A DNA stretch of 49,276 nucleotides from Burkholderiales bacterium (GTDB lineage: Bacteria; Pseudomonadota; Gammaproteobacteria; Burkholderiales; JAHFRG01), in NCBI GenBank assembly GCA_035319205.1, contig DATHDD010000047.1, positions 1 through 49,276 on the forward strand, read 5' to 3'. The position numbers were made by a program, and so were the translations under genes. The notes under the pieces were generated by a model. That model worked only from the letters and a program-made list of their open reading frames with translations, ran no database searches and was not told where the DNA came from. Shown in pieces: positions 1 to 49,276 of the stretch. How positions within the stretch are numbered: position 1 is the first letter of the stretch; each line of letters opens with the position of its first letter.

Positions 1-1028
1 TTTTTGCTCTGTTGCTCGAGATTTTGGATTTTTCTTGCCAATTCGTGCAAGTGGCGCAGGTGCACAGCGTTCTTTAGCCATTCATGGTGTGGCTCGGCCG
101 GATAGGCCGAAGTATATATGCCGGCTTTGGTAATTGTTTTGCCAACCCCGGTAGCTCCTGAAATGGTCACGTTATCGGCGATTTGCAAATGCCCGCTTAT
201 CATCGCTGCGCCGCCAATTCTACAGTAGCGGCCGATTTTTGTACTGCCGGCAATGCCCACGCAGCCTGCAATTGCTGTATGCGCCCCGATGCGTACGTTG
301 TGTCCTATCTGTATAAGATTATCCAGCTTTACTCCGTCTTCAATCACCGTGTCCCCCATCGCGCCGCGGTCCACGGTAGTATTGGCGCCGATTTCTACAT
401 CATTGCCGATGATCACCCTGCCGATTTGTGGAATCTTCAGCCAACGCCCCTCGTCCATGGCTATGCCGAACCCATCAGAGCCGATCACCACTCCGGAATG
501 TAAGAAAACCCTGTCACCGATCACGCAGTCGCGATAGATCACCACGCGCGGATGGAGAAAACTCGCCTCCCCTATCTTCACACCATCGCCCAGGCAACAG
601 CCGGGGCCTATTACCGTGCGCTCACCCAGCATCACATTTTCACCAATGTACGCATGGGCACCGATGGTTGCCGAAGCGGGTACTTGCGCACTCGCTGCAA
701 TCGCAGCGCTGGGATGGATTCCGGGCGGTGGTGTTTTTTCCGGATTGAGAAAAGCAGAAACCTTGGCGAAATAAACGTATGGATCGTCGCAGACGATGCG
801 CGGCAGCGAGGTCATATTGCGCGACTCGCGGCCGACAATCACTGCTCCAGCCTTGGTTTGTTCCAGCTGGCTGCGGTATTTGGGTTGAGAAAGGAAAGAC
901 AGATGGCTAGGTTGAGCGAGGTCCAACGGGGCAACTTGAGTAATCGAAATATTCCCGTCGCCGATGAGTTCACCACCGAAGCGCGCGGCGATGCTGCCTA
1001 AGCTGTGGCTCCTTTCTCGTGAGGGCAT
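1..1028 (-). CDS. lpxD: UDP-3-O-(3-hydroxyacyl)glucosamine N-acyltransferase LpxD, 3' end cut by the window edge
   Basis: My own reverse-strand translation from ATG 1028 gives [25 protein letters not shown]..., then a long run of hexapeptide (left-handed beta-helix) repeats, and stays open to position 1. It is absent from the ORF track because no stop lies in the window. It sits downstream of skp, as in the conserved bamA-skp-lpxD cluster. Confidence 0.9.
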
Positions 1029-1045
1029 CAATCAAAGGGTGCTGT

Positions 1046-1558
1046 TCATTTGACGGGCATATCAGCCAGCGCTTTAATAACCTTGTCTGTTATATCTACC
1101 CGGGGGCTGATGTATACTGCATCCTGCAAAATCAGGTCGAATTTTTCTGCTGTGGCAATTTCCTGTACTACCTTGTTGGCTCGCTCAAATACGGATGCCA
1201 GTTCCTCGTTCCTGCGCAGATTCGCGTCCTCCCTGAATTCCCGCTGCATACGCTGAAAATCAAGGTTCAGCCTGGCTAGTTCTTGCTCCTTGGTGCGCCG
1301 CTCGGATTCGCTCAAGGTCACGTTATCCTTTTCCAGAGTCGTCTGAAGGTCTTTTATTTGCTTACTGACCTTCTGTATCTCCTGTTCACGCGCGGCGAAT
1401 TCTTTTTCTAGTTTCTTTTGGGCTTTGATTGCCGGAGCAGCTTCTCGCAGAACCCGTTCAAGATTCACCACGCCGATTTTGATCTGGTCGGCAGCTTCGG
1501 CATTGATAGCGGCTATTGCCAATGCTGCGGCAGCCAGTGCGAAATGTATACTTTTCAA
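1046..1558 (-). CDS. skp: periplasmic chaperone Skp (OmpH family)
   Basis: 170 aa with a TTG start at 1558 and AAGGAG about 7 nt upstream. It has a signal peptide (..AINAEA/AD) followed by a Lys/Glu-rich coiled coil, and lies between bamA and lpxD. Confidence 0.85.
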   Translation of the reverse strand: MKSIHFALAAAALAIAAINAEAADQIKIGVVNLERVLREAAPAIKAQKKLEKEFAAREQEIQKVSKQIKDLQTTLEKDNVTLSESERRTKEQELARLNLDFQRMQREFREDANLRRNEELASVFERANKVVQEIATAEKFDLILQDAVYISPRVDITDKVIKALADMPVK

Positions 1559-1581
1559 CTTATATCTCCTTACTGTCGATC

Positions 1582-3849
1582 CTAGAACGACGTTCCAAAC
1601 GTAAACTGGAAATGCTGTATTTTATCACCACTAAACTTAATAAGTGGCTCCGCAATGCTGACTTTAAGCGGCCCGAAAGGCGAGCTCCATGAAACGTCAA
1701 ATCCGGTCGAGACACGCAGGGAACTGAAATTCCATGTATCAGCTACGGTGCCCGTATCGACAAACGTGCCCAGCCGCAGCGCCTTAAACTCAGTAAAGAA
1801 AGGCATAGGGAACAAAACTTCGGTACTTCCTACTATACGCCGGGTACCGCCCAGCGCGTTGCCGTTGATGTCTTTAGGACCGATAGAGTTGGTATCAAAT
1901 CCGCGCACTGAGGTGCTGCCACCAACAAAGAAGTTCTTGTAAAACGGCAACGACTGGCCGCTATAACCGTCGCCCATACCCAGTTCCCCGTCAAGCAACA
2001 GCGTAAAATACTTGCTGATAGGGTAATAATACTGCTGCTGATAGTTAAGTTTATAATATTTCAGTTCTGCCGCCGGCAGGCCGATTTCAGCTCCGAGCTT
2101 AAGCAAAGTACCGCTCGTGGTTTGAATCCTGCTATCAAGCGAGTCATGTGCAAAGCCGAGGCTTCCCAGAAGAGTGGTGGTATTGGTGCCAAATTCATTG
2201 ACAAAATCAATATATTGTTGCGGGCTGGTTGGGAAAACCTCGGTATTGGTTGACTCGTAACCCAGGCCGTAATTGATGGAGTCATTCTCACTTATGGGCA
2301 AGCCGAAGCGAAGTCCCCCGCCCCACGTTGAAGTCCGGAATGGGGAAACGGAAAGCGACAGCGGGTCAACATTGCGCTTGTAAATATCATAACCAAGACT
2401 CACTCCGTCTATTGTGAAATAAGGGTCGGTAAAAGAAAGCGAATACACCTTGTTTACCTTGCCGCTGTTGACCGCCGCCGAAACAAAATTGCCAGAACCA
2501 AATATGTTGTTTTGCGACACCGACGCGCTGAGGATGATGCCTTCGGCGCTGGAATAACCCACGCCCAGCGTTACGTTACCTGTCGCTTTTTCTTTGACGC
2601 TGTAATTCACATCCACTTGGTCAGTGGTGCCGGGTACTGCCGGCGTTTCCACATTCACATCCTCAAAATAACCCAGCTTGTCAATACGCTGTTTGGAACG
2701 GTTGATCTGCTCTGCGTTATACCAGCCACCCTCAAGCTGCCTCATCTCGCGGCGTATCACTTCATCACGAGTGCGGGTGTTCCCGGAAACATTAATTCGG
2801 TGCACGTAAACTCTGCGTCCCGGGTCAATAAAAAAAGTAAAAGCGACTTGGCGTTTAGCTTTGTTGAGGTCGGGTACTGCGTTGACGTTTGCAAAAGCAT
2901 AGCCATCATTGCCCAGTCTATCGGAAATCAATTTGGAAGACTCGGTAAGTTTTTCGCGCGAGAACACTTCACCGGGTTTAATTTTGATAAGTTTGCGCAG
3001 TTCATTTTCAGGCAGCAGCAACTCCCCCGCTAGCTTGATTTCAGATATCGTGAACTTGGGACCTTCAGTAATCGTGATGGTGATGTATATATCGGTTTTG
3101 CTCGGTGTAATCGAAACCTGGGTGGAATCAACATTGAACTCGATGTAACCGCGGTCGAGATAGAATGAACGCAGGGTTTCAATGTCGGCGGAAAGTTTTT
3201 GCTTGGAGTATTGATCGTTCTTGGTAAAAAAAGTAAACCAGCCGGGTGTGGTCAGTGTAAACAAATCAAGCAGCTCTTTTTCCTTGAATGCGTGGTTGCC
3301 GACGATATTGATTTGCCTGATTTTGGCAACCTCTCCCTCGGATATGTTGAAGGTGATTGCCACGCGGTTGCGCTCCAAAGGGGTTACTGTGGTGGTGACA
3401 GTTGCGGCATATCTGCCGCGGGCGATGTACTGGCGCTTCAATTCTTGTTCGGCTTTGTCGAGCAGCGCCTTGTCAAAAATCCTCGACTCGGCAAGGCCGA
3501 CCTGTTTCAAACCTTTTTTCAGGTCCTCACTGCTGATATCCCTGGCGCCGATGATGTCAATCTGTGAAATTGCCGGGCGTTCTTCCACAATAACGATCAG
3601 CACGTTGTTTTCCACTTCCAGCCGTACGTCCTTGAAAAAGCCGGTCGCGAACAGCGACTTGATGGTGGCTGCAGCTTTCTCATCGTTCATCATGTCGCCC
3701 ACCTTCACCGGCAGGTAGCTGAATACCGTGCCGGCCTCGGTGCGCTGTATGCCTTCCACCTTGATATCCTTGATTACGAAAGGCTCTATCGCCAGCGCAG
3801 TTGCGGTGTAGAAACACAGCAACAGGGCCACCAGGTAAATTATCTTCAT
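1582..3849 (-). CDS. bamA: outer membrane protein assembly factor BamA
   Basis: 755 aa with a signal peptide, POTRA-type repeats and a C-terminal barrel containing VRGF and ending ..FQFTFGTSF. Confidence 0.95.
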
Positions 3850-3854
3850 TAGTA

Positions 3855-5219
3855 TTAACCGGTAATGAGGCGATTGATGTCATTGTAAATGGCGAAAGCC
3901 ATCAATATAAACAGCAATGCAATGCCGACATGTTGGCCGATTTGGAGGGCTTTTTCAGAAACCGGTTTCCCCTTGATAATTTCCACCAGGTAATACATCA
4001 AGTGTCCGCCATCCAGCATCGGAACCGGCAATAAGTTCAGCACGCCGAGGCTGATACTGATTAAAGCAAGGAAACTCAAATAAGCCTGCCAGCCTACTTG
4101 AGCGGACTGACCAGCGTAATCAGCAATAGTAATCGGCCCGCTAATGTTTTTCCAGGAAATCTCCCCCATCAGCATTTTGCCCAGCATTTTCAGGCTGAAC
4201 ATCGAGGTTTCCCAAGTTTTATTCAGCGACTTTGACAAGGCCGGTCCGATCGGATAGCGCTCCTCTGTAAGCAACCGTTGCAGCGCTGCGCGGTCAATTT
4301 TTGGCGCGGCGCCGATTCTTCCTATTTTTTCGCCATTGTCCTGAACCGTCTCAGGTGTGAGCGAAATTCTCATATTTTGCTTACCGCGCATGATCTCAAA
4401 CTCAAGAATCTGGGAGGGATGACTTCGCACTTGTTGCACCACATTGTCCCAGTGAGCCACCTTTATGCCATTGATCGCCAGAATTTCGTCGTCCGGCATT
4501 AGGCCTGCGCGCTCGCCCGGCCCGCCCGTCACAAGTTTCCCAATAACGGGCTCCACTTGAGGCTGATAGCGGCTTAAGCCGACCACTTTCATGAAATCGC
4601 CATCGAGGTCGGAAACAGTCAATCCGCTCAAATCCAGCTTGTGCCAGGCAATTTCGCCGCGCGGGTTTCTGACCTCGACGTTCACCACCGACTTTTGCAC
4701 AGCATGCTGTAACAGTATCCAGCGCACATCCTGCCAGGTGGCGGTGGCTTCACCATTGATATTAACGATGGTCTCTTCCACCTTGAACCCGGCGACTCCA
4801 GCAGGAGTCGCCGCAGGCGCCGGGCCGATGATCGGCTTTATTCCCGGCACGCCATACGCGAACAAGGCCCAATACAGCAGTACCGCCAGCAGAAAATTTG
4901 CCAGGGGTCCAGCCAGTACAATGGCGAAGCGACGGTGAACCGGCTGCCGGTTAAACGCACGAGGTACATCTTTTGGCGCCACGTCACCTTCGTGCTCGTC
5001 GACCATTTTTACATAACCGCCAAAAGGAAATGCCGCCAGCACCCATTCCGTGCCATCCTTGACAAAACGCCGCTTCCAAAGCGGTTTGCCAAAACCAATC
5101 GAGAAGCGCAGCACTTTCACACCGCACAGACGCGCTGCCCAGTAGTGCCCCAATTCATGAAATACGATGAGCAAACCAAGGGCAAGGGCAAATGCAGCCA
5201 AAGTAAAAAGCAGATTCAT
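3855..5219 (-). CDS. rseP: RIP zinc metalloprotease RseP
   Basis: 454 aa with the HELGH motif in the first TM segment ([11 protein letters not shown]), a PDZ-like middle region and the C-terminal [11 protein letters not shown] motif. Confidence 0.93.
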
Positions 5220-5257
5220 AGATTAGGCCAAGGTAACAGCTTATAAATGCGCCAGGA

Positions 5258-6463
5258 TTACCGTATGGCCCTGGCAGCAAACTCGGGTTGCAAGGCGGCG
5301 AGCCACTCTTCGGCGGCAACGCGCGCCACGCGGTCCGCTTCCAATACATCCTCAAGACAGGTGATGGAATTCACACTCGTCTTTTCCAGCACCGCCTCAA
5401 TCAACAACGGGATTTGCTTGTAAGGCATGCGTTCAGCAAGGAAGCTGGCGACTGCGACTTCGTTTGCCGCATTTAGAATAGCGGGTGCCGCCTCCCCGCG
5501 CTGCAAAGCCTGGTAAGCAAGTCGCAAACATGGAAAGCGCTTTAAATCCGGTTCCTGGAAACTGAGCGTACTGACTTTAAACAAATCCAATGATTCGACT
5601 CCTGCCTCAATCCTTTCCGGGTAAGCCAAGGCATACGCAATCGGGGTACGCATATCGGGATTGCCGAGTTGTGCGATTACCGAACCATCATGGTACTCGA
5701 CCAAGGAATGAATCACGCTTTGCGGGTGAATCACAACTTGAATCTGATCCTCGCGCGCATTGAACAACCAACGTGCCTCAATGACTTCCAGGCCTTTGTT
5801 CATCATGGTTGCAGAATCTACGGATATTTTGCGCCCCATAACCCAGTTCGGGTGGGCGCAGGCTTGATCCGGCGTAATGTTTTCAAGCTCGCTGAGCGGA
5901 GTGAAACAGAAAGGGCCGCCTGAAGCGGTGAGCAGGATGCGCTTTACTCCTACCGCCGCGAGATCGCCGCTGAAATTGCGCGGCAATGCCTGGAAAACGG
6001 CATTGTGTTCACTGTCCACCGGCAGTAACGTAGCATGGTTTTGCCTTACCGCTTCCATGAAAAGACTTCCCGACATCACCAGCGCTTCCTTGTTTGCCAG
6101 CATCACGCGTTTGCCGGCTTTGGCTGCAGCAAGCGTCGGACGCAAACCGGCGGCACCCACAATTGCCGCCATGACGCCGTCCACTTCGGGCAGGGTTGCG
6201 ACTTTTTCCAGAGCTTCCACGCCTTGCAGCACCTTTGTGACAAGGCCCGCTTTTTTCATCATGCCCCGCAGCTGCTCGGCGCAGCTTTCATCGCGCAGCA
6301 CCGCGTAATGGGGGGCAAAGCGCCGGCATTGTTCGAATAGTTTCTCAACTTTGTTTCCGGCTGTAAGAGCCACAACCTTGAAACGGCCGGGATGACGTGC
6401 AATCACGTCCAGTGTATTGACACCGATACTGCCGGTGGAGCCGAGTATCGTAATGTTTTGCAT
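5258..6463 (-). CDS. dxr: 1-deoxy-D-xylulose 5-phosphate reductoisomerase
   Basis: 401 aa with N-terminal [14 protein letters not shown]-binding motif. Full-length Dxr-like sequence in the conserved position upstream of rseP. Confidence 0.95.
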
Positions 6464-6472
6464 GCTGCGTTT

Positions 6473-7306
6473 TTAAGTGCTGTAAAATATAAAAAAAGCC
6501 ATCACGGGCAAGGTGGAAATCAAGCCATCTATGCGGTCCAACACCCCTCCATGCCCCGGCAAAATAGTTCCGCTGTCCTTTACTCCGGCCTGCCTTTTGA
6601 ATAGAGATTCAAACAGATCTCCCACGATACTCAAGCCGGCGATAAACCAGTGTGCGGCAAGCAATAGGTACCCAGGGATCACCTTGCCGCTTAACGCACT
6701 GACATTATGATTGCCGCTGAACAGGATAATGACAATAGCGTACGCGCTAACCGCAAAAAAAGCGCCGTATATGCCTTCCAGAGTTTTGCCGGGGCTGATT
6801 TCAGGAGCAAGCTTGCGCTTGCCGAACTTTCTGCCGCAAAAATATGCCGCTGTGTCCGCCACCCAGACTACTGAAAGCAGCCACAAGATTAACAATGCTG
6901 CGATTTCGCGCAGCTGCACCAGTGCAAGCCACGCGGTGACCAGCACCAATAAGCCGCTCAACGCAAGCCATGATTTATTCAGGCGCCATTTGTAGATAAG
7001 CCATAGGGGCGCGGCCAGCAGCCAAAACGCCAGGGACACGGCATAAATGGCAAGACTCAAGTCGTCAGCCGGAGCCTTGTCAAAAAGCCTTAGCACAGGA
7101 ACCAAAACCGAGCAGCAAGCAATCACCGCAATTACAAACAGCAATTCGGCAGACCTCCGCATCTGCGCCAGCCGCGCCCACTCTTTTGCAGCATATGCGG
7201 TTACCAGCAAAGCCAGCAGCGCCCAGCCTTGGACCGGCAAATAAAACAACGCGGCTAGAAACGGCGGCAGCAGCAGCAGTACGGTGATGACGCGGGTTTT
7301 AAGCAT
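6473..7306 (-). CDS. cdsA: phosphatidate cytidylyltransferase (CDP-diglyceride synthase)
   Basis: Multi-TM protein with the signature [29 protein letters not shown] placed the start at ATG 7306 ([12 protein letters not shown]..), which overlaps the uppS stop in ATGCTTAA. The longer track ORF to 7402 would overlap uppS by about 100 nt. Confidence 0.88.
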
Positions 7307-8120
7307 TTTGCTTGGCGCGCCGCAGCGGTTTGGCCGGGGCCACCGTATCAGTTTTTGCTGAGGGTGACGGTGCCTTTTCGAGCTGCTCACTGGTGCGGCC
7401 AAAGCGTCGTTCGCGTTGCTGGTAGGACAATATAGCCAGATTCAGGGATTGCGAATTGAAATCAGGCCATAGAGCTTCGGTAAAATACATTTCGGTATAA
7501 GCCATCTGCCACAGCAGGAAATTACTGATGCGCTGCTCTCCTCCGGTGCGAATGAAAAGATCCGGCTCGGGCGCGTGATGCATTGCCAGGTAAGGCGCAA
7601 GATCGTCTTCATTGAAGCCCTTCACAAGTCCCGGGCGATCCAGGAGCATGCGCTGCACTGCCTGCATGATGTCCCAGCGACCTCCATAGTTGGCGGCTAT
7701 GGTCAGCGTGAGCCGGGTATTGTTGGCGGTCAGCGTTTCAGCTTCGCGGATCAATTTAACAAGCCGCGGCTCGAAACGATTGATGTCACCCACTACTTTG
7801 AAACGGATATTGTTTTCATGCAGCTTGGCAACTTCCTGTTCCAGCGCCAGCATGAACAATTGCATCAGCACTGATATTTCCTCCTGAGGTCGGCGCCAGT
7901 TTTCGCTGCTGAACGCGAACAACGTGAGGAACTCAACACCCCGTTCAATACAGGCCTTGATGACTTCTTTCACTGCTTCAACTCCGCGCTTGTGACCAGC
8001 TACGCGAGGCAGGAAACGCTGCTTGGCCCATCTGCCATTTCCATCCATGATGATGGCGATATGGCGCGGAATTCTACCGGTTTGCGGAATTTCCTTGGTT
8101 GAGTTGGGGAATAAGCTCAT
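7299..8120 (-). CDS. uppS: di-trans,poly-cis-undecaprenyl-diphosphate synthase
   Basis: 273 aa with the [10 protein letters not shown] motif and the C-terminal ..RERRFG motif, plus a roughly 30-aa charged tail. Confidence 0.94.
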
Positions 8121-8123
8121 TGG

Positions 8124-8681
8124 CTATACTACAATCAAGTCGGCTTCTTTGGTTTGCAGCGCCTTGTCGATTTCGGAAATGAAACGGTCGGTGAGTTTCT
8201 GTATCTCGTCTTGTGAGCGCCGCTCCTGGTCTTCGGAAATGGTTTTTTGCTTGAGTAGTTCCTTCAGAGTATTGTTGGCATCGCGTCGGATATTGCGCAC
8301 CGCTACCCGCGCATTTTCAGCTTCATGCTTTACCACTTTTATCAGGTCCCTGCGGCGTTCCTCGGTGAGCGGTGGCATCGGCACGCGTATTACGTCCCCC
8401 GCCGTCGCTGGATTGAGGCCGAGATTGGACTCACGGATAGCTTTTTCAATGACGCTCACCATTTTTTTTTCCCATGGGTGGACGCTGACGGTGCGAGGAT
8501 CGAGCAGGGTTACGTTGGCTACTTGGTTGATCGGCATCTGCGTTCCGTAGTAATCCACCAATACATGGTCGAGAATGCCGGGATGAGCGCGCCCGGTCCG
8601 CACCTTGCCAAGATCTGCCTTAAGAGTCTCCAGGGTCTTGTGCATTTTCTGCTCTGCTGATTTCTTCACTTCTGCAGTCAT
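8124..8681 (-). CDS. frr: ribosome recycling factor
   Basis: 185 aa, full-length RRF-like sequence, in the pyrH-frr-uppS order. Confidence 0.95.
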
Positions 8682-8727
8682 GCTGAATCCTTGTTGTCGT
8701 TGCTAAGATTATATCCCAGCTTGACAA

Positions 8728-9450
8728 TCAACAGTGCACCAATGTCCCTTCGTCTTCCCCTTGTACCACGCGCTTTAACGCAAAGGGTTTTAAAATGCTG
8801 AATATGTTGATGGGAAGTTTCTGATCGCGGCACAAGGTTAACGCGGTAGCGTCCATTACTTTTAAATTCTTGATGATGGCCTCGTCAAATGAAAGTTTCT
8901 GATAGCGCATGGCATCGGAATGCGCCTTGGGATCCTCGGTGTAAACACCGTCCACCTTGGTTGCTTTCAGCACGATGTCTACATTCATTTCCATTCCTCT
9001 CAATGCTGCGGCTGTATCAGTGGTGAAAAACGGATTACCGGTACCTGCGGCAAATATCACCACTTTTCCTTCTTCCAGATAGCGTATCGCCTTGCCGCGG
9101 ATATAAGGTTCAACCACCTGTTCAATGTTGAGTGCCGATTGCACACGGCCGCTGAGTCCCGCTTGACGCATTACATCCTGCAACGCTAGCGCATTAATGA
9201 CGGTGGCGAGCATACCCATGTAATCCGCGGTGGCGCGATCCATGCCGGATGCGCCAAGAGCGACACCGCGAAAAATATTTCCTCCCCCAATTACCACCGC
9301 GACCTGTACCCCGAGTTTCACCACCTCATTGATTTCCGAAACAATGCGCTCCAGGGTAGCGCGGTTGATGCCGTAACGGTCGTCCCCCATCAACGCTTCT
9401 CCGCTGAGTTTCAGCAGAATGCGCCTGTATGCCGGAGCAGACATGATCAC
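8728..9450 (-). CDS. pyrH: UMP kinase
   Basis: 240 aa with [10 protein letters not shown] and the glycine-rich [10 protein letters not shown] motif. The GTG start at 9450 overlaps the tsf stop (GTGA). An alternative ATG lies at 9444. Confidence 0.94.
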
Positions 9451-10328
9451 GACCGCCCGACTTGCGCCATTACTTCGGTGGCAAAATCACTGTTTTTCTT
9501 TTTAATTCCCTCGCCCATCACAAAGAGATGAAATGCATTGACCTTGGCATTTTTGACCGACAGCAGCTTCTCCACAGTTTGCTCGGGATCTTTGACAAAA
9601 GGCTGGCCGAGTAATGTTATTTCAGCAAGATATTTAGCGATCTTGCCATCCACCATTTTCTCTACGATGTTTACGGGTTTCCCTGACTCGGCTGCTTGAG
9701 CATTGTAGATTTCACGTTCTTTTGCGATTACCTCGGCTGGTACTTGTTGTTTGGATACGCAAAGCGGCTTGCTCGCGGCAATATGCATCGCCAAGTCCTT
9801 GCCTAGAACCTCATCCCCACCCTGGTACTCCACCAGCACACCAATCTTGTTGCCATGCAAATAGGATGCTATTTGCCCCGTGGTTTGTATACGGGAGAAG
9901 CGGCGAACGTTGATGTTTTCACCAAGCTTCATAACCAGCGCCTTGCGTTTGTCCTCTATTGTTTCTCCTGAATCGAGTTTGGTTTCCGCAAGCACATCAT
10001 CATTAGCCGGGTTGGTTTGCGCAATGCGCTGCGCCAGAGTTGCGACAAAATCCGTAAAATGGACGTCCCTGGCGACGAAATCGGTTTCGCAGTTTACTTC
10101 AACCAGCGCAGCAGTTTTGCCGCCGGGGCTCACATAGGCTCCAACTGCGCCTTCTGCTGCAATACGCCCGGCTACCTTGCTTGCTTTCGCCCCACTTTTG
10201 ATGCGGAGTAAATCTTCCGCTGCTTTCATGTCGCCGTTGGCTTCAGCGAGCGCCTTTTTACACTCCATCATGCCCAGGCCAGTTATTTCGCGTAATTCCT
10301 TCACCATGCTGGCGGTAATTTGCATCAT
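9447..10328 (-). CDS. tsf: translation elongation factor Ts
   Basis: 293 aa with the N-terminal UBA-like [24 protein letters not shown]. Downstream of rpsB. Confidence 0.95.
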
Positions 10329-10352
10329 GCTTTACTCCAACCCTACATTTCG

Positions 10353-10379
10353 AAAAAAAGGGGCTTGCGCCCCTTTTTT
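10353..10379 (-). terminator. intrinsic terminator/attenuator between rpsB and tsf
   Basis: On the minus strand it reads GGGGC-GCAA-GCCCC (GNRA loop) followed by U7 and flanked by an A run. It lies in the 58-nt rpsB-tsf spacer. Confidence 0.6.
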
Positions 10380-10386
10380 GTTTAAC

Positions 10387-11133
10387 TTATTGAGAGGAGC
10401 GCTCTTCTACTGATTCGAGTTCGACGAATTCGTCACTGACGATTTCGCGAATAATCTTGCTGCGGCCTTCCAGGATTGCGTCCGCCGCACCGCGCGCATA
10501 AAGACGGATAGCACGACTTGAATCATCGTTACCGGGTATCACGTAAGCCACGCTTTCAGGGTTGTGGTTGGTATCCACAATGCCAACCACCGGTATGCCG
10601 AGCTTGTTAGCTTCGGCCACCGCGCTTTTTTGATAGCCGATGTCAATCACAAATAGCGCATCTGGAAGACTGTTCATGTCCTTGATCCCGCCGAGACTGC
10701 GCTCAAGTTTCGCCATTTCTCTCTGGTAGCCTAGTGCTTCTTTCTTGGGCATCTTGTCAAGAGAGCCGTCCTGCACCATGTTTTCCATGTCTTTAAGGCG
10801 CTTGATGGATTGCTTGACGGTCTTGAAATTAGTCAGCATGCCGCCCAGCCAGCGGTAATCTACATAGGGCGCGCCGCAACGCAATGCCTCTTCCTTGATA
10901 ATTTCCCGCGCCTGGCGCTTGGTGCCGACAAATAATATCGTTCCTTTGTTGGCTGCAAGATCGCGCAAAAATTTGAGCGCCTCCTGGTACAACAGCAAGG
11001 ATTTTTCCAGATTGATGATGTGAATTTTGTTGCGATGGCCGAAGATATACGGGGCCATTTTCGGGTTCCAGTATCGGGTTTGATGCCCGAAATGAACTCC
11101 GGCTTCCAACATCTGCCGCATGGTAACTGACAT
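10387..11133 (-). CDS. rpsB: 30S ribosomal protein S2
   Basis: 248 aa starting [22 protein letters not shown], with AGGAGA 8 nt upstream of the ATG. Confidence 0.96.
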
Positions 11134-11158
11134 GACACATTTCTCCTGTAAGGGTTAA

Positions 11159-11252
11159 GGAGCCTTTGATGATTAAGTCCTCAGAGGCTCCGGGCCTCCA
11201 CCCGCTTACATCATCACTCGTGAACGAGCACCCTGTACCTTAGCGGGTGTGG
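11159..11252 (-). promoter_or_regulatory. structured 5' leader of rpsB (nested hairpins)
   Basis: A 7-bp stem GGAGCCT/AGGCTCC (11159-11165 / 11185-11191) lies close to the SD. A second stem of 8 bp plus 1 (11198-11206 / 11242-11252) encloses a CTCG-tetraloop-CGAG hairpin (11217-11228). Confidence 0.4.
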
Positions 11253-11302
11253 GAATTTTCAGCTTGGCTGAAATATTGCTATTACAGCTAATCTAATTTT
11301 TA

Positions 11303-11332
11303 ATTATAACATTTTTAGTTTTTCAGGCTCAA
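11303..11332 (-). promoter_or_regulatory. candidate sigma70 promoter for rpsB-tsf (extended -10)
   Basis: The minus strand reads TTGAGC-18 nt-TATAAT with TG one base upstream of the -10 (TGtTATAAT). This would give a leader of about 160 nt. Confidence 0.4.
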
Positions 11333-11442
11333 GAACAATACACTACCGGTTATTCGGGCCCGGCCGTATTTGCCAGCATGGCGTCCAAATTGCCTTATTG
11401 GGCACGTTCCACTATTCTTGAAATTTTTAGCAAGAAACGAAC

Positions 11443-12237
11443 ATGGCGGTCAGCATCAAATCCCCGGATGAAATTGAAAAAATGCGTATTGCCGGAAGGC
11501 TCGCTGCCGAAGTGCTGGATTACATCGCTCCATTCGTCAAGCCGGGAACTACCACCGATGAGCTGGATCGCCTATGCCATGCTTACATGGTCAACGTGCA
11601 GAACACTGTTCCCGCCCCGCTCAATTACGCTCCTCCCGGTTACGCACCTTATCCACGATCCATCTGTACTTCGGTCAACCACGTGGTATGCCATGGCGTC
11701 CCGGGCGACAAAAAACTGAAATCCGGAGACATCGTCAATATCGACATCACGGTTATCAAGGACGGCTACCATGGAGATACCAGTCGCATGTTCTGCGTGG
11801 GTGAGCCTTCAATCCAGGCAAAAAGACTGTGCGAGGTTACCTATCAGTGCATGTGGCGGGGAATAGAAGCAGTCAAACCAGGCGCGCATCTAGGAGACGT
11901 CGGCTACGCCATTCAATTCCACGCCGAGAGTCACGGTTACAGCGTGGTACGTGAATTCTGCGGGCACGGCATAGGCCAGAATTTTCACGAGGAACCGCAA
12001 ATCCTGCACTACGGCAGGCCGGGAACGGGTTTGCCGCTGATACCGGGCATGACTTTCACAATCGAGCCCATGATCAATGCCGGGAAGCCCGGAATTCGCC
12101 AGCTGAATGATGGTTGGACCGTCGTTACCAAGGACCGCAGCCTGTCAGCGCAGTGGGAGCACACGGTATTAGTCACTGAAACTGGCTATGAGGTGTTGAC
12201 GTTATCGGAGGGCGCGCCCGCAAAGCCGGCGCATTAA
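11443..12237 (+). CDS. map: type I methionine aminopeptidase
   Basis: 264 aa starting MAVSIKSPDEIEKMRIAGRLAAEVL. Metal-ligand regions are conserved by eye. Divergent from rpsB as in many proteobacteria. Confidence 0.95.
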   Translation: MAVSIKSPDEIEKMRIAGRLAAEVLDYIAPFVKPGTTTDELDRLCHAYMVNVQNTVPAPLNYAPPGYAPYPRSICTSVNHVVCHGVPGDKKLKSGDIVNIDITVIKDGYHGDTSRMFCVGEPSIQAKRLCEVTYQCMWRGIEAVKPGAHLGDVGYAIQFHAESHGYSVVREFCGHGIGQNFHEEPQILHYGRPGTGLPLIPGMTFTIEPMINAGKPGIRQLNDGWTVVTKDRSLSAQWEHTVLVTETGYEVLTLSEGAPAKPAH

Positions 12238-12243
12238 CTGCTC

Positions 12244-14838
12244 ATGCTTTCTTCAACCCCTCTCTCCGTATCCGCGCACACCGAAGTTACGATTAAGCGC
12301 TGGAAGCAGCTCCTCATAGAGCGCCGCTCGGCTTTGCAAGAGGATTACCAGAAGCATCCCTTTCCACCGCGCCTGCTCAATCATCACCGCAAATTGATTG
12401 ACGGGATCCTGCAAGACATATTCAGGGTTTTGGAATTGCCCAAAACCCTTTCGCTGCTCGCTGTAGGCGGTTATGGGCGTGGGCAGCTTTTCCCGTATTC
12501 TGACATCGATCTGCTAATTCTGCTCAGGAATGAAGCGGATCTTGTCTTACAGCAGCAATTGGAAAGGCTCATCGGCCTGCTTTGGGATATCGGCATGGAA
12601 GTGGGCCACAGCGTGCGCACCATAGCAGAATGTCAGGAACAAGCGCGCAAAGACGTTACTGTGCAAACCACGTTGATGGAAGCCCGTTTGCTTTGCGGCA
12701 GTCCCGGCTTGTTTAAAAAGTTTTCCCGGGCAACTCTCGCAATAATGGACAGAGCAAGCTTTTTCCAGGCCAAACAACTGGAACAACAGCAGCGCCACGC
12801 CCGCTTTTACGATACCGCCAACAACCTGGAACCCAACTTAAAGGAAAGTCCCGGGGGTTTGCGCGACTTGCAGAACATTTTATGGATCAGCCAGGCCTGT
12901 GGTCTGGGAACGTCCTGGGAGGCTTTGGCCAAGCATGGCCTGATTTCCAGGCACGAAGCGCGCCAGATCAAAAGCCACGAATTGTTCCTGCAGGACCTGA
13001 GAATCCGCCTGCACTACCTTGCCAGCCGCAGGGAAGACCGGCTCATGTTCGATTACCAGGGAACGCTGGCCCGGCAATTCGGGTTAATTGACAGCGGCAA
13101 CTACCGAGCCAGCGAAATTTTAATGCAGCGTTACTATCAAACCGCCAAATCGGTCAATCAGCTCAACACTATTTTGCTGCAAAACCTGCGTACCAGAATC
13201 ACGCCCTTGGTTTCGGTCGCTGCGTTTCCCCTTAATGAGCGTTTCCAGCAACATGGCGAATTGCTGGAGGCCTGCACTGAAGATTTATTTGAGCGGGAGC
13301 CTTCAGCGATACTCGAAAGTTTCCTGTTGCTGCAGCAGCACCCGGAACTTAAAGATATGAGCGCATCCACATTGCGCGCGCTGTGGCGCGCGAGGGGAAG
13401 AGTCAGTCAAGCCTTTCGCCGCGATTCTAAAAATCGCGCCCTTTTCATGCAGATTTTGCGCCAGCCTTCCGGCATCACCCGTGAGCTGCGCAGGATGAAC
13501 CAGTACGGCATTCTCGGGCGTTACCTACCGGCGTTTGGCCGGGTAGTCGGTCAGATGCAGCACGACCTGTTCCATGTGTACACCGTGGATGAACACATTC
13601 TAAGAGTGGTGCGAAATCTGCGACGCTTCACAATGGCCGAGTTCGCGCATGAGTACCCTTTGTGTAGCCGGTTGATGAGCGAATTTCCACGGCAGGAAGT
13701 ATTGATTCTCGCGGGTTTGTTTCATGACATAGCCAAGGGACGCGGCGGCGATCATTCGCAACTCGGCAGCGCTGACGCCAAGCGCTTCTGCAAGCAGCAT
13801 GGCCTAAGCACTGAGGACACCAATCTGGTTGCATGGCTGGTGGAAAACCACCTGATGATGTCCTCCACAGCGCAGAAACAAGATTTGTCCGATCCCGAAG
13901 TGATTTCCGCTTTTGCCGCGCGTGTCGGCAGCGAGCGCCGCCTCAACGCCCTGTATTTGCTGACAGTGGCGGATATCCGCGGCACCAGCCCAAATGTATG
14001 GAATGCTTGGAAAGCCAAGCTACTGGAAGACTTGTTCTGGACCGCGCACCGGCGGCTGAGCGGGGACACCGCACCGCAGGAGGGGTATTTACAATTGCGG
14101 CAGACTGAAGCGCTTAATATCATCCGCCTTTATGCCTTGAGCGAACATGCGCACGAAGCGCTTTGGTCACAACTTGATACCGGGTATTTCCTGCGCCATG
14201 ACGCCCAGGAAATTGCCTGGCATACGCGCCAACTCTGGGCTAAGGTGAACACGCAACTACCGGTGGTCAAAGCACGGCTCTCCCCTATCGGCGAAGGTTT
14301 GCAGGTGTTGATTTATACTCCCGACCAGAAAGGGCTGTTTGCGCGAATTTGCGGATTTTTCGAGCGCATCAATTACAACATCGTCGAGGCCAAAGTTCAC
14401 ACCACGCGGCACCACTATGCACTCGACAGTTTCTTGGTGCTCGATCCGGCGAATAAAACCGGCCATTACCGCGACCTGATTGGATTTGTTGAACATGAGC
14501 TGGCCCACCGCATCGCAACACAGGCGCCGCTGGAACCTCCTGTCAAAGGCCGCTTGAGCCGGCATGTGAAACATTTCCCTATTGCGCCGGAAGTGAACAT
14601 CAGGCAGGACGAGAGAGGTGCTTACCACGTGATGTCTGTCACTGCAGGTGACCGCCCGGGCTTGCTCTACAGCATTGCACGCGTACTCGTGAATTACGGC
14701 GTCGATGTGCACACTGCGAAAATCAATACTCTGGGGGAAAGGGCCGAGGATGTATTCCTGATCAGCGGAGACGTGCTCAACGATTCAAAAGCTGTCGTGC
14801 GGCTGGAAGCGGATTTGCTGGAAGCGCTTGCCCTGTAG
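12244..14838 (+). CDS. glnD: bifunctional PII uridylyltransferase/uridylyl-removing enzyme
   Basis: 864 aa with a nucleotidyltransferase motif (AVGGYGRGQLFPYSDIDLLIL), an HD domain (LFHDIAKGRGGDHS) and two ACT-like C-terminal repeats. Follows map. Confidence 0.94.
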   Translation: MLSSTPLSVSAHTEVTIKRWKQLLIERRSALQEDYQKHPFPPRLLNHHRKLIDGILQDIFRVLELPKTLSLLAVGGYGRGQLFPYSDIDLLILLRNEADLVLQQQLERLIGLLWDIGMEVGHSVRTIAECQEQARKDVTVQTTLMEARLLCGSPGLFKKFSRATLAIMDRASFFQAKQLEQQQRHARFYDTANNLEPNLKESPGGLRDLQNILWISQACGLGTSWEALAKHGLISRHEARQIKSHELFLQDLRIRLHYLASRREDRLMFDYQGTLARQFGLIDSGNYRASEILMQRYYQTAKSVNQLNTILLQNLRTRITPLVSVAAFPLNERFQQHGELLEACTEDLFEREPSAILESFLLLQQHPELKDMSASTLRALWRARGRVSQAFRRDSKNRALFMQILRQPSGITRELRRMNQYGILGRYLPAFGRVVGQMQHDLFHVYTVDEHILRVVRNLRRFTMAEFAHEYPLCSRLMSEFPRQEVLILAGLFHDIAKGRGGDHSQLGSADAKRFCKQHGLSTEDTNLVAWLVENHLMMSSTAQKQDLSDPEVISAFAARVGSERRLNALYLLTVADIRGTSPNVWNAWKAKLLEDLFWTAHRRLSGDTAPQEGYLQLRQTEALNIIRLYALSEHAHEALWSQLDTGYFLRHDAQEIAWHTRQLWAKVNTQLPVVKARLSPIGEGLQVLIYTPDQKGLFARICGFFERINYNIVEAKVHTTRHHYALDSFLVLDPANKTGHYRDLIGFVEHELAHRIATQAPLEPPVKGRLSRHVKHFPIAPEVNIRQDERGAYHVMSVTAGDRPGLLYSIARVLVNYGVDVHTAKINTLGERAEDVFLISGDVLNDSKAVVRLEADLLEALAL

Positions 14839-14845
14839 AAAACGC

Positions 14846-15379
14846 TTACTCGTCCTGAACGATCTGCCCGGGAAACAGCACTTCATTGTAGCCAAAATTG
14901 CGTATATCGCGGATTCGCATCGGATAAAGTATTCCCTGCAAATGATCGTATTCATGCTGCACTACGCGCGCATGGAATCCGCTCACACTGCGCTCTATGG
15001 TTTTGCCGTACTGATCGCATCCCTGATAGTGCAAGCGCTTGTAGCGGGGCACCAAGCCGCGCATCCCGGGAACGCTCAGGCAGCCTTCCCAGTCTTCCTC
15101 CATTTCCCGATCCAGAGACGCTATCTTGGGATTGATGAGCACGGTATATGGCACTTCCTCGGCGTCGGGATAGCGCGGGTTGCGGGTCACGCCGAAAATC
15201 ACCACTTGTAGGCCGACGCCGATCTGCGGCGCGGCAAGCCCTGCGCCGTTCAGCGCCTCCATGGTATGGTGCATGTCCCGAACCAGTTCGTGCAATTGCG
15301 GCGTGTCAAATTCCATGACCGGTTTGGCCACTTCAAGCAGGCGCGGGTCGCCCATTTTCAATACCGGTTTAACTGCCAT
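14846..15379 (-). CDS. def: peptide deformylase (paralogue not linked to fmt)
   Basis: 177 aa carrying the three PDF motifs [18 protein letters not shown] and HEYDHLQG. Confidence 0.9.
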
Positions 15380-16115
15380 CGTGCTCCACCAGTTTTTCGA
15401 TTATGGTTTTTACACGTTCCAGGTATTTTTGCATGGCCGCTTCCAGGTTCACAAAATTAATTTCACTTTTACTTGAACCCTTGCCCGCGGCGTAGTTCGC
15501 CACAACGGCTATGGTGGCATAACACAGTCCAAGTTCGCGGGCCAATGCCGCCTCAGGCATGCTGGTCATGCCCACCATATCAGCTCCGTCGCGCTCAAGC
15601 CGTCTGATTTCCGCCGCGCTTTCCAAGCGCGGTCCCTGCGTGGCGCCATACACTCCGCCCGCTACCACTTTTTGTTTGGCTTGTTCTGCCGCTTTTATCA
15701 AGCGCTGGCGCAGATCTTCGCAATAAGGCCAGGTGAAATCAATGTGCGTGACTGGTTTTTCCGGGCTGTCATAAAAGGTGGATTTGCGTCCGTGGGTGTA
15801 ATCGATAATCTGGTCGGGAATGGCAAGAGCGCCCGGTGTTAAATCGGAGCGTATACCGCCTACCGAAGCAACCGATACCACGTGCGTGACGTGTTGCTTA
15901 TGCAGCGCCCAGATATTGGCTCGGTAATTCACCTGATGCGGCGGAATGGTATGGCCATAACCGTGGCGCGCCAAAAATATTACGTCGCTCCCGCCAATCT
16001 TGCCGAAAGTTAATGCGCCAGAAGGTTCCCCGTAAGGGGTGCGGATTACCCTGCGATACGACATTTCCAGGTTTGCGAGCTTGGTAAGGCCGGTGCCGCC
16101 GATGATCGCGAGCAT
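15369..16115 (-). CDS. mtnP: S-methyl-5'-thioadenosine/thioinosine phosphorylase (MTAP/MTIP family)
   Basis: 248 aa with [29 protein letters not shown] and [12 protein letters not shown]. It closely resembles the Pseudomonas MTIP sequence as I remember it. Confidence 0.82.
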
Positions 16116-16149
16116 GCTGTTTGACTTCCCTGAGTTTAGAGTAACTCGC

Positions 16150-16695
16150 TTATTTTAATGCATAGATGGCCGGCAAATTGCGCCATGCGCCGTATACATC
16201 CATGCCGTAGCCGAAAACATAGCGGTTGGGTACGGTCACGCCCACAAAATCCGCCTGTATGGGTTTGGGTTTGCCGATATCTTTATTGGCAAGCACGGCG
16301 CTGAAAAAAGATTTTGCGCCAGCATTCAAAATCCGTTCACGAATCGCCGCCAGCGTCCGTCCTTCATCGAGTATGTCATCCAGAACCAGTACTGTTCTTC
16401 CTTTTACGTTCTCCCGTGGAGCAACTTTCCAGTTTATTTCACCGCCGCTGGTATCGTCGTCGTAACGCGATACGTGAATATAGTCAAAATCCAATGGAAA
16501 ACCTAGAAGCGGCAGCAAATGCCCGGTAAACACCACTGACCCACCCATCACACTTAATACCAAGGGCTGTTTGTCGGAAAGCTTCGCTGCAATCTCCCGT
16601 GCCACGCGTTTTACAGCTTCAGACACAATAACGGCGGAACACACCTGTTCCGCCGTATCTAGAATATCCCGGGCTTTTTCGTATGTAAGCTTCAA
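16150..16695 (-). CDS. hpt: hypoxanthine/guanine phosphoribosyltransferase family protein
   Basis: 181 aa type I PRTase with the PRPP-binding loop VLVLDDILDEGRTL. Adjacent to the purine-salvage phosphorylase. Confidence 0.75.
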   Translation of the reverse strand: MKLTYEKARDILDTAEQVCSAVIVSEAVKRVAREIAAKLSDKQPLVLSVMGGSVVFTGHLLPLLGFPLDFDYIHVSRYDDDTSGGEINWKVAPRENVKGRTVLVLDDILDEGRTLAAIRERILNAGAKSFFSAVLANKDIGKPKPIQADFVGVTVPNRYVFGYGMDVYGAWRNLPAIYALK

Positions 16696-16727
16696 TCTAG
16701 AGTGAAAGCTGAATATGAGCCAGCAGA

Positions 16728-17645
16728 TTATACCCGGCCTGATTTCGGCACGCGACAGCCTAGCGAGGAAAGGTATGCACTAAAATCCTTTCCCACCTCA
16801 GGATGTTTTACCGCGAATGCCATGGTTGCTTTAAGGTAGCCCAGCTTGGAGCCGCAGTCGTAGCGCGTGCCGTCAAACTCGTATGCAAATGCTTTTTCTT
16901 CTTTTAGCAGGGAAGCTATTCCATCGGTAAGCTGAATTTCTCCTCCCGCGCCAGGCTTTACCTTACGCAAATGATGAAAAATCCGCGGGGTCAGAATATA
17001 CCGCCCCACCACCCCGAGGGTAGAAGGTGCTTCGCTGGGCTTGGGTTTTTCCACAATGCCGGTGATGACGTGAAGTTTTGGCTCCACATCTTTCCCGCTT
17101 TTTACAATGCCGTACTGTGATGTATCCTGTCTCGCAACGTTTTGCACCCCCAATATTGAAAATTGATGCATGCGGTAAATTTTTATCATCTGTTGGATAG
17201 CCGATGGCTTGGCGTCTATAAGGTCATCCGCTAGAATTACAGCGAAAGGCTCCTCGCTGATTAGATTGGCAGCGCACAGCACGGCATGCCCAAGGCCAAG
17301 CGCCCGCGGCTGCCGTACGTAAGCGCAGCTTACATGCTTAGGGATGATATTCTGCACCGATTTGACCAGTTCCCCTTTGCCTCTGGCATGCAGCCTTGCT
17401 TCTATTTCATCCGCTTCATCGAAATGGTCCTCGATAGCGCGCTTTCCACGGCCGGTGATGAACACCAATTCGGTAATGCCTGCATGCAACGCTTCCTCCA
17501 CGGCATACTGAATTAAAGGTTTGTCCACTATCGGCAGCATTTCTTTGGGACTGGCCTTGGTCGCAGGCAAGAAACGGGTACCCATTCCGGCGACGGGGAA
17601 CACCGCTTTGCGGATTTGATTCGCGCTTTTTCTGTTGAAATCCAT
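16728..17645 (-). CDS. galU: UTP--glucose-1-phosphate uridylyltransferase
   Basis: 305 aa with [25 protein letters not shown] and a VEKP motif. Confidence 0.92.
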
Positions 17646-17646
17646 T

Positions 17647-19668
<2,022 letters not shown>

Positions 19669-20742
19669 TCAGGAAAACAGCCTCAGTGCGCGCGAGCTTC
19701 CGGCGCTGATATTGCGCTGATCCATGGCAGCATAGACTGCTCGCAACTGTTGCCGGATTTTTTCTATGCCGGATTCGTTAAGCGGAATACGGTTATCGTC
19801 CACCAGAATTCCGTTCAAAGATGCGGCAAATTGTCTAGCGCAGGCTAGCATCTGGTCAAATACGCGCATTCCGGAGGCAACACGCGGCACATCCAGCAGT
19901 AAGGTCACACCGCGGATGGACAGGTTTTTAATTTGATCCGGTGTAAACAGTACTGCTTCGTGACTGCTCAGGGTAAATAAGCTCTCCCCCTGTTCATTGA
20001 GAAAATGGAATGCGCCGTCACCCAGCAGTTTAAACCCGGCAGCTTCGCTCAAAGCCCGCAGCTTGGTTCCTTGAAACGTTTGGTCTTCTTGAGCAATAAC
20101 ATTTAATCCTATGGATATATCCACACCGGCGCAGAATTTGTCGAGTTCCGCCGCCGTGCTGAGAGCGGCTTTTCGCTCCGGAAATTGGGCTGCTGCACGT
20201 GTATTCTCCGCAAATCCTTGGAGCATGTCACAAAACAACGCAAGCTGTGATTCATTCACAAAACCGGAGCGATCCGCAAGCTGCAAGCCTATTTTTATTC
20301 GGGCGTACTTGGCCTCGATGGCCTCATCAAGTTTTTCCCAAGCCGTGCCTTTTTCGCGGTAACCCAAGCAAATTGCCCGGCGACCGAATTCCAAAAGATA
20401 TTTTAAAAGTGTTTTTATGACATCTGGAGGAAATGGCTCGCTGCGGCTGATTTCTGCAATAAACATTATTTCCGGATCCAGCACTCCAGCAACTTTATCT
20501 GCCGCTGGTTTATCAATCACATCACCCTGCTCCGCGATGGCGGGCTCCCGTAGCTGCGGTTCCAACCTACCATCAACGGTGCCGGAAACACCCTGAGGCT
20601 CCAGTAATACATCCTGTAAATTGTCTTGAAATGCCGTTTCGGAATTGCGGCGGTATTTTCTTTCCTGCAGCCAGTTGAAAAAATAAGTTGCCGCAACTAT
20701 CAATATGCCGATAATCAATAGGCTTAGCTGCAAGTCACTCAT
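19669..20742 (-). CDS. zipA: cell division protein ZipA
   Basis: N-terminal TM anchor (LSLLIIGILIVAATYFF), a charged linker and a C-terminal ZipA-type domain, in the conserved smc-zipA-ligA order. ATG 20742 is preferred over the TTG at 20760 used by the track. Confidence 0.8.
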   Translation of the reverse strand: MSDLQLSLLIIGILIVAATYFFNWLQERKYRRNSETAFQDNLQDVLLEPQGVSGTVDGRLEPQLREPAIAEQGDVIDKPAADKVAGVLDPEIMFIAEISRSEPFPPDVIKTLLKYLLEFGRRAICLGYREKGTAWEKLDEAIEAKYARIKIGLQLADRSGFVNESQLALFCDMLQGFAENTRAAAQFPERKAALSTAAELDKFCAGVDISIGLNVIAQEDQTFQGTKLRALSEAAGFKLLGDGAFHFLNEQGESLFTLSSHEAVLFTPDQIKNLSIRGVTLLLDVPRVASGMRVFDQMLACARQFAASLNGILVDDNRIPLNESGIEKIRQQLRAVYAAMDQRNISAGSSRALRLFS

Positions 20743-20752
20743 TGGCTTAATC

Positions 20753-23700
20753 TCAAGCAACCGCTTCTTCCCTCAACTTCATGGCCTCTTCGATGTCCAC
20801 CGACACCACACGGGATACACCCAATTCCTGCATGGTAACGCCAATCAGCTGGTGGGCGATTTCCATAGTGATTTTATTATGGCTGATGAATATAAACTGG
20901 GTTTGTTCCGACATTTTTCTTAACAACTCGCAGAAATTCTCGGTGTTGGTGTCGTCGAGCGGTGCATCAACCTCATCCAGCATGCAAAACGGGGCCGGGT
21001 TAAGCTGAAACAGAGAAAAGATCAGCGCCAGTGCGACCAGCGCTTTTTCTCCACCCGACAGCAAATGGATTGTGGAGTTCTTCTTGCCTGGTGGCTGCGC
21101 GATCACTTGTACTCCGCTGTCGAGTATTTCTTCCCCGCTTAACACCAGCCGCGCCTGTCCGCCCCCGAACAGCATGGGAAACATTTGGTCGAGATGCCGA
21201 TTGATGGCGTCGAAGGTTTCCATAAGGCGGGCCCGGGTTTCACGGTCTATGCGGCGAATGGCGTTTTCCAGGGTTTCCATCGCTTCCTCAAGGTCCTTGG
21301 CTTGGCTGTCGAGATAGGATTTGCGCTCAGTGGTGCTTTGCAGTTCTTCCGGCGCGGCCAGATTGACAGCGCCCATGGCAGTGAGCTCCTGATTAAGGCG
21401 GTTGATATCCGCTTGCAGCACAGAGGATTTTGTACCCTTCTGTAACAGTGCGCTTAATTCTTCTTCGTTGGCTGTTTGTAACTGCTCGCGGTATTGCTCT
21501 TCATTGAGGCGCGCTTCCTGCTCTTTAAGGCGCAACTCGTTGATCCGGCTGCGAAGGGGCTCAAGTTTTCCCTCTGATACCAGTCTTTCCTCCTCGGATT
21601 TCTGCAAGCTAAGGGTCACTTCGTCCAATAAATTGCGTGCAGTATTAAGCGCCTGCTCCTTGTCTTGTCTGGCCTGCAGCGCTTGCTGCAACTGTTGCTT
21701 GACCGAGTTATCATCAAAGCTGAGCAGCTCGGAATTGATATTTTGCATGTTCTGCTGGAGGACATTTATCTGTTCATCCAAAACCTTAATATTATTAGTT
21801 ATCTCACTGATTCTATGTATATATGACTTTTCATTAAACAGCGCTTCGTGAACAGCTTGCTGGACTTGGCTGTGCTTTGCTCGTTGTGCATTAAGGCGGG
21901 TTTCAGCATCCCTGCGCTGCCGATCAGTGTCCAGCACCTGCTCTTCAAGATCCGCAATTTGACTGAGGTAGCGGGCAAGATTGTTATCCGCATGTTGCTG
22001 CTGTTGGGCCGCGTTTTGCTGTTGTTCGTTGATTTCAGCGAGTTCCAGGGTTATTTGTTCAGCGCGACGCCGGAATTGCTCCGAGCTTTGAGTCAGGCTT
22101 AGCATTTCAATTTGGACTTGGTGTTGCTCCTCCAGCATGTCGTCAATTTCTCTGCGCAAGGGAGAAGTTTCGGATTGCAAAGCCTGCAATTCCTGCGCCA
22201 CGACATCCAATGCGGCCTTGCCCTGCTCCAACGCCAGACGGTGGCTGCTGACTTCACTTTTAAGTTGCTCAATCTCGCGGCTGCTGGCGAGCACACCATG
22301 CATTTCCGAGTCTGCAGCACGAAACGATACACTATAGCGGGTAAATACATGGCCTTCGCGGTTCACCAACATCGCGCCCGGCGGCAACTTTTCACGCAGC
22401 ATGAGCGGCGAGCTTTCCGTGATATAGACATGGCACAACCAGTCTTCAAGCAACGCCTTTATCCGGGAATTGCTGCAGCTTACTAAGCTTGATAAAGTCT
22501 GCATTCCCTGCATAAGTTTGGGTTCCCCGGATAGGCTTTCTCCTTGCACGGCAAATACCGTAAGTTTTACTGGGGGGGTGTCCTCCAGCAAATTTTGCAG
22601 AGCCTCGTCGGGTCCCAACGCTATTGCGTTAAGGCGCTCGCGCAATACGCTTTCCAAGGCATCTTCCCAGCCTGTCTCGATGCGCACTTCCTGCCATAAG
22701 CGCGGAAAGCCTTCGAGATGGTGTTTAGCAAGCCATGGTTGAAGCTTTCCATCCGATTGCAGGCGTTCTTGCAACTGCTTTAGCGTATCCAGACGGGCAA
22801 CGAGCCCCGCCAGGGTCTGCTCCTGGATTTGCAGCTTGCGACTCAGCGTATCCCTCGCTTGTTCCAATTCAGGTAGTCGCTGCTGCAGCGATTCAAGTTT
22901 TTGCTGTTTTTCGCGCAAACCCGAGGCGGCTTGTGTGAGCCGGTCTTGCAGGCGTTGTAAGTCAGCATCATCGGGCTGTGTCAAATCATTGCGTTCTTCA
23001 ATCAAGCGTTCCTGCCGCGCCTGTAATTGCTCCAGCATTTTCAGTGCATGTGCGCGATGCGTGTCCTCGATTTGTGCGCCTTGTTGCGCTTGCGCTATAT
23101 TCTTCTGTGTTTCGTAAGCCCGTGCTTGGCAATCACGGTATAGTTGTTCTGCGGCGGGCAGCAAATCCGTTACCTGAGCGGCATTGCGCTGCGACTCCTC
23201 GATTTGCTTTTGCGCCTTGCTGAGTTCGCCGTTTAATTGTGCCAGTGTTTGCTGGGCGGTTTCACGGTGTTTCCCGAGTTGCTGTCTCTGGTTGTGCAGT
23301 GAAGAAAGCTGTGCTTCCAAACGCTGCCGGTTTTCGAGCATATGCTGGATATGCTGTTCAAGACGCGCTACCTCGGCGTTGGCTGAATAGAGCTTACCCT
23401 GGGCCTGGTGCACCGCATCTCCTGCGCTGTAATGGCCAGTTCGTATTTGTTCGAGGCTTTTTTCCGCTTCCCGCAGCCTCGCGGTTTCCGCTTCCAGTTC
23501 GTTGGTGACTTTTTGAATTTCCTTCTCGGCACGGTGACGGCTTGCTGCTGCGTCCTGTTTTTTAAGAAGCCATAGTAGATTTTGAGTGGTCTGGAGCTGG
23601 CTTTGCAGATTGCGGTACTGTGAGGCGACGCGCGCTTGCTCTTCGAGATGCTGCAGCTGTTTTTCCAGTTCCTGGCGAAAATCTCCAACTCTCAGCAGAT

Positions 23701-24268
23701 TTTCCCGTGTGTCCTTGAGCCGCAACTCGGTTTCACGGCGCCTTTCCCGGTATTTGGATACGCCCGCTGCTTCTTCGAGGAACACCCGCAATTCATCAGG
23801 TCGCGCTTCGATGATCCTGGAAATCATTCCCTGCTCGATAATCGCGTAAGCACGCGGTCCGAGCCCAGTGCCTAGAAAAATATCGGTAACATCGCGGCGC
23901 CGCACATGCGTATTGTTAATGTAATAAGAGGACTCGTTATTTCGCTGCAGGATGCGTTTAATGGAGATTTCGGCATAGCTTGACCATTGCCCGGCGGCTT
24001 TGCCCAAGCTGTTATCAAAAATTAATTCCACACCGGCGCGGCCTACCGGCGCGCGCTCGCCAGAGCCGTTAAAAATCACGTCCTGCATGGTTTCGCCGCG
24101 CAGATGCTTGGCCTGTGATTCCCCCAGCACCCAGCGAACTGCATCTATGAGATTGGACTTGCCGCAGCCGTTAGGGCCGACGATGCCCACCAGCTGTCCC
24201 GGGATGGGAACGTCAGTCGGGTCTACAAAAGACTTGAACCCGGCGAGTTTGATATGAGTGAGGCGCAA
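20753..24268 (-). CDS. smc: chromosome segregation protein SMC
   Basis: 1171 aa with a TTG start, Walker A GPNGCGKSN, long Gln/Glu/Leu coiled coils, a hinge, the signature LSGGEK and Walker B MLDEVDAPLD. Confidence 0.95.
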   Translation of the reverse strand: MRLTHIKLAGFKSFVDPTDVPIPGQLVGIVGPNGCGKSNLIDAVRWVLGESQAKHLRGETMQDVIFNGSGERAPVGRAGVELIFDNSLGKAAGQWSSYAEISIKRILQRNNESSYYINNTHVRRRDVTDIFLGTGLGPRAYAIIEQGMISRIIEARPDELRVFLEEAAGVSKYRERRRETELRLKDTRENLLRVGDFRQELEKQLQHLEEQARVASQYRNLQSQLQTTQNLLWLLKKQDAAASRHRAEKEIQKVTNELEAETARLREAEKSLEQIRTGHYSAGDAVHQAQGKLYSANAEVARLEQHIQHMLENRQRLEAQLSSLHNQRQQLGKHRETAQQTLAQLNGELSKAQKQIEESQRNAAQVTDLLPAAEQLYRDCQARAYETQKNIAQAQQGAQIEDTHRAHALKMLEQLQARQERLIEERNDLTQPDDADLQRLQDRLTQAASGLREKQQKLESLQQRLPELEQARDTLSRKLQIQEQTLAGLVARLDTLKQLQERLQSDGKLQPWLAKHHLEGFPRLWQEVRIETGWEDALESVLRERLNAIALGPDEALQNLLEDTPPVKLTVFAVQGESLSGEPKLMQGMQTLSSLVSCSNSRIKALLEDWLCHVYITESSPLMLREKLPPGAMLVNREGHVFTRYSVSFRAADSEMHGVLASSREIEQLKSEVSSHRLALEQGKAALDVVAQELQALQSETSPLRREIDDMLEEQHQVQIEMLSLTQSSEQFRRRAEQITLELAEINEQQQNAAQQQQHADNNLARYLSQIADLEEQVLDTDRQRRDAETRLNAQRAKHSQVQQAVHEALFNEKSYIHRISEITNNIKVLDEQINVLQQNMQNINSELLSFDDNSVKQQLQQALQARQDKEQALNTARNLLDEVTLSLQKSEEERLVSEGKLEPLRSRINELRLKEQEARLNEEQYREQLQTANEEELSALLQKGTKSSVLQADINRLNQELTAMGAVNLAAPEELQSTTERKSYLDSQAKDLEEAMETLENAIRRIDRETRARLMETFDAINRHLDQMFPMLFGGGQARLVLSGEEILDSGVQVIAQPPGKKNSTIHLLSGGEKALVALALIFSLFQLNPAPFCMLDEVDAPLDDTNTENFCELLRKMSEQTQFIFISHNKITMEIAHQLIGVTMQELGVSRVVSVDIEEAMKLREEAVA

Positions 24269-24367
24269 TTTAAGCTGTAATTTATTGTAATTGGGCCAAA
24301 GGTTATAATTCGCAACGGGAGCATTTTTCTATTCTAACCCATTTGCCCATATGAGCAGAACAAGTTA

Positions 24368-24784
24368 ATGCCAACCAAGCCCAGCAAGACGTTCGACACT
24401 TTCCATAACCCCAAGCCGCAGCGGGATTATCTTATTCACATGGAAATGCCAGAATTTACCTGCCTTTGCCCGAGAACCGGACAACCTGATTTCGCCACGC
24501 TGGTTCTCGAATACATCCCGGATAAGAAATGCGTGGAGCTGAAAAGCCTCAAGCTCTACATCTGGTCGTATCGCAACCAAGGTGCATTCCACGAAGCTGT
24601 CACCAACAGCATCCTCGACGATTTGGTGAAAGCAATTAAGCCGCGTTTCATGCGTCTGACCTCGAAGTTTTACGTGCGTGGCGGGATATTCACCACAGTG
24701 GTTGCGGAGCATCGCAAGCCAGGCTGGGAACCTTCGCCTCGAATAGAATTGCAACAGATCGAAAAGCAGTCGAAAACCGATTGA
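24368..24784 (+). CDS. queF: NADPH-dependent 7-cyano-7-deazaguanine (preQ0) reductase, short type
   Basis: 138 aa with [17 protein letters not shown] and the [10 protein letters not shown] motif. Confidence 0.92.
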
Positions 24785-24787
24785 TAC

Positions 24788-25714
24788 TCACACCGCTTTC
24801 CCCTGTTCCTCTTGTTCCAGTTGGCCGGATAGCAGGCTCGCCGCGATAATCATAGCCCCGCCCAGCGCTTCAAGCGGCGTCACTGCCTCGCCAGCAAGCC
24901 AGTAAGCCGATGCCGCCCCCACCACCAGCTCAAACATAAAAATTACGATGGCGCGGTTGGCGCTGGTATAACTTAAACCGAATTGCACCAGCGGATTCAC
25001 CAAAAACACCGCGAGCGCAACCAGCAAAACAAGCAGCATGCTATTAAAGCCGAGATTGGATGGCAGCGCATTCCCGGTATATCCGGTAACCAATAAAGCC
25101 AATAACGTTACTCCTGCCCATACGCTGATTGCTTTAATTTGCAGGCTCAGATGGCGTGCTTTCCGCACCAGGACGTTGGCTACTGCGAACATGAAACCAG
25201 ATGACAAGCCCAGCCATTCAGCGCCGTTCTTCGGCAACGGCAGCCAATCCCCAGGGTGCCACAGCATGGTCATCGCACCAGCAAATGAGAGCAGCATCAC
25301 CATCAGGCCGTAACCATTGATGCGTTCTTGAAGCAGAGTATGCGCAAGAATGATTGTCCACAACGGCGCCAGGTAAAACAGCAGCAACACCCGCACCACT
25401 TCACCGTGAATGACTGCCAGCACATATGCCAGATTGGCCCAGCCTGCGCTCAAGCCTATCCACAGCAGAATCACCGGAGCTTGGCGGATTTCTCTGAAAG
25501 AGCCCCGAATTGCAATAAGGCCGCCAACCAATGCAAAGAAATAAGTGACTAAAGTCGCGGTTTCGCCGGAAATACCGGCCTCCTGCAAGACCCGGAACGG
25601 GTACCAGATTAGGCCCCAGACGATTGCCCCGGTCAGCAGCGCCGCAACCGGCAATGCTTTTTGTTTTGTGAACAAACACAGCACCTTTATAATGCGTCGT
25701 TCCCGCCGGCACAT
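24788..25714 (-). CDS. DMT superfamily (EamA-like) transporter
   Basis: 308 aa with about ten hydrophobic helices in two EamA-like halves. The start is uncertain: GTG/TTG alternatives lie 10-13 codons in. Confidence 0.78.
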   Translation of the reverse strand: MCRRERRIIKVLCLFTKQKALPVAALLTGAIVWGLIWYPFRVLQEAGISGETATLVTYFFALVGGLIAIRGSFREIRQAPVILLWIGLSAGWANLAYVLAVIHGEVVRVLLLFYLAPLWTIILAHTLLQERINGYGLMVMLLSFAGAMTMLWHPGDWLPLPKNGAEWLGLSSGFMFAVANVLVRKARHLSLQIKAISVWAGVTLLALLVTGYTGNALPSNLGFNSMLLVLLVALAVFLVNPLVQFGLSYTSANRAIVIFMFELVVGAASAYWLAGEAVTPLEALGGAMIIAASLLSGQLEQEEQGKAV

Positions 25715-25749
25715 ATTAGCGCCGCCGGGCCGAAGACTATACAGCCGCT

Positions 25750-26946
25750 ATGAACCCGAATCTCAACCGCCTGCAGCTTTACCCATTTCAAAAACTGGCC
25801 CAACTGCTTGACGGCGTCACTCCCAGATCAGGCTTGACTCCGATCAACCTATCCATAGGCGAACCGAAACACGCAACGCCGCATTTCATTCAACAAACCT
25901 TGGCGCAGAACCTTGAGGGCCTTGCGAATTATCCCACAACCCAAGGAAGTCCCGGTTTACGTGAAGCGATTGCTGCGTGGCTCAAACGCCGTTTCAATCT
26001 TCAACATATCAACTCGGATACCGAAGTGCTGCCGGTAAACGGCAGCCGCGAAGCATTGTTTGCAATCGCACAAGCGGTCATTGATGCTTCATTGCCTGAG
26101 CCGGTGGTGGTTTGTCCCAACCCGTTTTACCAGATTTATGAGGGCGCGGCTTTACTCGCGTGCGCAGTGCCGCATTTCCTGAACATCATGCCGCAAAACA
26201 GCTTTAAGCTTGAATTTCGCCAGCTTGATGAATCCGTTTGGCGCCGCGCTCAGCTGGTTTACGTCTGCTCTCCAGGCAACCCCTGCGGCAGTGTCATGAC
26301 AATAAATGAATGGGAGGAGCTGTTTCGTCTGGCAGATAAGCACGGCTTTATTATTGCATCAGACGAATGCTACTCGGAGCTTTATTTTGAAGAGCGTACC
26401 CCTTCCCTGGGCGGCCTGGAAGCAGCACAACGCCTGGGCAGAACAGGATACCCGCGCCTTATAGCATTTAACAGTCTGTCCAAGCGCTCCAATGTGCCGG
26501 GCATGCGCTCTGGTTTCGTCGCCGGGGAGCGTACGATCATCAAAAATTTTCATCTTTACCGCACATACCACGGATGCGCCATGAGCCCTCCGGTACAAGC
26601 TGCCAGCATTGCCGCTTGGAACGACGAAGCGCATGTAGTTGAAAATCGCCGCATGTACCGCGAAAAATTCACCAAGGTTGCGCCGATTCTGAAGAATCGC
26701 ATGCCGCATCTGGAAATTCCTCAAGGCGGGTTCTATCTATGGGCTGGCACACCCGTTCCCGATACTGAATTCGCATGGCTGCTGTACCGCGATTATAATG
26801 TCACAGTCTTGCCGGGAAGTTACTTGGCGCGCGAAGCTCATGGTATCAACCCTGGGCTCAATTTTGTGCGCATTGCATTGGTTGCGCCGCTTGCTGAGTG
26901 TATCGAGGCAGCACAGCGTATCGCCGATTTCATTGATCAACTTTAA
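25750..26946 (+). CDS. dapC: succinyldiaminopimelate transaminase
   Basis: 398 aa class I/II aminotransferase starting [16 protein letters not shown], with a PLP-lysine context of [14 protein letters not shown]. Immediately upstream of dapD. Confidence 0.85.
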
Positions 26947-26950
26947 AAGC

Positions 26951-27772
26951 ATGATACAACTGCAAACGATTATCGATGAAGCATTTGAGCAGCGCACTGA
27001 AATCACTGCTCGTAACGCCGGGGCCAAACTCAAAAAAGCTGTTATACGGGTACTCGACTTGTTGGATAAAGGCGAACTCCGAGTCGCAGAAAAAATTAAC
27101 CGCCAATGGGTGACTCATCAATGGCTGAAGAAAGCCGTTCTGCTATCATTCCGCATTAATGATAATTCTCTGGTTAAAGGTGGATTTACTAATTACTACG
27201 ACAAAGTGGAAAGCAAGTTTGCGGACTTCGGCGCCAAGGCATTCAGTGCCGGAGGGCTGCGCGTAGTGCCACCCGCCACCGCGCGCAAAGGATCTTATAT
27301 CGCCAAAAACGTCGTGCTCATGCCCTCATACGTCAATATCGGAGCCTATGTTGACGAGGGCACTATGGTGGATACCTGGGTCACGGTAGGTTCATGTGCA
27401 CAAATCGGTAAAAACGTTCACCTTTCCGGAGGGGTGGGTATTGGCGGCGTGCTGGAGCCGGTGCAAGCCAACCCGACCATTATCGAAGACAACGTATTTG
27501 TCGGAGCCCGCTCGGAAATAGTCGAGGGAGTGATTGTTGAAGAAGGCGCGGTGATTTCCATGGGAGTGTTCATCGGACAAAGCACCAAGATCTATAATCG
27601 GGCAACCGGTGAAATCAGCTACGGACGGATCCCTGCAGGTTCGGTAGTCGTTTCCGGAAGCCTGCCTTCAGCTGACGGCAAATACAGCCTCAACTGCGCG
27701 GTCATTGTCAAACAAGTGGACGCCAAAACACGTTCCAAGGTGGGCATCAACGAACTTTTGAGAGAAAATTAA
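26951..27772 (+). CDS. dapD: 2,3,4,5-tetrahydropyridine-2,6-dicarboxylate N-succinyltransferase
   Basis: 273 aa from ATG 26951 ([15 protein letters not shown]..) with a C-terminal hexapeptide-repeat helix. The track's longer form (26798) overlaps dapC and adds a non-homologous, Cys/Arg-rich leader. Confidence 0.93.
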
Positions 27773-27792
27773 TCCCGATTGCGGGCTGATGT

Positions 27793-27820
27793 TTGACTCG
27801 AAATCTAAAAACTATAAAAT
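27793..27820 (+). promoter_or_regulatory. candidate sigma70 promoter for the unknown/PilU-like gene pair
   Basis: TTGACT (27793-27798), a 16-nt spacer, then TAAAAT (27815-27820), about 130 nt upstream of the GTG start. Confidence 0.35.
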
Positions 27821-27949
27821 CAAGACTTGATCAAAAAAGCGCTGTTTCGGGAGGGTTTCCGCCCTTGACTATAAAAAAAATACTATACTTGTTGAAAACA
27901 CGGTCCAAAGAGTTAAAGATATACCTAGTAAGGTAACCAGGAGCATGCA

Positions 27950-28747
27950 GTGAAATTTCTGGACGAGTTAAAAAAAGAAGCGGAAACGCTGAAGCAAAAA
28001 GAAGCTTTGGATACCCAAGCCAAGCTGACCACGCTTGGCAAGAATTTCATGCAATTGCAGGCCAAGCTGCGCGAGATTTATGCTTACCTCGACGATCTCG
28101 TCAAACAACTTAATATAATCAAGGCGACTGTAGTGCGCTCCTACTACATCGAGGGTGTGGGGCATTTTGAGAATCTCAAACAATACGACTACTTTCTCAA
28201 TAAAAAGCACAAGAGCATAGACAACAAGGATTTCATAGATCAGATTACCTTGCGCTATAGGTGCGCTAGTGGCGCCGTATTGACAGCTGAAAAAGAATCG
28301 CCGTCGACCATCCAGGCCTTGAAAGAATATTTATGGAACTACAACATCAAATTCGAAACCCAGGAATTCAAGACTGAGCGCGGGTTCGTGCAGCGTGCGA
28401 TATTTAAAATTCCCGGTGAAGTAGTGGTGAATATTACTATTAGTGGAGATTTTGAAAAATCGCAAATCAGAATTCACACCAAAAACATGGAAAGGCTGAC
28501 TGAGCGCAATTTTACTTACGAAATTGACGAGATCAATGACGCCATGCTTGAAGAGTTTTCCAAGTATATACTCGGCAAGCCCAACAACTTTTGTCAACTC
28601 GGCAAGCACCAGCTCACGGCTTCCCGTATGGCAACGCCCAAACGGAACATTTTGGACACGCAATATCCACAGGTAGAAGAAGAGACAGGTGATAAGAAAA
28701 AAGGCCTGCTTGACTCAATCAAATCCTTGTTCCCTGAGCGCCGTTAA
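27950..28747 (+). CDS. hypothetical protein (N-terminal coiled coil, no family recognised)
   Basis: 265 aa with a GTG start and AGGAG 7 nt upstream. No signal peptide or TM segment. The stop lies 2 nt before the next ATG. Codon usage is visibly AT-richer than the flanking dap genes. Confidence 0.7.
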   Translation: MKFLDELKKEAETLKQKEALDTQAKLTTLGKNFMQLQAKLREIYAYLDDLVKQLNIIKATVVRSYYIEGVGHFENLKQYDYFLNKKHKSIDNKDFIDQITLRYRCASGAVLTAEKESPSTIQALKEYLWNYNIKFETQEFKTERGFVQRAIFKIPGEVVVNITISGDFEKSQIRIHTKNMERLTERNFTYEIDEINDAMLEEFSKYILGKPNNFCQLGKHQLTASRMATPKRNILDTQYPQVEEETGDKKKGLLDSIKSLFPERR

Positions 28748-28749
28748 TT

Positions 28750-29928
28750 ATGCAACTTAGCCAGCTATTCAGGCTGATGTCAGATAAACAGGCGTCAGAT
28801 GTGTTTTTTTCCAAAGCTGCTCCCATCCATATCAAAATTAACGGTAGCTTAGTTCCGCTTAACACTCCGCTGCTGGATTCGGAGATCATCAAGAAAATCG
28901 CCTACGAAATGATGAATGAAACGCAAATCCGCGAGTTTGAGTCCTGCATGGAAATGAATTTTGCACACGCTGTACCGGGTCTCGGCAATTTCCGTGTCAA
29001 CCTGTTTCAGCAGCGCGGTGAAACCGCCATGGTAATCCGCTTCGTCACTGAAAACATCCCGCCGATTGATGAGCTCGGACTGCCCACGTTCCTCAAGGAC
29101 TTAGTCATGGAAAAACGTGGCTTCGTGCTTATAGTGGGTGCGACTGGCTCTGGCAAATCTTCAACTCTGGCTTCAATGCTGGATTACCGCAATAGCAACA
29201 AGACAGGCCACATTCTGACTGTCGAAGACCCGATTGAATATGTTTTCAAGCATAAAAAGTCCATTGTTAACCAGCGCGAAGTCGGCACCGACACCAAATC
29301 TTTTTCCAGTGCTTTGGTGAACGCCATGCGCGAAGCGCCTGACGTGCTGATGATCGGCGAGATACGCGACAAAGAAACCCTGCAGCACGCGCTGATTTAT
29401 GCGCAAACCGGGCATCTTTGCTTGTCCACGCTGCATGCCAACACTACATACCACGCGCTAAACCGCATCGTCAATTTTCTCCCGAGTGAATTGCGGCCCA
29501 GTCTGCTGCTTGATCTTTCCCTCAGTTTGCGTTGCGTGCTCTCGCAGCGCCTGGTGAAAGGTTCGGATGGACGGCTGCTGCCGGCTGTCGAGGTTCTGTT
29601 GAATACCTCGCGCGTAGCCGAACTCATTCGCAAAGGCGATTTTGACTTAATCAAGGACGCCATGGATCAAAGCATCTACCCCGGCTCGCAAAGCTTCGAG
29701 CAAGCGTTGTTCCACCTCTTCAGGACGGGCAAAATCAGTAAGGATGAAGCTCTGCATAATTGCGATTCTTCCACCAACATGCTGTGGATGATCAACAACG
29801 CCTCACAGGTCAAGGAGCCTCCCGTACTTAATCTTTCCGATACAATGATCAGTGAAACCGAAACCAGTAAGAAAGAAAGCGAAGAGTTTACGTTGAGCCT
29901 AGATATGCTCAACAAGCTGAAAAGCTGA
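28750..29928 (+). CDS. PilT/PilU-family type IV pilus retraction-type ATPase (PilU-like paralogue)
   Basis: 392 aa with Walker A GATGSGKSST, an Asp box ILTVEDPIEY, Walker B DVLMIGEIRD and a His box TGHLCLSTLHAN. It has VAELIRKGD in place of the PilT AIRNLIRE motif, as in PilU, plus a roughly 50-aa acidic C-terminal tail. Confidence 0.88.
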   Translation: MQLSQLFRLMSDKQASDVFFSKAAPIHIKINGSLVPLNTPLLDSEIIKKIAYEMMNETQIREFESCMEMNFAHAVPGLGNFRVNLFQQRGETAMVIRFVTENIPPIDELGLPTFLKDLVMEKRGFVLIVGATGSGKSSTLASMLDYRNSNKTGHILTVEDPIEYVFKHKKSIVNQREVGTDTKSFSSALVNAMREAPDVLMIGEIRDKETLQHALIYAQTGHLCLSTLHANTTYHALNRIVNFLPSELRPSLLLDLSLSLRCVLSQRLVKGSDGRLLPAVEVLLNTSRVAELIRKGDFDLIKDAMDQSIYPGSQSFEQALFHLFRTGKISKDEALHNCDSSTNMLWMINNASQVKEPPVLNLSDTMISETETSKKESEEFTLSLDMLNKLKS

Positions 29929-30015
29929 TTGATCTTTCCTGTTGCCGATGGCGCAATCATGTGCCGCGCCTCCCCTGCCTATCCGTGCTTAATAATGATA
30001 ATCTTTTTCTCATGA

Positions 30016-32069
<2,054 letters not shown>

Positions 32070-32083
32070 AATGTACTCTATAA

Positions 32084-32105
32084 GACTTCTTACCTTGACT
32101 TCTTA
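32084..32105 (+). repeat. tandem 9-bp direct repeat GACTTCTTA (13-bp register) overlapping the -35 box
   Basis: GACTTCTTA occurs at 32084-32092 and again at 32097-32105. Confidence 0.8.
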
Positions 32106-32123
32106 TTAAGTTTCCAATATAAA
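32095..32123 (+). promoter_or_regulatory. candidate sigma70 promoter of the OMP/FecR-domain operon
   Basis: TTGACT (32095-32100), a 17-nt spacer, then TATAAA (32118-32123), in an AT-rich 130-nt spacer. GGAGG lies 6 nt before ATG 32200. Confidence 0.45.
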
Positions 32124-32199
32124 AATAGGCAAATAGTGGTAATAATTCACAAATCATAAAAATAGCCACATGGCGAAAAGCTGCTAACCGGAGGATTTA

Positions 32200-33522
32200 A
32201 TGAGGTTTACGCTCCTTTTCGCCATATTCCTGTTAGCAATCATTTCCACAAATTTCGCTTACGCTGCAGTCGCGGAAGAGGTCAAAGCAATGCTGGAACA
32301 AGGCAAAGCCAAAGAAGCGTATGAACTCGGCAAGCAGCACCCCGAGTTTCTTGGCGATCCGGTATTTGATTTTTATTACGGCGTAGCTGCTATTGACGCC
32401 GGCCATGCCGGCGAAGGCGTGCTGGCGTTGGAACGCTACATCATCAATTTCCCGGAAAATGCCAGCGCCCGCCTGGAACTTGCGCGTGGCTATTATGTGC
32501 TCGGCGAAGATGTGCGCTCCCGGGAGGAATTCTCGGCAGTTCTAAAGACCAATCCCCCTGAGGAGGTGAAGTTCAATATCCAGCGCTACCTCGACGCCAT
32601 CCGCTCGCGTGAATCGGTCTATAAAACCAGCGCGGCAGCCTTTATCGAAGCCGGTGGGGGGTATGACACCAACGTCAACGCCGGCGTGAGTAATGCCAAC
32701 ATCACCTTGCCGGTATTCGGCCCGGTCACCGTTGCAACCGCGGGAGTCAAAGCTCATTCCTGGTTTGAGTATTTCGCGCTAGGCGGTCAGTTGTCGCAGC
32801 CGGTGGCGCCCGGGGTTGGAGTTTTCGGAGGCGGCTCATTCAACGCCAAGTACAACAACGATCATCAGGATCAGGCCAACCAGTTCGACCAAAGAAATCT
32901 TAATCTGAATGCCGGCCTAAGCTATCTGAAAAACAAAAATTTATACCGTATCAGCGGCTTTTATTCTCGCATTGACGTTGACAGTGACCTGTTCCTTCAA
33001 TCGCCCGGCACCACGGCTGAATGGTATTACCAGTACGATGAGCTGCAGACTTTCAATACATTCGCCCAGTACGCGAACTTGAACTATGCTGGAACCAACA
33101 CCCCGCGCTCCTCGAATTTCTACTCGGGCGGGTTGGGTTACCGGAAGGCGTTTATCGCCAAGTTGCAGCCCCTGATTAGTTTGGGCGCAAGTTATTCCAG
33201 GGAAAACAACACCGAGGGCCGCGATGATTTGTCACGCAACATCTATTCCGGGAGCATTACTTTCGGCTTCACCCCTTTCCCAAAATGGGCGGTAAGCATT
33301 GGCGGCGCCTATCAAAGAAGCTTGTACCTGGAGCCAGACGCCTTTTTGTTAACCACTCGCGCGGACAGTTACTACACGGCAAATGCCGCGATAAGCTATG
33401 CCATTACTCCGAAACTGAGTGCGTGGGTGGAGAATCTGTATTCAAAGAACAATTCCAATATTTCGCTATATTCATATAGTAGAGAATTAGCCTCGTTCAA
33501 ACTCCGTTACGATTTCAAGTGA
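32200..33522 (+). CDS. outer-membrane protein with periplasmic TPR domain + C-terminal beta-barrel (Slam/DUF560-like architecture, candidate)
   Basis: 440 aa with a signal peptide (..NFAYA/AV), about 110 aa of TPR-like helices, then about 300 aa of Gly/Asn/Tyr-rich amphipathic strands (GGGYDTNVNAG ... FKLRYDFK). Confidence 0.6.
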   Translation: MRFTLLFAIFLLAIISTNFAYAAVAEEVKAMLEQGKAKEAYELGKQHPEFLGDPVFDFYYGVAAIDAGHAGEGVLALERYIINFPENASARLELARGYYVLGEDVRSREEFSAVLKTNPPEEVKFNIQRYLDAIRSRESVYKTSAAAFIEAGGGYDTNVNAGVSNANITLPVFGPVTVATAGVKAHSWFEYFALGGQLSQPVAPGVGVFGGGSFNAKYNNDHQDQANQFDQRNLNLNAGLSYLKNKNLYRISGFYSRIDVDSDLFLQSPGTTAEWYYQYDELQTFNTFAQYANLNYAGTNTPRSSNFYSGGLGYRKAFIAKLQPLISLGASYSRENNTEGRDDLSRNIYSGSITFGFTPFPKWAVSIGGAYQRSLYLEPDAFLLTTRADSYYTANAAISYAITPKLSAWVENLYSKNNSNISLYSYSRELASFKLRYDFK

Positions 33523-33530
33523 GGTCTGCC

Positions 33531-35144
33531 ATGAAACTGCTCAAGCTTAGCTTGCTTTTGACTATTTTATTCGCTCTTTGCGGCACGGTACATGCCGAGG
33601 TTGTCGGCAGAGTACTGATAGCTGCGGGTGACACCTCTGTGATCCGACACAACCAGGAGCTTCGCATTGCAGTCGGTTCTCCCGTTGAAGACCAAGATAC
33701 CCTCAAAACCGGTCCCGCCAGCAATATGCAGGTGCGATTCACCGATGAGAGCGTCGTGTCGCTGCGCGACCAAAGCCTGCTCAAAATCGATGAATACAAA
33801 TTCAACGGCAAGCAAGACGGCATGGAAAAAGCCTTTTTCAACCTTGTGAAAGGCGGCTTCAGGACCATCACCGGCTTGATTGGCAAGGTCAACAAAACCA
33901 ATTACGGCGTGAAAACAGCGACCGCAACCATCGGCATCCGCGGCACTAATTTTGCGCTGCTCTATTGCTCCGAAGGCAATTGCGGTGTGGCTGCCAAAAA
34001 CGGACTTTACGGCGGGGTAAGCGGGGGAATCATCGCTGCAAAAAACCGCACAGGAGAGTACCAGTATGGCTCGGGCGATTATTTCTTTATACCCAGCGAG
34101 AATGAGCCGGCAAAAAAGCTTATTGGACCTCCAGATTTCTTAGCTGATCATCTACCCGGGCAAGGACGCGTAGAAGGGCGGAAGGTAGCCTTTGAAGGAA
34201 ACGAACGGCCGGAACATGGCGGCATCGATTGGGATGGCCGTCCTAACAGGATCACTCAAGCACCGCCACAGAAAAAATACATAGTCACTGAAAACCTTTG
34301 TGACGACGGCTTTACGTGCGTGCTGCTGCCACCTTCACCACCTCCTGTCACACCATCACCTGCAGTGCTGCCTGCAGCGGGTACCAATGCGCTAGAACTT
34401 GCTTGGGCGGCAGGTTCACGCACCGACGTTGCTCAGGCATTCGAGGCAAACGGGGACATTATTACATTGTCTGGAAGCCAAATGACACTTTATTGCGTCA
34501 CCTCCACCGGTTGTGTTACCCCCTTTACCGTCTTCGATCCCGGTCAGAAGGGCACATTGGGTTCAGGCACAGTAATCGATCAGGGTAGCACCTCAATTGG
34601 TAACATGTTCTGGGGGCTTTGGGTCCCAGATCCAACAACCACTTTCGTTACTTCAACTTCTTTTGGCAGCTTCTCTGTCCCAGTCCCGTACATCTTTGGG
34701 GCACCCGCTACCAGTGTACCTAGCTCGGGCACTGTAAATTTCACCTTTGCAGGTGGGCCCAGTCCGGTTGACGGGTCGGGTACTCTCGGAACCATGACCA
34801 GTGGCCCTCTCAGAGTAGACTTCCTGAACCGAGCCGTCGGACTGGCACCAGGCTCGACCATCTCGCTATCTTTTGGTACGGGTGCGCCCAGCTATACCAT
34901 AACGACGCTTTCCGCCGGCTATGCGCCGTCTTCGACGCTAATTACGGGTACTTTGTCTGGAACTTGCAGTGGTGGGCTCTGTGGACCTTCTACGGCGACC
35001 AACGTGAGCGACAGGGTCAGCGCGCACTTTACCAGCTCAACATCAGGACTGGGGATTGCGCTTGCAGCAGCCGTCACGACCACCAGCACCTCAGCAGCAT
35101 TTGCTGCCGCCTATACATGCTCGAAAGGAACAGGTCCCTGCTGA
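33531..35144 (+). CDS. secreted FecR-domain protein with proline-rich linker and Thr/Ser/Gly-rich C-terminal module
   Basis: ATG 33531 has GAGG 6 nt upstream, and an alternative GTG at 33519 overlaps the upstream stop. The signal peptide is MKLLKLSLLLTILFALCGTVHA/EV. A FecR-like region runs from GDTSVIRHNQ to IGIRGTNFALL. A PPSPPPVTPSP linker is followed by a C-terminal region with paired Cys. Confidence 0.75.
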   Translation: MKLLKLSLLLTILFALCGTVHAEVVGRVLIAAGDTSVIRHNQELRIAVGSPVEDQDTLKTGPASNMQVRFTDESVVSLRDQSLLKIDEYKFNGKQDGMEKAFFNLVKGGFRTITGLIGKVNKTNYGVKTATATIGIRGTNFALLYCSEGNCGVAAKNGLYGGVSGGIIAAKNRTGEYQYGSGDYFFIPSENEPAKKLIGPPDFLADHLPGQGRVEGRKVAFEGNERPEHGGIDWDGRPNRITQAPPQKKYIVTENLCDDGFTCVLLPPSPPPVTPSPAVLPAAGTNALELAWAAGSRTDVAQAFEANGDIITLSGSQMTLYCVTSTGCVTPFTVFDPGQKGTLGSGTVIDQGSTSIGNMFWGLWVPDPTTTFVTSTSFGSFSVPVPYIFGAPATSVPSSGTVNFTFAGGPSPVDGSGTLGTMTSGPLRVDFLNRAVGLAPGSTISLSFGTGAPSYTITTLSAGYAPSSTLITGTLSGTCSGGLCGPSTATNVSDRVSAHFTSSTSGLGIALAAAVTTTSTSAAFAAAYTCSKGTGPC

Positions 35145-35156
35145 CTTAGCAGGGAA

Positions 35157-35948
35157 TTAAGCGCAGTCTTGCTTGATTTTGCGTGGCGCAGGCGATTCAG
35201 CCTGCGCCATAATTTTTGTTATTTCGTTTCTCCCGAGCTCAAGGCACTGCCCTTTTTTCAAGCGTGGCGGTAGCCAAATCATTCCGAAACGTACGCGGAT
35301 TAAGCGGCTGACGGTAAATCCCAGCGCTTTGAATATCCTGTGCACGACGCGGTTACGGCCTTCCTTGAGCACAATACGGTACCAGTGATTGGCACCCACT
35401 CCCCCCTGATCATTGATGCTTTCAACTTTCGCCAGCCCGTCTTCTAGCCAAACGCCTTTCCCAAGCTGAAGCATCTGCTCGGGCTTTAATCTGCCAAGGA
35501 TTCTTACTGCGTATTCGCGCTCGACTTCGTATTTCGGGTGCATCAAGCGGTTTGCGAGTTCGCCTGAATTGGTGAACATCAGCAATCCCAAAGTATTGTA
35601 ATCAAGACGCCCTATTGCGATCCATTTTGCAGAACGGATGACCGGCAATTTATCAAACACACTTGGTCGACCCTCGGGATCAGCGCGGCTTACTATTTCC
35701 CCTTCCGGTTTGTAGTAGAGAATGACCCTCGGCAATTCGGTATCAAAATTGAGTTTGATAACGCGCTTGTCAACGCTAATATGGTCGTGAAGGCCGGCTT
35801 TCATTCCCAAGACAGCGGGCTTGCCGTTGACCGTGACCCGACCCTGACGAATCAACTCTTCAATCGCGCGGCGCGAACCTACCCCTGCTTGTGCTAATAC
35901 TTTTTGGACTCGCTCTTTAGCTTCAGCGTGCTGTTTTTGATTTCGCAT
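35157..35948 (-). CDS. rluB: 23S rRNA pseudouridine synthase, RluB-like (RsuA/RluB family)
   Basis: 263 aa with an N-terminal S4 domain (VQKVLAQAGVGSRRAIEELIRQGRVTVNG) and the catalytic GRLD motif (IAIGRLDYNTLGLL). Confidence 0.82.
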   Translation of the reverse strand: MRNQKQHAEAKERVQKVLAQAGVGSRRAIEELIRQGRVTVNGKPAVLGMKAGLHDHISVDKRVIKLNFDTELPRVILYYKPEGEIVSRADPEGRPSVFDKLPVIRSAKWIAIGRLDYNTLGLLMFTNSGELANRLMHPKYEVEREYAVRILGRLKPEQMLQLGKGVWLEDGLAKVESINDQGGVGANHWYRIVLKEGRNRVVHRIFKALGFTVSRLIRVRFGMIWLPPRLKKGQCLELGRNEITKIMAQAESPAPRKIKQDCA

Positions 35949-35953
35949 CTTAG

Positions 35954-36093
35954 CAGGCTATTGATAAACGTAGCGAGGAAGCCCTTATGCGCAAATAAGG
36001 TGAGCGAACGACTAGAGGGTACAGTGTAAATGCGGCGAGAAATAAGCGAGCTTTTGACAAAGCAGACGGGCTGCAGTAGTTTTCAATAGCCTG
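35954..36093. repeat. 11-bp perfect inverted repeat bracketing the recR-rluB spacer
   Basis: CAGGCTATTGA (35954-35964) pairs with TCAATAGCCTG (36083-36093). There is an internal hairpin CCTTAT-n6-ATAAGG (35983-36000). Confidence 0.8.
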
Positions 36094-36690
36094 TTAGAGC
36101 GGCCTGCGTTCGAGTACAGCTTGCGCCAGCGTGCCGCTGTCCACATGCTCTAGCTCGCCACCCGCCGGCAGCCCGCTCGCAATGCGGCTTACTTTTATGC
36201 CGCGGGGCTTAAGCAATTCGCTGATATAGTGCGCTGTCGCTTCACCTTCGACTGTGAAATTAGTCGCCAGCACCACTTCTTTTACTATCCCGTCCTGTAC
36301 TCGCTTTAGCAGCTTTTCAAGGTGAATTTGTTTCGGGCCTATGCCGTCGAGTGGCGACAAACGTCCCATCAGCACGAAATACATGCCCTGGTAGCACTGG
36401 GTCTGTTCCATCATCAGTAAATCGGCGGGGGTTTCCACTACACATAACAGATGCGCATCTCTCTTTGCCGAACTGCAAAGAGTGCATATTTCCTGCTCGG
36501 CGAAGCTGTTGCACTTCCCGCAATGCCTGATGTTTTCCAACGCCCTGCGCAAGGCGTCCGCCAGCCGCGATGCGCCAGCTTGGTCGCGTTGAAGCAGATG
36601 GTAGGCCATGCGTTGCGCTGATTTGGGCCCCACTCCAGGCAGGCAGTGCAGCGACTCGATAAGTTGTTCAAGACTGGAAGGAGATTTCAT
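36094..36690 (-). CDS. recR: recombination protein RecR
   Basis: 198 aa with an HhH N-terminus ([13 protein letters not shown]), a C4 zinc finger (CGKCNSF..CTLC) and a Toprim domain. Confidence 0.95.
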
Positions 36691-36725
36691 TACTGCGTTC
36701 GTGATGATGCTTTGGTGCGTAGTAT

Positions 36726-37064
36726 TCAGAAAGGCAATTTAAAGCCGGGCGGCAGGCCCATACCTGTAGCAAGCCCGCTCATTTTTTCCTTAATCGTCGT
36801 TTCAACTTTTCTTACCGCATCATTCATCGCTGCGGCAATCAGGTCTTCCAGCATTTCCTTATCCTCTCCCAACAGGCTTTGGCTTATGGAAACACTCTTC
36901 ACATCATGGCCGCAGGTCATGGTCACTTTCACCATGCCGGCCCCTGATTGCCCCTCAACCTCGACAGTAGCCAGCTGCTCCTGCATTATTTTCATATTTT
37001 CCTGCATTTGCTGGGCTTGTTTCATGAGGTCGCCCAAACCGCTTTTCATATTCTCTGCCCCCAA
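36726..37064 (-). CDS. ybaB: nucleoid-associated protein YbaB/EbfC
   Basis: 112 aa with [23 protein letters not shown]. In the dnaX-ybaB-recR order. Confidence 0.9.
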
Positions 37065-37068
37065 GCCG

Positions 37069-38667
37069 CTATTGAACGGGTTTTATCGATGAATCTATTA
37101 CTTTGGCATCGAAGTTCTCCACCAGTTCACGCACGAAAGGATCTTTTTCGATTGCCTCGATGGCACGCATTTGGCGATCCTGTTTCTCGCGGTGCTCCTT
37201 TTCAGCAGGCGTGTTCCCGCTGCTGCTGCCAACGGCAAGAGAGACAGCCATGTGCTTGCCAAAATAATCGTTCAGCGCGAGTTTCAATTTTTCCTGATAT
37301 GATTTTTCCAGCAAGTGCTTATGCGGCTCAGGCACGCGCAACTCAAGAACGTCGTTACCATAACCCGCTAACTCGCAATGCTGCGCCAGCATCTTAGCCA
37401 TACCTCCTAATTTTAGTTGAGATACCAGGACTGACCAATCTCCATCAAAGCTGTTTTTTTTTAATTTGTTGTCGACCGCAGTATTGACCGACGCACTACC
37501 ACCGCCTACTTCAGGCAGCGAAGCTTGCTGCGGCATTGGCATGGCGAACTTTTTTTCATCAGCGCTTGCTGCAGGGCTATCTGCCGGCATGAACGCCAGC
37601 ATGCGCAATAAAGTCATGCTGAAGCCGGCCTGCTCATCGGGGGCAAGATCAATCTCATTGCGCCCGCGCAGCGCAATATCGTAAAACAACTGCACATCCT
37701 CAGGATTAAAAGCACGGGCCAGTTCAAGAATCTGCGTCCTATCCTGCATATCCATCCCGACAGCCTCGGGCACGGTTTGCGCCAAAGCGATGCGTTGCAA
37801 CAGCGTAGCCAAATCCTGCAACGCTGCTTCCAAGGAAAGGCTGCGGCTTGTCATTTGGTCTACTTGCTCAATAAGTGCAACCCCATCGCGTTTCAGCAGC
37901 GCCCGCAAAATTTCGAACAGGTAGGTCTGGTCAATTGCGCCTAGCATCTCGCGCACACCAGATTCGGTTACCTTGCCCGCATCATGTGCGATTGCCTGGT
38001 CAAGCAAGCTCAAGGCATCGCGCATACTGCCTTGCGCCGCGCGCGCCAGGAGCTGCAGAGCCGAAGATTCGCCTGAAATTTTCTCTTTCTCCAGCACCTG
38101 CTGCAGATAGCCGGTAATCACCATGAAGGGTATCCGCTTTAAATTGAACTGCAGGCAACGCGAGAGCACCGTAACCGGTATTTTCTGCGGATCGGTAGTG
38201 GCAAGGATAAATTTGACATGCTCGGGTGGCTCTTCCAGGGTTTTCAGCATGGAATTGAATGCCTTGGTGGAAAGCATATGCACTTCGTCAATGATGTAGA
38301 TCTTGAAGCGCCCCCGGGTAGGCGCATATTGCGCGTTGTCCAAAACTTCGCGCATGTTGTCTATGCCGGTATTGGAAGCGGCATCGAGCTCCAGCAAATC
38401 AATAAAACGCCCTGAATCAATCTCACGGCATGCTGGACATTGCCCGCACGGCACCGGGGTGATTCCTGTTTCGCAGTTAAGCGCTTTAGCTAGAATGCGC
38501 GCCAGCGTAGTTTTACCGACGCCGCGTGTACCAGTGAAAAGATAAGCATGGTGAAGGCGCTGCTGACTTAAGGCATTGGTTAATGCCTTGACGACGTGTT
38601 CCTGACCGACTAGCTCAGTGAATGTTTTAGGGCGCCACTTGCGCGCGAGAACGTGGTTTACAGACAC
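37069..38667 (-). CDS. dnaX: DNA polymerase III subunits gamma and tau
   Basis: 532 aa with Walker [10 protein letters not shown], a zinc module C..C..CGQCPAC and the sensor SRC ([10 protein letters not shown]). Confidence 0.95.
37454..37462 (-). other. A9 homopolymer / A-AAA-AAA slippery heptamer inside dnaX (possible gamma-producing shift site)
   Basis: The minus strand reads ..AAC AAA TTA AAA AAA AAC AGC TTT GAT.. at codons 402-405. The -1 frame reads AAA CAG CTT TGA. Confidence 0.35.
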
Positions 38668-38672
38668 TGCTG

Positions 38673-39254
38673 TTAATCAAAGTGTATTTGGAAACGAACC
38701 AATTGGAGGTTTATCCCTGGGTTGGGTTCTTTGATCGAGGCATTGGACATGTGCTGAAAACGGTAGCTGAGATCGTATATGCCGCGATTTCCGAACCGGA
38801 AACCCACGCCCACATGTTCGCCAAACTGAAAGGCGGTGCCTGATCTTATGTGCTCGGTTATGGTGGTGCTCGTCCATAGGTGCGCCCCCACCCCGGCATC
38901 AAAATAAGGCGCGATAGTAGTAAGGTCAGTTTGCTGGTAACGAAAAGTCGGGGTCACACTGAAATCCCCAACATCGTTGTTGACAGGCCCACCGCTGCGT
39001 CCATGTAAAACTCCAGCCGAAGCATCCCAGTATCCGCCAAGATGCCAGCCATGCGCAGCGAACCATTGTTTACCCCAGTCCCATTGCAGCCCAACACGTC
39101 CCACATCTACCCCGTCTCCATGTCCTGCTTCTATAGACACACTGTCAATCGCACTTGCATTAAAACTCGCACTTATAAGAGAGATCAAAATAAAAGCACT
39201 AAGTCTTTTCACTCTGTGTTGATCCTTAGGATTCAGTAATTGTGTGGGCATCAT
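38673..39254 (-). CDS. lipid A 3-O-deacylase PagL-like / acyloxyacyl hydrolase outer-membrane protein
   Basis: 193 aa small beta-barrel with the C-terminal catalytic-type motif FQHMSNASIKEPNPGINL. The likely true start is GTG 39212, giving (M)KRLSAFILISLISASFNASA/ID, a canonical signal peptide. Confidence 0.7.
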   Translation of the reverse strand: MMPTQLLNPKDQHRVKRLSAFILISLISASFNASAIDSVSIEAGHGDGVDVGRVGLQWDWGKQWFAAHGWHLGGYWDASAGVLHGRSGGPVNNDVGDFSVTPTFRYQQTDLTTIAPYFDAGVGAHLWTSTTITEHIRSGTAFQFGEHVGVGFRFGNRGIYDLSYRFQHMSNASIKEPNPGINLQLVRFQIHFD

Positions 39255-39268
39255 AAAGCAAAAGCATC

Positions 39269-39367
39269 AAGGAGGCGAGCCTTGCCCCCGGCACTTGCAG
39301 AATATAGCTGTGGCTGCTTCCTTCCGGACCTGACCAGGTTCACTATCGTGCAATGCGGGGAGGCCCG
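39269..39367 (-). ncRNA. ffs: signal recognition particle RNA (4.5S, small bacterial type)
   Basis: The minus strand contains ACCTGGTCAGGTCCGGAAGGAAGCAGCCACAG, matching the universally conserved SRP domain IV (E. coli CCAGGUCAGGUCCGGAAGGAAGCAGCC). The 5' GGCGGGCC pairs with the 3' GGCTCGCC. Ends are accurate to within a few nt. Confidence 0.88.
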
Positions 39368-39820
39368 CCGTAACCGTTAAAACACTAGATCAGCATCTCC
39401 AGTTGCACTAACAACTGCCAGTAAATAAATCATGTACTGCCCTTAGCCTGCAAACTTTAACCTTGCTGGGACCACTTGTTTGCGGCTATCTGAATCTCTC
39501 AGTGGTGTGGTTACCAATGGCATTAAGCAATGATATGGCATTTTAACAAATCCTATTCACTCTCGTCGGAATTGATCGATTTGTAAGATTACACCGCAGA
39601 GCCGGTACTGCTTTTTTTGCTCGGCCAAGAACTGTGTCATAGTCACGAAAAGTCGCGCTTACTGGCTTTAGGAAAGTGCGTGGAGATGTACACAACACGC
39701 TACGCCAAGTTTAGGCACCACCAGTGTTTACACTAAAAAAATAACGAAATGAAATAGAGCTGGCTATTATTCAATCGGTATTTTACAGCTAATGTATTAC
39801 TGGGAGATAATAATATAACA

Positions 39821-39857
39821 CACTGATATTATGAATTATAAAGAAACCATATCAGTG
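39821..39857. repeat. 9-bp perfect inverted repeat in the acs upstream region
   Basis: CACTGATAT (39821-39829), 19 nt, then ATATCAGTG (39849-39857). Confidence 0.8.
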
Positions 39858-40076
39858 ACATAGTATTTCTGGGTCTTGAGCTGATGTTAGAATTTGAAAA
39901 TTGAAACAATTACGTTTTTTATAATTAAGTCGTTGGAATTGAGATTGCGGTAGACTAATAAAGCTTGAACAATGCTATACAATAAGTGCAAATAACATAT
40001 CCATCAAAAAATGCGTTTCCAGTTATTAAATTTCAAATTAATTTTGACCTGACCCCAGTTATACAGAGGAGTACTC

Positions 40077-42047
40077 ATGTCAACGATTGAATCGGTCCTG
40101 GTTGAATCACGCGTATTTACCCCATCCCCCGCTTTTGTCAAACAAGCCAACATTTCCGGCATGGAAGCCTATCACAAGCTTTGCGCCGAGGCTGAGCGCG
40201 ATTTCGAAGGATTTTGGGGCCGACTCGCTAAAGAGCACGTACTTTGGCACAAGCCTTTTACCAAGGTGTTGAATGAAAGCAATGCCCCCTTCTTCAAGTG
40301 GTTTGAAGACGGCGAGCTCAATATATCCTATAACTGCCTCGACCGGCATTTGAAGACCCAGCCTAATAAAGTCGCAATTATTTTCGAAGCCGACGACGGC
40401 AAGGTCACCAAAATTACTTACAAGCAGCTTTACCACAAAGTCTGCCAATTCGCCAATGGCCTGAAATCGGTCGGCATCAAGAAAGGCGAGCGCGTTATCA
40501 TTTACATGCCGATGAGTATTGAAGTGGTGATTGCGATGCAAGCTTGTGCGCGCATTGGCGCGACCCATTCGGTGGTATTTGGCGGCTTTTCCGCGAAGAG
40601 CCTGCAGGAGCGGATTATTGACGCCGGTGCAGTTGCGGTGATTACCGCCGACGGCCAGATGCGCGGCGGAAAGGAAATTCCGTTAAAACCCACTGTGGAC
40701 GAAGCCCTCGTCATGGGCGGCTGCGACAAGATTAAAAACGTCGTCGTGTACCAGCGCAGCGGCAGCAAAATCAACATGCAGGCGCCGCGCGACAAGTGGT
40801 GGGACGACGTCATCAAAGGACAGGCCGACACCTGCGAGCCGACCTGGGTAAACGCCGAACACCCCTTGTTCATCCTTTACACTTCAGGCTCCACCGGCAA
40901 ACCCAAGGGTGTACAGCATTGCACCGGCGGATACCTCCTGTTCGCGATGCTGACCATGAAATGGGTATTCGACTACAAGCCCACGGATATCTTTTGGTGC
41001 ACGGCGGATGTGGGCTGGGTAACCGGCCATACGTATATCACCTATGGACCGCTGGCAGTAGGCGCTACCGAAATCATGTTCGAAGGTATCCCGACTTATC
41101 CGGATGCCGGCCGTTTCTGGAAAATCATCCAGGACCACAAAGTCACAGTGTTCTACACTGCGCCCACCGCCATCCGCTCCCTGATTAAGGCAGGCGGTGA
41201 TCTGCCGAAGAAATACAACCTTTCCAGCTTGCGCATACTCGGCACCGTGGGGGAACCAATCAATCCTGAAGCGTGGATTTGGTATTACGAAACCGTGGGA
41301 CAGAAACGCTGCCCCATCGTGGATACCTGGTGGCAGACCGAGACCGGTGGACATCTGATCACGCCGCTCCCTGGGGCAACACCACTCAAACCAGGCTCCT
41401 GCACCTTTCCTTTGCCGGGCATAATGGCTGATATTGTGGATGAAGCCGGACACTCCGTGGAGAAAGGCAAAGGCGGTATTCTAGTTATAAAGCGGCCCTG
41501 GCCTGCGATGATCCGCACCATCTGGGGCGATCCCGACCGCTATAAAAAATCCTATTATCCTGAAGACTTCAAGGGCAAATATTACCTTGCTGGTGACGGC
41601 GCAAGCCGCGACGAGGAAGGCTATTTTCGGATCATTGGCCGGATTGATGACGTGCTGAATGTATCTGGTCATCGCCTTGGCACCATGGAAATCGAATCGG
41701 CGTTGGTAGCGAACACCAAATTGGTGGCGGAGGCTGCGGTAGTCGGGCGTCCAGATGACATGACCGGCGAGGCGGTCGTTGCATTCGTGGTACTGAAAGG
41801 CGCACGCCCAAATGGCGAAGATGCCCTAAGAGTCGCAAAAGAATTGCGCGACTGGGTAGGCAAGGAGATCGGGCCGATCGCCAAACCGAAAGATATCCGC
41901 TTTGGCGACAACCTGCCCAAGACCCGCTCCGGGAAAATCATGCGGCGCTTGCTACGCTCGATTGCCAAGGGCGAGGAAATTACCCAAGATATTTCAACTC
42001 TGGAAAACCCGGCTATTCTGCAACAACTGAAAGAAGCTGTTAAATAA
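40077..42047 (+). CDS. acs: acetyl-CoA synthetase (AMP-forming)
   Basis: 656 aa with the Acs N-terminus (..[28 protein letters not shown]), the AMP-binding motif [11 protein letters not shown] and the C-terminal [17 protein letters not shown] lies 5 nt upstream of the ATG. Confidence 0.96.
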
Positions 42048-42070
42048 AAGCAAGCTGGCAACACCGCCAA

Positions 42071-42106
42071 AAAAAAGGGCGCGGGATTGCGCCCTTTTTC
42101 GTTTTT
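42071..42106 (+). terminator. intrinsic terminator after acs
   Basis: A run, GGGCGC-GGGATT-GCGCCC, then TTTTTCGTTTTT. Confidence 0.75.
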
Positions 42107-42163
42107 ACAGTTACACTGACCGCTATAATGCTTCTATGACGTGTTTGTTTGCGTAAGGAGACT

Positions 42164-42379
42164 ATGATCTCTTCATTGATTAGAGGACAACGCTTAGTAG
42201 CGCTGTTTCTACTGGGATGCCTGCTGTTCAATTATCCTTTGCTTTATCTCTTTAACACCAAGAGCCAGATCCTCGGCATCCCCGTTCTCTACGCCTATAT
42301 TTTTGCCGCCTGGGCACTGCTGATCGGCTTGATGGCCTGGGTGGTGGAGCGCACAAACCGCAAGGACTCCAAGGACTGA
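42164..42379 (+). CDS. small two-TM membrane protein of the symporter-associated kind (DUF3311/DUF4212-like position)
   Basis: 71 aa from ATG 42164, with AAGGAG just upstream (the track uses the TTG at 42149). It has two hydrophobic helices around ..FNYPLLYLFN..GIPVLYAYIF.., and lies 21 nt upstream of the symporter-kinase gene. Confidence 0.6.
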   Translation: MISSLIRGQRLVALFLLGCLLFNYPLLYLFNTKSQILGIPVLYAYIFAAWALLIGLMAWVVERTNRKDSKD

Positions 42380-42400
42380 CCAGGAACGCGGGGGGCAACA

Positions 42401-45181
42401 ATGCTGCCAGGGTGGGTCATCATCGTTACCTCTTTCACCTATCTTGGTATTCTTTTCGCTATCGCTTATTACGGCGACAAGCGCGCAGATGCCGGGCGCA
42501 GCATAATTGCCAATCCGTATGTGTATTCCCTGTCGCTTGGCGTTTACGCCACCGCATGGACTTTCTACGGCAGCGTTGGACGAGCGGCAAGCAACGGCGT
42601 AGGCTTTTTGCCGATTTATCTCGGCCCTACACTGATGATCGCCTTATGGTGGCTGGTGCTGCGAAAAATCATACGTATCAGCAAGGTCAACCGCATTACA
42701 TCATTGGCCGATTTCATCGGTTCACGCTACGGCAAAAGTGCCTTGCTTGCGGGACTTGCTTCGGTTATCGCAGTTGTCGGTATCGTTCCCTACATTTCAT
42801 TGCAACTTAAAGCAGTATCTACCAGTTTCACCATATTTTTGCAGTACCCACAAATCGTCATGCCGATTAAACTGGGTGCGGTGCCGGTATTAAGTGATAC
42901 CGCTTTTTATGTGGCTTTACTGCTGGCTGCATTCACCATTCTATTTGGCACACGGCACCTGGATGCATCGGAACGTCACGAAGGCATGGTGGCGGCGATT
43001 GCTTTTGAATCGCTGGTGAAGCTTCTGGCATTTCTGGCGGTAGGTTTTTTCGTCACCTTTAGTATTTATAACGGCTTCGCGGATATTTTCGCCCACGCCG
43101 TCACCAATCCGAATTTACAGCCGCTGCTAACTCCCATGGATGGAGTTGCTGGAAGCTACGGTAGTTGGGTTTGGCTGACAATACTGTCGATGTTCGCGAT
43201 CATGTTTCTGCCACGGCAATTCCAGGTATCTGTCGTGGAAAATGTTAATGAAAATCACTTGAACAAAGCAATCTGGTTATTCCCCCTTTACATGCTGGCC
43301 ATCAACATTTTCGTATTGCCTGTGGCATTCGGCGGCCTGATGCAATTTCCAGAAGGAATCGTGGACGCCGATACCTTCGTGCTCACAGTACCTATGGCGG
43401 AACGGCAGCAAGGCCTGGCGTTACTGGTTTTTATCGGTGGCCTGTCTGCCGCCACCGGCATGGTGATAGTTGAAACCATCGCGCTAAGCACTATGTTGTG
43501 CAACGATCTGGTGATGCCGGTGCTGCTGCGGCTGAAAATGCTACGCTTGACTGAACGCAGGGATTTGAGCAGTTTGCTGCTTGGCATCCGTCGCGGGGCC
43601 ATCGTGCTGGTGCTGCTGCTGGGTTACGGTTATTTCCGCTTGGCCGGTGAAGCTTATGCGCTGGTTTCCATCGGACTTGTTTCTTTTGCCGCGGTAGCAC
43701 AGTTCGCGCCGGTAATCCTGGGAGGGATTTTCTGGAAAGGCGGGACGCGAATGGGAGCGCTCGCGGGATTGAGCATAGGCTTCTTGGTATGGGGTTATAC
43801 CCTGCTTCTTCCAGCGTTTGCCAAATCCGGCTGGCTGCCCATCAGTTTTCTCGAACAGGGACCTTTTGCCATTGCTTTTCTAAAGCCGCAACAATTATTC
43901 GGCTTGGCTGGTCTTGACGAAATCACTCATGCCATGATTTGGAGCATGCTGTGCAATATCGGCGCCTATGTGGGCGTGTCTCTCATGGGCCGCTCCAGCG
44001 CAATCGAGCAAGCTCAGGCCACACTATTTGTGGAGGTATTTAAACAAACCGGAGAAAGTGGTGGTTCTCGTTTCTGGCGCGGTACTGCTTCAGTTCCGGC
44101 ATTGCACGCTATGCTGGGAAGGTTTCTTGGGCGGGAACGGGCCGACGAAGCCTTTGCATCCTATGCCCGGCAGCGCGGGTTGAGTTCTATCAACGAAATT
44201 ACAGCGGATGCAGCCCTGGTCAATTTCGCAGAAACATTGCTTGCGGGCACAATTGGCGCTGCCTCAGCCCGGGTAATGGTGGCGTCAGTCGTTGAAGAAG
44301 AACCATTAGGTATTGACGAGGTAATGAATATTCTTGATGAAACTTCACAGGTCATTGCCTACAGCCACAAACTGGAACAGAAATCCCACGAACTGGAATC
44401 TGCCACCGCTGAATTAAGGGCGGCTAACGAGCGTCTCAAGGAGCTGGACAAGCTCAAGGACGACTTTATTTCAACCGTATCGCATGAACTACGCACACCA
44501 CTCACTTCGATTCGTGCCTTGTCCGAAATATTGCACAGTTACCCAGAATTGAATATTCCAGAACGCAGCAAATACCTGAACATTATTGTCAAGGAAAGCG
44601 AAAGGCTTACGAGGCTCATCAACCAGGTTCTGGATCTGTCCAAGATCGAATCGGGAAGCGTCGAATGGAACATTACCGAAGTAGACCTCAAAGGGGTTAT
44701 TGAAGATGCAGTCTCGGCGACCAGCCAATTGTTCAAGGAGAACAATGTCAGGCTTGAATTGCATCTTTCCGAAAAATTGCCGGTGATTCGTGTCGACCGG
44801 GATCGGCTGATGCAAGTCATCATCAATATGCTTTCCAATGCCGTCAAATTTTGCGACAGACAAGCAGGTCTTGTTTCCGTACGTTTGCGTCAGAATGCAC
44901 AATCATTACGTGTAGATGTGCACGATAACGGGCCCGGCATCAGTCCCGGAGATCAACACATTATCTTCGAAAAATTCCGCCAGGCCGGCGACACCTTGAC
45001 GGAGAAACCTCAGGGAACAGGATTGGGTTTGACTATCAGCCGACACATTATCGAGCATTTCAATGGCAGATTATGGGTTGAAAGCGAGATCGGTAAAGGC
45101 GCGACTTTTTCCTTTACTCTGCCTTTGAAGACTGGAGCCGATTTCCCGATCCCCGGTCACGAGCTCAACCTGGAAACCTAA
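42401..45181 (+). CDS. sensor histidine kinase fused to an N-terminal sodium:solute symporter (SSS/SLC5) domain (CbrA/CrbS-like architecture, no receiver)
   Basis: 926 aa. About 520 aa carry roughly 13 TM helices of SSS type. This is followed by a helical linker and coiled coil, an H-box [13 protein letters not shown], an N-box MLSNAVKF and G-boxes DNGPGI / GTGLGL. Confidence 0.9.
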
Positions 45182-45198
45182 CGCCAATTAAGCTACCT

Positions 45199-45573
45199 AT
45201 GACCAAGAAAGTGCTCATAGCGGATGACGAGCCCAATATCGTCATTTCGCTGGAATTCCTGATGGGACACTGCGGGTATGTAGTCAGTGTGGCTCGTAAT
45301 GGAGAGGAGGCCCTGCAACAATTAGAAACCTTTAAACCAGACCTGATCTTGCTGGATGTCATGCTGCCCTTGAAAAATGGCTTCGATGTATGTCAAAAAA
45401 TCCGTGAAAACACCAAATTCCAGGCAACTAAAATCATTATTCTCACTGCCAAGGGCCACGTAGCGGAAATCGCCAAGGGCTATGCTCTGGGCGCCGACGC
45501 CTATATCACTAAGCCTTTTGGTACCAAGGAATTGCTCGGGCACGTTGCGCGACTGCTCGGCGATTCCGCGTGA
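45199..45573 (+). CDS. single-domain (CheY-like) response regulator
   Basis: 124 aa containing a receiver domain only: the acidic pair DD (ADDEP), the phospho-acceptor in [10 protein letters not shown] in LTAKG and K in ITKPF. It lies 17 nt after the kinase gene. Confidence 0.9.
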
Positions 45574-45604
45574 TCATCTCAACGCAGCAATTCCGCATGA
45601 AATC

Positions 45605-46297
45605 TCAGTTCGAGGGCTGATCTTCCAGCATGTAACCGCGGCCGTACAGCGTGCGCACTGTAATACCGCTGCCGTCTATCTTCCTGCGCAGTCGATGGAT
45701 GTACACTTCGATTGCATTGTACCCAACATCATGGTCGTAGTTGTATAACCTTTCGACCATTTGTTCCTTGCTGACTACCCTGCCGAAACGGTTGAGCAGC
45801 GCTTCAAACACCGCAGTTTCCTGTGCTGATAATTCGATTGGCTTGCCGTTGACGGCGGCGACTCGCTCCACCGTATCGTAGCTGAGATGGGCGTGAGTGA
45901 TGCATGGTGTCCCCGCGCCACAACTACGACGCAGCAGGGCTCGCACGCGAGCGTGCAATTCATCCAAGCTGAAAGGTTTGACTAGGTAATCGTCGGCACC
46001 GAGGTTGAGTCCCTGCACTTTCTCATTCGGTTTCTCACGGCCGGAAAGTATAAGTACTGGCAGCCTCGAATTGCGCTTGCGCAAACGGCGCAGCACCTCG
46101 ATACCATCGAGCTTCGGCAGGCCGAGGTCCAGAATGAGCAGATCAAAAACGTTTTCCTTCAGCGCTTGATCGGCGAGCGCACCGTCGCTGATGCAATCAA
46201 CGGCATATCCACACTGCCGCAACGAAAACTGCAATGCCTCGGCAAGACTCGGGTCGTCTTCAGTAATCAATACTCGCAATTGCGCTTCCTCCTCCAA
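45605..46297 (-). CDS. OmpR/PhoB-family DNA-binding response regulator
   Basis: 230 aa with a receiver domain (LITEDD.., LLILDLGLP, LVKPF) plus a winged-helix output (..IEVYIHRLRRKI....TLYGRGYML). Confidence 0.9.
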   Translation of the reverse strand: MEEEAQLRVLITEDDPSLAEALQFSLRQCGYAVDCISDGALADQALKENVFDLLILDLGLPKLDGIEVLRRLRKRNSRLPVLILSGREKPNEKVQGLNLGADDYLVKPFSLDELHARVRALLRRSCGAGTPCITHAHLSYDTVERVAAVNGKPIELSAQETAVFEALLNRFGRVVSKEQMVERLYNYDHDVGYNAIEVYIHRLRRKIDGSGITVRTLYGRGYMLEDQPSN

Positions 46298-46347
46298 CTG
46301 CCATATTGCGAACTGCGCCGCTTGAATTCAGCTATCCCTTGCTGTGA

Positions 46348-46365
46348 AAGGATTTTGTAAGGATT
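46348..46365. repeat. direct repeat AAGGATT x2 with 11-bp register in the RR/MFS divergent promoter region
   Basis: AAGGATTTTGT AAGGATTATTC, with repeats at 46348-46354 and 46359-46365. They sit 51-68 nt upstream of the OmpR-type regulator start codon. Confidence 0.75.
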
Positions 46366-46626
46366 ATTCTATACCATAAATTTGCTACAATAAAAAAGTC
46401 TAATAAAATCAAATTACAAGACGATCGTCAACACCATCTACAATAGGGGATTCGAGGCAACATCGGCAGACACACTGAAGCATAACGAGCTTCGCAACCT
46501 AAACGGTATGCTTTAAGGTGCACCCGCGACGCGGCACTTGTAGGATAGATACTAAATATTGAAAGTAAGGTGGAAGCAGTTTGGTTAGAGGTATTTCGGC
46601 TTAAAACTTTAAGGAGGAAAACAACT

Positions 46627-47949
46627 ATGGCTGCTATCCCGAAGGACTTCCGGCGCGTGATTATTGCCGCGTCGGTGGGGAATGTCATCGAATGGTACGA
46701 TTTCTACATTTTTGGAAGCCTAGCCGCCATCTTGGCGGTCAAGTTTTTCGACAAGTCCCACCCCGTCGCGGCTTTGTTGAGCACTATTGCACTCTTCACC
46801 GCAGGATTCTTAATCCGTCCCCTGGGCGCATTCCTTTTCGGATGGATGGGCGACCGAGTGGGCCGCAAGTACACCTTTCTGGTCACCTTGAGCGGCATGG
46901 GTATCGGCACAGGTTTTATCGGGCTGATCCCCTCTTTCCAGACCATCGGTCTGTCAGCCGCGTTCATCCTCTTCGGCCTGAGGATGATCCAGGGCTTGGC
47001 CTTGGGTGGAGAGTATGGAGGCGCCATCACCTACGTCGCCGAGCACGTGTCGGATGAACGCCGCGGCTTCTATACTGGGTGGCTGCAGACTTCTCCCACA
47101 CTTGGAATTGTGGTTTCGCTCGCTGTGATTGTCGGTACCCGAACATACTTTGGCACCGACGCATTCAACGAGTGGGCGTGGCGCATTCCGTTTCTGTTTT
47201 CTTTCGTGCTGGTTGCAATTGCAATCTACATTCGCCTGCAACTGCAGGAGACGCCGATATTCCAGGAGATTAGAGCTAAAGGTGAAATGGTCAAGAACCC
47301 GTGGAAGGAAGCTTTCCTTAGCAGGAATATCAAGTACGTGTTGATCGCCAGCGTTGTGGTGATCGGGGAAGGGGTAGTCTGGTACAGCGGGCAGTTTTGG
47401 GCTTTGTTCTACCTGCAACAAGTGTCCAAAGTGGACGTGGTCACGTCGAGCATAATCGTGGGAACCGCGCTGCTCATTGCAACTCCGACTTTGATCCTCT
47501 ATGGCTGGTTGTCTGACCTAATCGGCCGCAAGCCGATCATTTTGGGAGGCTTCTTGCTCGCGGCATTGACCTACTACCCGCTGTATTCATGGCTGGGTCA
47601 GGTAACACAGCCGGGCAATATCGATTATCCCGTCGCAATCTTCATCATTTGTATCCTCGTGTCCTACGTTGGGATGGTCTACGGGCCGATCGGAGCATTC
47701 CTGGCGGAATATTTCCCCGGCAGGATCCGCTACACCTCTGTATCCGTTCCGTATCACATCGGGAATGGCTGGGGCGGCGGACTGGTGCCGTTCATCACCA
47801 CAGCCGCCTACCAAGCTACGCACAGCCTTGGCAATGCCCTGATTTACCCGATTGCGGTACCCGCGGTATGCTTCGTGATTGCCCTCTTCCTTATGCCGGA
47901 AACGCGGCATCATAGTATCTGGGAACCAGGGAAAGCTCATGCGCGATAG
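46627..47949 (+). CDS. MFS transporter, metabolite:H+ symporter (MHS) family
   Basis: 440 aa from ATG 46627, with AAGGAGG 8 nt upstream (the track's GTG at 46570 adds 19 aa). It has the MHS N-terminus ASVGNVIEWYDFYIFGSLAA, GWMGDRVGRK and 12 TM helices. Confidence 0.87.
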   Translation: MAAIPKDFRRVIIAASVGNVIEWYDFYIFGSLAAILAVKFFDKSHPVAALLSTIALFTAGFLIRPLGAFLFGWMGDRVGRKYTFLVTLSGMGIGTGFIGLIPSFQTIGLSAAFILFGLRMIQGLALGGEYGGAITYVAEHVSDERRGFYTGWLQTSPTLGIVVSLAVIVGTRTYFGTDAFNEWAWRIPFLFSFVLVAIAIYIRLQLQETPIFQEIRAKGEMVKNPWKEAFLSRNIKYVLIASVVVIGEGVVWYSGQFWALFYLQQVSKVDVVTSSIIVGTALLIATPTLILYGWLSDLIGRKPIILGGFLLAALTYYPLYSWLGQVTQPGNIDYPVAIFIICILVSYVGMVYGPIGAFLAEYFPGRIRYTSVSVPYHIGNGWGGGLVPFITTAAYQATHSLGNALIYPIAVPAVCFVIALFLMPETRHHSIWEPGKAHAR

Positions 47950-47974
47950 TTAAACAGCTCCCATTGAGTGCACT

Positions 47975-48002
47975 AAGCCCGCCCACAAGGCGGGCTTTTT
48001 TT
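47975..48002 (+). terminator. intrinsic terminator after the MFS gene
   Basis: AGCCCGCC-CACAA-GGCGGGCT followed by T7. Confidence 0.75.
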
Positions 48003-48030
48003 GTCCAACGCGGTAGAATTACATCAACAC

Positions 48031-48122
<92 letters not shown>

Positions 48123-48175
48123 TACCCTATCTATAACGCTGTGATATTTTCTCCACTTCCATGGCGGTTAAGGAG

Positions 48176-49276
48176 CTATTTATTTACCGCAACAGCACTG
48201 CGTATCTGTTCCAGGGCACTGGGATCGTCCAGCGTGGTTAAATCGCCTGGATCGCGCCCTTCCGCTAACGCTTGTATGCTGCGCCTTAGCACCTTGCCGG
48301 AACGTGTCTTGGGCAATAGCGTCACGAAATGCACGCGGGACGGACGTCCAATTGCACCCAGGATTTTATCCACCGTTTCCATGACCTCTTTTTCCATGGC
48401 CGTGCGACCATCCGGTGCCGCGACGCACGCCGGATCTTTCGCCACGGCAAAAGCCAGCGGCACTTGTCCTTTTAACTGATCGGCAACTCCCACCACGGCG
48501 ACTTCGGCGATGTTGGGATGGGAACTAACCGCCTCCTCGATTTCGCGGGTGCCCAGCCGGTGGCCCGCCACGTTAATTACATCATCGGTGCGGCCAAGAA
48601 TGAAGTAATAGCCGTCGTCATCGCGGATCCCCCAGTCGAAAGTGGTGTAGACCATTTTGTCCTTGAAACTTGTGAAATAAGTCTGCACAAAGCGTTCATT
48701 CTGGCCCCAAACAGTGGACATGCAGCCCGGCGGCAGCGGCGGAATCACGGTAACCACGCCCTTTTCGTTGTTGCCGACTTCCTGGCCGGTGGCCTCGTGC
48801 AGCAACCGCAAGTTGTAGCCATAAGCGGGGAAACTGGGACTGCCAAACTTGGTTTTGGTTTTTTCCACACCCGGGGCACAGGTCAAAATTGCCCAGCCGG
48901 TTTCCGTCTGCCAGTAGTGATCAATGACCGGCTTCTGCAACGCCTTGGAAATCCATACATGTGTTGGTTCATCCAAGGGTTCGCCCGCAAGGAACAGGTA
49001 CCGCAGCGATGAAATATTGTATTTTTTGAGATAGGCCGGGTCCTGCTTCTTGAGAACGCGAATGGCAGTCGGCGCAGTGAACATCACGGTGACCTTGTGG
49101 TCTTGGACGATTTTCCACCAAATGCCGGCATCGGGACGCACCGGAACCCCTTCATACATAATGGTAGTCATCCCGGCAATCAGCGGCCCGTAAATAATAT
49201 AGGAATGCCCCACCACCCAGCCAATATCAGAGGCGGTAAACATGGTTTCCCCGGCGTTGCCGCAGTAAATATATTT
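48176..49276 (-). CDS. propionate--CoA ligase / acyl-CoA synthetase (Acs/PrpE family), 5' end outside the window
   Basis: The frame stays open upstream of the track's Met to the window edge (..KYIYCGNAGETMFTASDIGWVVGHSY..). C-terminal motifs are DDVINVAGHRLGT and PKTRSGKVLRR. It is shorter than Acs and has PrpE-like sequence features. Confidence 0.82.
   Translation of the reverse strand, partial: KYIYCGNAGETMFTASDIGWVVGHSYIIYGPLIAGMTTIMYEGVPVRPDAGIWWKIVQDHKVTVMFTAPTAIRVLKKQDPAYLKKYNISSLRYLFLAGEPLDEPTHVWISKALQKPVIDHYWQTETGWAILTCAPGVEKTKTKFGSPSFPAYGYNLRLLHEATGQEVGNNEKGVVTVIPPLPPGCMSTVWGQNERFVQTYFTSFKDKMVYTTFDWGIRDDDGYYFILGRTDDVINVAGHRLGTREIEEAVSSHPNIAEVAVVGVADQLKGQVPLAFAVAKDPACVAAPDGRTAMEKEVMETVDKILGAIGRPSRVHFVTLLPKTRSGKVLRRSIQALAEGRDPGDLTTLDDPSALEQIRSAVAVNK

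Follow-up and report, generated by a model that had tools for sequence, protein, structure and literature searches.

A FecR-domain protein with a TbpB/hemophilin-type barrel module is encoded next to a Slam/DUF560-family outer-membrane protein: a putative type 11 secretion pair

The window, i.e. the whole stretch of 49,276 nucleotides of contig DATHDD010000047.1 from a Burkholderiales bacterium, contains two coupled genes, here called ORF1 and ORF2 (Table 1). ORF1 ends with TGA at 33520-33522, and a GAGG motif (33521-33524) precedes the ATG of ORF2 at 33531 by 6 nt, exactly as described in the first-pass annotation; a second possible start of ORF2 is a GTG at 33519. According to the gene calls, a gap of 8-10 nt between the two genes is also found in the related loci L001, L004, L006 and L167. 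The gene upstream of the pair is methyltransferase-like (prmB-like) and the convergent gene downstream is pseudouridine-synthase-like (rluB-like), in line with the flanks named before, and the stop codon of ORF2 (35142-35144) lies within an inverted repeat. The ATG of ORF1 is preceded by GGAGG. The pair had also been credited with a promoter of its own: the letters of the TTGACT-17-TATAAA candidate are indeed present 5' of ORF1, but it did not appear in the output of a consensus promoter scan, because its second (-10) hexamer lacks a T at position 6.

Table 1 Features of the ORF1-ORF2 locus (positions refer to the window).
Feature	Position	Strand	Evidence
Candidate promoter-like element 5' of ORF1: TTGACT (32095-32100), 17-nt spacer, TATAAA (32118-32123)	32095-32123	+	sequence
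ORF1, 440 aa, Slam/T11SS-family outer-membrane protein	32200-33522	+	PF04575 match
ORF1 predicted signal peptide MRFTLLFAIFLLAIISTNFAYA, cleaved before A	32200-32265	+	sequence; N-terminus conserved in family
ORF1 periplasmic TPR-like helical domain, residues 37-141	32308-32622	+	AlphaFold2 model helices
ORF1 14-stranded beta-barrel, residues 144-439	32629-33516	+	14 long strands in AlphaFold2 model
Coupling junction (ORF1 stop, GAGG, ORF2 ATG; 8-nt intergenic gap)	33520-33533	+	sequence
ORF2, 537 aa, FecR-domain protein, putative secreted cargo	33531-35144	+	sequence, Pfam, homologues
ORF2 predicted SPase-I signal peptide MKLLKLSLLLTILFALCGTVHA, cleaved before EV (VHA/EV), without lipobox	33531-33596	+	
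FecR-like N-terminal domain, residues 23-215 (Pfam FecR core 56-153)	33597-34175	+	PF04773
Pro-rich linker PPSPPPVTPSP, ORF2 residues 267-277	34329-34361	+	translation
Handle-like beta region before barrel module, ORF2 residues 276-385 (~100 aa)	34356-34685	+	HMM of region
C-terminal TbpB/hemophilin-type beta-barrel module, ORF2 residues 385-530 (~145 aa), putative Slam-targeting domain	34683-35120	+	
Inverted repeat TCCCTGC-N7-GCAGGGA across ORF2 stop, between convergent ORF2 and rluB-like gene	35135-35155		

ORF1 matched the SlipAM (DUF560) family PF04575 with 31.8 bits, above the Pfam cutoff of 22, and a consensus of 70 homologues matched it with 56.4 bits (E 4.4e-15) over profile positions 10-288 of 288. 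In total 1218 homologues were found; NCBI lists some of them as 'surface lipoprotein assembly modifier' and some as 'DUF560'. When 38 single relatives were searched against Pfam, BBP2_2 was found in 32, SlipAM in 20, DUF2860 in 12 and the PelB barrel in 2, but in the family consensus BBP2_2 is confined to the last ~70 residues. TPR_19 was present in 36 of the 38; ORF1 itself gave weak TPR_16 and TPR_19 matches (residues 62-122) and no match to the TPR_Slam model. The model, in which a loop at residues 164-182 is of low confidence, has TPR-like helices and then 14 long strands, and its best target-normalised TM-scores in Foldseek were obtained with the 14-stranded OmpG (0.67-0.70). The TPR-plus-barrel exporters BcsC and PelB were also among the structural matches and in the PDB profile search, and no Slam-named entry was found in the PDB sequence searches or among the top 50 Foldseek matches. 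These findings show that ORF1 is a member of the Slam/DUF560 family, as had been proposed from its architecture.

For ORF2, 238 homologues were found. The cleavage region is conserved in the family ('..AHA/E/D-VVGRVL', cleavage after AHA), with an AxA site in 76 of 120 members and anything resembling a lipobox in only 4, which agrees with the earlier view that the protein is not lipidated. Its sole Pfam match was FecR (PF04773; 41.9 bits, cutoff 24), and the FecR-like region, which follows directly on the cleavable signal peptide and carries an invariant GIRGT (135-139) and the C146/C151 pair, was matched by all 120 homologues. This is one of five short-range cysteine pairs, the others being 257/263, 322/328, 479/484 and 530/537. 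Weak NCBIfam matches pointed to the Leptospira FecR-domain proteins LipL45 and Lsa33. The Pfam FecR domain of ORF2, with its conserved G-T motif region, also occurs in the anti-sigma factors FecR, PupR and FoxR, but ORF2 has neither a cytoplasmic anti-sigma domain nor a transmembrane helix as membrane anchor. A scan of ten large ORFs of the window and of the ORFs flanking the pair gave no fecI, other ECF sigma factor or TonB-dependent receptor (FecA-like) partner, bearing out what had been noted on both points. A classical FecI-FecR-FecA function of ORF2, for which the Pfam match could be quoted, was rejected on these grounds and is given practically no weight.

The C-terminus of ORF2 had been suspected, at about 34701-35078, to follow the barrel of Slam cargo, and a conserved domain was indeed confirmed there, with slightly different boundaries. 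In 112 of 120 homologues the module forms the very C-terminal end of the protein, and of the remaining eight, two were tested by hhalign and contained it as well. AlphaFold modelled it as a small all-beta domain (pLDDT 91.4). A profile of 35 diverse copies was searched against 177,635 PDB sequences (E<=10); it matched only the hemophilins 8glo (E 0.0066) and 8gm3 (E 0.0079) and TbpB 5kkx (E 0.21). The only Pfam match of the module consensus was TbpB_B_D (PF01298; E 0.002, profile positions 1-122 of 126), at 19.1 bits below the curated threshold of 26, and the only NCBIfam match was NF041636 (slam_lipo), 'Slam-dependent surface lipoprotein' (E 1.6e-7), at 31.7 bits below the threshold of 80; the module sequence from the window alone matched neither TbpB_B_D nor any NCBIfam model. 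With an alignment of hemophilin barrels, hhalign gave 92.2% probability (E 5.7e-7), compared to 0.2% for the ORF1 barrel as a control. In Foldseek, the TbpB C-lobe ranked first (prob 0.92) and another TbpB match third (prob 0.98, TM 0.53), with TM-scores of 0.43-0.53 and no match at E<=0.001. The module is thus a remote but specific homologue of the Slam cargo barrels, all matches being sub-threshold. An HMM of the handle-like region matched twice in two-lobed relatives of ~770 aa, with a barrel module following directly on either match, and other relatives carry up to eight such lobes in tandem (2 to 8). Judged by sequence, handle-like region and barrel therefore appear to be one repeat unit, as in TbpB lobes.

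Next to the FecR genes of related genomes, the channel gene was located immediately upstream on the same strand in 76 of 80 loci; another two are truncated where the contig stops, which leaves 76 of 78 assessable loci. When metagenome loci were collected with the channel as seed, the FecR gene came next in 73 of 80 and the other seven stop at a contig edge (73 of 73 assessable). Since the pairing recurs in this way, it is not due to chance; it is almost obligate, and it is kept across Beta- and Gammaproteobacteria in differing genomic contexts, with flanking genes that vary by lineage. The first-pass annotation had named three findings that would speak against its reading (no DUF560 match, a C-terminus of another fold, genes not conserved as neighbours); all three were looked for and none was obtained. 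Exceptions to the common architecture reveal what the channel follows. In L167, a gene of the channel family (E 1.5e-135) lies 8 nt upstream of a gene for a protein with a Peptidase_M23 N-terminus, handle and barrel, and in L168 a channel-like region and three lobes are fused in one protein that has no FecR domain. L073 and L086 encode short FecR-only proteins without the module, and no channel gene is present. The channel tracks the C-terminal module, not the FecR domain.

In one lineage, the genes that recur beside the pair have housekeeping functions; in others they encode CHASE2 cyclases. Among 80 related genome loci, 23 have a gene for a protein with CHASE2 and class III cyclase domains (Pfam) next to the pair, upstream or downstream. 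Of the 80 closest loci collected with the channel as seed, just 1 has such a gene, and no CHASE2 gene is present in the window. ECF sigma factors and TonB-dependent receptors were not among the recurrent neighbour families, nor did glycosyltransferase or other polysaccharide genes recur near the pair.

Compared to known systems, the pair resembles hemophilin/HphA and HsmA in the adjacent Slam-family outer-membrane gene, in a Sec/SPase-I cargo without lipobox (bioRxiv 10.1101/2023.03.29.534853), in the order of N-terminal functional domain, handle and small C-terminal barrel, and in the module matches to 8glo, 8gm3 and the hemophilin barrel alignment. Unlike hemophilin/HphA, ORF2 has a FecR-type N-terminus in place of the haem clamp, and genes for a TonB-dependent receptor, a haem oxygenase or TonB are absent from the vicinity of the pair. 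The systems differ further in that here the channel gene comes first, 8 nt ahead of ORF2, the pair occurs in environmental Beta- and Gammaproteobacteria, and the likeness of ORF2 is at profile level only. TbpB/LbpB, which go with Slam1 in Neisseria, share the lobes of handle and 8-stranded barrel, and TbpB was the best match of the module in Foldseek and Pfam, but ORF2 is non-lipidated, has a FecR-like effector domain and is found outside a transferrin-receptor context. The TPR-plus-barrel architecture of ORF1 and its water/soil-type lineage are shared with the environmental (non-cluster-1) T11SS/DUF560 proteins of Grossman et al., a group for which no characterised member was reported (PMC8406197, PMC12282271). 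Their cargo catalogue comprises some ten architectures that belong to cluster 1 and, in cluster 3, DUF1194; FecR-domain cargo is absent from it, FecR being listed solely as a neighbouring domain together with sigma-70 and TonB domains (PMC8406197, PMC12282271). Exported FecR domains without the anti-sigma half are also known from CHASE2-linked proteins: LysM-FecR is linked to a CHASE2 kinase in Burkholderia (PMC5192318), and a CHASE2 cyclase cluster of Campylobacterota is described as encoding, in addition, a TPR protein and an outer-membrane protein with a FecR domain (PMC9239204). These reports identify neither a Slam-family channel nor a TbpB-type barrel in the FecR protein.

Taken together, ORF1 and ORF2 probably are a dedicated type 11 (Slam-like) secretion pair; translocation as such, the way it runs, the place where the FecR domain ends up and a ligand of that domain are inferred. 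Sec would carry both proteins over the inner membrane, and signal peptidase I would cut both. Once inserted into the outer membrane, ORF1 would form a 14-stranded DUF560-type barrel and keep its TPR domain in the periplasm; it would recognise the C-terminal barrel of ORF2 and move ORF2 over the outer membrane. Since ORF2 has no lipid anchor, it would be released or surface-associated, like hemophilin, and would thereby place a FecR-type protein-interaction domain extracellularly. A different topology, which we regard as unlikely though worth weighing, is that ORF1 exposes only the handle-barrel lobe(s), which would bind a ligand like the lobes of TbpB or hemophilin, and that the linker-tethered FecR domain stays periplasmic and signals to a CHASE2 cyclase or kinase. 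The classical FecR domain functions in the periplasm, and in L073 a CHASE2 cyclase gene directly precedes that of the short FecR-only protein. Together with the 23 loci with a CHASE2 neighbour and the published link of FecR to CHASE2, this fits such a sensor, which would be a two-protein counterpart of the NsrA-CyaK route of S. meliloti, where NsrA, a protein of the outer membrane, is reported to be needed for signalling to the CHASE2 cyclases CyaK/CyaD (PMC7529298, PMC13001267). However, CHASE2 is missing from the window and rare in the closest channel-seeded loci, and known Slam/T11SS cargo is exported whole, either as TbpB-type surface lipoproteins or as free hemophilin (PMC12282271; bioRxiv 10.1101/2023.03.29.534853), so that a threaded topology would be unprecedented in the system. 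On the other hand, if the FecR domain acts on periplasmic CHASE2, the full export of the preferred reading would bring it to the wrong compartment. A FecR domain at the surface is possible, because the Leptospira FecR-domain proteins LipL45 and Lsa33 are described as surface proteins.

We consider it improbable that ORF1 is one of the generic outer-membrane proteins with TPR and barrel, either a porin of BBP2_2 type or a polysaccharide exporter like PgaA, BcsC or PelB, and that ORF2 is a periplasmic FecR-domain protein that docks to or regulates it, with a convergent likeness of its C-terminus to Slam cargo. The BBP2_2, DUF2860 and PelB matches of ORF1 relatives, the retrieval of BcsC and PelB and the sub-threshold scores of every cargo-barrel match are consistent with this, but SlipAM covers the whole barrel in the family consensus, the barrels of BcsC and PelB are larger (16 strands, against 14 in the ORF1 model), the pair has no recurrent polysaccharide genes nearby, and four independent libraries gave nothing but Slam cargo for the ORF2 module.

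A description of FecR-domain T11SS cargo was not found in the literature. In sum, the secretion pair proposed here would point to a large, undescribed class of FecR-domain cargo that is often encoded beside CHASE2 cyclic-nucleotide sensors, and the recurrent CHASE2 cyclase neighbour suggests a role in envelope signalling and not in nutrient capture.

ORF1, which encodes the outer-membrane protein with TPR and barrel regions (the channel), and ORF2, which encodes the FecR-domain protein (the putative cargo), are separated by a short junction in which the TGA of ORF1 is overlapped by a GAGG motif, followed after 6 nt by the ATG of ORF2. The ORF list and the junction sequence bear out the two coupled ORFs described in the first-pass annotation, as well as their position between prmB and rluB: a prmB-like, methyltransferase-like gene lies on one side of the pair and a convergent rluB-like, pseudouridine-synthase-like gene on the other. 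The pair had also been assigned its own TTGACT-17-TATAAA promoter. Both hexamers and the 17-nt spacer are indeed present, and a GGAGG precedes the start of ORF1, but a consensus promoter scan of positions 31900-35400 reported zero sites and thus lent no support; the scan missed this site because TATAAA has no T at position 6. We regard it as a candidate promoter of the pair, which is a reading and not a result. The stop of ORF2, which a 12-nt gap separates from the convergent rluB-like gene, is spanned by an inverted repeat, TCCCTGC-N7-GCAGGGA. This repeat may act as a terminator for both genes, but on the plus strand it is not followed by a T-run.

Positions of ORF1, ORF2 and further features of the window (residues are those of ORF2).
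Feature	Position	Strand	Detail	Source
ORF1	32200-33522	+	440 aa	ORF list
ORF2	ATG 33531 to stop 35144	+	537 aa; in-frame GTG 33519 is an alternative start	ORF list
ORF2 signal peptide			MKLLKLSLLLTILFALCGTVHA, followed by EV	translation of ORF2
Pro-rich linker PPSPPPVTPSP	residues 267-277			translation
Five short-range cysteine pairs	residues 146/151, 257/263, 322/328, 479/484, 530/537			translation
GIRGT motif	33933-33947		G135-I136-R137-G138-T139
Handle-like region	residues 276-385		about 100 residues
C-terminal module	residues 385-530		about 145 aa	local HMM iteration
TTGACT hexamer	32095-32100
TATAAA hexamer	32118-32123
TGA of ORF1	33520-33522
GAGG before ORF2	33521-33524
Inverted repeat	35135-35155
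ORF upstream of PilT/T2SSE-like gene	27950-28747		265 aa
PagL gene and SRP RNA	38673-39369		both features together
PagL lipid A 3-O-deacylase gene	38673-39254	-
SRP RNA	39271-39369	-

The remainder of the window is of housekeeping character (BamA, SMC, LigA, GlnD, PagL, DnaX, RecR, SRP RNA and tRNA-Ser). The PagL gene adjoins the SRP RNA gene, and in the three related loci L001-L003 it is likewise positioned after dnaX. The same three loci keep, at the same place, a 263-aa counterpart of the 265-aa ORF, which has no Pfam match. The longest prmB-like ORF starts at 31095 and shares 79 nt with the dapE-like gene, which stops at 31173; the true start is probably further downstream, and relatives are called at 294 aa.

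Loci related to ORF2 were collected with one genome per GTDB species, which confirmed at least 595 loci, and the best 80 of these were examined. A homologue of ORF1 was found immediately upstream on the same strand in 76; two loci were cut by a contig end and in two the gene was absent. In metagenome loci seeded with the channel, the FecR gene came next in 73 of 80, the other seven stopping at a contig edge. Among assessable loci, 76 of 78 and 73 of 73, respectively, are therefore paired, with differing flanks, and the expectation that the two genes stay neighbours across related genomes held. Six loci were scored as paired after individual inspection; the stop-to-stop ORFs there extend far upstream. 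The intergenic gap of 8-10 nt recurred in the gene calls of four other loci, and at some loci two cargo genes lie behind a single channel gene. Flanking genes vary by lineage, the neighbourhood seen in the window being common to close relatives. In Sulfuritortus calidifontis, MlaA and GreA genes lie near the pair, together with a second, divergent unit in which two FecR genes accompany a SlipAM gene. The two units of this locus (L004, AP018721.1, 603-9674) stand back to back: a SlipAM/TPR_Slam protein of 459 aa with FecR proteins of 265 and 1100 aa, and, on the opposite strand, the ORF1/ORF2-type pair of 435 and 557 aa. Some pair-bearing loci (L047 on contig JBLNDP010000022.1, L051 and L032) are labelled as Clostridia, Rhizobium or Enterobacteriaceae MAGs; these labels look like mis-binning or loose naming and not like the true hosts.

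Exceptions to the common architecture revealed which part of the cargo the channel accompanies. At the two unpaired loci (L073 and L086), the encoded proteins are short and FecR-only; both the C-terminal module and a channel gene are absent. The representative protein P0340 (locus L167, 694-3491) starts with a Peptidase_M23 domain (35.4 vs 28.7 bits), continues with the handle-like region and the barrel, and its gene lies 8 nt behind a member of the ORF1 family (E 1.5e-135). In P0288 (locus L168, 3192-6911), a single ORF of 1239 aa joins residues 39-412, which resemble ORF1 and match TPR_Slam and SlipAM, to three lobes of handle-like region plus barrel; a FecR domain is absent. As P0288 is known from one metagenomic contig, it may stem from faulty assembly or gene calling, or else represent a Rosetta-stone fusion. 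By P0340, P0288 and the module-less, channel-less loci together, it is the handle-barrel module that the channel gene follows and not the FecR domain, which matches the prediction for a targeting domain. Locus L167 thus presents a natural domain swap, with Peptidase_M23 in place of FecR in front of the same handle-like region and module.

ORF1 matched the Slam barrel family SlipAM/DUF560 (PF04575) with 31.8 bits over residues 226-431 (Pfam cutoff 22), and matches to TPR_16 and TPR_19 in residues 62-122 were weak and below cutoff; the TPR_Slam model PF24575 gave no match. In total, 1218 homologues of ORF1 were detectable, and the names that NCBI gives to some of them are "surface lipoprotein assembly modifier" and "DUF560 domain-containing protein". 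When 38 relatives were scanned singly, BBP2_2 was found in 32 and SlipAM in 20, by which the ORF1 clade is divergent, and therefore a consensus of 70 homologues from Beta- and Gammaproteobacteria was scanned. Its best match was SlipAM with 56.4 bits (E 4.4e-15) over profile positions 10-288 of 288, the entire barrel, while BBP2_2 and other barrel families were limited to the last ~70-90 residues; TPR_19 now exceeded its cutoff (28.4 vs 25). In the AlphaFold2 model of ORF1 (pLDDT 82.9), residues 37-141 (~105 aa) are helical, and 14 long strands follow at 144-439. Among solved structures, the highest target-normalised TM-scores (0.67-0.70) were those to the 14-stranded OmpG, and Foldseek also returned the TPR-plus-barrel exporters BcsC and PelB. 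Neither the PDB sequence searches nor the top Foldseek matches of ORF1 contained a Slam-named structure: the single-sequence search gave TPR noise alone and the family profile TPR proteins alone (such as BcsC and aspartyl hydroxylase). The 14-strand and Slam-like assignments therefore rest on the predicted model and on Pfam. Slam/T11SS (type 11 secretion) proteins are described as a periplasmic TPR domain with a DUF560 barrel of 14 predicted strands (PMC8406197), and the model of ORF1 resembles them in both the TPR-like helices and the 14-strand DUF560 barrel. The proposed DUF560/Slam-type architecture is thus upheld by the PF04575 score, the consensus match over the full profile and the 14-strand model.

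In ORF2, for which 238 homologues were detected, the Pfam scan found FecR (PF04773) alone (41.9 bits, residues 56-153). The signal peptide of the family ends in AHA, with E/D-VVGRVL directly after; an AxA site was present in 76 of 120 members and, by pattern reading, a lipobox-like string in just 4 of 120. Therefore, ORF2 is predicted to be an exported, non-lipidated protein that signal peptidase I cleaves, in agreement with the cleavable signal peptide without lipobox that had been noted before. Since VVGRVL, the start of the domain, follows the signal peptide directly, there is no cytoplasmic anti-sigma domain, nor is there the membrane anchor of true FecR proteins; here, too, the earlier reading of a FecR domain without its cytoplasmic half was right. 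It had further been stated that the window holds no fecI or TonB-receptor partner, and indeed neither an ECF sigma factor nor a TonB-dependent receptor is among the flanking ORFs, which are housekeeping genes, or among the ten large window ORFs scanned against Pfam; sigma-70 and TonB-receptor families are also absent from the recurrent neighbour families of related loci. The Pro-rich linker and the paired cysteines reported from the sequence were both read in the translation (see table), and the five CX4-6C pairs would fit an extracytoplasmic ORF2. The GIRGT motif in the FecR domain is invariant in 42 aligned homologues. Anti-sigma factors, FoxR among them, cleave themselves by an N-O acyl shift at a conserved Gly-Thr of their FecR domain. 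By NCBIfam, ORF2 is weakly similar to two FecR-domain proteins of Leptospira, LipL45 and Lsa33; as Lsa33 bears the NCBIfam name of a surface adhesin, a surface FecR domain has precedent.

The module stands at the extreme C-terminus in 112 of 120 ORF2 homologues and occurs in two copies in relatives of ~770 aa; two members scored as negative do carry it according to hhalign (91.5% and 98.9% probability). The preceding handle-like region is less conserved. In two-lobed relatives it repeats just N-terminal to each barrel, and both lobes of one protein align with each other past the barrel; the repeat unit therefore appears to be handle-like region plus barrel, which would match the handle-and-barrel lobe organisation of TbpB and hemophilin (bioRxiv 10.1101/2023.03.29.534853; PMC12282271).

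Probable homology of the module to known Slam cargo became visible with profiles. A profile of 35 diverse module copies (alignment A1), searched against 177,635 distinct PDB sequences at E<=10, gave three matches only: hemophilin 8glo (E 0.0066), hemophilin 8gm3 (E 0.0079) and the TbpB C-lobe 5kkx (E 0.21). The module consensus matched one Pfam family at E<=10, TbpB_B_D (PF01298; E 0.002, 19.1 bits, cutoff 26, positions 1-122 of 126), and one NCBIfam model, NF041636 slam_lipo, "Slam-dependent surface lipoprotein" (E 1.6e-7, 31.7 bits, cutoff 80), which 4 of the 35 members also matched singly. By hhalign, A1 aligned to hemophilin-barrel homologues carrying PF01298 with 92.2% probability (E 5.7e-7); the control against the membrane barrel of ORF1 gave 0.2%. 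Only profile and consensus searches were informative: per-member Pfam scans were near-empty (TbpB_B_D in 2 of 35 at E 0.049), the window's own copy searched alone in Pfam and NCBIfam had no match, and a single-sequence PDB search with ORF2 returned nothing. The AlphaFold2 model of the window's module (pLDDT 91.4) is all-beta with ten strand segments in the DSSP string. Foldseek against the PDB placed a TbpB C-lobe at rank 1 (prob 0.92) and a TbpB-transferrin complex at rank 3 (prob 0.98, TM 0.53); the TbpB matches had E 0.09-0.15 and TM 0.43-0.53, no match of any kind reached E 0.001, and the remaining ones were mostly other small beta-barrels such as avidins, OmpX and lipocalins. Of the TbpB-like C-terminal barrel proposed earlier, the specific matches to hemophilin, TbpB and slam_lipo and the all-beta fold stand, but all scores lie under the curated family thresholds. 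We read the module, from its profiles and model, as a putative Slam-cargo barrel homologue, remote but genuine, and not as a formal member of PF01298. A membrane-embedded, OmpX-like barrel is unlikely because the module ends in F/Y-K-R instead of a terminal aromatic residue, because polar Thr, Ser and Asn alternate into the would-be lipid-facing positions, and because of the very low hhalign probability against the ORF1 barrel.

The putative cargo family is large. Searching 1.84 billion representative proteins (clusters at 50% identity) with the A1 profile gave 1801 clusters at E<=0.001 and 813 at E<=1e-10, with proteins of up to 3351 aa and up to eight matched module stretches. Of the top 145 new representatives, 108 start with a FecR-like domain and most others are fragment-like; the last module lies within a few residues of the C-terminus in nearly all. 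This set (P0241-P0385) includes giants of 1000-3351 aa with 3-8 tandem modules, mostly FecR-like at the start, and in P0248, P0291, P0320 and P0349, 160-640 aa follow the last module.

A recurrent neighbour of the pair is a protein of ~720-770 aa with CHASE2 and class III adenylate/guanylate cyclase domains (Pfam), found at 23 of the best 80 of at least 595 genome loci. Neighbour clustering, in which only clearly coding families were used since the largest clusters were spurious antisense ORFs of GC-rich genomes, placed its gene upstream or downstream of the pair and on either strand. CHASE2 cyclase loci were L014, L019-L022, L027, L031, L036, L038, L039, L043, L055, L059, L064, L067-L069, L073, L074, L076, L079, L082, L085 and L127; at L073, the cyclase gene is followed by the short FecR-only protein, and the channel gene is absent. 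Among the 80 loci closest to the window's ORF1, many of them on short contigs, the cyclase was present at one, and tblastn found no CHASE2 protein in the 49 kb of the window. To our knowledge, it has yet to be established what CHASE2 domains sense. In Burkholderia, a LysM-FecR protein has been linked to a CHASE2 kinase (PMC5192318), and S. meliloti CHASE2 cyclases are reported to require the outer-membrane protein NsrA (PMC7529298, PMC13001267). In these published reports on FecR-CHASE2 linkage, neither a Slam-family channel nor a TbpB-type barrel is identified. A tblastn search of plasmids for S. meliloti NsrA with the FecR domain gave weak, unrelated matches only.

The best-supported reading, which we consider probable, is that ORF1 and ORF2 form a dedicated T11SS pair. 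Both proteins would be exported by Sec; ORF1 would form an outer-membrane channel of TPR domain and 14-strand barrel, which would recognise the C-terminal barrel of ORF2, and the non-lipidated ORF2 would then be translocated whole, like hemophilin. The main rival is a sensory antenna, in which the channel displays the lobes of ORF2 outside as ligand binders and a periplasmic FecR domain relays the signal to CHASE2 cyclases or kinases. It is favoured by the CHASE2 neighbours, but a threaded T11SS cargo is without precedent and the window has no CHASE2 gene; we consider it rather unlikely.

Two further readings are poorly supported. That ORF1 is a generic porin or a polysaccharide exporter is improbable: exporters of the PgaA/BcsC/PelB type, two of which the Foldseek search had returned, have a larger barrel, a long TPR array and synthase genes nearby, whereas the ORF1 model has 14 strands and just ~105 aa of helices, and polysaccharide synthase genes are absent both from the ORFs checked near the pair and from the recurrent neighbours. 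A classical FecIRA system with ORF2 as the anti-sigma factor, suggested by the FecR match itself, fails on architecture, as ORF2 has no anti-sigma domain and no membrane anchor, and is hardly credible.

T11SS have been characterised in animal-associated bacteria only, with cargo for nutrient capture or adhesins, and which cargo the many DUF560 channels of environmental bacteria carry has yet to be settled (PMC8406197, PMC12282271). Where T11SS papers mention FecR, it is solely as a regulator encoded nearby, listed with sigma-70 and TonB domains, and a published catalogue of about ten predicted T11SS cargo architectures does not include a FecR-domain cargo. Our literature search found no paper combining "DUF560" and "FecR", in line with the earlier remark that no described non-lipidated FecR-domain cargo was known. 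At NCBI, some homologues bear the unconnected names "surface lipoprotein assembly modifier" (ORF1) and "FecR family protein" (ORF2), and we found no source linking the two annotations. The bioinformatic case is solid: a secretion family already known would gain a large new class of cargo and, probably, a functional context that is also new.

These data delimit a clade of environmental channels that almost always come with a partner, which retains a putative TbpB/hemophilin-type address barrel yet bears a FecR-type domain. Through the CHASE2 cyclase that is frequent beside the pair, the system is tied to signal transduction. Some related loci belong to cultured hosts that are tractable for testing, such as Dechloromonas sp. 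ZS-1 (L021), Marinobacterium lacunae AK27 (L079) and Sulfuritortus calidifontis. If the antenna reading were true, a large class of bacteria would be able to couple extracellular macromolecules to cyclic-nucleotide signalling, the long-unknown sensor input of CHASE2 would be identified, and T11SS components could build a threaded trans-membrane signalling device, beyond export alone. Confirmation of the system would extend what T11SS are known to carry beyond nutrient capture, to envelope signalling.
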